From Candidatus Rokuibacteriota bacterium (GTDB taxonomy: Bacteria > JAUVQV01 > DATDCY01), in NCBI GenBank assembly GCA_031406795.1, contig JANOHV010000157.1:1-46054 (forward strand): a stretch of 46,054 nt of DNA, read 5' to 3'. Both the position numbers and the translations under genes were made by a program. Of this stretch, positions 1 through 46,054 are shown in pieces. Each line of letters starts with the position of its first letter. Position 1 is the first letter of the stretch. Below the pieces are notes generated by a model, which saw only the letters and a list, made by a program, of their open reading frames with translations, ran no database searches and had not been told where the DNA came from.

Positions 1-1
1 C

Positions 2-1078
2 AAGATCGACTTCGTCATCGAGGCGGCGCATCGCCTCGTCGACGCGCTGCAGTACGGCGATCGCTTCGCGCTGGTGACCTACGACGACCGCGTCGAGGTG
101 CCCATCCCCTCCGAGGCGCTCGAGGACCGTCGCCGCGCGCACCGCGTGATCGACGGCATCCGCCCCGGCGGCGCCACGAATCTCGGCGGCGGCCTGGTCG
201 AGGGCTTCCGCCAGGTGCGCCGCAACTTCGACGCCGAGGGGATCAACCGCGTGCTGTTGCTCTCCGACGGCCTGGCCAACCGCGGCATCACCTCTCCCGA
301 GGAACTCTCCCGCATCGTCGCCGGCGAGGGCGAGCGCGGCCTCTCCGTCACGACGTTTGGCGTCGGCTACGAGTTCAACGAGGACCTGCTCTCCGGGCTC
401 GCCGAGAGCGGGCGCGGCACCTACTACTACATCGACCAGGCGCAGCGCATCCCCGATATGCTGGCGCGCGAGTTCTCGACATTGCAGAGCCTCTACGCCG
501 CGGATGTCGAGATCACGATCGAGGTGCACGCGGAGGTCGTGATCCACGAAGTGCTCGGGTACCGTTTTCGCCGCGACGGCAACCGCTACGTCGTCAACGT
601 CGGCGGGCTCTCAGCCGGCGAGCGCCGCCGCGTGATGTGCCGCCTCGCGCCGCCGCGCTGGGCGCGCGGCAGCCACCGCATCGGCCAGGTCCAGGTGCGC
701 TATCAGCTCCCCGGCGAGAAGCGGCCCCTCGCCACGTCGCAGGAGCTGCGCTTGAACTGGCTCGATGACCGGAAGGAGGTCTCCCGCGAAATGAACCGCG
801 ACATCTCCGAGCGCTCGTCGGTCTTCCAGGCCAACGCGGCGCGGCAGAGGGCGGCGGCGCTGGTGGACAAGGGCGACGTCGCCGGCGCGAAGCAGGTACT
901 CGGCGAGAGCAAGGCGAAGCTCGAGGCGGCGCCGGTTCAGAGCGAGGAGGTGCGCAAGGAGGTCGGCGCGAACGAGAGCTACGATCGGGCGATTTCGGCA
1001 CCGATGTCGCCCGCGGAGCAATCCTCGATACAGAAGGACATCAAGTACGAGTCGTATAAGAAGTTGCAGCAGAAGTAG
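2..1078 (+). CDS. von Willebrand factor A (vWA) domain protein, YfbK-like; 5' end lies outside the window
   Basis: Frame is open from base 2 (KIDFVIEAAHRLVDALQYGDRFALVTYDD). vWA motifs GGATNLGGGL, RVLLLSDGLANRG, TTFGVG, GRGTYYYID. Confidence 0.8.
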   Translation, partial: KIDFVIEAAHRLVDALQYGDRFALVTYDDRVEVPIPSEALEDRRRAHRVIDGIRPGGATNLGGGLVEGFRQVRRNFDAEGINRVLLLSDGLANRGITSPEELSRIVAGEGERGLSVTTFGVGYEFNEDLLSGLAESGRGTYYYIDQAQRIPDMLAREFSTLQSLYAADVEITIEVHAEVVIHEVLGYRFRRDGNRYVVNVGGLSAGERRRVMCRLAPPRWARGSHRIGQVQVRYQLPGEKRPLATSQELRLNWLDDRKEVSREMNRDISERSSVFQANAARQRAAALVDKGDVAGAKQVLGESKAKLEAAPVQSEEVRKEVGANESYDRAISAPMSPAEQSSIQKDIKYESYKKLQQK

Positions 1079-1132
1079 TCTGGCCAGCGCGGGAAAGCCT
1101 CCGGGCGCGCTAAGCCGGCGCCCGGGGGCCCG

Positions 1133-2563
1133 CTACAGAATCCCCGCTTCCCCCAGCCGCCGCAGCTCCTCCGAAAGATTCGGCGTCGCGTGGCCGGCGG
1201 CGACCAGCGCCGCGGCCTCCGCGATCGTGAACCAGCGCCCCTCGTCGATCTCCTCGGGCCGGACCGCCGGTTCCGAGCGCGCGACATGCAGGAAGGTCTC
1301 GACCAGTTCGGTTTCGCGCGCCGTTTGCCAGAGGTAGCGGTGGAGAAAGCGCAACTCGCCGGCCAGGCCAAGTTCCTCGCGCATCTCCCGGCGCGCGCCG
1401 GTCTCGAAGTCCTCGCCGGCATCCAGGTGGCCGCCGACCGAGGTGTCCCACTTGCCCGGCTGGATGTCCTTGGCGGACGAGCGCTTCTGCAGGTAGATGC
1501 GCCCGGCGCCGTCGGTGACGATCACGTGCGCTGCCCGGTGCCGCAGCGACGGCATGCGGTGGCAGAGCGCCCGCGGGGCACGCCCGACGATCGTCCCCTG
1601 CTCGTCGACCAGCTCGAAGACCTCGCCGCCCGCGGGGGCGATCAGCAGCAGGGCCGCCCATTCCCCCTCGCTGCGTTCGCCGGCACAGAGCAGTCCGAGC
1701 CCCTCGTAGACTCCGCGGACCTCGTTTGTCTGCTCTCCCGCCAGCAGGCCGGCCAGGACCAGGACGCCGCAGGGCGACAGGCGCGCGACGAGCTTGGGCG
1801 CCAGCGGCAGCAGCACGTCGGCGGTGATATTCGCGGCGATCAGGTCGAACTTCCCTTCGATCGCGCCCAGTTCCCGTCCGCTGACGTCGACGCGCCCGGC
1901 GAGATCGTTGCGCGCAATGTTTTCCCGGGCCGCCTCGACGGCGTCCGGGTCGTTGTCGATGGCGACCACGAGGGAGGCGCCGCGCAGCGCCGCGGCCATC
2001 GCCAGGATCCCGGTGCCGGTCCCGACGTCCAGCGCGCAATCCGGCGGCGAGAAGACGCTGATCTCCTCGATGAACCCGAGCGCCAGCCGGGTGCTCGCGT
2101 GCAACCCCGTGCCGAAGGCCATGCCGGGGTCCATCTCGATCACGGCCTCGCCGGCCAGCGGCTCGTACGGTTCCCAGGAGGGTTTGATCACCAGCAGCGG
2201 GGCGACGTGGAAGGGGTGGAAATGCTCCTTCCAGCCCGCCCCCCAATCTTCCTCGAGCAGCGGCTCGGCGCGCACCTGGATCGCGCCGGCGACGCCGCTG
2301 CGCGCCTCGAGGGCCGCCAACTCGCCGCGCAGCAGTGCCTCCTGTTCGTCGGCGGCGCCGTCCTGCGCGAGGTAGCCGATCACCCGCTCGGTCGGGCGCG
2401 GGGCGGCCGGGGGCAGCGCCATGGTGATCTCGACGCCGGCGCCGGAGATCTCGGCGACGATGTCGGCCGCATCGTCGACCAGGCCGGCGGGGGCCTCGAC
2501 GATCACGCGCCGCCAGGCGCGACGCGGCCGGTGCGCAAACGGATCGGGGACGCCGCTGGTCAT
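1133..2563 (-). CDS. prmA: 50S ribosomal protein L11 methyltransferase PrmA fused to a C-terminal NUDIX hydrolase (IDI/YfcD-like)
   Basis: PrmA motifs EEDWGAGWKEHFHP, DPGMAFGTGLHASTRL, LDVGTGTGIL, ANITA. After ~1640: ELVDEQG..HRAAHV..QKRS..PGKWD and Nudix box GGHLDAGEDFETGARREMREELG. Start set at ATG 2563. Confidence 0.85.
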   Translation of the reverse strand: MTSGVPDPFAHRPRRAWRRVIVEAPAGLVDDAADIVAEISGAGVEITMALPPAAPRPTERVIGYLAQDGAADEQEALLRGELAALEARSGVAGAIQVRAEPLLEEDWGAGWKEHFHPFHVAPLLVIKPSWEPYEPLAGEAVIEMDPGMAFGTGLHASTRLALGFIEEISVFSPPDCALDVGTGTGILAMAAALRGASLVVAIDNDPDAVEAARENIARNDLAGRVDVSGRELGAIEGKFDLIAANITADVLLPLAPKLVARLSPCGVLVLAGLLAGEQTNEVRGVYEGLGLLCAGERSEGEWAALLLIAPAGGEVFELVDEQGTIVGRAPRALCHRMPSLRHRAAHVIVTDGAGRIYLQKRSSAKDIQPGKWDTSVGGHLDAGEDFETGARREMREELGLAGELRFLHRYLWQTARETELVETFLHVARSEPAVRPEEIDEGRWFTIAEAAALVAAGHATPNLSEELRRLGEAGIL

Positions 2564-2570
2564 GGGGGAG

Positions 2571-2607
2571 AGTGTAGCAGTGATCGCCGGCCGGCGCATG
2601 CTATACT
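2571..2607. promoter_or_regulatory. Back-to-back extended -10 promoters for prmA (-) and the hypothetical-pilT unit (+)
   Basis: TGCTACACT on minus (2579-2571) and TGCTATACT on plus (2599-2607), both TGn-TAnnnT, flanking the palindrome CGCCGGCCGGCG. Confidence 0.5.
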
Positions 2608-2640
2608 CCCGAGGGCCGAACATCCCGTGCAGGAGGGCAG

Positions 2641-3114
2641 ATGCAGGAATACCAGGTTCCCAAGGAAAAGGCCTCCGTCCTCGTCGAAATGCCGCCCCAC
2701 GAACCGGAGACGCGCTTCGTCTTCCTCTCCCCGTTCGCCCAGAACCACCACGGCCCGGAAACCCCCTCGGACATCTTCAACGTCCCCCAGGCCTTCATCC
2801 CGCTGTTTCGCGAAGGCGGCGAGGTGTTGCTGGCCCGCCACGACGCAATCACCTGGGTGATGATCGGCGAACCGCAGCGGACGGAATGGTATTACTACGA
2901 GACCCGCACGGGTGTTCCCGACACCAGAGTGCACCTCGAGTTCGACACCGGCGGCCACATCGACGGCAAGGTTGCCCTGATCGGTCCGGCGGGCGGCCAG
3001 CGCGTGCTCGACATCGTCAACCGCCACGAGGGTTTCCTGCACGTCGAGCGCGACGACGAACTGTTTCTTGTCAACCTCAAGCGGGTCGTTTCGATCACCC
3101 TCAAGGAACAGTAG
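2641..3114 (+). CDS. Hypothetical protein upstream of pilT, with two similar halves (possibly DUF6812-like)
   Basis: 157 aa, SD GGAGGG, ends 1 nt before pilT. The halves resemble each other (DIFNVPQAFIPL / DIVNRHEGFLHV). Confidence 0.7.
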   Translation: MQEYQVPKEKASVLVEMPPHEPETRFVFLSPFAQNHHGPETPSDIFNVPQAFIPLFREGGEVLLARHDAITWVMIGEPQRTEWYYYETRTGVPDTRVHLEFDTGGHIDGKVALIGPAGGQRVLDIVNRHEGFLHVERDDELFLVNLKRVVSITLKEQ

Positions 3115-3115
3115 C

Positions 3116-4627
3116 GTGGCCGCACTCGACAAGATTCTCGAATCCATGGCCGCCCACGGCGCCGATCGCTTCACGCTCAAGTCCGGGGAGGCGCCGCTCC
3201 TGCACACCGAACGCGGGACCAAGCCCGTCGGCTCCAGCCCGCTGAGCACCAATCGCGTGCTCGCGTACCTGCGCGAGCTGGCCGGTCCCGCGGAGCGCGG
3301 AGCCATCGAGGCGCGCGAAAGTGTCGCCTTCGCCTACCGCGATTTCACGGTCGCGGTGACCTTTCCCGGGGAAGGCGTCGAGGCCCAGGTCTGCCCATGT
3401 CCCCGGCCGGCGACCGCCGCGGCGGCGGAGGAGCCTCCCCCCGCGCCGGGTGCCCCGCAGGAAGCCCCGACCGCCGTCACGGCCAACCGCACGCAGACCG
3501 CGATGGAAGCGCACAATTCGTTCGACCCCCGAGCCGGCGGCGCGCCCCCGATCGACGAACTCTTCCGCGACATGATCGGCCGCAAAGCTTCGGACCTGCA
3601 CCTGACCATGGGCGAACGGCCGCGCCTGCGTCTCGACGGCCGGATGGTCCAGACGGACCTGCCGCCGCTGACGCCGGAGCGCATGGCCGAACTGCTCTGG
3701 CCGATCTGCTCGCCCAAGAACCGCAAGGAGTTCGAGAGCGACAGCGACACCGACTTCGCCTACGACCTGCCGGGGGTCGCCCGCTTCCGTTGCAACTATT
3801 TCATGGACCGCACCGGGATGGGGGCGGTCTTCCGCCAGATCCCCACGAAAATCCCGACCATGGAGCAGCTCGGCCTGCCCAAGGAGATCATCGACCTCTG
3901 CTGGCTCTCCAAGGGTTTCGTCGTGGTGACGGGTCCCACGGGCTCCGGCAAGTCGACGACGCTGTCGGCGCTGATCAACCACATCAACGAGAACCGCGCC
4001 GACCACATCATCACGATCGAGGATCCGATCGAGTTCGTCCACCCGAACAAGAAGTGTCTGCTCAACCAGCGCGAGATCGGCACCCACACCCAGGGGTTCA
4101 AGCGCGCGCTGCGCGCGGCGCTGCGCGAGGACCCGGACATCGTGCTCGTCGGCGAGATGCGGGATCTGGAGACGATCGGCATCGCGATCGAGACCGCGGA
4201 AACGGGCCACCTGGTCTTCGGCACGCTGCACACGACGACCGCGCCGTCCACCGTGGACCGCATCATCGACCAGTTCCCGGCGGACCGACAGACGCAGATC
4301 CGGGTCATGCTCTCCGAGACGCTCAAGGGTGTCATCGCGCAGACGCTCTGCCGCAAGGTCGGCGGCGGGCGCATCGCGGCCTACGAGGTTCTGATCGTCA
4401 ACACCGCGGTCTCGAACCTGATCCGCGAGGGCAAGACCTTCCAGATCCCCTCGCTGATGCAGACCCAGCGCAATATCGGCATGCGCACGCTCAACGATTC
4501 GCTGTTCGAACTCGTCAAGAGCAAGCAAGTCGAGCCGAAGGAGGCCTTCGTCAAGGCCGTGGACAAGAGCAGCCTGCTGGCGCTGTACGAGCGCGGCGGC
4601 ATCAGGTTCGATCCGAACCGGATGTAG
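3116..4627 (+). CDS. pilT: Type IV pilus retraction ATPase PilT with an N-terminal extension
   Basis: ASDLHL, Walker A GPTGSGKST, TIEDPIE, ALREDPDIVLVGEMRD, AETGHLVFGTLHT, AVSNLIRE. GTG start at 3116 right after the upstream stop. Confidence 0.92.
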   Translation: MAALDKILESMAAHGADRFTLKSGEAPLLHTERGTKPVGSSPLSTNRVLAYLRELAGPAERGAIEARESVAFAYRDFTVAVTFPGEGVEAQVCPCPRPATAAAAEEPPPAPGAPQEAPTAVTANRTQTAMEAHNSFDPRAGGAPPIDELFRDMIGRKASDLHLTMGERPRLRLDGRMVQTDLPPLTPERMAELLWPICSPKNRKEFESDSDTDFAYDLPGVARFRCNYFMDRTGMGAVFRQIPTKIPTMEQLGLPKEIIDLCWLSKGFVVVTGPTGSGKSTTLSALINHINENRADHIITIEDPIEFVHPNKKCLLNQREIGTHTQGFKRALRAALREDPDIVLVGEMRDLETIGIAIETAETGHLVFGTLHTTTAPSTVDRIIDQFPADRQTQIRVMLSETLKGVIAQTLCRKVGGGRIAAYEVLIVNTAVSNLIREGKTFQIPSLMQTQRNIGMRTLNDSLFELVKSKQVEPKEAFVKAVDKSSLLALYERGGIRFDPNRM

Positions 4628-5561
4628 GCGGCACGCAGCGCGGGTCCGGGGCCGCCAGGTCGCCGGCGATAAGCAGGCTCACCGCCGGACAGCCGCCGTG
4701 ACACGTGGCGTGGTGGCCGCAGGATGAGCGCGGGCAGGCGTTTTCACTGAAGTTCCTGAAGAATTCCAGCTGCGGGTGGTTCCAGATCGCCGCGAACGCG
4801 TCCGTCAGCAAATTGCCGAGCCGGAATTCCGGTTGCGAGAAAAGCAAATAACACGGGTAGACCGAGCCGTCGGGCAGCACGGAGAGTTTCGTCGTGCCCG
4901 CGGGGCAGCGCACGCCGCGCAGCCGGGCCGCGGCGTCGCCCTCGGGCACGAAGCCGTCGCACGCCACGCCCGCTGCCCGCGGGTAGCGCATGCGAAGCGT
5001 ATCGAGGCGCGAGCGGTACTCCGGGTAGGAGAGGCCGCCCTCCAGGTCGTCCGCCGACACCGGGTCGCGAAAGATCAGGAAGTACTCGGCGCCCGGTCGC
5101 GCGAGGTGCCCGGCTGCCGCCGTCGGCAGCACCCACTCCTGCGTGCAGAGGCTCTTGAGCATCGGCGATCGCCGTGCGATGAAGTCGCGCAGGGGCATCG
5201 GCAGTTCCCCTTCGTTTACCGAAACGCCGACGCGCAGCGTGGCGCGGCCGAACGTGTCTTCAAGGCGTTCGAGCACCGCGAGATCGCCGTGGCCGTTCGT
5301 ACTCAGCGTGGTGCGCATCCCGCGCGCGGCGATCGCCGCCACCAGTTCGTCGAGCCGCGGGTGCAGCGTCGGCTCGCCGCCAAGCAGATCGAGCGTTTCG
5401 ACTCCGGCGAGCTTCAGCTGGTCGAGCATCAGGGCGAATGCGGCCGGCTCGACATCAGGCTGCGGGGGCAGTCCGCGGTTGAAGCAGAAATCACAGGCCA
5501 GGTTGCAGTTCAGGGTCGGGTAGAACTGGACATAGTCCGGAGCGGAAGGCCGGACGGTCAT
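4602..5561 (-). CDS. Radical SAM protein with SPASM domain
   Basis: CNLACDFC, GGEPTLH, SPASM-type CPAG...PDGSVYPC...CPRSSCGHHATCHGGC...DPRC. ATGA overlap with the exeB stop. Confidence 0.9.
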   Translation of the reverse strand: MTVRPSAPDYVQFYPTLNCNLACDFCFNRGLPPQPDVEPAAFALMLDQLKLAGVETLDLLGGEPTLHPRLDELVAAIAARGMRTTLSTNGHGDLAVLERLEDTFGRATLRVGVSVNEGELPMPLRDFIARRSPMLKSLCTQEWVLPTAAAGHLARPGAEYFLIFRDPVSADDLEGGLSYPEYRSRLDTLRMRYPRAAGVACDGFVPEGDAAARLRGVRCPAGTTKLSVLPDGSVYPCYLLFSQPEFRLGNLLTDAFAAIWNHPQLEFFRNFSENACPRSSCGHHATCHGGCPAVSLLIAGDLAAPDPRCVPPTSGSDRT

Positions 5562-6487
5562 GGGCGCCCCCCGGCCACCCGGAAGTACCACCCTTTGAAG
5601 ACGAAGACGGCTCCCGACGAGGTGATCTCCTGAAGTTTGAGACCGGGTGCCGCCTCGCCGCCTTCGTGCAGAAGCCGGTCATCGACGCTCATCAGGCGCA
5701 ACGATGGCTCTTCGGACCAGACGTGGCCCGAGACGAGCAGCTTCGGGAGTTCGGCGCGAACCGAAGCGGGAAGTTCGGACAGTTCGAGGACTCGACCGTC
5801 TGCAGGTGGTGACTGCTCGGGCGGCGGCACCACGGGCACTGGCTCCGGAGGGCTGACCGGGGGCGCGGCTGGAATCCCGGCCGACTGCATTCCGCTCGCC
5901 GGCACCGCAATTGATGGAGCCTTCAGGCCCGGCGGCGGCGGCAGGACAGCGGGCGCCGGCGTGATCGTCGCCGGCAGCGCGGGCATCGGGACCGCCACCA
6001 TCGAGCCGGGGTCCGGGGCGGCCGGGGACGGCAATGGGGTAATGCGCGGAGGCGCCTCCGGGATCGCAACCGGGACGACGGTCGAAGCGTCCTCCCCGCG
6101 TGGAATCCGCGCGGGCGGCGCGGGCGATTTCGGCCGGTTGTCGAAGGGCTTGCGCGCAGGAACGGGGGCCGGGGCCGAAGCTGGGCCCGCCTCGACGCCC
6201 ACCGCTGCGACCGGGCGCGGGGCCACCGGGGCAGCCGGAGCTTCGGCGCGCAGCGGTATCGAAGCGGCAGCTGGCGGCTGCGCTGCATCTTCGTCGCGGT
6301 CTGCCGTTCCGAACCAGGCCCCCAGGGTTGCGGTCGCCGCGACCACGAGAAGCACCGCGGTCACAATCGCGCGCGTCGGCACGCGCGGAGTCGGGGGCTG
6401 GGGCCCGTGCACCGTGAATAGGTCCGGGACCGGGCCGGGGGGGCGCTGGCGCTCCGACTTTTTCAGCGCATCGAGAATGTAGGACAT
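5558..6487 (-). CDS. gspB: Type II secretion accessory protein GspB/ExeB
   Basis: Typical start MSYILDALKKSERQR, TM helix, Pro-rich linker, C-terminal LPKLLVSGHVWSEEP..LLHEGG..LQEIT domain. Lies 2 nt after exeA. Confidence 0.85.
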   Translation of the reverse strand: MSYILDALKKSERQRPPGPVPDLFTVHGPQPPTPRVPTRAIVTAVLLVVAATATLGAWFGTADRDEDAAQPPAAASIPLRAEAPAAPVAPRPVAAVGVEAGPASAPAPVPARKPFDNRPKSPAPPARIPRGEDASTVVPVAIPEAPPRITPLPSPAAPDPGSMVAVPMPALPATITPAPAVLPPPPGLKAPSIAVPASGMQSAGIPAAPPVSPPEPVPVVPPPEQSPPADGRVLELSELPASVRAELPKLLVSGHVWSEEPSLRLMSVDDRLLHEGGEAAPGLKLQEITSSGAVFVFKGWYFRVAGGRP

Positions 6488-6489
6488 AA

Positions 6490-8160
6490 TCAGTCGGCCC
6501 CCGCGAGCGTCGGCGTCCCGGGGGCCGGGTCCGCGTCGAGCAGGATCAGCGTTTCCGGGCCGGCGACGCCGTCGTCTGCGATCCCCGAGGCCTTCTGGAA
6601 GCGGCGCACGACAGCGGTCAGCCTCTCGTCGTACACCGGATCGGCCGCGGCCTCGGGAGTCGAACCGCCCGTCGCTGCAAGCCGTTTCGCCAGCCATGCA
6701 ACGCCAGCGCCGCTGTCCCCCGCGGCCAGCGTCCCCCGCGTGTGCACCGGCGGCCGCCAGAGCAGCACGAATTCCCGGATGTCGTACCCCTCGAGCTTGT
6801 CGATGTCGACCACGGTGCGCGCCCCGCCCGCCGCCAGCGTCACCTGCCGGCCCTGCAGTCGCTCGAGAACCAGCCACCGGGGCTCACCCTGCGCATCGTA
6901 GACCCGCACGACGGCCGGGCGGTTCAGGCGGCGCAGCTGCTCCAGCCCCCCCTCGCCGCGCAGGCAGTCCAGGCCGTGCACGAGAGCCAGCGCGCAACCG
7001 TTCTCCCCATCGGCCACCCGAATCCCCCAGAGCCGGTAGAGCCAGCCCCACGCCTCGCTCTGCTGCCGGGCCTCCGGCTGCTCGAGGAGCGCCCGGAGCA
7101 CGCCCGAGACCGGCGGCAGTGGTCGGGGTCGGGGCGAGGGGGTCGAAACGGGAGGGGCGCCGGCTGCCGTCGCCGCCGTGGCGGGCACGGGCGGCGTCTT
7201 GTCGGGCGCCAGCGGTGCGGCCGGCGCCGACAGCGCCGACACCGTCGCGGGGCGTTGCGATGTCTGGCGCCCGGCCAGGGCGACCAGCACCGCCACGGTC
7301 ACGAAGACTCCTGCGGCGGCCGCCGCGGCAATTCGCGCCTTCGGCCACGGCGCATCCCCGGCGACCTCGCGGGCGGCCTGGGCGAGCGTGGCGCGTTCGA
7401 CCTGCCGCTTCCCCTGCACGAACGCCCCGAGCAACGACCGGTCGCAGAGGATGTTGATCAGCCGCGGCACCCCGCGGCTCAGGCGCCGCAGCCGGCCGAT
7501 CACCGCCGCGGGGAACAACTCCTCGGCGGTTCCGGCCACCGCGAGCCGGTGTTGGACATAGGCGCGCGTCTCCTCACGCGAGAGCGGCCGCAGATGAAAG
7601 CGCGCCGTGATCCGCTGCGCGAGCTGGCGCAGGTCGGGCCGGGCCAGCGTGACGCGCAACTCGGGCTGGCCCATCAGGATGATCTGCAGCAACTTGCGAC
7701 TGCTCGTCTCGAGATTGGTCAGCAGCCGGATCTGCTCGAGCACCGTCGCGTCGAGATTCTGCGCCTCGTCGATGACGAGGACGGCCCGCTCGCCGGCGGC
7801 ATGAATCTGGAGGAGAAAGCGGTTGATGAGGTCGAGCGAACTCTTCACGCTCGCGGGGCCTTCCGGCCGGGCGATCCGGAATTCGTCGCACACGGCGGCG
7901 AGCAGCTCCTCGGCGGTGAGGGCGGGGTTCAGGATGACGGCGGCGCGGGTGCCCGGCGGCAGCTGCTCGAGAAAGCAGCGGCAGACCGTGGTCTTGCCCG
8001 TGCCGACCTCGCCGGTGAGCTGGACAAATCCCCCCTCGCTGCTCACGCCGTAGAGCAGGTGCGCGAGCGCCTCGCGGTGCTGGGCGCTGAGGTACAGGAA
8101 GCGCGGGTCGGGGGCGAGCGAGAACGGGAATTCCCGCAGGCCGAAGTACTCCAGATACAT
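6490..8160 (-). CDS. gspA: ExeA/GspA AAA ATPase with C-terminal peptidoglycan-binding domain
   Basis: MYLEYFGLREFPFSLAPDPRFLYLS, GEVGTGKTT, VIDEAQNL, LRQLAQRI, TM helix, AVVRRFQKASGIADDGVAGPET. Confidence 0.9.
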   Translation of the reverse strand: MYLEYFGLREFPFSLAPDPRFLYLSAQHREALAHLLYGVSSEGGFVQLTGEVGTGKTTVCRCFLEQLPPGTRAAVILNPALTAEELLAAVCDEFRIARPEGPASVKSSLDLINRFLLQIHAAGERAVLVIDEAQNLDATVLEQIRLLTNLETSSRKLLQIILMGQPELRVTLARPDLRQLAQRITARFHLRPLSREETRAYVQHRLAVAGTAEELFPAAVIGRLRRLSRGVPRLINILCDRSLLGAFVQGKRQVERATLAQAAREVAGDAPWPKARIAAAAAAGVFVTVAVLVALAGRQTSQRPATVSALSAPAAPLAPDKTPPVPATAATAAGAPPVSTPSPRPRPLPPVSGVLRALLEQPEARQQSEAWGWLYRLWGIRVADGENGCALALVHGLDCLRGEGGLEQLRRLNRPAVVRVYDAQGEPRWLVLERLQGRQVTLAAGGARTVVDIDKLEGYDIREFVLLWRPPVHTRGTLAAGDSGAGVAWLAKRLAATGGSTPEAAADPVYDERLTAVVRRFQKASGIADDGVAGPETLILLDADPAPGTPTLAGAD

Positions 8161-8272
8161 GCCGCGAGGGTACACCAGGGCCAAAACCTTGTCGATGACC
8201 GGAAGGACGGGATTGCGCGTTGCGCTCTGCGGAGTCACAATACCCCCCGGACCCGGCAAGGGAGGGTGGTTC

Positions 8273-10711
8273 ATGCAGGACTTCGAGAAGCTCGGCGTCT
8301 TTTACCTCGGCAAAGAGTACGACCTCGCGGCGAAAAAGCGCACTGAAAACCTGGTTCTTTACGACTCGCGGGACCTGGTCACCCACGCTGTCTGCGTCGG
8401 CATGACCGGCAGCGGCAAGACCGGCCTGTGCATTTCGCTGCTCGAAGAGGCGGCGATCGACGGGGTGCCGGCGATCGTCATCGATCCCAAGGGCGACCTG
8501 GCGAACCTGATGCTGACTTTCCCCGAGCTGCGCGGCGCGGACTTCCTCCCCTGGGTCAACGAAGAAGAGGCGCGCAAGAAGGGGATCGAGCCGGCGGCGT
8601 ACGCCGAGACCCAGGCCGCGCTCTGGAAAAAGGGGCTCGCGGAGTGGGGCCAGGACGGCAAGCGCATCGGCCAGCTGCGCGCGTCCGCGGAGTTCGCCAT
8701 TTACACGCCTGGCAGCAGCGCGGGCATCCCGCTGTCCATCCTGAAGTCCTTTCAGGCGCCCGAGAAGGTCGTACTCGAGGACGGCGACCTGCGCCGCGAA
8801 CGCGTGGCCACGACCGCGACGAGCCTGCTGGCCCTCGTCGGCGTCGACGCCGACCCCGTGCAGAGCCGCGAGCACATCCTGCTCTCGACGATTCTCGACA
8901 GCGCCTGGCGGCAGGGGCAGGACCTCGACCTCGCCGGGATCATCCAGCAGATCCAGAATCCGCCGGTGCAGCGGATCGGCGTTTTCGACCTGGACTCCTT
9001 CTTCCCGTCGAAGGAGCGCTTCGGGCTCGCGATGACGCTCAACAACCTGCTCGCCTCGCCCGGCTTCTCGGCCTGGCTCGAAGGCGAGCCGCTGGACATC
9101 GGTCGCCTGCTCTGGACGCCCGCGGGCAAGCCGCGCGTGGCAATCGTCTCCATCGCGCACCTCTCGGACGCCGAGCGGATGTTCTTCGTCTCCCTGCTGC
9201 TGACCCAGGTGCTCGGCTGGATGCGGACGCAGTCCGGCACGACGAGCCTGCGCGCGCTGCTCTACATGGACGAGATCTTCGGCTTTTTCCCGCCGGTGGC
9301 CAACCCGCCCTCGAAACCGCCGCTGCTGACGCTGCTCAAGCAGGCGCGCGCCTACGGCCTCGGCGTCGTGCTCGCGACGCAGAACCCGGTGGACCTGGAC
9401 TACAAGGGCCTCGGGAACACCGGCACCTGGCTGCTCGGGCGGCTGCAGACCGAGCGCGACAAGCAGCGCGTGCTCGAGGGGCTCGAGGGCGCCTCCGGCG
9501 GAGCGGCTTTCGACCGCGCCGCGATGGAGCGCACACTCGCGGGCCTCGGCAACCGGGTCTTTCTGATGCACAACGTGCACGAGGACGCCCCGGTGGTCTT
9601 CGAGAGCCGCTGGGCAATGTCGTATCTGCGCGGCCCGCTGACGCGGGTGCAGATCAAACAGCTGATGGCGGAACGGCCGGCCGCGGACGGTTCCCCGCCA
9701 GCGAAGACGGCCGCGGGAACGAGTGCGGGTGCGGCCGCGTCGCTCGCCCCTGAGACTCGCCAGGCCGGCGACGCGGCAACCTCACGGCCCGTCCTCCCGC
9801 CCGACATCCCGCAGTTCTTCGTACGGCCGCGCGCTCCCGTCGACGAACTGGTCTACGAACCAAGAATCCTCGCCATCGGCAGGATCTACTATGCCGACGC
9901 CAGGGCGGGCGTCGCCACCGACGAGGAGTTCGCGGTGCTCGCCGAACCGGCGGCGCGGGTGGACTGGGACGGCGCCGAATCGACCCCGGTGCGCGACGCC
10001 GACCTGGAGCGCATTCCTGCCGAAGGCGACGCCTTCTTCGGGGTCGTGCCGCCCGAGGCCGCGAAGGGGCGCAGCTACCTGGAGTGGGGGAAGGCGTACG
10101 CCGAGTGGCTGTATCGCTCGCGCCGGCTCGAACTTTTCCGCAGCCCCGCCACCGGCGTGGTGTCGAAACCCGGCGAGACGGAGCGCGACTTCCGGATCCG
10201 CCTGCAGACCGCCGCCCGGGAGAAGCGCGACATGGTCGTCGAGAAGGTCCGCCAGAATTACGCGCCCCGCCTCGCGCGCCTCGAGGAGCGCATCCGCACC
10301 GCCGAGGCGGCCGTCGAGCGCGAGAAGTCGCAGTCGACGCAGCAGTCGCTGCAGACCGCGGTCTCGATCGGCGCGACGATACTCGGCGCCTTCCTCGGCC
10401 GCAAGACGATCAGCGCGTCGTCGATCGGTCGCGCCACGACCGCCGTGCGCGGCGCCGGGCGCGTGCTCAAGGAGCGCGATGACGTCGGCCGCGCCGCCGG
10501 GAACGCCCAGGAGCTGGCGGCCGGGCGCGACGAGCTGCAACGGACGCTGGATGACGAAATCGCTCGCGTGCAGGCCGCGGTCGACCCGCTCACCGAGCCG
10601 CTCGAGCGCGTCACGATCGCGCCGAAGAAGAAAGACGTCGCGGTGTCGATGACCGCGCTGGTCTGGGTGCCGTACCGGCGGGACGCCCGCGGCGGCATCG
10701 CGCCGGTGTGA
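8273..10711 (+). CDS. HerA/FtsK-superfamily ATPase (DUF87/DUF853-like) with coiled-coil C-terminus
   Basis: THAVCVGMTGSGKTG, VIDPKGD, LLYMDEIFG, LLKQARAYGLGVVLATQNPVDLDYK. SD GGAGGG before ATG 8273. Confidence 0.8.
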   Translation: MQDFEKLGVFYLGKEYDLAAKKRTENLVLYDSRDLVTHAVCVGMTGSGKTGLCISLLEEAAIDGVPAIVIDPKGDLANLMLTFPELRGADFLPWVNEEEARKKGIEPAAYAETQAALWKKGLAEWGQDGKRIGQLRASAEFAIYTPGSSAGIPLSILKSFQAPEKVVLEDGDLRRERVATTATSLLALVGVDADPVQSREHILLSTILDSAWRQGQDLDLAGIIQQIQNPPVQRIGVFDLDSFFPSKERFGLAMTLNNLLASPGFSAWLEGEPLDIGRLLWTPAGKPRVAIVSIAHLSDAERMFFVSLLLTQVLGWMRTQSGTTSLRALLYMDEIFGFFPPVANPPSKPPLLTLLKQARAYGLGVVLATQNPVDLDYKGLGNTGTWLLGRLQTERDKQRVLEGLEGASGGAAFDRAAMERTLAGLGNRVFLMHNVHEDAPVVFESRWAMSYLRGPLTRVQIKQLMAERPAADGSPPAKTAAGTSAGAAASLAPETRQAGDAATSRPVLPPDIPQFFVRPRAPVDELVYEPRILAIGRIYYADARAGVATDEEFAVLAEPAARVDWDGAESTPVRDADLERIPAEGDAFFGVVPPEAAKGRSYLEWGKAYAEWLYRSRRLELFRSPATGVVSKPGETERDFRIRLQTAAREKRDMVVEKVRQNYAPRLARLEERIRTAEAAVEREKSQSTQQSLQTAVSIGATILGAFLGRKTISASSIGRATTAVRGAGRVLKERDDVGRAAGNAQELAAGRDELQRTLDDEIARVQAAVDPLTEPLERVTIAPKKKDVAVSMTALVWVPYRRDARGGIAPV

Positions 10712-10736
10712 CGAAGCGGAAAGGAGGTGAACAACC

Positions 10737-10844
10737 ATGGCGACTTTCTCCTGTGAGAAGTGCGGCTGCACCAAGGACGGCCGCTGCAAGCCGAAGGCCT
10801 GTCCGAAGTGCGGAGCGGAGGGGACGATGATCAAGAAATCATAG
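10737..10844 (+). CDS. RCKP-type rubredoxin-like small protein (35 aa), absent from the ORF track
   Basis: SD AAGGAGGTG, then MATFSCEKCGCTKDGRCKPKACPKCGAEGTMIKKS with two CxxC knuckles around RCKP. Confidence 0.85.
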   Translation: MATFSCEKCGCTKDGRCKPKACPKCGAEGTMIKKS

Positions 10845-10864
10845 GCGCAACACGCCGCGGGGAA

Positions 10865-10900
10865 CCCGTCGGCGCGCGGCGCCCTTCGCGCGCCGACGGG
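10865..10900 (+). terminator. 14-bp GC hairpin after the RCKP gene (terminator-like, no U-tract)
   Basis: CCCGTCGGCGCGCG-N8-CGCGCGCCGACGGG. Confidence 0.5.
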
Positions 10901-10995
10901 GGGCGTAACACCCGAGATACGCCGGCTCATTCCGGGTGATTGCGGGTTTTGCGTGCGCTTGCGGATTGGCCGCGGGCGATCTATGCTGATTCACC

Positions 10996-13524
<2,529 letters not shown>

Positions 13525-13615
13525 ATGAAGACACCAACCGGGTCTTTCGCCTCTCCCCGCCGGCTGAACGCAAGTCCGGCCCGCGAAGAAATGTGCTCAT
13601 CAAGGAGGTCCGAAC

Positions 13616-15733
13616 GTGCGATCGATGGGTGAACGTCGTCTCCTTCCCGCCGTCCTGGCCGTTCTTGGCGTCGTGGCCGCCGCGGCCGGCTCCAGCCACG
13701 CCGCCGATCCATCCCTGCCCGTGCGCAAGGTCGTCCTGTACAAGCACGGCATGGGCTATCTCGAGCGGCGCGGGAAGGTCACCGGAGACGCCACCGTTTC
13801 GTTCAATTTCCGTGCCGACCAGATGAAGGACCTGCTCACCAGCTTCTACGCGGTGGACCTGGGCGGCGGCACGATCACCTCGGTGCGTTACGACACCGCC
13901 GAACCGCTCGCGCGCCGGCTCCAGGAGATCCTGATCAGGATCCCGGAGTCAGCCGCGCTCAGCCAGTTCTTGCCGCAGCTCAAGGGCGCGCGGATCTCAG
14001 CCAAGGTCTCCGGAGAGGAGTTCGTCGGACGCGTGCTCGGCCTGGAGCCGTTCACCGAATCCTCGGATGGCAACGTCGTACGGCAGGGTCACTTTCTTGT
14101 GATTCTGACTGACGGCGGCGCGATGCGCTCGGCCGATCTCGCCGGCATCGCCGAGCTGGCGATCCTCGACGAGGGGCTGCGCGCCGATGTCGTGCGCCTG
14201 CTGGACCTCGCGCTCGAAGGGCGGCGCGCCGATGCCAAACGCCTCGCGGTCACCGCCTCGGGCAAGGGCGAGCGCGAGCTTCGCGTCGGTTATCTTGTCG
14301 AGATGCCGGTCTGGAAGTGCTCCTACCGCCTGATCCTGGACCCCGAGAACAAGGAGAAGGCGCTGCTGCAGGGTTGGGCGCAGGCCGAAAACACCAGCGG
14401 CGAGGACTGGGAGGACATCGCGGTCTCCTTCGTCGCCGGCAACCCGCTGTCGTTCTCGATGGACATGTACACCCCGCTGTTCGTACCGCGCCCGCAGGTG
14501 CCGGTGCCCGGCCTGCAGAACCTCGCCGTAAACTGGGGAGCGGCGCCGGCGCCCGAGGCGCTGGGCGACGAACAGGGATACCGCAGGCAGATCCCGGCAC
14601 CGGCACCGCTGCGGGCAAACCTCGGCCGGTTGGAGGCGGCCAACGCGCCGGCGACGTTCGCATCCCAGAGCATGGACCAGGTGGCGGGAGCCGCCGCGGA
14701 GGAAGGCAAGGAGTTCGCGGCCGTGATGGAAGCCAGCGGCGGCACGGCGGCGCAGGGCGTCAAGGTCGGCGAACTGTTCAGCTACGAACCGCGCGACCCC
14801 GTCAGCATCCCGCGCGGGCAGGCGGCGCTCGTCCCGATCGTCTCGAAGCGCGTGACCGGACGGCGCGTGCTCGTCTACCAACCCTCCTTCTCGCCGCGGC
14901 CGGTGAACGCCTGGGTCCTTGCGAACGACACCGACCTGACCTTCGAGGCCGGCGCGGTGACGTTTTTCGAGGGAAGCACCTCGCTCGGCGAAGGAATCCT
15001 CGGCCACACGCTGCCACCCGGCGGGCAGGAGGTCGTCCCGTATGCCGTCGATGCCTCGGTCGACGTGACGCCGAAAGTCGCCTCCCGGCAGGAGCCCTAC
15101 ATCCGCGGCAAGATCGCCGACGGCGTGCTGCAGCTGACCCGCGTCGAGGTCCTCGTCAACACCTGGACCCTCGCCAACCGCGGCAAGGAGAAGGCGACGC
15201 TCTGGCTGCACCAGCCCATGAGCCCGTCGTACAAACTCGCCAAGCCCGAGAAACCCCTCAAAGAGGTCGGCGGGAACTATCGCTTCGAAATCGTGCTGGC
15301 CCCGGGGGAGACCAGGGAGTTCACCGTCGAGGAGCGCCGCGATGTCGGCGAGGCGGTGTTTCTGGCGAACGAGGACGAGACGCGGCTGCGCTTCTTCGCG
15401 GCCGGGCCCTATCTCGGCGAGAAGACCCGGCGCTTTCTCGCCGAGATCGGCGAGCTGATGGCGAAGAAGTCGGCCCTGCAGCGGCAGGTCAACGAGGCTC
15501 AGGAGCAGATGCGCCGCCTCGCCGAGGAGGAGGAGCGGCTGCGCCGGAACATCGGCAGCGTGAGCTACAACCAGCCGAAGGAGGCCGAACTGCGCGCCAA
15601 GTGGATGACGGCGCTTTCGCATGCGGAGGACCAGCTGACTGCGCTGCGCGGCCGCGTCGACGAAGCCGGCTCGGAGGTCCGTTCACTCGAGGAGCAGATC
15701 GCGGTGAAGATCCGCGGGTATCGGGAAGAGTGA
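13616..15733 (+). CDS. Secreted DUF4140/DUF4139-family protein with C-terminal coiled coil
   Basis: SD AAGGAGG, GTG start, signal peptide, LPVRKVVLYKHGMGYLER, YLVEMPVWKCSYRL, LQGWAQAENTSGEDW. Confidence 0.75.
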   Translation: MRSMGERRLLPAVLAVLGVVAAAAGSSHAADPSLPVRKVVLYKHGMGYLERRGKVTGDATVSFNFRADQMKDLLTSFYAVDLGGGTITSVRYDTAEPLARRLQEILIRIPESAALSQFLPQLKGARISAKVSGEEFVGRVLGLEPFTESSDGNVVRQGHFLVILTDGGAMRSADLAGIAELAILDEGLRADVVRLLDLALEGRRADAKRLAVTASGKGERELRVGYLVEMPVWKCSYRLILDPENKEKALLQGWAQAENTSGEDWEDIAVSFVAGNPLSFSMDMYTPLFVPRPQVPVPGLQNLAVNWGAAPAPEALGDEQGYRRQIPAPAPLRANLGRLEAANAPATFASQSMDQVAGAAAEEGKEFAAVMEASGGTAAQGVKVGELFSYEPRDPVSIPRGQAALVPIVSKRVTGRRVLVYQPSFSPRPVNAWVLANDTDLTFEAGAVTFFEGSTSLGEGILGHTLPPGGQEVVPYAVDASVDVTPKVASRQEPYIRGKIADGVLQLTRVEVLVNTWTLANRGKEKATLWLHQPMSPSYKLAKPEKPLKEVGGNYRFEIVLAPGETREFTVEERRDVGEAVFLANEDETRLRFFAAGPYLGEKTRRFLAEIGELMAKKSALQRQVNEAQEQMRRLAEEEERLRRNIGSVSYNQPKEAELRAKWMTALSHAEDQLTALRGRVDEAGSEVRSLEEQIAVKIRGYREE

Positions 15734-15737
15734 CGGA

Positions 15738-16735
15738 ATGAAATATCCCGGAACCATCCAGGTCACCGGCACCCCGCTGCGCGCCGAGAGCTTCCGGGTT
15801 CTGCTCAACGAGCACCCGGTGACCCCCCGCAGCCTGACGGGTGCGCGACTGCCCGTTCTCGAAGGCTCGCCCTTCGGGCCGATCTACGGCGAGATCGTCA
15901 TCGTCCCCGCAAGCGCGGCGGATGCCAGGGACGTCGGCATCGAAGTCCGCGTCAAAGGCGTCATGGTCCGCCGCGAACTCTTTGGACTGGAAATGGCGGC
16001 CGGCAAGGACGCGACCCGGGTGCGCGGCGAGATCAACGCCAACTTTCTCCCGGTGACCTCCGATCGCAGCGGATTCATTCTCGACTCCCCCGAGTACGTG
16101 GCCTTCTGCGCGGTAATGAAGCGGGTGACCCATGAGGTGGGACGAGTACTGGCGAAGACCTCCGCCGTCCGGGAGAACCGCCGCTCGGGCAAGGCCGTCA
16201 GGGAGGTCATGCAGCGCATCCACACGGCTCTGGCACGCAACCCCGATTTTTCACCGTTCGGCCCGATTCCCTACGGCGAGAGACAACCAGGGGCCGGTGG
16301 AGCGGCAGCGACGGGCGGAAAGAGCAGCGGCGAGGGGCAGGCGCCTCCCGTGAAATCCCGCCGGCCGCGACGGAAACACCCAAGAAACCGCCCAAGCCAC
16401 CCAAGCCGAGAAAGCACAACCCGCTGCTCAAGCGGCTCACGCCCGATGCCGTCGTCAAGCGCATGCGCTTTGGCAAGATGGCCGTCACCTGCGTCATCGA
16501 CCACTTCGGTGCCGAGGGGCCGGAGGTCTTCAGCGAGGAGAACGCGATCTACCTCAACGCCGACCATCCGCTGTTCGAACGCGAATCCGACCACCCGCGC
16601 TCCTTCACCATGCACGTCGCCCGCCTTTTCGCGCAGGAGATCGCGCTGATGCAGAACCCCCGCAACCCGCGCAAGGCGTTCGAGATGCAGAGCCGGATCC
16701 TGCGGGAGGCATTCCGGGAGGAGCCCCGGCCGTAG
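15738..16735 (+). pseudogene. Probable pseudogene of a GHKL (HATPase_c_3/MORC-like) ATPase family protein; frameshifted and apparently lacking the ATPase domain
   Basis: Frame 1 gives S5-like RVRGEINANFLPVTSDRSGFI. The protein-like sequence continues in another frame from about 16300-16360 (KPRKHNPLLKRLTPDAVVKRMRFG..IYLNADHPLF..) to the stop at 16735. No N-box or G-box motifs. Confidence 0.6.
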
Positions 16736-16864
16736 CGGGGACTTCCCACCGCATTGCATTTCTCCGACAAACCGTGGTGGCCTTCCGGGCAGAGCGCCGT
16801 GGCAGCGGCGCGCCGCTGCCGCACTGGAACGGGTATCCGGGGCGCCTGCTCGCATCCCGGAGTC

Positions 16865-17815
16865 TCAGGGCTTCTTCGGCTCCTGACCCGGCGGGCAGTC
16901 CACCGTCACGTTGCAGCCGTCGTCTTTCTCGTCGCGGAAGAGCTCGAGCGAGCCGGCGCCGAGGAGCCGCGAGGGGTCGATGTTCAGCACCGGCGAGGCG
17001 CGGAAGCACTCGGCGCTGATGTAGGCGAGGATGCGCTTCTCGCCGCGGATGACCGACACGCCCTCAGGGCCGGGCACCAGCAGCACCGGCACCTCTTCGA
17101 TACCGAGCAGCGCCAGCAGTCCGCGATTCACGCCCGGGTCGTAGGAAGCCGCGCGCTCCACCCCCGGCAGGTCGAGACCGGCGATCTGGTCGATCGGATT
17201 GAAGTGGAAGTTGCAGCTGTTGCACGACTCCAGCGTCTTCAGCACCTCGGCGCAGTGGGGGCAGGTCGAAGAGAAGACCAGATAGACCTGCTTCGCGGGG
17301 GCGGCGCAACGCCGCACCCCGTAGGTCCCGCCGTCGAGGGCCCGTCCCCCGGCCGGCGGCTGGATGACCCCGAAACTCAGCACCGAGAAAGCCGCCATCG
17401 ACGAGAAGAAGACCGCGGTCGCCCCGACGGACTGGCGCACCCCGGCGAGCAGGTTGAGCAGCACCACGAGCGCGAAGACCGCGAGACACCAGGAACAGAA
17501 GGCCTTCGCGACAAACATCTGGTAAGAGAAGAGCACTCCCTCCGCGGCGACGGCGCCCAACAGGAGCAGACCGAGGAGCCGCCGCACGACTCGCGAGGCC
17601 GGCGCCCGCCAACCGAGCGCGGCCGCCGTCAGGAAGAAGCAGAGCCCTGCGACATTGATGAAGAGCGGCGGCACGCGCGTCAGCCCCTCGATGACCCGGC
17701 AGCCCTCGTTGAGACAGACGGCTTTGCCGCTGCTCAGGAGCAGCACCGCCTGGATTGCCGAGCCGAGCGCGCCGAGAAACGCGAGGGTGACGGATATTGC
17801 CCGCTTCACGCCCAC
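16865..17815 (-). CDS. Vitamin K epoxide reductase (VKOR) family protein fused to a thioredoxin-like domain
   Basis: Loop pair CLNEGC, several TM helices with FCSWC, then YLVFSSTCPHC and EVPVL (cis-Pro loop). Confidence 0.8.
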   Translation of the reverse strand: MGVKRAISVTLAFLGALGSAIQAVLLLSSGKAVCLNEGCRVIEGLTRVPPLFINVAGLCFFLTAAALGWRAPASRVVRRLLGLLLLGAVAAEGVLFSYQMFVAKAFCSWCLAVFALVVLLNLLAGVRQSVGATAVFFSSMAAFSVLSFGVIQPPAGGRALDGGTYGVRRCAAPAKQVYLVFSSTCPHCAEVLKTLESCNSCNFHFNPIDQIAGLDLPGVERAASYDPGVNRGLLALLGIEEVPVLLVPGPEGVSVIRGEKRILAYISAECFRASPVLNIDPSRLLGAGSLELFRDEKDDGCNVTVDCPPGQEPKKP

Positions 17816-17848
17816 TTCGACACCTGCAGGGGCAGATGGTTCCGCTGA

Positions 17849-18376
17849 CTAGTCACGCTCCCCCTTCTGGCCCACGAAGAAGTCCTTCTTGTCCCGGAAC
17901 AGCACATTGAAGGTCGTCAGGGACCCGTAGACCCGCGTGATGTACTGCTGCAGATCGACCTTCTCGGCGTCCGTCAGCACCTTGTGCGCGTTGATCTGCG
18001 CCTCGAGCACCCGCAGCCGGTCGCGCACCATGATGATCTTGTGAAAGAAGGCCTCGACCGGGACGCTCTTGGACGTCTGAGCCGCGTCCTGCGGTTTGAG
18101 GACGAGTTCGCCGCCCAGCCAGCGCTGGCCCATGGCGATGGCCGGCGCGCCCTCGCGCTCCTGCCGGATGAGCGCGAGCAGCAGCAGGTCGCTGGCTTCC
18201 CGCTCAGCCTCCGATAGCAGCACCAGTTCCACGCTCGGAACCGTCAGCCGCACGCCGCGGCGCGCGAAGAGGACCGCGGCGACCTGGGAGTCGCCGAACC
18301 CCGCCGTGTCCTCCACGACACCGGGGCCTTTCTGCGCGTGCCGGACCAGATCCCCTTTGATCACATCGATGGACAT
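17849..18376 (-). CDS. Conserved hypothetical protein
   Basis: 175 aa, SD GGAGGGGAG, conserved-looking C-terminus FFHKIIMVRDRLRVLEAQINAH..LQQYITRVYGSLTTFNVLF. Confidence 0.75.
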   Translation of the reverse strand: MSIDVIKGDLVRHAQKGPGVVEDTAGFGDSQVAAVLFARRGVRLTVPSVELVLLSEAEREASDLLLLALIRQEREGAPAIAMGQRWLGGELVLKPQDAAQTSKSVPVEAFFHKIIMVRDRLRVLEAQINAHKVLTDAEKVDLQQYITRVYGSLTTFNVLFRDKKDFFVGQKGERD

Positions 18377-18394
18377 GAAACTCCCCTCCCCACG

Positions 18395-18742
18395 CTACGG
18401 GTATTCGGTCGATTTCTTCGCGCTCCCCCGGCACTTCTCGATCGGGTACTTCGCCGCGTTCACGCGGATCTTCGCCTCCACCGCCACCCCCAGGTCGACC
18501 CCGAGCCGGTCGGCAAGCCGCACCGTGTAGATGAAGACGTCGGCGAGCTCCGCCGCCACCTGCTGCTGCACCGTGGGCGGCAGTTCAGTGCTCTGCTGTT
18601 CCGTGAGCCACTGGAAGTGCTCCATCAGCTCCGCCGCCTCCACCGCGAGGGCCATGGCGAGGTTCTTCGGCGCGTGGAACTGCTCCCAGTCGCGCTCGCG
18701 GGCGAAGGCCCGCAGGCGTCCAGCAAGATTATCGATGTCCAT
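18395..18742 (-). CDS. MazG-like nucleotide pyrophosphohydrolase (DCTPP1 type)
   Basis: FARERDWEQFHAPKNLAMALAVEAAELMEHFQW, ELADVFIY, KIRVNAAKYP. Confidence 0.9.
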   Translation of the reverse strand: MDIDNLAGRLRAFARERDWEQFHAPKNLAMALAVEAAELMEHFQWLTEQQSTELPPTVQQQVAAELADVFIYTVRLADRLGVDLGVAVEAKIRVNAAKYPIEKCRGSAKKSTEYP

Positions 18743-18829
18743 GGATCGATAATGTAATCTCTACCAGGGTTTACGGCAAGATGGCGCATGTAGGATCTCG
18801 ATCGACGGAACTCCTGTTAGCTTACGTCC

Positions 18830-18858
18830 TTGACTAAGAAGCGGCAAGTTTCTATCTT
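18830..18858 (+). promoter_or_regulatory. Putative sigma70 promoter for the GNAT-thiolase-GNAT unit
   Basis: TTGACT-N17-TATCTT in an AT-rich intergenic region. Confidence 0.55.
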
Positions 18859-18986
18859 TAACATACATAAAGGACGGCTCTTGAAGGTGTCTCCTGCCCG
18901 CACCGGGCTGTGGGGGGTTGGATTTCGGGAGTCGGCGGACGATGCCGTCCTTGGTAGTCGGGAAACGCCGACTAGGAAGAAGAGCG

Positions 18987-19547
18987 ATGCTGGAAGGACT
19001 TCCCAAGAAGTTGGCGCTCGCAGACGCCAGTGCGCTCATTCTCAGACCCATGACCAAGGACGACGAGAACGACGTGTCGCGGTTCTTCGCCTCCCTCCCC
19101 AAGCAGACAATCCGCTTCCTGCGCAACGACGTGACGAACAGGAAAGTCATCGCCGGGTGGATGCGTGAGCTCAACTACGAGAAGACGCTGCCGATCATCG
19201 CCGAACTCAGCGGGAGGATCGTGGCGACTTTGAGCCTCCACCGGCAGACATTCGGGTGGGGTCGTCACGTCGGCGAAGTGCGGATCGTGGTCGAGCCGTC
19301 GTTCCAGGGGCGGGGCTTGGGCGGGGCTCTGCTGGAAGAGATCAGCCGGATCGGGGCGGGCAGCGGCCTGAGGAAGCTGGTCGCCAGGGTCGTCTCCAAG
19401 CAGGGTGACGTTATCACGGTCTTCGAACGGTCCGGATTTCAGAGAGTCGCGACCCTGGCGAAATTCGTCAAAGACCTCGATCAGCAGTACGCGGATATCG
19501 CAATCATGGTGAAAGACCTTGTTCCCCGAACATCGACGAATGCCTAG
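18987..19547 (+). CDS. GNAT-family N-acetyltransferase
   Basis: ILRPMTKDD, acetyl-CoA motif VVEPSFQGRGLG, FERSGF. Start set at ATG 18987. Confidence 0.85.
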   Translation: MLEGLPKKLALADASALILRPMTKDDENDVSRFFASLPKQTIRFLRNDVTNRKVIAGWMRELNYEKTLPIIAELSGRIVATLSLHRQTFGWGRHVGEVRIVVEPSFQGRGLGGALLEEISRIGAGSGLRKLVARVVSKQGDVITVFERSGFQRVATLAKFVKDLDQQYADIAIMVKDLVPRTSTNA

Positions 19548-20751
19548 AGACGGCTCCGTGCGCGATGTCGTGATCGCCAGCGGTGTGCGCACCGCCATCG
19601 GCAGCTTTGGGGGAACGCTGAAGGACGTGCCCGCCGTCGATCTTGGGGGCATCGTGATCAGAGAGGTTCTCAAGCGCGCGAGGGTGGGCCCCGACAAGGT
19701 CGACTTCGTGGTCATGGGGAATGTGCTCCAGGCGGGTTTGGGGCAGAACCCGGCGCGACAGGCGGCCATCAACGGCGGAGTTCCCCAGAACGTCCCGTCG
19801 ATGACGGTGAACGTGGTCTGCGGCTCCGGCATGGAGGCGGTCATCACGGCGGCGCAAAAGATCAAGGCCGGCGACGCCGAAATCGTTGTTGCCGGCGGCA
19901 TGGAGAACATGAGCCAGGCCCCGTACGTCATGACCCAATCGCGCTGGGGCCAGCGGATGGGGCACGGCCAGTTGTTCGACGTCATGATCCGCGACGGGCT
20001 CTGGTGCGCCTTCAGCGACATGCACATGGGCGTTACCGCCGAGAACGTGGCGAAGAAGTTCTCCCTCAGCCGCGAGGACCAGGACGCGTACGCGACGGCG
20101 AGCCAGACGAAGGCGGAAATGGCGATCACCTCAGGCCGTTTCAAGGACGAGATCGTCCCGGTGCCGGTGCCGCAGAAGAAGGGCGCGCCGCTCATCTTCG
20201 ACACCGACGAGTATCCCAGGTTCGGGACGACGGCGGACATATTGGCGAAGCTCAAGCCCGCCTTCGACAAGAGCGGGACCGTCACCGCGGGGAACTCCTC
20301 GGGGGTGAACGACGGCGCCGCGGCGCTGCTCCTCATGTCGGCGGACAAGGCGTACAAGATGGGAATCCGCCCCCTGGCCAAAATCGTCGCCTACGACAGC
20401 CGGGGCTGCGAGCCCGAGTTGATGGGGATCGGTCCCATTTTCGCCGTCCAGAGCGCCATCGCCAAGGTAAAATCCGGGTTGGACAAGGAGATCGACCTCG
20501 TGGAGTTCAACGAGGCTTTTGCCGCCCAGGCGATGGCCTGCCAGGCTGCGCTGCACATCAACCCCGACCGGATCAACGTCAACGGCGGTGCGATCGCCCT
20601 GGGGCACCCGATCGGCAGCAGCGGTTCGCGGGTGCTGGTGACGCTGCTTTACGAGATGAAGAAGCGAAACGTCGAAATCGGACTGGCCGCCCTGTGCGTC
20701 GGCGGCGGCATGGGTTTGGCGACGATCGTGGAGCGGAGATGGTATTTCTGA
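19540..20751 (+). CDS. Acetyl-CoA C-acetyltransferase (thiolase II)
   Basis: GQNPARQA, NVVCGSG, NEAFA, NGGAIALGHPIG, ALCVGGGMG. Confidence 0.95.
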   Translation: MPRDGSVRDVVIASGVRTAIGSFGGTLKDVPAVDLGGIVIREVLKRARVGPDKVDFVVMGNVLQAGLGQNPARQAAINGGVPQNVPSMTVNVVCGSGMEAVITAAQKIKAGDAEIVVAGGMENMSQAPYVMTQSRWGQRMGHGQLFDVMIRDGLWCAFSDMHMGVTAENVAKKFSLSREDQDAYATASQTKAEMAITSGRFKDEIVPVPVPQKKGAPLIFDTDEYPRFGTTADILAKLKPAFDKSGTVTAGNSSGVNDGAAALLLMSADKAYKMGIRPLAKIVAYDSRGCEPELMGIGPIFAVQSAIAKVKSGLDKEIDLVEFNEAFAAQAMACQAALHINPDRINVNGGAIALGHPIGSSGSRVLVTLLYEMKKRNVEIGLAALCVGGGMGLATIVERRWYF

Positions 20752-20805
20752 TGCTCCACCTCGCGGTCGCGCCGCGATCGCGTCCGGGTCAGCCGGGAGG
20801 CGGCA

Positions 20806-21372
20806 ATGGATAAGCTTGTGAAGACGCTGATCAACTGCTACCCGAAGCAGGTCGTCCTCGATGACGGCAGCGAAGTGATCTTCAGGCCCCTGCGCAAGGA
20901 TGACGAGCGCGCCCTTGCCGCGTTCTTCGGGGAACTCCCCTTCAAGGACCGGGCCTGCCTCAAGGAGGACGTCTCCGACCCCCGGGTAATCGAAGGTTGG
21001 ATCGATCAGCTGGACTACGACGCCATCCTTCCCGTCGTCGCCACGGACAACGGCAGGATTGTCGGGGACGTCACCCTGCACTTCAACGCCACCAGCTGGA
21101 CGCACCACCAGGCGGAGATCCGGCTGACGACCAGCGTCAGCCACCGGGCAAAGGGGCTGGGGAAGCGGCTGAACCAGGACATCATCGACATCGCCCGGAC
21201 CCTGGGGCTCGAGCAGCTGAGCATCGAACTGGCTCCCGAGTTGCAGGACGCTTTCCTGCTCTGCCAGAAGCTCGGGTTCCAGCAGGCCGCGGTCCTCAAA
21301 GGGTTCATCGTCGACCTCGACGGAAACGAGACGGACCTCGTCCTGATGATCAAACAACTGGCCGACCGCTGA
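20806..21372 (+). CDS. GNAT-family N-acetyltransferase (paralog of 18987-19547)
   Basis: SD GGAGG, FRPLRKDDE, WIDQLDYDAILP, HRAKGLG, QKLGF. Confidence 0.85.
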   Translation: MDKLVKTLINCYPKQVVLDDGSEVIFRPLRKDDERALAAFFGELPFKDRACLKEDVSDPRVIEGWIDQLDYDAILPVVATDNGRIVGDVTLHFNATSWTHHQAEIRLTTSVSHRAKGLGKRLNQDIIDIARTLGLEQLSIELAPELQDAFLLCQKLGFQQAAVLKGFIVDLDGNETDLVLMIKQLADR

Positions 21373-21399
21373 AAAAGGCCCCCGCCCGGTTACCGAAGC

Positions 21400-22581
21400 T
21401 CAGCGCACCCGTTCGACCAGCATCGCGATCCCCTGCCCGCCGCCGATGCACAGCGAGGCGAGGCCCAGGGTCACGTCCCGCCGCACCATCTCGTACATGA
21501 GGGTCACGAGGATTCGCGTGCCGCTCGCGCCCACGGGGTGCCCGAGGGCGATGGCGCCGCCGTGCACGTTCACGCGGGAGAGGTCCCACCCCATCTCGCG
21601 GTGGACCTGGATGGACTGGGACGCGAACGCCTCGTTGATCTCGACGAGATCGATGTCCCCGACGCCGATCCTGGCCTTCATGATCAGCGCCTTGCAGGCG
21701 TTGATCGGACCGAGTCCCATGAACGCGGGGTCCAGCGCGGCCGACGAAGCGCCCTTGATCCTGAAGGCCCACGCGGGCTTGAGCTCCTGCATCCGCTCCT
21801 TGGAGACCACAAGCACCGCGGCCGCCCCATCGTTGATCCCGGAGGCGTTGCCCGCCGTCACCGTCCCCTGCTCCTTGAACGCCGGCGCCAGCTTCGCCAG
21901 GCTTTCGACGGTCGTGCCGAAGCGGGGGTGCTCGTCGGTGTCGAAGATCTTGTCCTCGCCCTTCGGCTGCTTGAGCCGCACGGGGACGATCTCCTCCTTG
22001 AAGACCCCGGCCTTGATCGCGTCCTCCGCCTTCTTCTGGGAGTTCGCGGCGAACAGGTCCTGCTCCGCCCGGCCGACCTTGTACTTCTCCGCGACGTTCT
22101 CGGCGGTCTGCCCCATGTGGTAATCGTAGAACATGTCCCAGAGCGCGTCGTTGATGAGCGTGTCGATCATCTCGGCGTTGCCGAGGCGCTGGCCCCAGCG
22201 CGCCGACTTGATGACGTAGGGGGCGCTCGTCATGTGCTCCATGCCGCCGGCGATGATCATGTTCGCCTCGCCCGCCGCAATGGCCTGGCCGGCGAGGGCG
22301 ACGGACTTCAGCCCCGAGCCGCAGACCTTGTTCAGCGTGAAGGCCGGGATGTTCTCGGGAAGGCCGGCCCTGATCGCGGCTTGCCGGGCGGGGTTCTGAC
22401 CGAGCCCCGCCTGAAGGACGTTCCCCATGATGACTTCTTCGACCGCGCCGCCCTGGACCCCGGTCCGCCTGATGACCTCCTTGATCACCTCGGAGCCGAG
22501 GTCGATCGTGTCCAGGGGCGCCAGCGTCCCGTTGAACCGCCCGATGGCTGTCCGCACCCCACCGACAATATATGCTTCCAT
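21400..22581 (-). CDS. phaA: Acetyl-CoA acetyltransferase (beta-ketothiolase), last gene of the PHA operon
   Basis: NKVCGSG, NEAFA, HGGAIALGHPVG, SLCIGGGQG. SD AGGAG before ATG 22581. Confidence 0.9.
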   Translation of the reverse strand: MEAYIVGGVRTAIGRFNGTLAPLDTIDLGSEVIKEVIRRTGVQGGAVEEVIMGNVLQAGLGQNPARQAAIRAGLPENIPAFTLNKVCGSGLKSVALAGQAIAAGEANMIIAGGMEHMTSAPYVIKSARWGQRLGNAEMIDTLINDALWDMFYDYHMGQTAENVAEKYKVGRAEQDLFAANSQKKAEDAIKAGVFKEEIVPVRLKQPKGEDKIFDTDEHPRFGTTVESLAKLAPAFKEQGTVTAGNASGINDGAAAVLVVSKERMQELKPAWAFRIKGASSAALDPAFMGLGPINACKALIMKARIGVGDIDLVEINEAFASQSIQVHREMGWDLSRVNVHGGAIALGHPVGASGTRILVTLMYEMVRRDVTLGLASLCIGGGQGIAMLVERVR

Positions 22582-22656
22582 CTCCTGGTCTCCTTTAGTG
22601 ACGATGTCTACCCCGGGACGAGCCAAGGGACTGGAACTCGCCGCCGTTGGCCCGTA

Positions 22657-22714
22657 CTGGGCGGAGGGGTGGCGCGGAGGGGAGGTCCGCAGCGACAGGA
22701 CCCCGCAGTCCGCA
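22657..22714. repeat. Shortest (~58 bp) copy of the dispersed structured repeat
   Basis: CTGGGCGGAGGGGTGGCGCGGAGGGGAGGTCCGCAGCGACAGGACCCCGCAG matches both ends of the 45832-46054 and 40641-40872 copies. Confidence 0.8.
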
Positions 22715-23458
22715 TCAGATCCGCATCCCGCCGTCGACTTCGATGACCCGCCCGGTGAAGAAGTCATTGCCGATGATGAACTGGATGGCCCCGGAGATCT
22801 CCCCCATGTCGCCCAGCCTCCCGACCGGGATGTTCTGGATAAGCTTGTCGAGCACGTCGGGCCGGATCTTCGCGACCATCTCGGTGTTGATGTACCCCGG
22901 GGCGATGGCGCCGACCCGGATACCGTATCGGGAGAGTTCCTTGGCCCACGTCACCGTCATGGCGTCGACGGCCGACTTCGAGGCGGAGTAGTTGGTCTGG
23001 CCGAGGTTCCCGGCGCGGCTGATGGACGAGATATTCACGATCACGCCCTTGACCTTCTGCTTCACCATGTGGAACGCGGCTTCCCGCGCGCAGAGAAACA
23101 CGCCGGTGAGGTTGACGTTGATCACCTTCTCCCAGCTCGCGAGCGGAAACTTCGTGATCTCTTCGCCCTTCTGCTTGATGAACAGCGCGTCGGCGGTGAT
23201 GCCGGCGTTGTTGATCAGGACGTCGGGCGCGCCGTGGGCCGCCACGTAGCCCTCGAAGAAGGACTCGACGCTCTTCTCGCTGCCGACGTCCACGATCTGT
23301 CCGGGGATCCCGGCCTCGGCCTTCAGCGCGTCCAGGTTCTCCTGGACCACGTCCACGACAAACGGCGCGGCGCCGAGCAGCTTCAGGTCCACCGCAAACC
23401 GCTTCCCCATGCCCCGGGCGCCGCCCGTGATGATGACTTTCTTCCCTGCAAGATCCAT
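22715..23458 (-). CDS. SDR oxidoreductase, FabG/PhaB-like (probable acetoacetyl-CoA reductase)
   Basis: TGGARGMG, NNAGIT, NISS, YSASK. Located between phaC and the thiolase. Confidence 0.85.
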   Translation of the reverse strand: MDLAGKKVIITGGARGMGKRFAVDLKLLGAAPFVVDVVQENLDALKAEAGIPGQIVDVGSEKSVESFFEGYVAAHGAPDVLINNAGITADALFIKQKGEEITKFPLASWEKVINVNLTGVFLCAREAAFHMVKQKVKGVIVNISSISRAGNLGQTNYSASKSAVDAMTVTWAKELSRYGIRVGAIAPGYINTEMVAKIRPDVLDKLIQNIPVGRLGDMGEISGAIQFIIGNDFFTGRVIEVDGGMRI

Positions 23459-23509
23459 GGTGCTCTCCCGTTCCTGCGTGTCGCTCGAGGCTGATGTCGC
23501 CCCTGACGC

Positions 23510-24706
23510 TTATTTCGTGCGGCTGTTGCCGGCTCTCGCCCGCGGCTGCTTCTTGCCGACGGCCTTTGTTGCTCTTGTTGCTCTTGTTGCCTTGGTCGCC
23601 TTCGCGGCCTTTGCCGCCTTGACCGCCGGCTCGCTCCGATCGCGATCGTGAAGCCATTTCGAGATCGCCGGGGCGAGCTCCTTCTGCGATTTACCGCCCA
23701 CGAAGACCCCGATGTGACCGCCCTTGAACTCGTAGAGCGACTTGTCGGTGCTCCCGACGAGATCGTTCAGCGGCTTCGTCGCGGCAGGGGGGACCAGGTG
23801 ATCCGCGCTCGCATAGATGTTGAGCAGCGGCATCGTGATGTTCTTGAGATCGACCACCCGGCCGCCGATCTTCATCTCGCCCTTGACGAGCTTGTTCTGC
23901 TGGTAGCACTCCTTGATGAACTGCCGCAGGCACTCCCCCGCCTGGCCGGGGCTGTCGAAGATCCACTTCTCCATGCGCAGGAAGTTGAGGAGCTTCTCCC
24001 GATCCTCGATCACCTCGAGCATGTCCACGTACTTGCGGATGTTGAGCGTGAACGGCATGAGCCTGAGAAAGCCCGAGTTCATGAAGTCCCCGGGGACGAC
24101 CCGGTAGGCGTCGACGAGGGCGTCGATGTTCAAGTGCTTGGCCCAGCTGAACAGCAGGCCGTCGTTGGTGGAGAAATCGAACGGCGCAACCAGGGTCACG
24201 AGGTTCTTCACCTTCTTCGGGTACAGCGCCGCATACATCCCGCAGAAGGTTCCGCCCTGGCAGATGCCCATCAGATTGACCTGGCCCTTGCCGGAGTCCT
24301 TTCTGACGAAGTCGACGCAGTTGTCCAGGTATCCGGTGATGTAGTCGTCGAGCCCGAGGTACATGTCGGCCTTGGTGGGGTAGCCCCAGTCGACGATGTA
24401 GACGTCCATGCCGTGCTGCAGGAGGTTCCTGACCATGCTCCGATCGGGCTGGATGTCGAGCATGTACTGGCGGTTCACCAGTGCGTACACGATCAGCACC
24501 GGTACGCCGCAGGTCACCTTCCCCTCCGGCTTGTAGTGGAACAGCTGGAGCTTGTCTTCCTCGTAGACCAGGTCCTTGGGAGCCGTCCCGACGTCGATCT
24601 CGTCGATGCTGGCGAACAGTTCGGCGCTCTTGATGAACCTGGTGCTCGCCTCGCCGAGTTCCCGGGCGAAGTTCTTCATGTTGAAGTTTTCCAGGGTCGT
24701 TTTCAT
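23510..24706 (-). CDS. phaC: Class III poly(R)-hydroxyalkanoate synthase subunit PhaC
   Basis: YALVNRQYMLDIQPDRS, lipase box GICQGG, RMEKWIFDSP, DHLVPP, GGHIG. ATGA overlap with phaE. Confidence 0.93.
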   Translation of the reverse strand: MKTTLENFNMKNFARELGEASTRFIKSAELFASIDEIDVGTAPKDLVYEEDKLQLFHYKPEGKVTCGVPVLIVYALVNRQYMLDIQPDRSMVRNLLQHGMDVYIVDWGYPTKADMYLGLDDYITGYLDNCVDFVRKDSGKGQVNLMGICQGGTFCGMYAALYPKKVKNLVTLVAPFDFSTNDGLLFSWAKHLNIDALVDAYRVVPGDFMNSGFLRLMPFTLNIRKYVDMLEVIEDREKLLNFLRMEKWIFDSPGQAGECLRQFIKECYQQNKLVKGEMKIGGRVVDLKNITMPLLNIYASADHLVPPAATKPLNDLVGSTDKSLYEFKGGHIGVFVGGKSQKELAPAISKWLHDRDRSEPAVKAAKAAKATKATRATRATKAVGKKQPRARAGNSRTK

Positions 24707-25809
24707 GCGCGCACCTCGCCAAGCTGTTTCTCCAGCCCCTTGACCTTCTTCTTCAGCTCGTAGACCGTCTTGTACAGGTCGTCCATCTCGGAGCGCAGCG
24801 CGATGGGCAGGTCGTAGAGGTGGAGTTCCATCAGTTTGAAGGAGTGTTTGCGCACGTCCAGGGAAGCCTCGAGAAGCTCGCCCTGCATCTTCGCGTAGTC
24901 TTCCGTCTGAAAGAGCGAAGAATACGCCTTCTCGTTCACCGTGATCCAGAGGTTGAAGAACTCGCCGAAATCCTTGAACTCCTCGCCGGCGCTCACCTTC
25001 TCCGCAACGGCCGCGATCATCTTCTCGCAAGCGGCCAGACCGGTGATATACATGGTGTGCTCGAATTCGGTGTTCTTGGCGAGGTAGGCCGACAGGACGT
25101 CAAGGCTGCGCAGCAGCAGTTCGACCTTCTCGCGATCTTTCCCGACGGCGGGGATGTGGAAGACCCGCCCGACGGTGCTGTCGAAGGCGCTGAACATAGT
25201 GTGGTAGATCTTCATGAAGGCTGCGGGATGGCCTTCCATGATCTGGGGAAGATCCCGGTAGCCCCGCGCTGAGGCCTCCATCCAGGGTTGCATGAAGCCC
25301 TGCGACGAGTGGGTCCAGCTCTCGAGCAGCTTCTTGACCTGGTCGGCGAGTTCGGCCGCCGCATCCGGGTTGAACCCGAAGACACGGTCCAGCATTTCCT
25401 TGTACTTGGCCGGGTCGATCAGGTCCTTGAAGGAGTCGGTGCTGACCCCCTTCTGCTGGATCGCCTTGAAAAGTGGCAGCCACAGTTCGTAGAGCTTCAG
25501 GTAGGCGTTGGAGCTGGATAGCGATCTCAGCAGGGTCTCCCTGACGAAATTCGCGTCCCCGGCATCGCCGCCGCGGAAGGCGTCGTTCACTGATTTTTCC
25601 CAGGCAGTGTACGCGTCCGGAAAACCGCCGAAGCCGGACATCGCCCCGCCGAAGGCCGGCATGGCGCCGCCAAATCCCGGCATCGCGCCGCCGGTTGATC
25701 CGAAACCGGAGAAACCCTGCTGGAACTTCCTCGCCATGTCGCCCATGCTGGTGAAGGCGTCCTGCTGTGCCTTCATCCAGGAGTCGAGATAGTTCTCTGT
25801 GCCGCTCAT
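24703..25809 (-). CDS. phaE: Class III PHA synthase subunit PhaE
   Basis: FFNLWITVNEKAY..TEDYAKMQGEL and C-terminal LPIALRSEMDDLYKTVYELKKKVK. Coupled to phaC; SD GAGG before ATG 25809. Confidence 0.88.
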   Translation of the reverse strand: MSGTENYLDSWMKAQQDAFTSMGDMARKFQQGFSGFGSTGGAMPGFGGAMPAFGGAMSGFGGFPDAYTAWEKSVNDAFRGGDAGDANFVRETLLRSLSSSNAYLKLYELWLPLFKAIQQKGVSTDSFKDLIDPAKYKEMLDRVFGFNPDAAAELADQVKKLLESWTHSSQGFMQPWMEASARGYRDLPQIMEGHPAAFMKIYHTMFSAFDSTVGRVFHIPAVGKDREKVELLLRSLDVLSAYLAKNTEFEHTMYITGLAACEKMIAAVAEKVSAGEEFKDFGEFFNLWITVNEKAYSSLFQTEDYAKMQGELLEASLDVRKHSFKLMELHLYDLPIALRSEMDDLYKTVYELKKKVKGLEKQLGEVRA

Positions 25810-25838
25810 TCCTCGCTCCCCATCCGGCCGCAGCCGAG

Positions 25839-26192
25839 CTACTTCTTCTTCTCGGCGGTCTGCTTGAACAGTTCGGCGAGCTTGGTCACCATCTCCCGCG
25901 TCATCTCCATCTGCTTCTCGACGGTGCCCTTCCAGGTCGCCTGGATCTTCGCCGACTCGTCCGAAAAGGTCTTCGCGGAGTTCACCATCGTGGTCAGCCA
26001 GGAGTTGTACAGGCCCATCACCTCTTTGACCGGCCCTTCCTGCGAACCGCCGAGATTCATCAGCGAGGCCTGCATCTTCTTCGTCGCCTCGGCCCACTTC
26101 TCCGTGGCCTCCTTCTGGGACTTCACCCAGGTGTCCATGAAGTCCTTCTGGTTCTTCATCCAGGAATCCACGAGTTCCGTCGCCTTGTCCAT
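25839..26192 (-). CDS. Phasin-like amphipathic helical protein 1
   Basis: 117 aa, all-helical amphipathic pattern, SD AAGGAG, inside the PHA operon. Confidence 0.65.
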   Translation of the reverse strand: MDKATELVDSWMKNQKDFMDTWVKSQKEATEKWAEATKKMQASLMNLGGSQEGPVKEVMGLYNSWLTTMVNSAKTFSDESAKIQATWKGTVEKQMEMTREMVTKLAELFKQTAEKKK

Positions 26193-26309
26193 GTGCTTCT
26201 CCTTGTGTCTGAGTGTCCGTGTCGCTCACGGCGAGCAGCGATCAAAACGGAGCGCGCCCGCTCTTCTGCCGGCGCGCCCCGGGCCAAACCGGTCCGGTCA
26301 GGGAAACGG

Positions 26310-26711
26310 CTACTTCTGCGAACAGCCCGGCGGGAAGCCGGCGGTCATCTTCTGCATCATCTCCCGGGCGACATCCATCTGCTTCTCGACGGCGCTCATC
26401 CAGACTTCCTGGATCTTGCCCGAATCGTCGGCGACGGTCTTCGCGGAATTCATCATCATCGTCAGGCAGTCGCTGGAGTACCCGAGCATTTCCTTCATCG
26501 GGCCCGCCTGCGTGCCCCGCATGTCCATCAGCGGCTTTTGCAGCCCCTCCACCGCCTCGGTCCACTGCTCCATGCCCTGCTTCTGGGCCTTCGCGCAGCT
26601 CTCCATGAAATCCTTCTGGGACTTCATGCAGAAATCCATCATGTCCATCATGGTGTTCATCTCGGTCTTCATCTCGTTGCCCTTGGTTTCCTTGTTCATC
26701 GCCTTGCGCAT
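26310..26711 (-). CDS. Phasin-like protein 2, Met-rich paralog of 25839-26192
   Basis: Collinear with protein 1 (MKSQKDFM/MKNQKDFM, GPMKEM/GPVKEV, MNSAKT/VNSAKT, VEKQM). Confidence 0.65.
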   Translation of the reverse strand: MRKAMNKETKGNEMKTEMNTMMDMMDFCMKSQKDFMESCAKAQKQGMEQWTEAVEGLQKPLMDMRGTQAGPMKEMLGYSSDCLTMMMNSAKTVADDSGKIQEVWMSAVEKQMDVAREMMQKMTAGFPPGCSQK

Positions 26712-26795
26712 CTTCGTTCCCCTTTCGTTGCCTTCGGTTTCCCTAGTTGTCGTTCCTGCCCGCGCCCCCCCGGCCCGGGCGCCTCCACGCGGCCG

Positions 26796-27239
26796 CTATT
26801 CGGCCCCCACCTTCAACATCCGGAACAGATCAAAGGAGTTCTTCGCGATCTCCTTGTTGATCTCCAACTGCTTGTCGATGCTCCTCTGCCAGAGGTCCTG
26901 GGCCTTCTTCCCCCCCTCGGAGAAGAGGCTGAGCTGCAGATCGCGCATGGTGTTCCTGAGGAACGCATTCTCCTCCCGCAGCCGCTTGTTCTCCTCGAGG
27001 ACCTCGTCGTACCGGATCTTCGGGACAAAGCCGAAGATGATGAAGAAGTCGGCCATCCGCTCGTACATCTCGAGGGAGTTCGGGTACAGGCTGTTCTGCA
27101 TCATGTAGGCGCTCCAGTACCTTCTGGCCGATTCAATGCCTTCCTGGTGCATCTTCACGAAGAAATCCAAAAACCCCGTCTTGAAGAGGGGGTTGGTGAA
27201 GAGGTGCTCCATTTGCGTCCGGCATTCGTCGTTGATCAC
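26796..27239 (-). CDS. Hypothetical coiled-coil protein of the PHA operon (alternative start 27284)
   Basis: FGFVPKIRYDEVLEENKRLREENAFLR. GTG 27239 has SD GGAGG. Confidence 0.65.
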   Translation of the reverse strand: MINDECRTQMEHLFTNPLFKTGFLDFFVKMHQEGIESARRYWSAYMMQNSLYPNSLEMYERMADFFIIFGFVPKIRYDEVLEENKRLREENAFLRNTMRDLQLSLFSEGGKKAQDLWQRSIDKQLEINKEIAKNSFDLFRMLKVGAE

Positions 27240-27309
27240 GGTGCCTCCACCCTCCTGGGATCCTCCGGCCGTCGACTTCCCCATGCCCGATCCTTCCTGA
27301 TACCGGCGT

Positions 27310-27657
27310 CTAACCCCCATCGCGCTTCTCCGGTTTTCTCCCGGGCCCCGCCGCGCCATGTTCGGCGGGAGAGCCCGGCGCACTCCAGAGTGACCAGGGG
27401 TTCATGATGGCCTTTGAAACCACGTCGACGTCGGTCATGGAGCCAAGCCGCTTCAGCCACGAGCCGAGCAGACCGAAGTAGTTCTTCAGGTCCATGCCGG
27501 ACTTGACCATGAAAGGCAGGGCCCTGTTGAGATCTCTGATGTAGGAGCGTACGACATACGCGGCGTTGATGTCGGGGTCACCGAATTCAATGAGGAGCTG
27601 CTTCAGCTTCTCGTACTCATCCTCGTCCAAGCGAAGGGTGATCGACTTCAGTGCCAC
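27310..27657 (-). CDS. Putative ribbon-helix-helix-type regulator heading the PHA operon
   Basis: SD GGAGG, N-terminus KSITLRLDEDEYEKLKQLL..NAAYVVRSYIRD fits the RHH strand-helix-helix pattern. Confidence 0.55.
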   Translation of the reverse strand: MALKSITLRLDEDEYEKLKQLLIEFGDPDINAAYVVRSYIRDLNRALPFMVKSGMDLKNYFGLLGSWLKRLGSMTDVDVVSKAIMNPWSLWSAPGSPAEHGAAGPGRKPEKRDGG

Positions 27658-27697
27658 GTGTCCTCCCTTTCAAAAGAATTGCTTTCGTATCGCATAA

Positions 27698-27726
27698 GTA
27701 ATACGTCCGTTGTCTGACATTGTCAA
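27698..27726 (-). promoter_or_regulatory. Putative PHA operon promoter with overlapping palindromic operator
   Basis: Minus strand TTGACA-N17-TATTAC. Palindromes TGACA-T-TGTCA (27715-27725) and TGTC-T-GACA (27711-27719). Confidence 0.5.
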
Positions 27727-27778
27727 GGGAATTAGCACTGCAGCGAATCTTTCTTGTGTTACCCCAGACCGTTATTTT

Positions 27779-27862
27779 TCGTAGGGGAGAGGGTTTATCC
27801 CCTCCCGCCGGTTTGCGGTGAACTGTCCTCAACTCGGGCGGGGATGAACCCCGCCCCTACGA
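27779..27862. repeat. GTAG-type REP doublet (REPIN-like)
   Basis: GTAGGGGAGAGGGTTTATCCCCTCCCG and inverted GTAGGGGCGGGGTTCATCCCCGCCCG, each a short hairpin. Confidence 0.75.
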
Positions 27863-28022
27863 ACCGTTGTACGTTTATCACAATATTCTCAATGTGTTAT
27901 TCACAAAAGTTCGCTGTAGTGTTAAGCGCGGGGAATGCGCATTTCGGTCGCGTCACGAGGAACGGCTTGGTCGGGTGCTTCTGCGCCCCCGTGCGAGCCG
28001 CGGGATGCGTACGGCTGGCGGT

Positions 28023-29249
28023 CTACCCTTCGATGCAGATGATTTCGAACCGGTCGCCGCTCAGGCAGCGGCCACCAGCCGGCGTGACCTCGAAGGTGTT
28101 CTCGACCCCGACCATCCCGAAGCCGGGAATCCCGAGCTTCGGCTCCAGGGCGAGCGTCATCCCCTCCTCGAGCGGGGCGTCGAACCCCTTGGCGATTACG
28201 GGATACTCGTCGATCGCCAGCCCGATGCCGTGGCCGAGGAAGCGCACCTTGTTGCCGCCGAGGGCCATGAACCCCTCCGCCCAGCCTTCCTGCTCCGCCC
28301 AGGCGAAGCAGTGCTCCGCCATCCGGCTCGGAACACTCCCCGGCCGCAATTGCTCCGCCAGCCAGGACTGCACGTCGACGCAGAACCGATGCGCCGCCGC
28401 CGCGCGCGCCGGGATGTCCTCGCAACGCCCGGGCCAGTAGACCTGGGTCTTGTCGGTGTGGTAGCCGTTCAGCACGAAGCCGAAATCGCAGACGAGGGGT
28501 TCCCCGCGCTCCCAGCGCTTCGCGGCGTGTCCCATGTGCGGACTGGCGGGATGCTCCCCGCGCACCCCGACCGGCCCGTTGTAGACACTTGGGTAGTTGG
28601 CGTTCTCCCCCGCCGCGACGTGGCCGAGGAAGATCTCCTCCCCGTAATTCTCCATGCGCAGCTGCCCCTGGTGGCCGGCGGCGAAGAGGACCTCCCAGGC
28701 TCGATGCGCGATCTCCCGCTCAGTCATGCCGGGGGCGATCAGCGCCGGCAGCTTCTCGCTCATGCAGGCGGCATGCAGCCCTCCCGCCTCGCGCATCAGC
28801 TCCAGTTCCCACGGAGACTTGACGGCGCGTGCCAGCCCGAACACCCGATCGCCAGGGACCAGACGCGCCGGGGCGAGATGCTCGACCAGCGTGCGCCCCA
28901 GCGCCCAGGTAATCCCCCCCATCTCGGCTGCCGCGGTGGCGGCCAGGGGTGAGCCGGCTTGCGCCAACAGGGCGGGCAGATCGCGAAAGGAGCGGTACGT
29001 CAGGATGTTCGCCAGCGGCGATTCCAGCCGCGCCCGTTCGATCCCCCGGCGGCACAGCAGCACGGGATCGCCCTCGAGCGGGAGCCAGAGCACGCCGCCG
29101 ACGAAGGTTCCCGAGAGGTAGTAGATGTTCAACCGCGAGAAGACGAGCAGCCCCCCCGACTCCGGCGCCACCCCGGCGAGTTCCCAGCGACAGCGCTCCT
29201 GGCGCCGTTCGACCTCGGCCCGCGGCACCAGTTCTTCCCGTGGCGTCAT
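28023..29249 (-). CDS. Xaa-Pro peptidase, M24 family
   Basis: Creatinase-like N-domain, CDFG..GYHTDKT, GHGIGLAIDEYP, LALEPK, GVENT. Confidence 0.9.
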   Translation of the reverse strand: MTPREELVPRAEVERRQERCRWELAGVAPESGGLLVFSRLNIYYLSGTFVGGVLWLPLEGDPVLLCRRGIERARLESPLANILTYRSFRDLPALLAQAGSPLAATAAAEMGGITWALGRTLVEHLAPARLVPGDRVFGLARAVKSPWELELMREAGGLHAACMSEKLPALIAPGMTEREIAHRAWEVLFAAGHQGQLRMENYGEEIFLGHVAAGENANYPSVYNGPVGVRGEHPASPHMGHAAKRWERGEPLVCDFGFVLNGYHTDKTQVYWPGRCEDIPARAAAAHRFCVDVQSWLAEQLRPGSVPSRMAEHCFAWAEQEGWAEGFMALGGNKVRFLGHGIGLAIDEYPVIAKGFDAPLEEGMTLALEPKLGIPGFGMVGVENTFEVTPAGGRCLSGDRFEIICIEG

Positions 29250-29349
29250 GCTCGCCCTCCTTGGGGTCCAAGTCTAACCATAATGCGCGCTGCTGACAAA
29301 GTCCCCCCCTGACCAGGCCGGGGCTCGGGGGGCATCTGTGGGGCCGGTT

Positions 29350-30249
29350 CTACTCCCCGATCCGGTTGCGCATGACGCCGATGCCCTCGATCTCCGTCTC
29401 GAGAAGATCGCCGGGCCGCAGGAACTCCGGGGGGGTGCGCGCAAAACCCACTCCCGCGGGCGTCCCGGTCGAGATGATGTCGCCCGCCTCGAGCGTCATG
29501 CCGAGCGAAAGCTCCTGGAGCAGGCGCGGCAGCTTGAAATAGAGCAATCCGGTGTTCGAATCCTGCTTGGTCACCCCGTTCACCCGACAGGTGAGGCGCA
29601 GGTTCCCGGGATCGATGCTGTCGGCGGTCACCAGCACCGGGCCCATGGGGCAGGTGCCGTCGAGGCTCTTGCCCTTGTGCCACTGGCCGCCGTGGCGGAA
29701 CTGCAGGTCGCGCCAGGACAGATCGTTGATCGTCGTATACCCCCAGACATGCGCCATGGCGGTCTCCGGGCTGAGGTTCTTGCCGCCGGGACCGATCACC
29801 ACGCCGAGTTCGACCTCCCAGTCGAGGGAGGTGGAGATCGAGGCATCGAAGGGGACACGATCGAAGGGACCGGTGACGGCGGTGGTCGCCTTGCTGAAGA
29901 AGACCGGCCACCGGGGAAGCTCGCGGCCGTCGCTCAGCTTCTGCGCGCCCTCCTCGAAGTGCTCGCGGTAGTTCCAGCCGACACAGAAAACATTTTTCGC
30001 AGGGCGCGGGATCGGCGCGTGGAGCTCCGCGTCAGCCAGCCTGACGGCGGAGGCGGGCGCACGCGAGGCCAGGGCGTCGAGCGCCAGGCGCGCCGCCTGC
30101 CCCCCGCGTACGATGCCGAGCATCGTTGAAAAGTCGACATCAGCAACTGGTCCGACGCCGGCCGGGATGTCGACGATCCGGTCGCCTTCGACGACGAGAC
30201 CGGGGCGCGGAGCGCCGCCGACGACGGGGGAGTAGGTGACGAGTTTCAA
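29350..30249 (-). CDS. Fumarylacetoacetate hydrolase family protein
   Basis: CVGWNYREH, LDWEVELGVVIG, NDLSWRD, KGKSLD, GDIISTGTPAGVG. TTG start with SD AGGAGG. Confidence 0.92.
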   Translation of the reverse strand: MKLVTYSPVVGGAPRPGLVVEGDRIVDIPAGVGPVADVDFSTMLGIVRGGQAARLALDALASRAPASAVRLADAELHAPIPRPAKNVFCVGWNYREHFEEGAQKLSDGRELPRWPVFFSKATTAVTGPFDRVPFDASISTSLDWEVELGVVIGPGGKNLSPETAMAHVWGYTTINDLSWRDLQFRHGGQWHKGKSLDGTCPMGPVLVTADSIDPGNLRLTCRVNGVTKQDSNTGLLYFKLPRLLQELSLGMTLEAGDIISTGTPAGVGFARTPPEFLRPGDLLETEIEGIGVMRNRIGE

Positions 30250-30524
30250 GGCTCCTCCTGGTTGCGCGGTTCTTCAGCAGCATAGTAGCCACTCGGGGTG
30301 CCCGGCATCAAGTCGCTCCTCGCGCGTCGCAGGCGCCTGCTCGCGGTTGGCGGCGTGCGCACGGCCGCGGTTCTGCGGTATCATCGGAGCGTCCGGTTCC
30401 GTCATCCCGCAGCGCGCGGGCAATCCGCCAACATCGAAGGGGGCGTCAGGGGAATGAAGACCAGGGAGATCCAGCAGAAACCAACGCCCGGCTCGCCGAT
30501 CCTGAGCCGGCGCCGCAAATTCCC

Positions 30525-30791
30525 GTGAGCGATTTTCCGAGACTCTGCGCCGCTGCGCACCTGCTGCCGTCCGACCCGGACGTGCCGCTGGGCGACGCCG
30601 ATCTGGTGCGCCTGATCTGCAGCGACTGCCCCTTCTACAAGGAGGGGGAGGACGAGGAACTCGAGTGCGGCGCCTTCATGCTCCTGCGCCACCTGCTGCG
30701 GAAGAAAACGGTGACCGTGCAGGCGATTCTCGATGCGGTGCGCGACGGGGAGAGCGCGGAGGGATCGTCGCCCTCACGCGGGGAGGGTTAA
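30525..30791 (+). CDS. Small Cys-containing hypothetical protein upstream of the radical SAM gene
   Basis: 88 aa, ICSDCPFY..ELECGAF, ends 6 nt before the radical SAM start. Start uncertain. Confidence 0.7.
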   Translation: MSDFPRLCAAAHLLPSDPDVPLGDADLVRLICSDCPFYKEGEDEELECGAFMLLRHLLRKKTVTVQAILDAVRDGESAEGSSPSRGEG

Positions 30792-30797
30792 CCGGGC

Positions 30798-32000
30798 GTG
30801 TCGCCCCCCCCGCCGCCGCAGTCGCCGGGTTTGGCAGACTGGCTGGCCCTGCCCCCCCATTGCACCCTCAAGCGCCTCGAAACGCCGGCGCTCTACGACA
30901 CCCGCGCCGACGAGCTGTACGAACTCGACGAGGAAGCTCTGCGATTTCTCGCATCCTGCCCTTCGCGCGCGGCGGCGGATCGCGCGCCGGAGACAGCGGC
31001 CCTCGTCGAATTCTGCCGCGGGGAAGGACTGCTCGTTTCCTCGAGCGCGCCAGTCGCCACGGAGGTCCCCGCGCTTCCCCCGCTGCTGCCCAGCCTGCGC
31101 TACCTGCTCGTGCATCTCACCGACCGGTGCACGCTGCGCTGCCGGCACTGCTTCATCGGGCACCAGACCGGAACGGATCTGCCGTATGCCGCGGTACTGC
31201 GCCTCGCCGGGGAGTTCGTCGAACTCCAGGGGTTGCGCTTCATCGTCTCCGGGGGAGAACCGCTGCTGCACCGGGACTTCTGGCGGCTCAACGAGCGGCT
31301 TTCGGGGTACCCGTTCCGCTCGATCCTGCTGACGAATGGCAGCTTGCTCGATCGGGCGGCGGCGCGGGCGCTTCGCTTCCACGAGGTGCAGGTGAGCCTC
31401 GACGGACCGCAGGACGCGCACGATCTGCTTCGCGGCAGCGGGAGCTTCCGCCGCGCTGTCGCCGCGCTGCGCAACCTTGCGGAGGCAGGCGTGCCGATCT
31501 CGGTCGCCACCGTCGTCTTCGCGGGAAATCTCGAGCGCTTTGACGAATTGGCGGCCATCCTGCGCGAATTCCCGCTGCGCGGCTGGTCCATCGACGTCCC
31601 CTGCCCGGCCGGCTCCATGGCTGACCACCCCGCGCTGCTCCCCGATCCGGTGCGGGCCGCCGCACTCATGGCGCGTTCGCACGGCGGCGGCTTCTACGGC
31701 TCCAGCGGCGGCTACGCCTGCGGGGCGCACCTGGCTGCCGTCATGGCGGACGGCACGATCGACAAGTGCGGCTATTTCACCAGCCTTCGGTCCGGTCAGG
31801 CCAGCGAGGGGCTGACGGCCGCCTGGGCGCGCCTGCCCCGGTGGCGCCTCGAGGAGCTCTCCTGCACCTGCGCGCACCTGGCGGAATGCCGCGGCGGCTG
31901 CCGGTTCCGTGCGCAAGCCCACGGCGACCTGCTCGGCCCCGACCCCGCCATGTGTTACCAGCGCGGGGTGCCCGTCGGCGGCGACCGCCGCGGCTCTTGA
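30798..32000 (+). CDS. Radical SAM/SPASM peptide-maturase-like protein with N-terminal RRE (PqqD-like) domain
   Basis: N-terminal LKRLETPALYDTRADELYELDEEALRFL..LVEFCRGEGLL, CTLRCRHC, SGGEPLLH, QVSLDG, SPASM CGAH..DKC..CTCAHLAECRGGC..DPAMC. Confidence 0.88.
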   Translation: MSPPPPPQSPGLADWLALPPHCTLKRLETPALYDTRADELYELDEEALRFLASCPSRAAADRAPETAALVEFCRGEGLLVSSSAPVATEVPALPPLLPSLRYLLVHLTDRCTLRCRHCFIGHQTGTDLPYAAVLRLAGEFVELQGLRFIVSGGEPLLHRDFWRLNERLSGYPFRSILLTNGSLLDRAAARALRFHEVQVSLDGPQDAHDLLRGSGSFRRAVAALRNLAEAGVPISVATVVFAGNLERFDELAAILREFPLRGWSIDVPCPAGSMADHPALLPDPVRAAALMARSHGGGFYGSSGGYACGAHLAAVMADGTIDKCGYFTSLRSGQASEGLTAAWARLPRWRLEELSCTCAHLAECRGGCRFRAQAHGDLLGPDPAMCYQRGVPVGGDRRGS

Positions 32001-32117
32001 CAACCTCAGGACCTACGATAGTAGGCAGGTCTGCCAGGCGATCGCCGGTCTGCTCGCTCCCGGACGCTGACCGCCGCTGCGCAAGGGTTGATGATCGCGC
32101 GCTGCGGGCCATCTCCC

Positions 32118-32146
32118 TTGACACGCCGAGGGGTCGGATATAAGTT
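32118..32146 (+). promoter_or_regulatory. Sigma70 promoter of the 20-aa peptide gene
   Basis: Consensus TTGACA (32118-32123), 17 nt spacer, TAAGTT. Confidence 0.6.
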
Positions 32147-32218
32147 CGAATCCCGGGTTGACGACTTCTACGGATTGCGCCGGGACAGGCGCTTCATGCA
32201 GGAAAGGAGGTGGGTCCC

Positions 32219-32281
32219 ATGAAGATCACCAAGATGACCAAGCAGGCCTCGACGCTGTGCAAGTGCAAGAGCAGCTGTTAG
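32219..32281 (+). CDS. 20-aa Cys-rich peptide MKITKMTKQASTLCKCKSSC, candidate RiPP precursor; absent from the ORF track
   Basis: SD AAAGGAGGTG just upstream of ATG, almost all codons end in G/C like host genes, promoter upstream and terminator downstream. Confidence 0.75.
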   Translation: MKITKMTKQASTLCKCKSSC

Positions 32282-32302
32282 TCGCTCTCTTCACCGATTG
32301 AC

Positions 32303-32340
32303 GGAGACCCCGGAGGGCATCCCTCCGGGGTCTCCTGTCT
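32303..32340 (+). terminator. Intrinsic terminator-like hairpin after the peptide gene
   Basis: Perfect 15-bp stem GGAGACCCCGGAGGG-CAT-CCCTCCGGGGTCTCC followed by TGTCT. Confidence 0.7.
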
Positions 32341-32409
32341 CGAACGGCGGGGAACTCCATCGTTGCGCTGTGGTAGAATCCACGGGTTTTTAAAGCAACG
32401 GAGGAACCC

Positions 32410-34104
32410 ATGAGCGACGAGACCACGTCCGAGACCGCCCCCCGTGACTTCATCCGCGAGATCGTCGCCACCGACGTCAAGGCCGGCGTCAACGGCGGCC
32501 GCGTGGCGACGCGGTTCCCGCCCGAACCGAACGGTTACCTCCACATCGGGCACGCCAAGTCCATCTGCCTGAACTTCGGCGTCGCCCGGCAATTCGGCGG
32601 CACCTGCAATCTGCGGCTGGACGACACGAACCCGGCCAAGGAGGAGGGGGAGTACGTCGACTCGATCATCGGCGACGTCCGCTGGCTCGGCTTCGACTGG
32701 GGGGAGCGTCTTTATTACGCTTCGGACTACTTCGAGCGGCTCTACGAGTTTGCCGAACAGTTGATCCGGCGCGGCAAGGCCTACGTCGACGACCAGAGCG
32801 CCGACGAGATCCGCGAACGGCGCGGCACGCTCACCAACCCCGGCGAGGACAGCCCCTGGCGCGACCGGAGCGTCGAGGAGAATCTCGACCTCTTCCACCG
32901 GATGCGCGCCGGCGAATTCCCCGACGGCGCCCGTGTGCTGCGCGCGAAGATCGACATGGCGGCGCCCAACATCGTGCTGCGCGACCCGACGCTCTATCGC
33001 ATCAAGCGCGCCACGCACCACCGCACCGGCGACGCCTGGTGCATCTACCCGATGTACGATTTCGCCCACTGCCTCTCCGATGCCATCGAGGGGATCACGC
33101 ACTCGATCTGCACGCTGGAGTTCGAAATCAACCGCCCGCTCTACGACTGGGTCATCGACAATGTGGACGCCCCCGCCCGCCCGCGCCAGTACGAGTTCGC
33201 GCGGCTGAATCTGACCTACACCGTCATTTCGAAGCGCAAGCTGCTCCGGCTCGTTCAGGGCGGCACCGTCTCCGGCTGGGACGACCCGCGGATGCCGACC
33301 CTCTCGGGGCTGCGCCGCCGCGGTTATACCCCCGAGGCGATTCGCGCCTTCTGCGACAAGATCGGTGTCGGCAGGCGCGACAGCACCGTGGACGTCGCGC
33401 TGCTCGAGCACTGCCTGCGCGAGGACCTGAACCGGCGTTCGCCCCGGCTGATGGCGGTGTTGCGCCCCTTGAAACTGGTCATCGAGAATTACCCCGAGGA
33501 CGAGGTCGAGGAACTCGACGCCGTGAACAACCCCGAGGACCCGGCGGCCGGCGGCCGCAAAGTCCCCTTCTCCCGCGAACTCTTCATTGACCGCGAGGAC
33601 TTCCGGGAGGACCCGCCCAAGGGGTTCCTCCGGCTCGCCCCGGGGCGCGAAGTGCGGCTGCGCTACGCGTATTTCGTCAAGTGCGTCGGCGTCGTCAGGG
33701 ATGCGGCAGGCGAAATCGCCGAGGTGCGCTGCACCTACGACCCGGCGACGCGCGGCGGGGACGCGCCGGACGGGCGCAAGGTGAAAGTGACGATGCACTG
33801 GGTGTCGGCTGCCCGTGCGCATACCGCCGAGGTTCGCCTCTACGACCGCCTCTTCGCGTTGGAGAGCCCCGACGAGGCGGAAGATTTTCTCTCGACGCTC
33901 AACCCGAATTCGCTCGAGATCCTGCAGGGCTGCCGGGTCGAACCCGCGCTCGCGCAGGTGCCGCCCGGAGCCATCGTCCAATTCGAGCGCGTGGGTTATT
34001 TCGCCGCCGATCTGCGTGATTCCCGACCGGATGCCCCGGTCTTCAACCGGGCCGTGACTCTGCGCGATGCCTGGGCGAAGATGCAGAAGGCGCCTCGTCC
34101 TTGA
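32410..34104 (+). CDS. glnS: Glutamine--tRNA ligase
   Basis: [51 protein letters not shown]. Extended -10 TGGTAGAAT at 32371-32379. Confidence 0.96.
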
Positions 34105-34128
34105 CATTACCTATCGGTCGTATAGACT
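34101..34128 (+). promoter_or_regulatory. Putative promoter of the cytochrome c3 gene, overlapping the glnS stop
   Basis: TTGACA-N16-TAGACT. Confidence 0.5.
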
Positions 34129-34202
34129 GACGTGCAAGTGCCGGGAGTCACATGAACTCGCGCCTGCGGGTGCCCGGCCGTCAACGCCACAGGGAGGTAT
34201 CC

Positions 34203-34649
34203 GTGAAAAAACTTCTGGGCTGCATCGCCATCGCTCTCCTCGCGCTCTCCCCCGGTCTCGCAGCCGCGGCGGAAAAGGTCCCGGAGGGGAAGGAATCGCT
34301 GACCTTGGAATCGATGTCGAAGGCCAGGAAGGCCTCGGGGAAAAAAGTCCTCAAGGGACCGGTGCCCTTCGCCCACCAGGCCCACGTCGACAAGGGAGTC
34401 GCCTGCACGGATTGCCACCACAAGGAGAAGGCCGGTGATACGCCACAACCCTGCTCCGCGTGCCACAAGGACACCAAGGGAGACGCCCCGAAGATCAGCG
34501 ATGCTTTTCACGGCGGCGAAAATGACTCGCTGCCGTCGCTGCAGTCCTGCATCGGCTGCCACGCGCGCAAGGTCGCCGGCCAGAAGGCCACCAACGCCCC
34601 GGTCTCGAGGGAACCCTGCGCTGCCTGCCACAGCATCCTGAAGAAATAG
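34203..34649 (+). CDS. Tetraheme cytochrome c3 (class III)
   Basis: SD GGAGG, GTG start, signal peptide, PVPFAHQAH, CTDCHH, CSACH, AFH, CIGCH, CAACH. Confidence 0.9.
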   Translation: MKKLLGCIAIALLALSPGLAAAAEKVPEGKESLTLESMSKARKASGKKVLKGPVPFAHQAHVDKGVACTDCHHKEKAGDTPQPCSACHKDTKGDAPKISDAFHGGENDSLPSLQSCIGCHARKVAGQKATNAPVSREPCAACHSILKK

Positions 34650-34707
34650 CCGGCCGACGAGGTCGGCCGTCAGCGCAGTACCGGGGCGGGGTCGCTACCC
34701 CGCCCCG

Positions 34708-34771
34708 AACAAAAACCACCCGCGCCAAGAACGTCGAACCCCAAAGGACGTGGAGGCGGGTGGTTTTTGTT
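34708..34771. terminator. Long inverted repeat between the convergent c3 and tRNA genes (bidirectional terminator-like)
   Basis: AACAAAAACCACCCGC...GCGGGTGGTTTTTGTT, 16-bp perfect arms. A second hairpin CGGGGCGGGGT-CGCT-ACCCCGCCCCG lies just before it. Confidence 0.6.
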
Positions 34772-34845
34772 TGGCTGGGGGACAAGGATTCGAACCTTGA
34801 TAAGCAGAGTCAGAGTCTGCTGTCCTGCCGTTGGACGATCCCCCA
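34772..34845 (-). tRNA. tRNA-Gln (anticodon CTG)
   Basis: TGGGGGATCGTCCAACGGCAGGACAGCAGACTCTGACTCTGCTTATCAAGGTTCGAATCCTTGTCCCCCAGCCA: cloverleaf, TTCGAAT T-loop, encoded CCA. Confidence 0.96.
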
Positions 34846-34887
34846 GTGTCGGCGGGAATATACCCAGTTCCCGCCCTCAGGTCAAAT

Positions 34888-35013
34888 GCAGGCTACTGAA
34901 AAAGGCCCATCTGCTGCGTTGGACTTCGCCCTTCGTCCCTGCGGCGTACTGTTCGTACGCCTCAGTCCTCAGGACTCGCCCGCCTTGCACCTGGGCCTTT
35001 TTGAGCAGCCTGC
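34888..35013. mobile_element. 126-bp MITE-like element with 22-bp terminal inverted repeats
   Basis: GCAGGCTACTGAAAAAGGCCCA ... TGGGCCTTTTTGAGCAGCCTGC (20/22 match), internal hairpin GGCGTAC-TGTTC-GTACGCC, no ORF. Confidence 0.7.
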
Positions 35014-35041
35014 CCCATCCCTGAGTCGCTTCGGCCGTACG

Positions 35042-36541
35042 CTACGATGCGGCGGCCTCCAGCAGCGCGACCGCGCGACGCACGCGCGTCAGGACCGTTT
35101 CGCGCCCGATGACCGCCATGCTCTCGAACAGCGGCGGGCTGACGCTCTGGCCGGTCACCGCCACCCGCAGGATACCGAAGATCTGGTTGGGCGAGAGACC
35201 CAGTTGGTCGACCAGGGCGCGCAGCGGCGGCTCCGCGACATCGTGCGCAACGGAGGGGAGGCCTTCGAGAATGGCGAGACAGCGCGCGGCAACCGCCGCC
35301 GACTCGGCCGCGCTGAGTTTCTTTGCGACCAGCGCGGCGGCGTCCGCGGCGACGTCGTCGCGGAAGAAGAACCCGCCGATGGCGACCGCGTCGTCGAGCG
35401 TGACCATGCGCTCGCGGATCAGCGGAACGACCGCAAGGAGGCGCGCCTCGTCCACGACAAGACCTGCGCCCTCCAGGTACGGCCGCAGCCGGCGGGCGAG
35501 TTCGGGCTCGGGCAGAGCCCGGATGTGCACGCCGTTGAAGTGATCCAGCTTGGTGAAGTTGATCGCCGCCGGCGAGGGGTTGAGCCGGTCGAGACTGAAT
35601 GACTTGACCAGATCGGCGAGCGTGAAGAATTCCGTGTGGTCGTCCAGGCTCCAGCCCATCAGGGCGATCCAGTTCACGACGCCCTCGGGGGTGTAGCCGA
35701 GATCCTTGAGGTCCTTGACGAAGATCGAGTACCCGTCCTTGACCAGGTCCGCCGACTCGCGCTTGCTCATCTTGCCCTTCCCGCTGGGCTTGAGAAAGAC
35801 CGAGAGGTGGACGAACTCCGGCTCTTTCCAGCCGAGCGCCCGAATGATGTGGGCGTGCAGCGGGAAGGTCGGCAGCCACTCCGAGCCGCGGATGACGTGG
35901 CTGATCTGCATCAGGTGATCGTCGACCATCGCCGCGAGGTGGTAGAGCGCGAGCCCGTCGGACTTGACGATGATGTAGTCGTCGAGCTGGCGATTCTCGA
36001 CCGTGATCGCCCCGCGCACGCGATCGCGCACGGTGATCGACCCCTCGCGCGGCATCCGGAAGCGGACGACGTGCCGCTCGCCGGCGGCCACCCGCCGCGC
36101 CGACTCCACCGGTTCGAGCCGGCGGCAGGTGCCGTCGTACATCGTCGGCAGCCGGTGCGCCTGGGCCTCCTTGCGCATGGCGTCGAGGCGCTCCGGCGAA
36201 CAGAAGCAGGGGTAGGCGTTGCCGCGCTCGACGAGACGCCGCGCGTGTTCGCGGTAAATCTCGGCCCGCTCCGACTGGCGATACGGTCCGAACGGGCCGC
36301 CGACGTCGGGCCCCTCGTCCCATTGCAGCCCGAGCCAGCGCAGGCTCGCCATCAGCTCCTCTTCGGAGCCGGGGACGAAGCGCTTGCGGTCGGTGTCCTC
36401 GATGCGCAGGATGAATTTCCCGCCCGTCTGGCGGGCGACGAGATAGTCGAACAGCGCGGTGCGCCCGCTCCCGAGGTGGGTGTACCCCGTCGGGCTCGGC
36501 GCGAAGCGCACGCGCACCGGCGCCGGCCCGGCTTCGCTCAC
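35042..36541 (-). CDS. gltX: Glutamate--tRNA ligase
   Basis: RVRFAPSPTGYTHLGS, LRIEDTD, VDDHLMQISHVIRGSEW, KMSKR, LRVAVTG..SPPLFESM. GTG start at 36541. Confidence 0.95.
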   Translation of the reverse strand: MSEAGPAPVRVRFAPSPTGYTHLGSGRTALFDYLVARQTGGKFILRIEDTDRKRFVPGSEEELMASLRWLGLQWDEGPDVGGPFGPYRQSERAEIYREHARRLVERGNAYPCFCSPERLDAMRKEAQAHRLPTMYDGTCRRLEPVESARRVAAGERHVVRFRMPREGSITVRDRVRGAITVENRQLDDYIIVKSDGLALYHLAAMVDDHLMQISHVIRGSEWLPTFPLHAHIIRALGWKEPEFVHLSVFLKPSGKGKMSKRESADLVKDGYSIFVKDLKDLGYTPEGVVNWIALMGWSLDDHTEFFTLADLVKSFSLDRLNPSPAAINFTKLDHFNGVHIRALPEPELARRLRPYLEGAGLVVDEARLLAVVPLIRERMVTLDDAVAIGGFFFRDDVAADAAALVAKKLSAAESAAVAARCLAILEGLPSVAHDVAEPPLRALVDQLGLSPNQIFGILRVAVTGQSVSPPLFESMAVIGRETVLTRVRRAVALLEAAAS

Positions 36542-36549
36542 CGCGCGGC

Positions 36550-37233
36550 CTACTTCGGTGCCGGCGAGTTCGCCTGCTGGCCGAGTTCGCGGGCGGCCTT
36601 GTCGAGATCGGTCCCGCCGGCCGCCTGGCTCCGCAGCTCCTCGATCGAGCGGCGGATGCTCTCGGCGTTCGGATCGCCGGGCGCCACCCGCAGATAGTCC
36701 TCCCAGGCCGCGATTGCGCCCTTGGGGTCGTTGAGGTCGTGCATCAGCACGACCCCGATGTTCATGCGGCTCTGCGGGTGCGTCGGGCTGAGCGATGCCG
36801 CCTTGCGGAAGACCGCGAGCGCCTTCGGGAAGTCTTTGAGTTGACGGTACATGACGCCCATGTCGGTCAGCACGTTCGGGTCGTCCCCTTTGATGGCGAG
36901 CGCCTTGCTGTAGGCATCCACCGACTTTTGCGCCTCGCCGAGGTCGAAGTAGTCGTTGCCGATCTGGACCAGCGCCTGGTAGTTGTTCGGGTCCTTCTTC
37001 ACGATATCCTCGAGTTGCGCGATGTCGCGCGAAAGCTTGATGCGGTCCGGACCCTGCTGCTGCCCCCCCGTGATGGGCGCCGGGGCGCCGGATCCCCCGG
37101 AGCCGCCGGACGGCCCGGTGAAATTCATGATGATCATGCCGACAACGAGTCCGGCGATGAAGCCGCTGCCGACGAGGATCGCTTTGTTCGGGGTGTCCGG
37201 GCCGGTCTTGCGGGGCGGTTGATTCGCTGCCAT
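36550..37233 (-). CDS. Membrane-anchored TPR protein
   Basis: N-terminal TM helix, TPR repeats (LVQIGNDYFD, VLTDMGVMY, SRMNIGVVL), SD AAGGAGG. Confidence 0.85.
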   Translation of the reverse strand: MAANQPPRKTGPDTPNKAILVGSGFIAGLVVGMIIMNFTGPSGGSGGSGAPAPITGGQQQGPDRIKLSRDIAQLEDIVKKDPNNYQALVQIGNDYFDLGEAQKSVDAYSKALAIKGDDPNVLTDMGVMYRQLKDFPKALAVFRKAASLSPTHPQSRMNIGVVLMHDLNDPKGAIAAWEDYLRVAPGDPNAESIRRSIEELRSQAAGGTDLDKAARELGQQANSPAPK

Positions 37234-37349
37234 GGCGCACTCCTCCTTGATCGGTGAATGGTTTGTGCTTATACCACGAGAAGGCCCCCGTCCGGAAGTG
37301 CCTTTAGAACTGCTCGAGGTAAGCGTTCAATGAAGTGCGGTAACTTCTC

Positions 37350-37429
37350 CCGTTCGTGGTGAGCCTGTCGAACCACGAACAGGAAAGAGTCTTCATACAA
37401 GCGCCCTTCGACGGGCTCAGGGCGAACGG
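37350..37429. repeat. REP-like palindromic element of the CCGTTCG..TGAGCCTGTCGAA / TTCGAC.GGCTCA..CGAACGG type
   Basis: Nested inverted repeats that can fold into one long hairpin; intergenic. Confidence 0.7.
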
Positions 37430-37447
37430 TACTGATCGGGCCACCGT

Positions 37448-39169
37448 TCACTGAAGGGTTACGTTCTCGAGGGCCTGCGCGGCACGCGTGCTGGCGGGCC
37501 AGGCCGCGAGGAACTCCTCGAGCACGAGCCGCGCCGCCGCCGGCTCGCCCCGCGCCGCCAGCAGGCGCGCCTGCAGCAGTTCGGCGTCCTCGAAATCGCG
37601 GCGCCAGGCCCGGAACACCGCCAGTTCGCGCAGTGCCTCCTCCGGCCGCCCGACCGCGGCGTAGTGCCGCGCCGCCACCAGAGAGGTCTCCGGGAGCGCG
37701 AACGGACTGCGACGCGCTTCGTCGAGGTAGACTCCCGCTCTGGCCAGTTCCCCCGCCTGCAGGTACAGGTCGGCCCCGCGGGCGTAGGCGAGCCCGAGGA
37801 CTTCCGCCCGGCGCCGCGCGTCCAGCCGCGGCGGCAGCGAGACGGCGAGCACGAGCGCCACGGCCGCAGACAGCGCGCCGGCGCCCCTGAGGTCGTGCCC
37901 GCGCAGCCGGCGGCCGATCTCCCGGATCGCGAACAGCGCGCCGGCGATGAGCGGAAGAATCATCGGCAGCCGGAAGCGATCGAGCGTCCAGAAGGGAAGG
38001 AAGGAGATCCAGGTCCCGACGAAGACGGCCGGGAAGATCAGCGCGCCGCGATCCCTGCGGGCGCACCACCACCCGACGACGCCGAAGGCGAGCACGAGCC
38101 CGAAGCCGAGCGGGTTGAAGCCGATCAGCGGGTTGACCCGTGAAAAATACTCGTGCGGATAGTTGCCGGAAATCTCGTCGTTGCCGAGCGACACCCAGAA
38201 GCGCCGCGCCAGCAGGCCGAGGCTGCGGCCCGGGTGATCGAGCACGTAGCGCAGCGCCTCGCGCGACCAGAAGCGCGAGGCCTCGGACGGGGTGACGGGG
38301 CGGCCTTTGAGGCGCGCGGCCTCGGCGATCGAGTCTTCCGTCAACCGCGCCGGGCCGCCGCGGGCGAACGCCGGCTGCACGAAGGAGTCGCCGCGCGAGC
38401 GGTCGTTGAAGGCCATGAAGAGATTCGAGCCGCCGGACGCCGCGATCAGCACGCAATCCCCGCCGACCAGGCAGTTGCGTGCCGTCACGGGAAGCACCGC
38501 CAACGCAATGCCCGCCAGAAGCACGAGGGTCCGGCGCAGGGCGAGAGCGGCCCCGCCGCGGGCCGCGACCAGCAGGAGGAACAGAAAGGGCGCCAGCGCG
38601 AGGAGGTTCTCCCGCACGAGCAGCACCAGCCCGAACAGCAGCCCCGAGAGGAACAGCGGCGGCGTCCGGCCCGAAAGCAGGTGCCGTTGCAGCAGCAGCA
38701 GCGCCGCGAGGAGCAGCACCGAGGCGAACGACTCCTTGATGGGGAGGGTATCGGCGAGCAGCGTGACCGGGTAGACGGCGTAGGCCAGGGCTCCGGCCAG
38801 CGACCAGCCCGGCGGCAGGTGATCCAGCAGGATGAAGTAGGCGAGCAGGGCGCCAAACGAACCGGCAACCGCCTGAACTGCGAGAATGTGATGAAAATCG
38901 ATGCCGCTCAGCGCATAGATCCCCACCTGCGCGTAGGCGTACAGCGGTTCGTAGAGGAAGGGGCCCGGCGCGGGGGTCGCCGCGAGGATCTCCAATGCCC
39001 ACTCGTAATACCGTCGGGCGTCGAGAACCGGGTAGAGCGCGTAGGGAGTCCCCAGAAACAGCGCGAGCGAGACGCCCCGCAGCGCGAGAGCTGCGAAGAA
39101 GACGACCGCGGGATACCCGACGCGGGCCGGGAGATCCCGAGGCTGACCCGCCGTGACCGGCCCGGGCAT
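37448..39169 (-). CDS. GT-C fold (PMT_2/ArnT-like) membrane glycosyltransferase with C-terminal TPR-like region
   Basis: LDARRYYEWA..PFLYEPLYAY loop, many TM helices, LVRENL, GGSNLFM, RFRLPM. Confidence 0.75.
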   Translation of the reverse strand: MPGPVTAGQPRDLPARVGYPAVVFFAALALRGVSLALFLGTPYALYPVLDARRYYEWALEILAATPAPGPFLYEPLYAYAQVGIYALSGIDFHHILAVQAVAGSFGALLAYFILLDHLPPGWSLAGALAYAVYPVTLLADTLPIKESFASVLLLAALLLLQRHLLSGRTPPLFLSGLLFGLVLLVRENLLALAPFLFLLLVAARGGAALALRRTLVLLAGIALAVLPVTARNCLVGGDCVLIAASGGSNLFMAFNDRSRGDSFVQPAFARGGPARLTEDSIAEAARLKGRPVTPSEASRFWSREALRYVLDHPGRSLGLLARRFWVSLGNDEISGNYPHEYFSRVNPLIGFNPLGFGLVLAFGVVGWWCARRDRGALIFPAVFVGTWISFLPFWTLDRFRLPMILPLIAGALFAIREIGRRLRGHDLRGAGALSAAVALVLAVSLPPRLDARRRAEVLGLAYARGADLYLQAGELARAGVYLDEARRSPFALPETSLVAARHYAAVGRPEEALRELAVFRAWRRDFEDAELLQARLLAARGEPAAARLVLEEFLAAWPASTRAAQALENVTLQ

Positions 39170-39183
39170 CTGCCCCGCCCCGC

Positions 39184-40620
39184 CTACTCGGCCGACGGCG
39201 GCATCAGCACCGCGTAACCCAGGCCGGCGGCATTGACGTCTCTTCGCACGACGGCATATTTCCTGCCCTCGATCAGCTGGCGGGCGACCTCGTCCTGCAC
39301 CCCGCCAGTATGCCACAGGACGGCACGGTAGCCGGGGAAGGCGCGGAGGAAGCCATCGAGCTCGCTCGGGTCCAGGGGGAGGCCGACAAAACGCTTGTCG
39401 GGAAAGCGCCAGGCCAGGGATTCGGGGTGATAGAAGCCGCTGTTGACCAGATACGCGCCCTCCGTGAGCAATTCGGGGCGAGGCGTCACGGCTTCGATCG
39501 GATACATCGCCTGAGGGAGTAACTCTCCGGTCCCGCAGGCGATCACCAGCGCCACGAGTCCGCCGGCGACGAGCCCCGGCACGCGGCTGCCCCCCCCGCC
39601 GCGGGAGCGGATCCGGTCCGCGGCGAGCGCCACCGCGGCGATCAGGACCGGGAAGACGCCGAGCCAGACGCGAAAGAAGTTCGCGGAGAAGCTCCTGTCG
39701 AGGAACAAGAAGGCGCCGGCGGCCGTGAACCCCGCCAGAGCCAACTCCCGTCGGCGGTTCGCGAGCAGGCAACCGGCCGCAAGCAGCAGGAAGAGCAGCG
39801 GCCCCCAGGCGATCCCGTCGGGACCGCGAAACCACAGCGGCACGGGCACCAGCTTCGCGTGCAGGCGGCTCAAGCCCTCACGCACGGCCGGGTGCAGCTG
39901 GATGACCAGGGTCGAAAGCGCGTTGAAATCGGCGCTGCGGGCGGCCAGCCCATCCCAGGTGAAGACCCAGGGGTGGGCGCCGATCACCTGATGATTGCGC
40001 CACCAGGCGGCCCCCAGAGGCACGGCGGCGCCGGCCGCCCAGGCCAGCGACCGGCGTCTGGTCGCGAGGAACGGGAGGAAGAGCAAGAGGTTGACGGCGA
40101 AGTTGACCCGCACCGCCGCGGCGAGGCCGAAGAGCGCCCCCGCTCCCGCCGCCGCGAGCAGGCCGGGCCGGGTGCAGACCCAGACCAGCGCCGCGAACAC
40201 CAGGGCGAGCGCCAGACTCTCCGGCCCCAGGTGGCAGGTGAACGACACCAGGGGGCCGAAGAGCGCCGTCATCAGCGCGGCCGCGTCCGCGGCCCGGGGC
40301 GCGTCGGGGTGCGTCGCGCGCAGCCACCGCCAGACCAGCGGCACCAGGAGCAACGACAGCACCCCGGCCAGCCACTGGCCGCCGATGCGAGCCGGGAGGG
40401 CGGCGCTGAGGTAGTACCACGCGGGATGGTGCCAGATGTACGGCTGCCTGTCGAAGAGGGTGAAACCCTGTCCGGCGCGGATGTTCTCGACCAGCTTGAG
40501 ATGCCGCCACGGGTCGAAGCGGGGGAGTTCCGTCAGGGCGAGGTAGGCGATGCGTGCGACTGCGCCGAGCAGCAGCGCGACGACCAACGGCCACCGGGAA
40601 GACCCAGGCGTCGTTGTCAT
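39184..40620 (-). CDS. Polytopic membrane protein, probable GT-C glycosyltransferase
   Basis: FDPWRH..HHPAWYYL loop, PESLAL, about 10 TM helices. Tandem with the downstream GT-C gene. Confidence 0.65.
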   Translation of the reverse strand: MTTTPGSSRWPLVVALLLGAVARIAYLALTELPRFDPWRHLKLVENIRAGQGFTLFDRQPYIWHHPAWYYLSAALPARIGGQWLAGVLSLLLVPLVWRWLRATHPDAPRAADAAALMTALFGPLVSFTCHLGPESLALALVFAALVWVCTRPGLLAAAGAGALFGLAAAVRVNFAVNLLLFLPFLATRRRSLAWAAGAAVPLGAAWWRNHQVIGAHPWVFTWDGLAARSADFNALSTLVIQLHPAVREGLSRLHAKLVPVPLWFRGPDGIAWGPLLFLLLAAGCLLANRRRELALAGFTAAGAFLFLDRSFSANFFRVWLGVFPVLIAAVALAADRIRSRGGGGSRVPGLVAGGLVALVIACGTGELLPQAMYPIEAVTPRPELLTEGAYLVNSGFYHPESLAWRFPDKRFVGLPLDPSELDGFLRAFPGYRAVLWHTGGVQDEVARQLIEGRKYAVVRRDVNAAGLGYAVLMPPSAE

Positions 40621-40640
40621 GGTTCCCCTTGTTCCCGTGA

Positions 40641-40872
40641 GGGCTGCGGGGTCCTGCCTGCCACCCCGCCGCTGGGGTGGTCGCTGCGGACCGTCCATCT
40701 AACTCGACCATTCGCGCTCTCGGGGATTGGCACCGCCTTGTTTTGGGGGCTCACGGTCTCGTTCGGCCCGCGATCGGATCGCGCGCCGGAAAGGCGAAGC
40801 TGGTACTTCCTCATTGGCCTCGCTGCGCTCCCCCGCCGGAGACCTCCCCTCCGCGCCACCCCTTCGCCCGGC
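40641..40872. repeat. Full-length (~230 bp) intergenic copy of the dispersed structured repeat
   Basis: Collinear with the reverse complement of 45832-46054. Hairpins CCACCCC/GGGGTGG and CGCGATC/GATCGCG. Confidence 0.9.
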
Positions 40873-40905
40873 ATGTGTCGCAAAGCAGCTGGGGATCCGT
40901 GTCGA

Positions 40906-41643
40906 TTACGCCGGGGGTTGGTTGGTGAAGCAGGTGATCTGGCCGTCGCCGTGAATCACGCGAAAGGCGGGCGGCAGGAAGTCCTTCAGGCAGTCCGCTA
41001 TGCTGACGATTTTCACCGGGTGGCGGACTTTCGCCACTTCCCGGGCGAACATCTCGTAGAAAACCCGCCCCTCGCCTTCCGGGCGAACCGGGCGATAGAG
41101 GTAGATCACGTCGAATCGATCCGGCCGGACATCCATGATGTTCGCGTGGACCCACTCGACGCGATCGTCCGCAATACCCAGCAGCGCCTGCAGGCGCCGC
41201 CCCTGTTCGATCATCGGGCCGCCCAGCTCCACGAGGGTCGTCAGCCGGTGGGGGTAGAGGTGCTGGAAGAGCAGCCCCTGGAGGCCGTTGCCGGCGCCGT
41301 AGTCCACGAACCGCGTTCCGGGCGCGAAGTAGGGCGCGGCAACGTGCAGCGTTTCGAGCCCGCCCGCATGGCACCAGTAGCCGCCGAGCTTGTCGAACGC
41401 CGCCCGCTCCGCCTCCGCGTAGGCCCCGCCGGAGCCGTGGACGACGCAGTAGAGGCGGGCGAGCGCGGTCTCGATCCGGTCCTCGTCGCCCGTCTCGCGC
41501 GCCGCGAGCAACTCGCGATGAAACTTCACGTACGAGGGGACGATGTCATCGATCCCCGGCCGCGAAGCCAGTTCGTCGAACAACGCCCCGACGCGGGCGA
41601 GCATCCGGTCCCTGGGCGAGACCGTTGCGGCGGGGTGCACCAT
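40906..41643 (-). CDS. Class I SAM-dependent methyltransferase
   Basis: FVDYGAGNG, TLVEL, FDVIYLYRP. Alternative start at 41604. Confidence 0.75.
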   Translation of the reverse strand: MVHPAATVSPRDRMLARVGALFDELASRPGIDDIVPSYVKFHRELLAARETGDEDRIETALARLYCVVHGSGGAYAEAERAAFDKLGGYWCHAGGLETLHVAAPYFAPGTRFVDYGAGNGLQGLLFQHLYPHRLTTLVELGGPMIEQGRRLQALLGIADDRVEWVHANIMDVRPDRFDVIYLYRPVRPEGEGRVFYEMFAREVAKVRHPVKIVSIADCLKDFLPPAFRVIHGDGQITCFTNQPPA

Positions 41644-41651
41644 CCCCCGGG

Positions 41652-42227
41652 TCAGAACTTGACCTTCGGGGTCTCTTCCTGGGCCGCGGGGAGGTCGTAG
41701 TACACGGCCTGCTGCACGCTGGCGAGCCCGGCGAAGATGCTGCCCGGGAAGCCGCGCACGTAGGCGTTGAGCACCTTGACCGTCTCGTTGTAGCGCATCC
41801 GTTCGACGGCAATCCGGTTCTCGGTTCCCTCGAGGGAGTCCTGGAGCTTGAGGAAGTTCTCGTTGGCCTTGAGCTGCGGGTAATTCTCCTGCAGCATCAA
41901 CAGGCGCGAGAGCGCGCCTTCGAGGCCCTTCGAGGCGGCCACCTTGTCGCCGACGCTCTGGGCGGCGAAATACTTGGTGCGCGCTTCGGCGATGGCCGTG
42001 AAAATCTCCTTCTCGTGCGCCGCGAAACCCTTGACGGTCTCGACGAGGTTCGGGATCAGGTCGTAGCGGCGCTTGAGCTGGTTTTCGACCTGCGCCCACT
42101 GCGCCTTCACGCCTTCGTCCATCGCGATGACGGCGTTGTACTTGCCGAACCCCCACATGAGGAGCCAGCCGCCGAAGAACAGAACGACGCCGCCGATGAT
42201 CAGTGCCGTCTTCAAACCCTTGCTCAT
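41652..42227 (-). CDS. lemA: LemA family protein
   Basis: WAQVENQLKRRYDLIPNLVETVKG, ENYPQLKANENF, LEGTENRIAVERMRYN. Confidence 0.95.
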   Translation of the reverse strand: MSKGLKTALIIGGVVLFFGGWLLMWGFGKYNAVIAMDEGVKAQWAQVENQLKRRYDLIPNLVETVKGFAAHEKEIFTAIAEARTKYFAAQSVGDKVAASKGLEGALSRLLMLQENYPQLKANENFLKLQDSLEGTENRIAVERMRYNETVKVLNAYVRGFPGSIFAGLASVQQAVYYDLPAAQEETPKVKF

Positions 42228-42354
42228 GAGTCAGCCTCCTTGCGTGTGATCCGGATCAGGCTCCGGAAGTCCTCGAAGCGGGATTATACCGTGTCTCCCC
42301 AAAATATTCTGCCCAGCCGTGTTGGAGATTCTCCAAAGACGCCTGCAGTTACCG

Positions 42355-42437
42355 TGCGGGCTGCGGGGTCCTGCCTGCCACCCCGCCGCCGGGGTGGTCG
42401 CTACGGACCCTCCCCTCCGCGCCACCCCTTCGCCAGC
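42355..42437. repeat. Internally deleted (~83 bp) copy of the dispersed structured repeat
   Basis: Left ~50 nt and right ~28 nt of the long copy joined at GGACC. Confidence 0.85.
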
Positions 42438-42459
42438 AGGTGCTCAATCGCTGCGGCGG

Positions 42460-43281
42460 TCACCAGGAACCTGAGGAGCCGCCGCCGCCGAAGCCGCCGC
42501 CGCCCCCGCCGCCGAAACCACCGCCGCCCCCGCCCCAGGAGTCGCGGGAGCCGCCACGCGAGGCGAGCAGCATCATGATCAGCAGTTGCGGGTGGCGAAT
42601 CAGCAGATAAATGAAGATCGGGATGAGCAGCAGCGCCAGAACGGTGGCCAGCGGCCCCGGCTTGCCCGCCGAGCGCCCCGACCGCCGGGCCGCGACCGGG
42701 GGCGCCCCCGAGAGCGCGACGCCGGAGGCCGCCGCAACGCGGGTCGCCAGCTCCCCCGCCAGAGCCGCGAGCCCCCCGCCGTAGTCGCCGGCGCGAAATG
42801 CCGGGACGAGCAGCTCCCGGCCGAGACTGCCGACGAGGCTGTCCGGGAGCACGCCTTCGAGCCCGTAGCCGACCTCGATGCGGTACTTGCGCTCCTGCAT
42901 CGCCAGCGTGAGCAGGACGCCGTTGTCCTTCCCCTTCTGGCCGAGCTTCCAGCGATTGTGGGCCAGATCGATCGAAAAGGCCTCCAGCGACTCCCCGTCG
43001 AGCGTGGGCAACGTCAGCACGATCACCTGCGTCGTGGTCTGCTGCTCCAATTCGCGCAGCAGGGCGTTCGTCCGGGCCTCGACGGTGTCGTCGATAACTC
43101 CCGCCAGATCGACCACGTAGTTCGGCGGCGACGCCGGCACCGGAGGTCCGACCGCCGGGAGCGACGCCGCGAACGCAAGCAAGATAACCGCGAACAGACA
43201 AGCCGTCCGCAGGAACCACGGCGGAACGGGGTGAGGACGACGCCGCGAACGGGTCGCTTGCAGCGCTCCGTTACTCGCCAT
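42460..43281 (-). CDS. TPM domain protein (YgcG-like)
   Basis: YVVDLAGVI, WKLGQKGKDNGVLL, RIEVGYGLEGVLPD, Gly-rich tail GGFGGGGSSGSW. Start uncertain. Confidence 0.9.
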   Translation of the reverse strand: MASNGALQATRSRRRPHPVPPWFLRTACLFAVILLAFAASLPAVGPPVPASPPNYVVDLAGVIDDTVEARTNALLRELEQQTTTQVIVLTLPTLDGESLEAFSIDLAHNRWKLGQKGKDNGVLLTLAMQERKYRIEVGYGLEGVLPDSLVGSLGRELLVPAFRAGDYGGGLAALAGELATRVAAASGVALSGAPPVAARRSGRSAGKPGPLATVLALLLIPIFIYLLIRHPQLLIMMLLASRGGSRDSWGGGGGGFGGGGGGGFGGGGSSGSW

Positions 43282-44014
43282 GCTCGTCGAGGATCCGGCC
43301 GAGTCGCTGCGTAGCCTGGTGACAGCGCTCGAAGAGGTCGCGCACGCGCGCCGCGTCAGGTTTGACCCGGCCCTCCTTCAGCGCGATCATTTCGTTGAAG
43401 ACGTGGGCATCCGGTCCGACGGCCGACTCGAGGGCGGCGAACGCCTCGGCGCGCCGCACGGGCGGCTCCTTGCCGAGCAGCACAAGGATCCCGCGCGCCA
43501 GCGGCTGGTAGCCGGAGAGAAACCGCCCGAGTGCCTCCGCGAGCGCCTTGGGCTCACCGAGGGCCCGCAGGTACGACTGGCGCAGCCCGACGAGGCGGCT
43601 CTTGATCTCGCGTTCGCACTGGTGGCGCAGATCGCCGCGATCGATCCTGATCGGAGCGAGAAGATCCTCCCCGAAGACCGTCTCGTGGATCAGCCGCATT
43701 TCGAGGAACTCCATCGGGAAGACATCGAGCGAGGAATCGATGTACCCCTGGTCCATCACGAGCGGCGGGGCGATCCCCTTCCCCTTGAAACGCTGGCCGA
43801 GCGGCGCGATTGCCTCGAGCACCGCGAGGTCCATCTCGCGCAACACGAGCAGCGAGTTGATGTCGGAGCTGCCGGCATCCCAGTCCGGCGTCACCGCGCT
43901 GCCCACCAGGTGCAGGGAATGCAGGTGCGAGCCGGCGAGCGTCGCCAGTTCCTCGAGAAAAGGGGCGGCCTTGGCGCGCACCGCAGGTTGGACTCGTTCA
44001 AGGTGCAGCGTCAT
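43271..44014 (-). CDS. Nucleotidyltransferase-fold protein upstream of TPM and lemA
   Basis: LVGSAVT..SDINSLLV, SSLDVFPMEFLEM, CEREIK..LRQSY. SD AAGGAG. Confidence 0.75.
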   Translation of the reverse strand: MTLHLERVQPAVRAKAAPFLEELATLAGSHLHSLHLVGSAVTPDWDAGSSDINSLLVLREMDLAVLEAIAPLGQRFKGKGIAPPLVMDQGYIDSSLDVFPMEFLEMRLIHETVFGEDLLAPIRIDRGDLRHQCEREIKSRLVGLRQSYLRALGEPKALAEALGRFLSGYQPLARGILVLLGKEPPVRRAEAFAALESAVGPDAHVFNEMIALKEGRVKPDAARVRDLFERCHQATQRLGRILDEHGE

Positions 44015-44112
44015 GTGTCGCTCCTTGGTTTCTCTCAACCGCCCGCCGGCTCCCGGGGGGCGCGCATCCGCTTTTTCGCCACCGATTGAACTATACTCGA
44101 AGCGTGCGGTGG

Positions 44113-46054
44113 ATGCGAATGGTGCCAGTCGTCATTTTCGCGCTGCTGGCTGCCGTGGCTGCCCAGGCCAGGCTGGATCCGGTTCACCACTGGCGCACCA
44201 CCCGGACGCCGCACTTTGCCATCCACTACCATGAAGGCTGCGACGAACTGGCGGCGCGGGCCGCCCGGATCGCCGAGGAAGTCCACGGTCGGCTGGCCCC
44301 GCGCATCGGCTGGACCCCGCGCGCGAGAACCCGAGTGATCATCGCCGACGACGACGATGCCGCCGGCGGCTGGGCGACCCCGTACTCTTTCAACCAGATC
44401 CTGATCACGCCGACCCCGCCGCTCGGGGAGTACGGATTCGGCACGACCCGTCACGACGACTGGCTGCGTCTGGTCATCACGCACGAGTACACCCACATTC
44501 TCCAGCTCGACATGGCGTCGCGGCTCCCGCTGGCGCTGCGTTCGGTCTTCGGGCGGCTCTACTTCCCGAATGCTCTCCAGCCGGCCTGGCTCATCGAGGG
44601 GCTGGCAACCTACGAGGAGACCGAGTTGACCGCCGGCGGGCGCGGACGTTCGCCGGGGTCGGCGATGATCTTGCGCATGGCCGCCCTCGAGGGACCGTTC
44701 CCGACGCTCGACCAGATGGCGGTCCTGCCGGACGCGTGGCCGGACGGGCACGTCCCCTACCTCTTCGGAGAGTCGTTCCTGCGCTATCTCGGCGAGCGCT
44801 TCGGCCGCGAGAAGCTCGCGGAGATCAGTCGGGCCTACGGGGGTCGCCCGCTGCCCTTCCTGGTCGAGTCAACCGGCCTGGCGACCCTCGGCGAAGCGTA
44901 TGCCGACCTCTGGCGCCAATGGCGCGAGGAACTGCGGTCGCGCGCTCAGGAGCAGCAGCGCGCGCTCACCGCGCGCGGCCTGACTCCGTCGGCGCCGCTG
45001 ACAAACGCCGGACGCTTCAACGGGTCGCCGGCGTGGTCGCCGGACGGCCGGCGGATCGCCTGGCTGCGCGCCGACGGCAGCGGCTTCCCGGGCGTCTGGG
45101 TCATGGACGCCGATGGGTCCAACGGCCGGCGCCTCGTCCGGAACTCCTTCTCGACAACCACCGCGGCCACGATGCTCTCCTGGAGCGCTGAGGGCGGCCG
45201 CCTCTATTACACCAAACAGGGCATCGTCCGCGGCGCCGCGGTGGTCAACGACATCTGGGCCTGGGATTTCGGCCGGCAGCGCGAGATCCGTATCACCCGC
45301 GGGCTGCGCGCCCGCGACGCCCACCCCTCGCCGGACGGGCGGACGCTGGTTCTGGTGACCGCCGCGCGGGGCCTGACGCGCCTGGCGCTGCTGGATCTCG
45401 ATGGGCAGCTGCCCGCGCAGACCGCGGTCCGGCTGCGTCCGCTGACCGGACTTTCGACCGACCAGTACGCCGAACCGCGCTGGAGCCCCGACGGCCGGCG
45501 CATAGCGGCGAGCGTCTGGGTGCCGGGCGGTGAAAAGGAGCTCCGCGTTCTCGACCGCGCGGGCCGACTCCTCGCGAGTGTCGGCCACGAATCCGCCCTC
45601 GACGGCGCCCCCGCCTGGAGCGCCGATGGACGCAGCCTGATCTTTTCCTCGGACGCCACCGGCATCTACAACATTTTCCGCTGGGACGAGGAGACGGGCC
45701 GGATCACGCAGCTGACCAACGTCCTCGGCGGCGCCTTCTCCCCGGCGCCATCCCCGGACGGACGCCGCCTGGCCTTCGCCGATTACTCCGCCAAAGGCTA
45801 CGACATCCGGGTGATGAACCTGGAGGAATCCGCTGGGCGGAGGGGTGGCGCGGAGGGGAGGTCTCCAGCGGGGGAGCGCAGCGAGGCCATTGAGGAGGTG
45901 CCAGCGGAGCTTCTCCGGCACGCGATCCGATCGCATGCCGAACGAGACCATGAGCCCCCCGAGCAAGGAACTTCATTGGGCGAGGAAGCGAATGGTCGAG
46001 TCGATGGAGGTCCGCAGCGACCACCCCAGCGGCGGGGTGGCAGGCAGGACCCCG
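44113..46054 (+). CDS. Secreted gluzincin-like (HEXXH) domain plus TolB/PD40 beta-propeller protein; runs off the window (in-frame GTG at 44104 is an alternative start)
   Basis: Frame open to the window end, so it is missing from the track. Signal peptide, THEYTH, WLIEGLATYEE, repeated PAWSPDG/PRWSPDG. Confidence 0.85.
   Translation, partial: MRMVPVVIFALLAAVAAQARLDPVHHWRTTRTPHFAIHYHEGCDELAARAARIAEEVHGRLAPRIGWTPRARTRVIIADDDDAAGGWATPYSFNQILITPTPPLGEYGFGTTRHDDWLRLVITHEYTHILQLDMASRLPLALRSVFGRLYFPNALQPAWLIEGLATYEETELTAGGRGRSPGSAMILRMAALEGPFPTLDQMAVLPDAWPDGHVPYLFGESFLRYLGERFGREKLAEISRAYGGRPLPFLVESTGLATLGEAYADLWRQWREELRSRAQEQQRALTARGLTPSAPLTNAGRFNGSPAWSPDGRRIAWLRADGSGFPGVWVMDADGSNGRRLVRNSFSTTTAATMLSWSAEGGRLYYTKQGIVRGAAVVNDIWAWDFGRQREIRITRGLRARDAHPSPDGRTLVLVTAARGLTRLALLDLDGQLPAQTAVRLRPLTGLSTDQYAEPRWSPDGRRIAASVWVPGGEKELRVLDRAGRLLASVGHESALDGAPAWSADGRSLIFSSDATGIYNIFRWDEETGRITQLTNVLGGAFSPAPSPDGRRLAFADYSAKGYDIRVMNLEESAGRRGGAEGRSPAGERSEAIEEVPAELLRHAIRSHAERDHEPPEQGTSLGEEANGRVDGGPQRPPQRRGGRQDP
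45832..46054. repeat. Full-length copy of the dispersed structured repeat lying in-frame inside the CDS starting at 44113
   Basis: Reverse complement of 40646-40872, with no stop codon in the gene's frame. Confidence 0.9.

Follow-up and report, generated by a model that had tools for sequence, protein, structure and literature searches.

A conserved 20-codon peptide gene beside a radical SAM/SPASM enzyme: a candidate three-gene RiPP-like modification system

In a 46,054-nucleotide stretch of DNA from a Candidatus Rokuibacteriota bacterium (hereafter the window), a 20-codon reading frame downstream of a radical SAM/SPASM enzyme gene is a real gene under protein-level selection, and its occurrence is far above chance. 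The peptide that it encodes recurs in genomes that carry the enzyme, and an 88-residue CxxC...C protein encoded just upstream of the enzyme in the window forms a third co-occurring component that belongs to no recognized family. Taken together, these observations make it likely that the three genes constitute a RiPP-like modification system, with a peptide precursor, an RRE-guided radical SAM/SPASM enzyme, and an accessory partner. We infer that the peptide is the substrate of the neighboring enzyme, and our reading is that the peptide, the enzyme, and the accessory protein represent a new RiPP-like family recurring in several bacterial phyla.

The peptide gene and its flanking signals

The gene and the signals that surround it are as follows.

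32118 to 32146, plus strand: promoter-like TTGACA-N17-TAAGTT 5' of the peptide gene (TTGACA at 32118-32123, TAAGTT at 32141-32146), from the sequence
32203 to 32212, plus strand: Shine-Dalgarno sequence AAAGGAGGTG, 6 nt 5' of the ATG, from the sequence
32219 to 32281, plus strand: peptide gene of 20 codons plus stop, MKITKMTKQASTLCKCKSSC (ATG at 32219, coding 32219-32278, TAG at 32279-32281)
32303 to 32335, plus strand: perfect 15-bp hairpin with a 3-nt loop (arms at 32303-32317 and 32321-32335), from the sequence

The ATG lies exactly 218 nt past the stop codon of the radical SAM gene. An initial annotation had proposed a mini transcription unit at this distance, and all of its features are present in the sequence once minor corrections to coordinates are made, including the 15 pairs and 3-nt loop of the hairpin. 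Its remark that the codons are host-like also holds, as 19 of the 20 have G or C at the third base and the GC3 of neighboring genes is 0.82-0.93. The promoter is likewise present, and its hexamers are kept as TTGAC and TAnGnT 5' of the peptide gene in 4/4 genomes of the genus, though a scan for consensus promoters reported nothing between 30000 and 33000, since the -10 hexamer agrees with TATAAT at just three of six positions. A GGAG/GGGG-type site was seen by eye within 20 nt 5' of the start in all 37 listed peptide genes. The hairpin is likely the terminator of the peptide transcript; the T tail after its arms is weak, and it can be aligned in two sister genomes and not in the third. Among the relatives inspected, a hairpin stands 3' of the peptide stop, with T runs behind it in the AT-rich ones. 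Rfam contains no RNA family that matches around the peptide genes.

The product has 20 residues, three of which are Cys. It contains one Gln, no Glu, no Tyr or other aromatic residue, and it ends in Ser-Cys. Searching its own genome with a profile of the peptide returns a single match (E 1.3e-8). The family comprises 48 distinct DNA sequences, which encode 42 different peptides, all of 19-20 codons, in which I3, C14, K15, C16, S19, and C20 are invariant even as each is encoded by two to five synonymous codons. Residue S19 is encoded by both TCN and AGC, all three stop codons are used, and pairwise differences among the core codons number 2968 synonymous versus 819 nonsynonymous. The alignment combines a basic N-terminus, x-I-K/R/T-K-V-x-K, with the C-terminus T-C-K-C-K-S/G-S-C, a conservation pattern that fits the earlier division into a basic N-terminal leader and a CKCKSSC core. 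Residues 1 to about 12 are presumed to be the leader and TLCKCKSSC the core. The N-terminus presumably also resembles that of ribosomal protein bL36.

Members of the peptide family were present in 56 of the 152 loci collected at the time of the count, compared with none of 74 nonorthologous radical SAM loci and none of four paralogous loci of the same genome that served as controls. A rival notion is that the frame arose by chance or serves as a regulatory leader peptide or attenuator of glnS. That notion draws on gene order, given that glnS lies directly downstream of the reading frame and hairpin in this genus. However, glnS comes with a conserved TGgTAGAAT element of its own 3' of the hairpin, the peptide contains just the one Gln, and the peptide accompanies the radical SAM gene where glnS is not downstream. 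Codon-level selection and the co-occurrence in Nitrospirota described below contradict this explanation, which was rejected and to which we give almost no credence.

Searches for the peptide in existing collections came back empty. None of nine peptide sequences is present among approximately 15 billion predicted proteins, and curated families offered no match (none in NCBIfam, nothing meaningful in Pfam). In the openly available literature, no paper carries any of six C-terminal heptapeptide strings, and that on ranthipeptides, SCIFF, or radical SAM/SPASM enzymes in Nitrospirota, Thermodesulfovibrio, or Methylomirabil- taxa yielded general gene-cluster surveys or nothing, the work on CrpC discussed below being the one specific find. 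Within the searches made, the peptide is, both as a gene and as a product, without a matching family, database entry, or paper.

Co-occurrence of the peptide and the enzyme

Conservation and co-occurrence had been set beforehand as the test on which the pairing was to stand or fall, and the peptide does track this radical SAM clade. In a sample of 151 Nitrospirota genomes, the enzyme is present in 58 and the peptide in 56 (over a third of the sample); all 56 peptide-bearing genomes have the enzyme and none of the 93 genomes that lack the enzyme has the peptide, although such counts overstate the number of independent events because related genomes are non-independent samples. In each of the two Nitrospirota genomes where the enzyme occurs by itself, its gene is at a contig end. 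A mixed sample of 61 genomes includes seven with both, one with the enzyme only, none with the peptide only, and 53 with neither. Both are found in 6/6 genomes of the window's own phylum, and records titled Dehalococcoidia, Actinomycetes, and Nitrospirae likewise show the peptide 3' of the enzyme. Some genomes have stop codons inside the enzyme match, and two (G001 and G005) have frame changes.

By reading coordinates, the peptide lies 19-267 nt downstream of the enzyme match and on the same strand in 43 of the 56 Nitrospirota genomes. In the remaining 13 it is elsewhere and does not adjoin the enzyme, which must be counted against the best explanation, and which also indicates that the co-occurrence is more than inherited gene order. 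Another exception is genome G023 (96% complete), which carries the enzyme (43% identity) and an accessory protein with two repeats; the peptide was not found there, either genome-wide or within 800 nt after the enzyme, and this too counts against the proposal. Neighbors of the locus encode FAA hydrolase, M24 peptidase, GlnRS, and cytochrome c. In one Nitrospirota genome, a copy of the peptide is located immediately 5' of a gene that by eye looks like hypE.

The enzyme and its accessory protein

The two larger genes and the parts of the enzyme are as follows.

30525 to 30791, plus strand: 88-residue CxxC...C accessory protein (open reading frame that stops 6 nt short of the radical SAM start codon)
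30798 to 32000, plus strand: 400-residue RRE-like/radical SAM/SPASM enzyme, the presumed maturase (GTG at 30798, TGA at 31998-32000)
30831 to 31082, plus strand: N-terminal RRE-like winged-helix domain, approximately residues 12-95 (predicted fold)
31128 to 31151, plus strand: CxxxCxxC (C111, C115, C118), the radical SAM [4Fe-4S] cluster motif (from the sequence; invariant in the alignment)
31719 to 31955, plus strand: SPASM-type auxiliary-cluster region with seven Cys, C308-x15-C324 ... C356-x-C358-x5-C364-x3-C368 ... C386

The enzyme belongs to the radical SAM superfamily, with a match to Pfam Radical_SAM above the cutoff (PF04055; E 1.1e-19, 71.7 bits, cutoff 29.5) and the CxxxCxxC motif, whose three cysteines are kept in 36/36 assessable orthologs. 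Two auxiliary clusters are denoted in SPASM proteins by a seven-cysteine motif, Cx9-15Gx4C ... Cx2Cx5Cx3C ... C. The enzyme carries this motif, beginning with C308-x10-G-x4-C324, with the exception that the spacing between C356 and C358 varies from x1 to x5 among orthologs instead of being x2. All seven cysteines are invariant in 38/38 sequences, whereas C269 is Cys in only 29 of the 38. Many relatives of the enzyme have been named "radical SAM protein with 4Fe4S-binding SPASM domain" by JGI.

An RRE fold spans some 80-90 residues and consists of a three-stranded sheet followed by three helices. In the AF2 model of the enzyme (pLDDT 85.7, and approximately 88-93 for residues 15-82), the N-terminal domain is predicted to have strands at residues 15-17, 22-25, 31-34, and 39-42, helices at 45-52, 57-60, and 64-75, and a strand at 80-82, so that the modeled domain has the RRE fold of a PqqD-like winged helix. 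Structural alignment gives the highest score to SkfB (Z 25.9, rmsd 4.3, 325 residues aligned, model residues 20-380), followed by SuiB (Z 24.6, rmsd 4.0, 358 aligned, model residues 15-392), and CteB (Z 22.6, rmsd 3.1, 280 aligned), with PqqE (Z 19.7) lower; the first three are peptide maturases, which is what the enzyme itself looks like. Both SuiB and SkfB align from their N-termini, so the N-terminal domain is covered, and alignments to anSME and CteB extend to residues 390-392. The assignment of an RRE in the initial annotation is therefore borne out by the model, even though no Pfam family, PqqD (PF05402) included, matches residues 1-101 at E up to 10. Similarly, Pfam SPASM (PF13186) has no match to residues 285-400 at E up to 10. 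With both Pfam models silent, the two end domains are called from the predicted fold and from the pattern of cysteines.

The initial annotation had described a minimal system of two parts, and this is a claim to amend: the CxxC...C protein, encoded inside the very region it covered, co-occurs with the enzyme. In the mixed set of 61 genomes, the accessory protein is present in 8/8 enzyme-bearing genomes and in 0/53 of the others. It is present in 37 of the 151 Nitrospirota genomes, 36 of which bear the enzyme, as detected with a profile that was built from distant relatives and may miss members. By reading coordinates, its gene adjoins that of the enzyme in 26 of these 36 genomes, in three cases upstream on the same strand and in 23 divergently. 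Residues C32, C35, F37, E47, C48, and L54 are invariant. Each of its 171 homologs is either "hypothetical" or unnamed, and for its one- and two-repeat forms NCBIfam gives no match and Pfam no meaningful one. A model with four helices was obtained (pLDDT 76), for which the best score in a fold search of 48,161 chains was Z 3.1, too low for a fold assignment. A co-fold of the enzyme with the 88-residue protein scored 0.00, which counts neither for nor against binding. A search for longer proteins also returned a 474-residue signaling protein with a weak C-terminal match, which is uninformative.

Given how closely this protein follows the enzyme, it might itself be the true substrate, in its one- or two-repeat form, leaving the peptide as an unmodified microprotein of the same pathway, such as a metal or sulfur carrier. 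In the mixed set its association with the enzyme is no looser than that of the peptide, and G023 has the accessory protein where the peptide was not found. Moreover, a single 483-residue chain (P0049) contains both the accessory protein and the enzyme, although it is encoded on a 2.2-kb contig and a lost stop codon or a sequencing error might account for it. There is also a published case of radical SAM/SPASM modification of a cysteine-rich protein (PMC13692751). Against these points, the model predicts for the accessory protein a folded, helical domain rather than a leader plus core, its gene is mostly transcribed divergently in Nitrospirota, and it was detected in only 36 of the 58 enzyme-bearing Nitrospirota genomes compared with 56 of 58 for the peptide, a difference to which members missed by the profile may contribute. 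The leader/core pattern of conservation belongs to the peptide. We therefore judge it unlikely that the accessory protein is the substrate, and favor the peptide in that role.

Eleven sequencing runs contain part of the stretch, and one of these is an RNA library. Its only near-identical contig corresponds to 30500-30724, in the 88-residue gene and with none over the peptide; it may derive from DNA carry-over and is silent on peptide expression.

A proposed pathway and its relation to known systems

If the peptide is indeed the substrate, it would be made ribosomally as a 20-residue precursor whose basic, strand-prone N-terminus, M-x-I-K/R-K-V-x-K, may be bound by the RRE-like N-terminal domain of the enzyme. 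A leader of approximately 12 residues is short for RRE recognition, and this counts against the proposal. The enzyme, using a 5'-deoxyadenosyl radical and two auxiliary Fe-S clusters, would then modify the core T-C-K-C-K-S-S-C. The chemistry would most likely create at least one intramolecular thioether from Cys sulfur to carbon, of the sactionine or ranthionine type, and other radical SAM chemistry is equally compatible with the data. CteB, a thioether-forming enzyme, binds a substrate cysteine at an open site of an auxiliary cluster. Beside the thioether reading can be set the observations that the peptide is devoid of aromatic residues and that the seven SPASM cysteines are conserved with no conserved eighth ligand. 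The CxxC...C protein might act as a dedicated partner that binds a metal or an Fe-S cluster, or that serves as a chaperone.

Neither a protease nor an exporter is conserved beside the genes, in agreement with what was first noted for the window. The absence of such traveling genes, along with a sequence that is nearly frozen across phyla, indicates that the product is probably intracellular. It would probably remain in the cell as the whole modified 19-20-mer with a housekeeping role in redox, metal, or sulfur handling, or in signaling. By analogy, its fate is probably like that of SCIFF in clostridia. The near-frozen sequence and the lack of export or immunity genes suggest a cellular function rather than an antibiotic one. 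A bolder step, which we regard as possible and put forward tentatively, is that the three components together yield an unrecognized, peptide-derived intracellular cofactor or a metal- or sulfur-handling molecule. If this is true, such a molecule has been kept nearly unchanged across Nitrospirota and the window's own small phylum, as well as in Dehalococcoidia, Actinomycetes, and others; its standing would be comparable to that of PQQ or mycofactocin, and its precursor, at 19-20 residues, would be among the shortest known for radical SAM enzymes.

Among the closest parallels is SCIFF with its ranthipeptide maturase CteB/Tte1186, where an RRE-radical SAM-SPASM enzyme is likewise paired with a small, highly conserved, cysteine-rich precursor. 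SCIFF has approximately 45 residues and six Cys, has no dedicated protease or exporter, and is widespread within its lineage. In contrast, the peptide described here has 19-20 residues and three Cys, is accompanied by the CxxC...C protein, and occurs in different host phyla. Nine peptides compared with NCBIfam at E up to 10 gave no match to a model, the SCIFF/ranthipeptide precursor model TIGR03973 included, and the SCIFF maturase model is absent among the best 25 of the 65 NCBIfam matches of the enzyme. All of these matches are far under their cutoffs. That the peptide was not initially recognized as SCIFF, PqqA, or mycofactocin agrees with the family models: the system is none of these.

Among the sactipeptide maturases, to which AlbA-type enzymes also belong, SkfB is the top structural match and, of the solved structures, also shows the strongest sequence similarity (E 3.9e-17), although the latter covers the core only and identity is merely 15%. 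SkfB has an N-terminal RRE, forms Cys thioethers, and carries a smaller "twitch" auxiliary domain. Export and immunity genes accompany it in a bacteriocin cluster, whereas the present system is without them and has seven SPASM cysteines. The streptide pair SuiB/SuiA resembles the present system in the full-length structural alignment, which includes the RRE domain, and in the short precursor. However, SuiB links Lys to Trp, and the peptide here has no aromatic residue.

In the PqqE/PqqD/PqqA and MftC/MftB/MftA systems, as in the one proposed here, the precursor is very short, an RRE guides the radical SAM/SPASM chemistry, and the product is intracellular. This raises the question of whether the peptide is modified and yet acts as no more than a scaffold, whose C-terminal residues are later cut out to yield a small redox cofactor or a chelator of metals, in the manner of PQQ and mycofactocin. 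The best NCBIfam match of the enzyme is indeed to MftC, PqqE also matches, PqqA is about as short a precursor as the 20-residue peptide, and housekeeping-like conservation with no exporter would fit a cofactor. But the MftC match (89.3 bits, cutoff 265) and the PqqE match (47.7 bits, cutoff 381) are far too low and span the radical SAM core only, enzymes that cross-link peptides outrank PqqE structurally, and in the inspected loci the pair is not accompanied by a peptidase gene or by other tailoring genes. PqqA has a conserved Glu and Tyr, and MftA ends in Val-Tyr. The present peptide has neither Glu nor Tyr and ends in Ser-Cys, and the other pathway genes are not adjacent, with no mftB, mftD, mftE, or mftF among the neighbors. 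A scaffold from which a small molecule is excised therefore seems improbable, and a peptide that is retained whole after modification is preferred.

A last comparison is with CrpC of Methanococcus voltae, an RRE-radical SAM-SPASM enzyme of TIGR04463 that was shown to install ranthionine links on the cysteine-rich CrpA. That protein is large, with an N-terminus of 47 residues that resembles a leader and with ten repeats of 17 residues each (PMC13692751). The likeness lies in the type of enzyme and in a cysteine-rich substrate whose gene is close by, here the presumed substrate, whereas TIGR04463 is absent among the best 25 NCBIfam matches of the present enzyme.

The accessory proteins would form a new family, made up of small cysteine proteins acting as partners of radical SAM enzymes. 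Genes of 20 codons are skipped by gene callers, and so mining pipelines likely see this enzyme as an orphan without a substrate. With three genes and a substrate of 20 residues that can be synthesized, the system is small enough for its chemistry to be quickly settled.

The peptide gene and its conservation

The locus lies in a stretch of 67% G+C among housekeeping genes, with an FAA-family hydrolase and an M24 peptidase encoded on the opposite strand and genes for GlnRS, a class III cytochrome c, a tRNA and GluRS following in that order.

Features of the locus in the window
30525-30791, + strand: accessory-protein ORF, 88 codons, GTG to TAA
30798-32000, + strand: radical SAM ORF, 400 codons, GTG to TGA, 6 bases after the 88-codon ORF
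32001-32218, + strand: 218-nt spacer between the radical SAM and peptide ORFs
32118-32146, + strand: promoter-like TTGACA-N17-TAAGTT
32203-32212, + strand: Shine-Dalgarno sequence AAAGGAGGTG, 6 nt ahead of the peptide ATG
32219-32281, + strand: peptide ORF, 20 codons, ATG to TAG, product MKITKMTKQASTLCKCKSSC
32303-32335, + strand: perfect hairpin, 15 bp, 3-nt loop

Every element of the small transcription unit described in the initial annotation was found in the window sequence. A consensus promoter scan of 30000-33000 listed no site, because the -10 hexamer of the peptide gene agrees at only three of six positions. An alignment of four genomes of the genus shows conservation of TTGAC and TAnGnT 5' of the peptide gene, and the hairpin aligns in two of three sister genomes. 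Between the hairpin and glnS, an extended -10-like element, CGCTGTGGTAGAATCC (32366-32381), is conserved in all four genus genomes with one mismatch in the sister genome G003; it probably serves as the promoter of glnS.

Peptide homologues were first located by translated search beside radical SAM orthologues, where the initial annotation had proposed that small ORFs be sought, and nine of them were used to build a 20-column profile (A2). Across all loci, 48 distinct DNA sequences encode 42 distinct peptides with the consensus M-x-I-[KRT]-K-[VIL]-x-K-x-x-[AS]-x-T-C-K-C-K-[SG]-S-C, and the ORF is 20 codons long throughout, except for one Nitrospirota clade (19 codons) that lacks the second residue. 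Residues I3, C14, K15, C16, S19 and C20 are invariant, yet each is written with two to five codons, S19 with TCN as well as AGC, and all three stop codons are used. Pairwise differences in the seven C-terminal codons are synonymous in 2968 cases versus 819 non-synonymous, an excess that shows selection at the amino-acid level. Judged by this comparison, the 20-codon ORF is a real gene under protein-level selection. By eye, 37 peptide genes have a GGAG/GGGG-type ribosome-binding site within 20 nt before the start, and in AT-rich relatives a hairpin and then a T run follow the stop codon.

Some peptide genes that do not adjoin the enzyme gene (loci L133-L137 and L097) share the conserved motif CCCTATGAA(A/G)GGGAGG in the 5' leader about 40 nt upstream of the start, preceded in L133-L137 by CTCATGAAGAGGT; Rfam gives no match to this leader motif.

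Co-occurrence of peptide and enzyme

The pairing of the peptide with this radical SAM clade, as originally proposed, is borne out by strict co-occurrence and usual adjacency. A mixed set of 61 genomes, comprising 6 of the window's phylum (its own included) and 55 from other families, was searched with cut-offs of E ≤ 0.01 for the peptide and E ≤ 1e-30 for the enzyme. The peptide was found in 7 genomes and the enzyme in 8, including all 7 with the peptide; 53 genomes had neither, and both were present in 6/6 genomes of the window's own phylum. The sole enzyme-only genome, G023, has the enzyme and the accessory protein with no peptide detected.

An even sample of 151 Nitrospirota genomes (enzyme cut-off E ≤ 1e-40) gave 56 with the peptide and 58 with the enzyme, the latter in 56/56 peptide genomes, and the peptide was detected in 0/93 genomes without the enzyme; because related genomes are non-independent samples, such figures exaggerate how many separate events occurred. 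Both enzyme-only genomes have the enzyme gene at the edge of a contig, with 84 nt of contig left past the match in G099 and the gene truncated at the contig start in G168. Judged from the coordinates, 43 of the 56 genomes carry a same-strand peptide copy at a distance of 19-267 nt downstream from the enzyme match. In the other 13 the two are unlinked: four have 109 kb or more of one contig between them, and nine have the peptide on another contig, some of which may reflect assembly breaks. Unlinked cases show that peptide and enzyme are retained in one genome though not neighbours. Two or three peptide matches occur in 9 of the 56 genomes.

The peptide also lies immediately downstream of the enzyme in records titled Dehalococcoidia, Actinomycetes and Nitrospirae. 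As controls, 74 non-orthologous radical SAM loci from the same scan and four loci of radical SAM paralogues in the window's own genome were examined, and none contained the peptide. Peptide and enzyme are very probably tied in function.

Gene order around the pair varies. In three sister genomes of the genus, G001 and G003 among them, the peptide gene lies about 1.6 kb downstream, with a gene for a 426-aa, exported-looking Redoxin/AhpC-TSA plus TPR protein (L015:4381-5661) intervening; window 32001-32218 has no such gene, and the sole counterpart in the window's genome is a paralogue of 31% identity on contig C13. In Nitrospirota loci the peptide gene is followed directly, on its own strand, by one for a large TPR-repeat protein (L018:4299-6074; L020:4303-6093; L133:2-1432, -; L136:2-1441, -), including in the clade with the peptide unlinked from the enzyme. 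The Dehalococcoidia, Actinomycetes and G052 loci showed no such neighbour; the TPR-repeat protein may be a fourth partner or may reflect gene order retained from an ancestor. Of the two unlinked peptide copies in G061, one (L099:1498-1560, -) lies about 70 nt upstream of a candidate hypE (hydrogenase maturation; by eye). The AT-rich genome G052 (L009:47-1382) has a partial cysteine desulfurase-like ORF (by eye), IscU/NifU and TusA (both by Pfam) and then the radical SAM gene. Two incomplete genomes have broken radical SAM orthologues, in three pieces across frames (G001:C18:147893-149071) or with a TGA and a frame change (G005:C3:777612-778283), which may be assembly errors or decay.

Enzyme architecture and possible chemistry

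Pfam recognises the radical SAM core of the enzyme alone, and sequence matches to solved structures are confined to that core. All 65 NCBIfam matches fall far under their cut-offs (best, mycofactocin maturase, 89 bits versus 265), so that no equivalog cut-off is reached, and 398 relatives (E ≤ 1e-20) are named 'radical SAM protein' in public sources, some 'with SPASM domain'. An AlphaFold model from 13 sequences (mean pLDDT 85.7) has N-terminal strands at 15-17, 22-25, 31-34 and 39-42 and helices at 45-52, 57-60 and 64-75, a layout that, in the model, is that of an RRE winged helix; a barrel-like core and then a cysteine-rich C-terminal part follow. Peptide maturases ranked top with Foldseek and a second aligner.

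Solved radical SAM enzymes aligned with the enzyme model
SkfB: Z 25.9, rmsd 4.3 Å, 325 residues, range 20-380
SuiB: Z 24.6, rmsd 4.0 Å, 358 residues, range 15-392
CteB: Z 22.6, rmsd 3.1 Å, 280 residues, range 95-390
anSME: Z 22.4, rmsd 3.4 Å, 283 residues, range 99-392

The SuiB alignment takes in most of the N-domain, because its 358 aligned residues exceed the 299 of 94-392. CxxxCxxC is present in 36/36 assessable orthologues, and seven SPASM cysteines (C308, C324, C356, C358, C364, C368 and C386) are invariant across 38; C269, the sole candidate for an eighth ligand, is Cys in 29/38. In CteB, one site on the first auxiliary cluster is left open for a substrate cysteine, and the cysteine pattern seen here would agree with such a site. 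The RRE and SPASM domains initially assigned are favored by the RRE-like fold of the model and the seven invariant cysteines, but the Pfam PqqD and SPASM models give no match to the end domains.

The peptide is probably the substrate of this enzyme. The RRE-like domain would bind its alternating hydrophobic/basic N-terminus as an extra strand, the core T-C-K-C-K-S-S-C would then be offered to the SAM cluster, and radical chemistry would join at least one cysteine sulfur to a carbon of a neighbouring residue. Such thioether chemistry is proposed only tentatively; epimerisation, other cross-links and oxidation are possible alternatives. Since the peptide lacks aromatic residues, aromatic cross-links of the streptide or darobactin type are excluded. 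The loci inspected show no conserved protease or exporter, in line with the initial annotation.

The system is proposed to work in the manner of SCIFF with CteB or of a sactipeptide system, but it belongs to neither: the peptide differs from SCIFF in having three Cys in 20 residues and matches no curated model. Membership of the mycofactocin and PQQ systems fails on enzyme score and precursor motifs, in keeping with the initial view that the peptide is not SCIFF, PqqA or mycofactocin. CrpC has the same architecture and forms ranthionine links on a large cysteine-rich protein, a substrate unrelated to the 20-aa peptide in size and motif (PMC13692751). None of nine peptide sequences was found among about 15 billion predicted proteins, nor were the C-terminal heptapeptides found in the searchable literature. 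Targeted searches of openly accessible papers found no description of the system, which may yet stand in subscription journals or closed supplements (e.g. large radical SAM RiPP atlases). It is best regarded as a new family of an already known type of system.

The accessory CxxC...C protein

The two-part system of the initial annotation holds in that enzyme and peptide co-occur, but it left unmentioned a third component, the 88-aa protein. No Pfam or NCBIfam model covers this family, and all 171 close relatives are unnamed or 'hypothetical'; among 1.84 billion proteins there are 153 cluster representatives (E ≤ 0.001), nearly all of 47-158 residues. C32, C35, F37, E47, C48 and L54 are invariant. 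The model has four helices (pLDDT 76), and its fold matches are all at or below Z 3.1.

The accessory protein is present in 8/8 enzyme-bearing genomes of the mixed set and in 0/53 others, a weak match in G052 being a genuine two-repeat protein on another contig (L153:958-1353). It was found in 37 of the 151 Nitrospirota genomes, 36 of them with the enzyme; the one enzyme-less match covers 15 residues (E 0.01), and 36/58 is a lower bound, since the search profile derives from the window's clade. Read from coordinates, the accessory gene adjoins that of the enzyme in 26/36, 23 of them in divergent orientation and 3 in the arrangement of the window, upstream on the enzyme's strand. Most Nitrospirota proteins have 110-135 residues and the motif twice. 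A single predicted protein of 483 aa (P0049), from one 2.2-kb contig, combines accessory domain and radical SAM enzyme in one chain, which may reflect a genuine fusion or the loss of a stop codon.

A 267-nt metatranscriptome contig (run X6) aligns with 3 differences to window 30500-30724, which takes in the start of the 88-aa gene, and may be DNA carry-over. Elsewhere in the window, long overlapping ORFs with repetitive low-complexity translations occupy both strands of 25767-27407; those at 26796-27383 (-) and 27310-27657 (-) have no Pfam match. A second, unrelated radical SAM/SPASM gene (4602-5591, -; 329 aa), matched by both Pfam Radical_SAM and SPASM, adjoins a type II/IV secretion ATPase gene (3068-4627).
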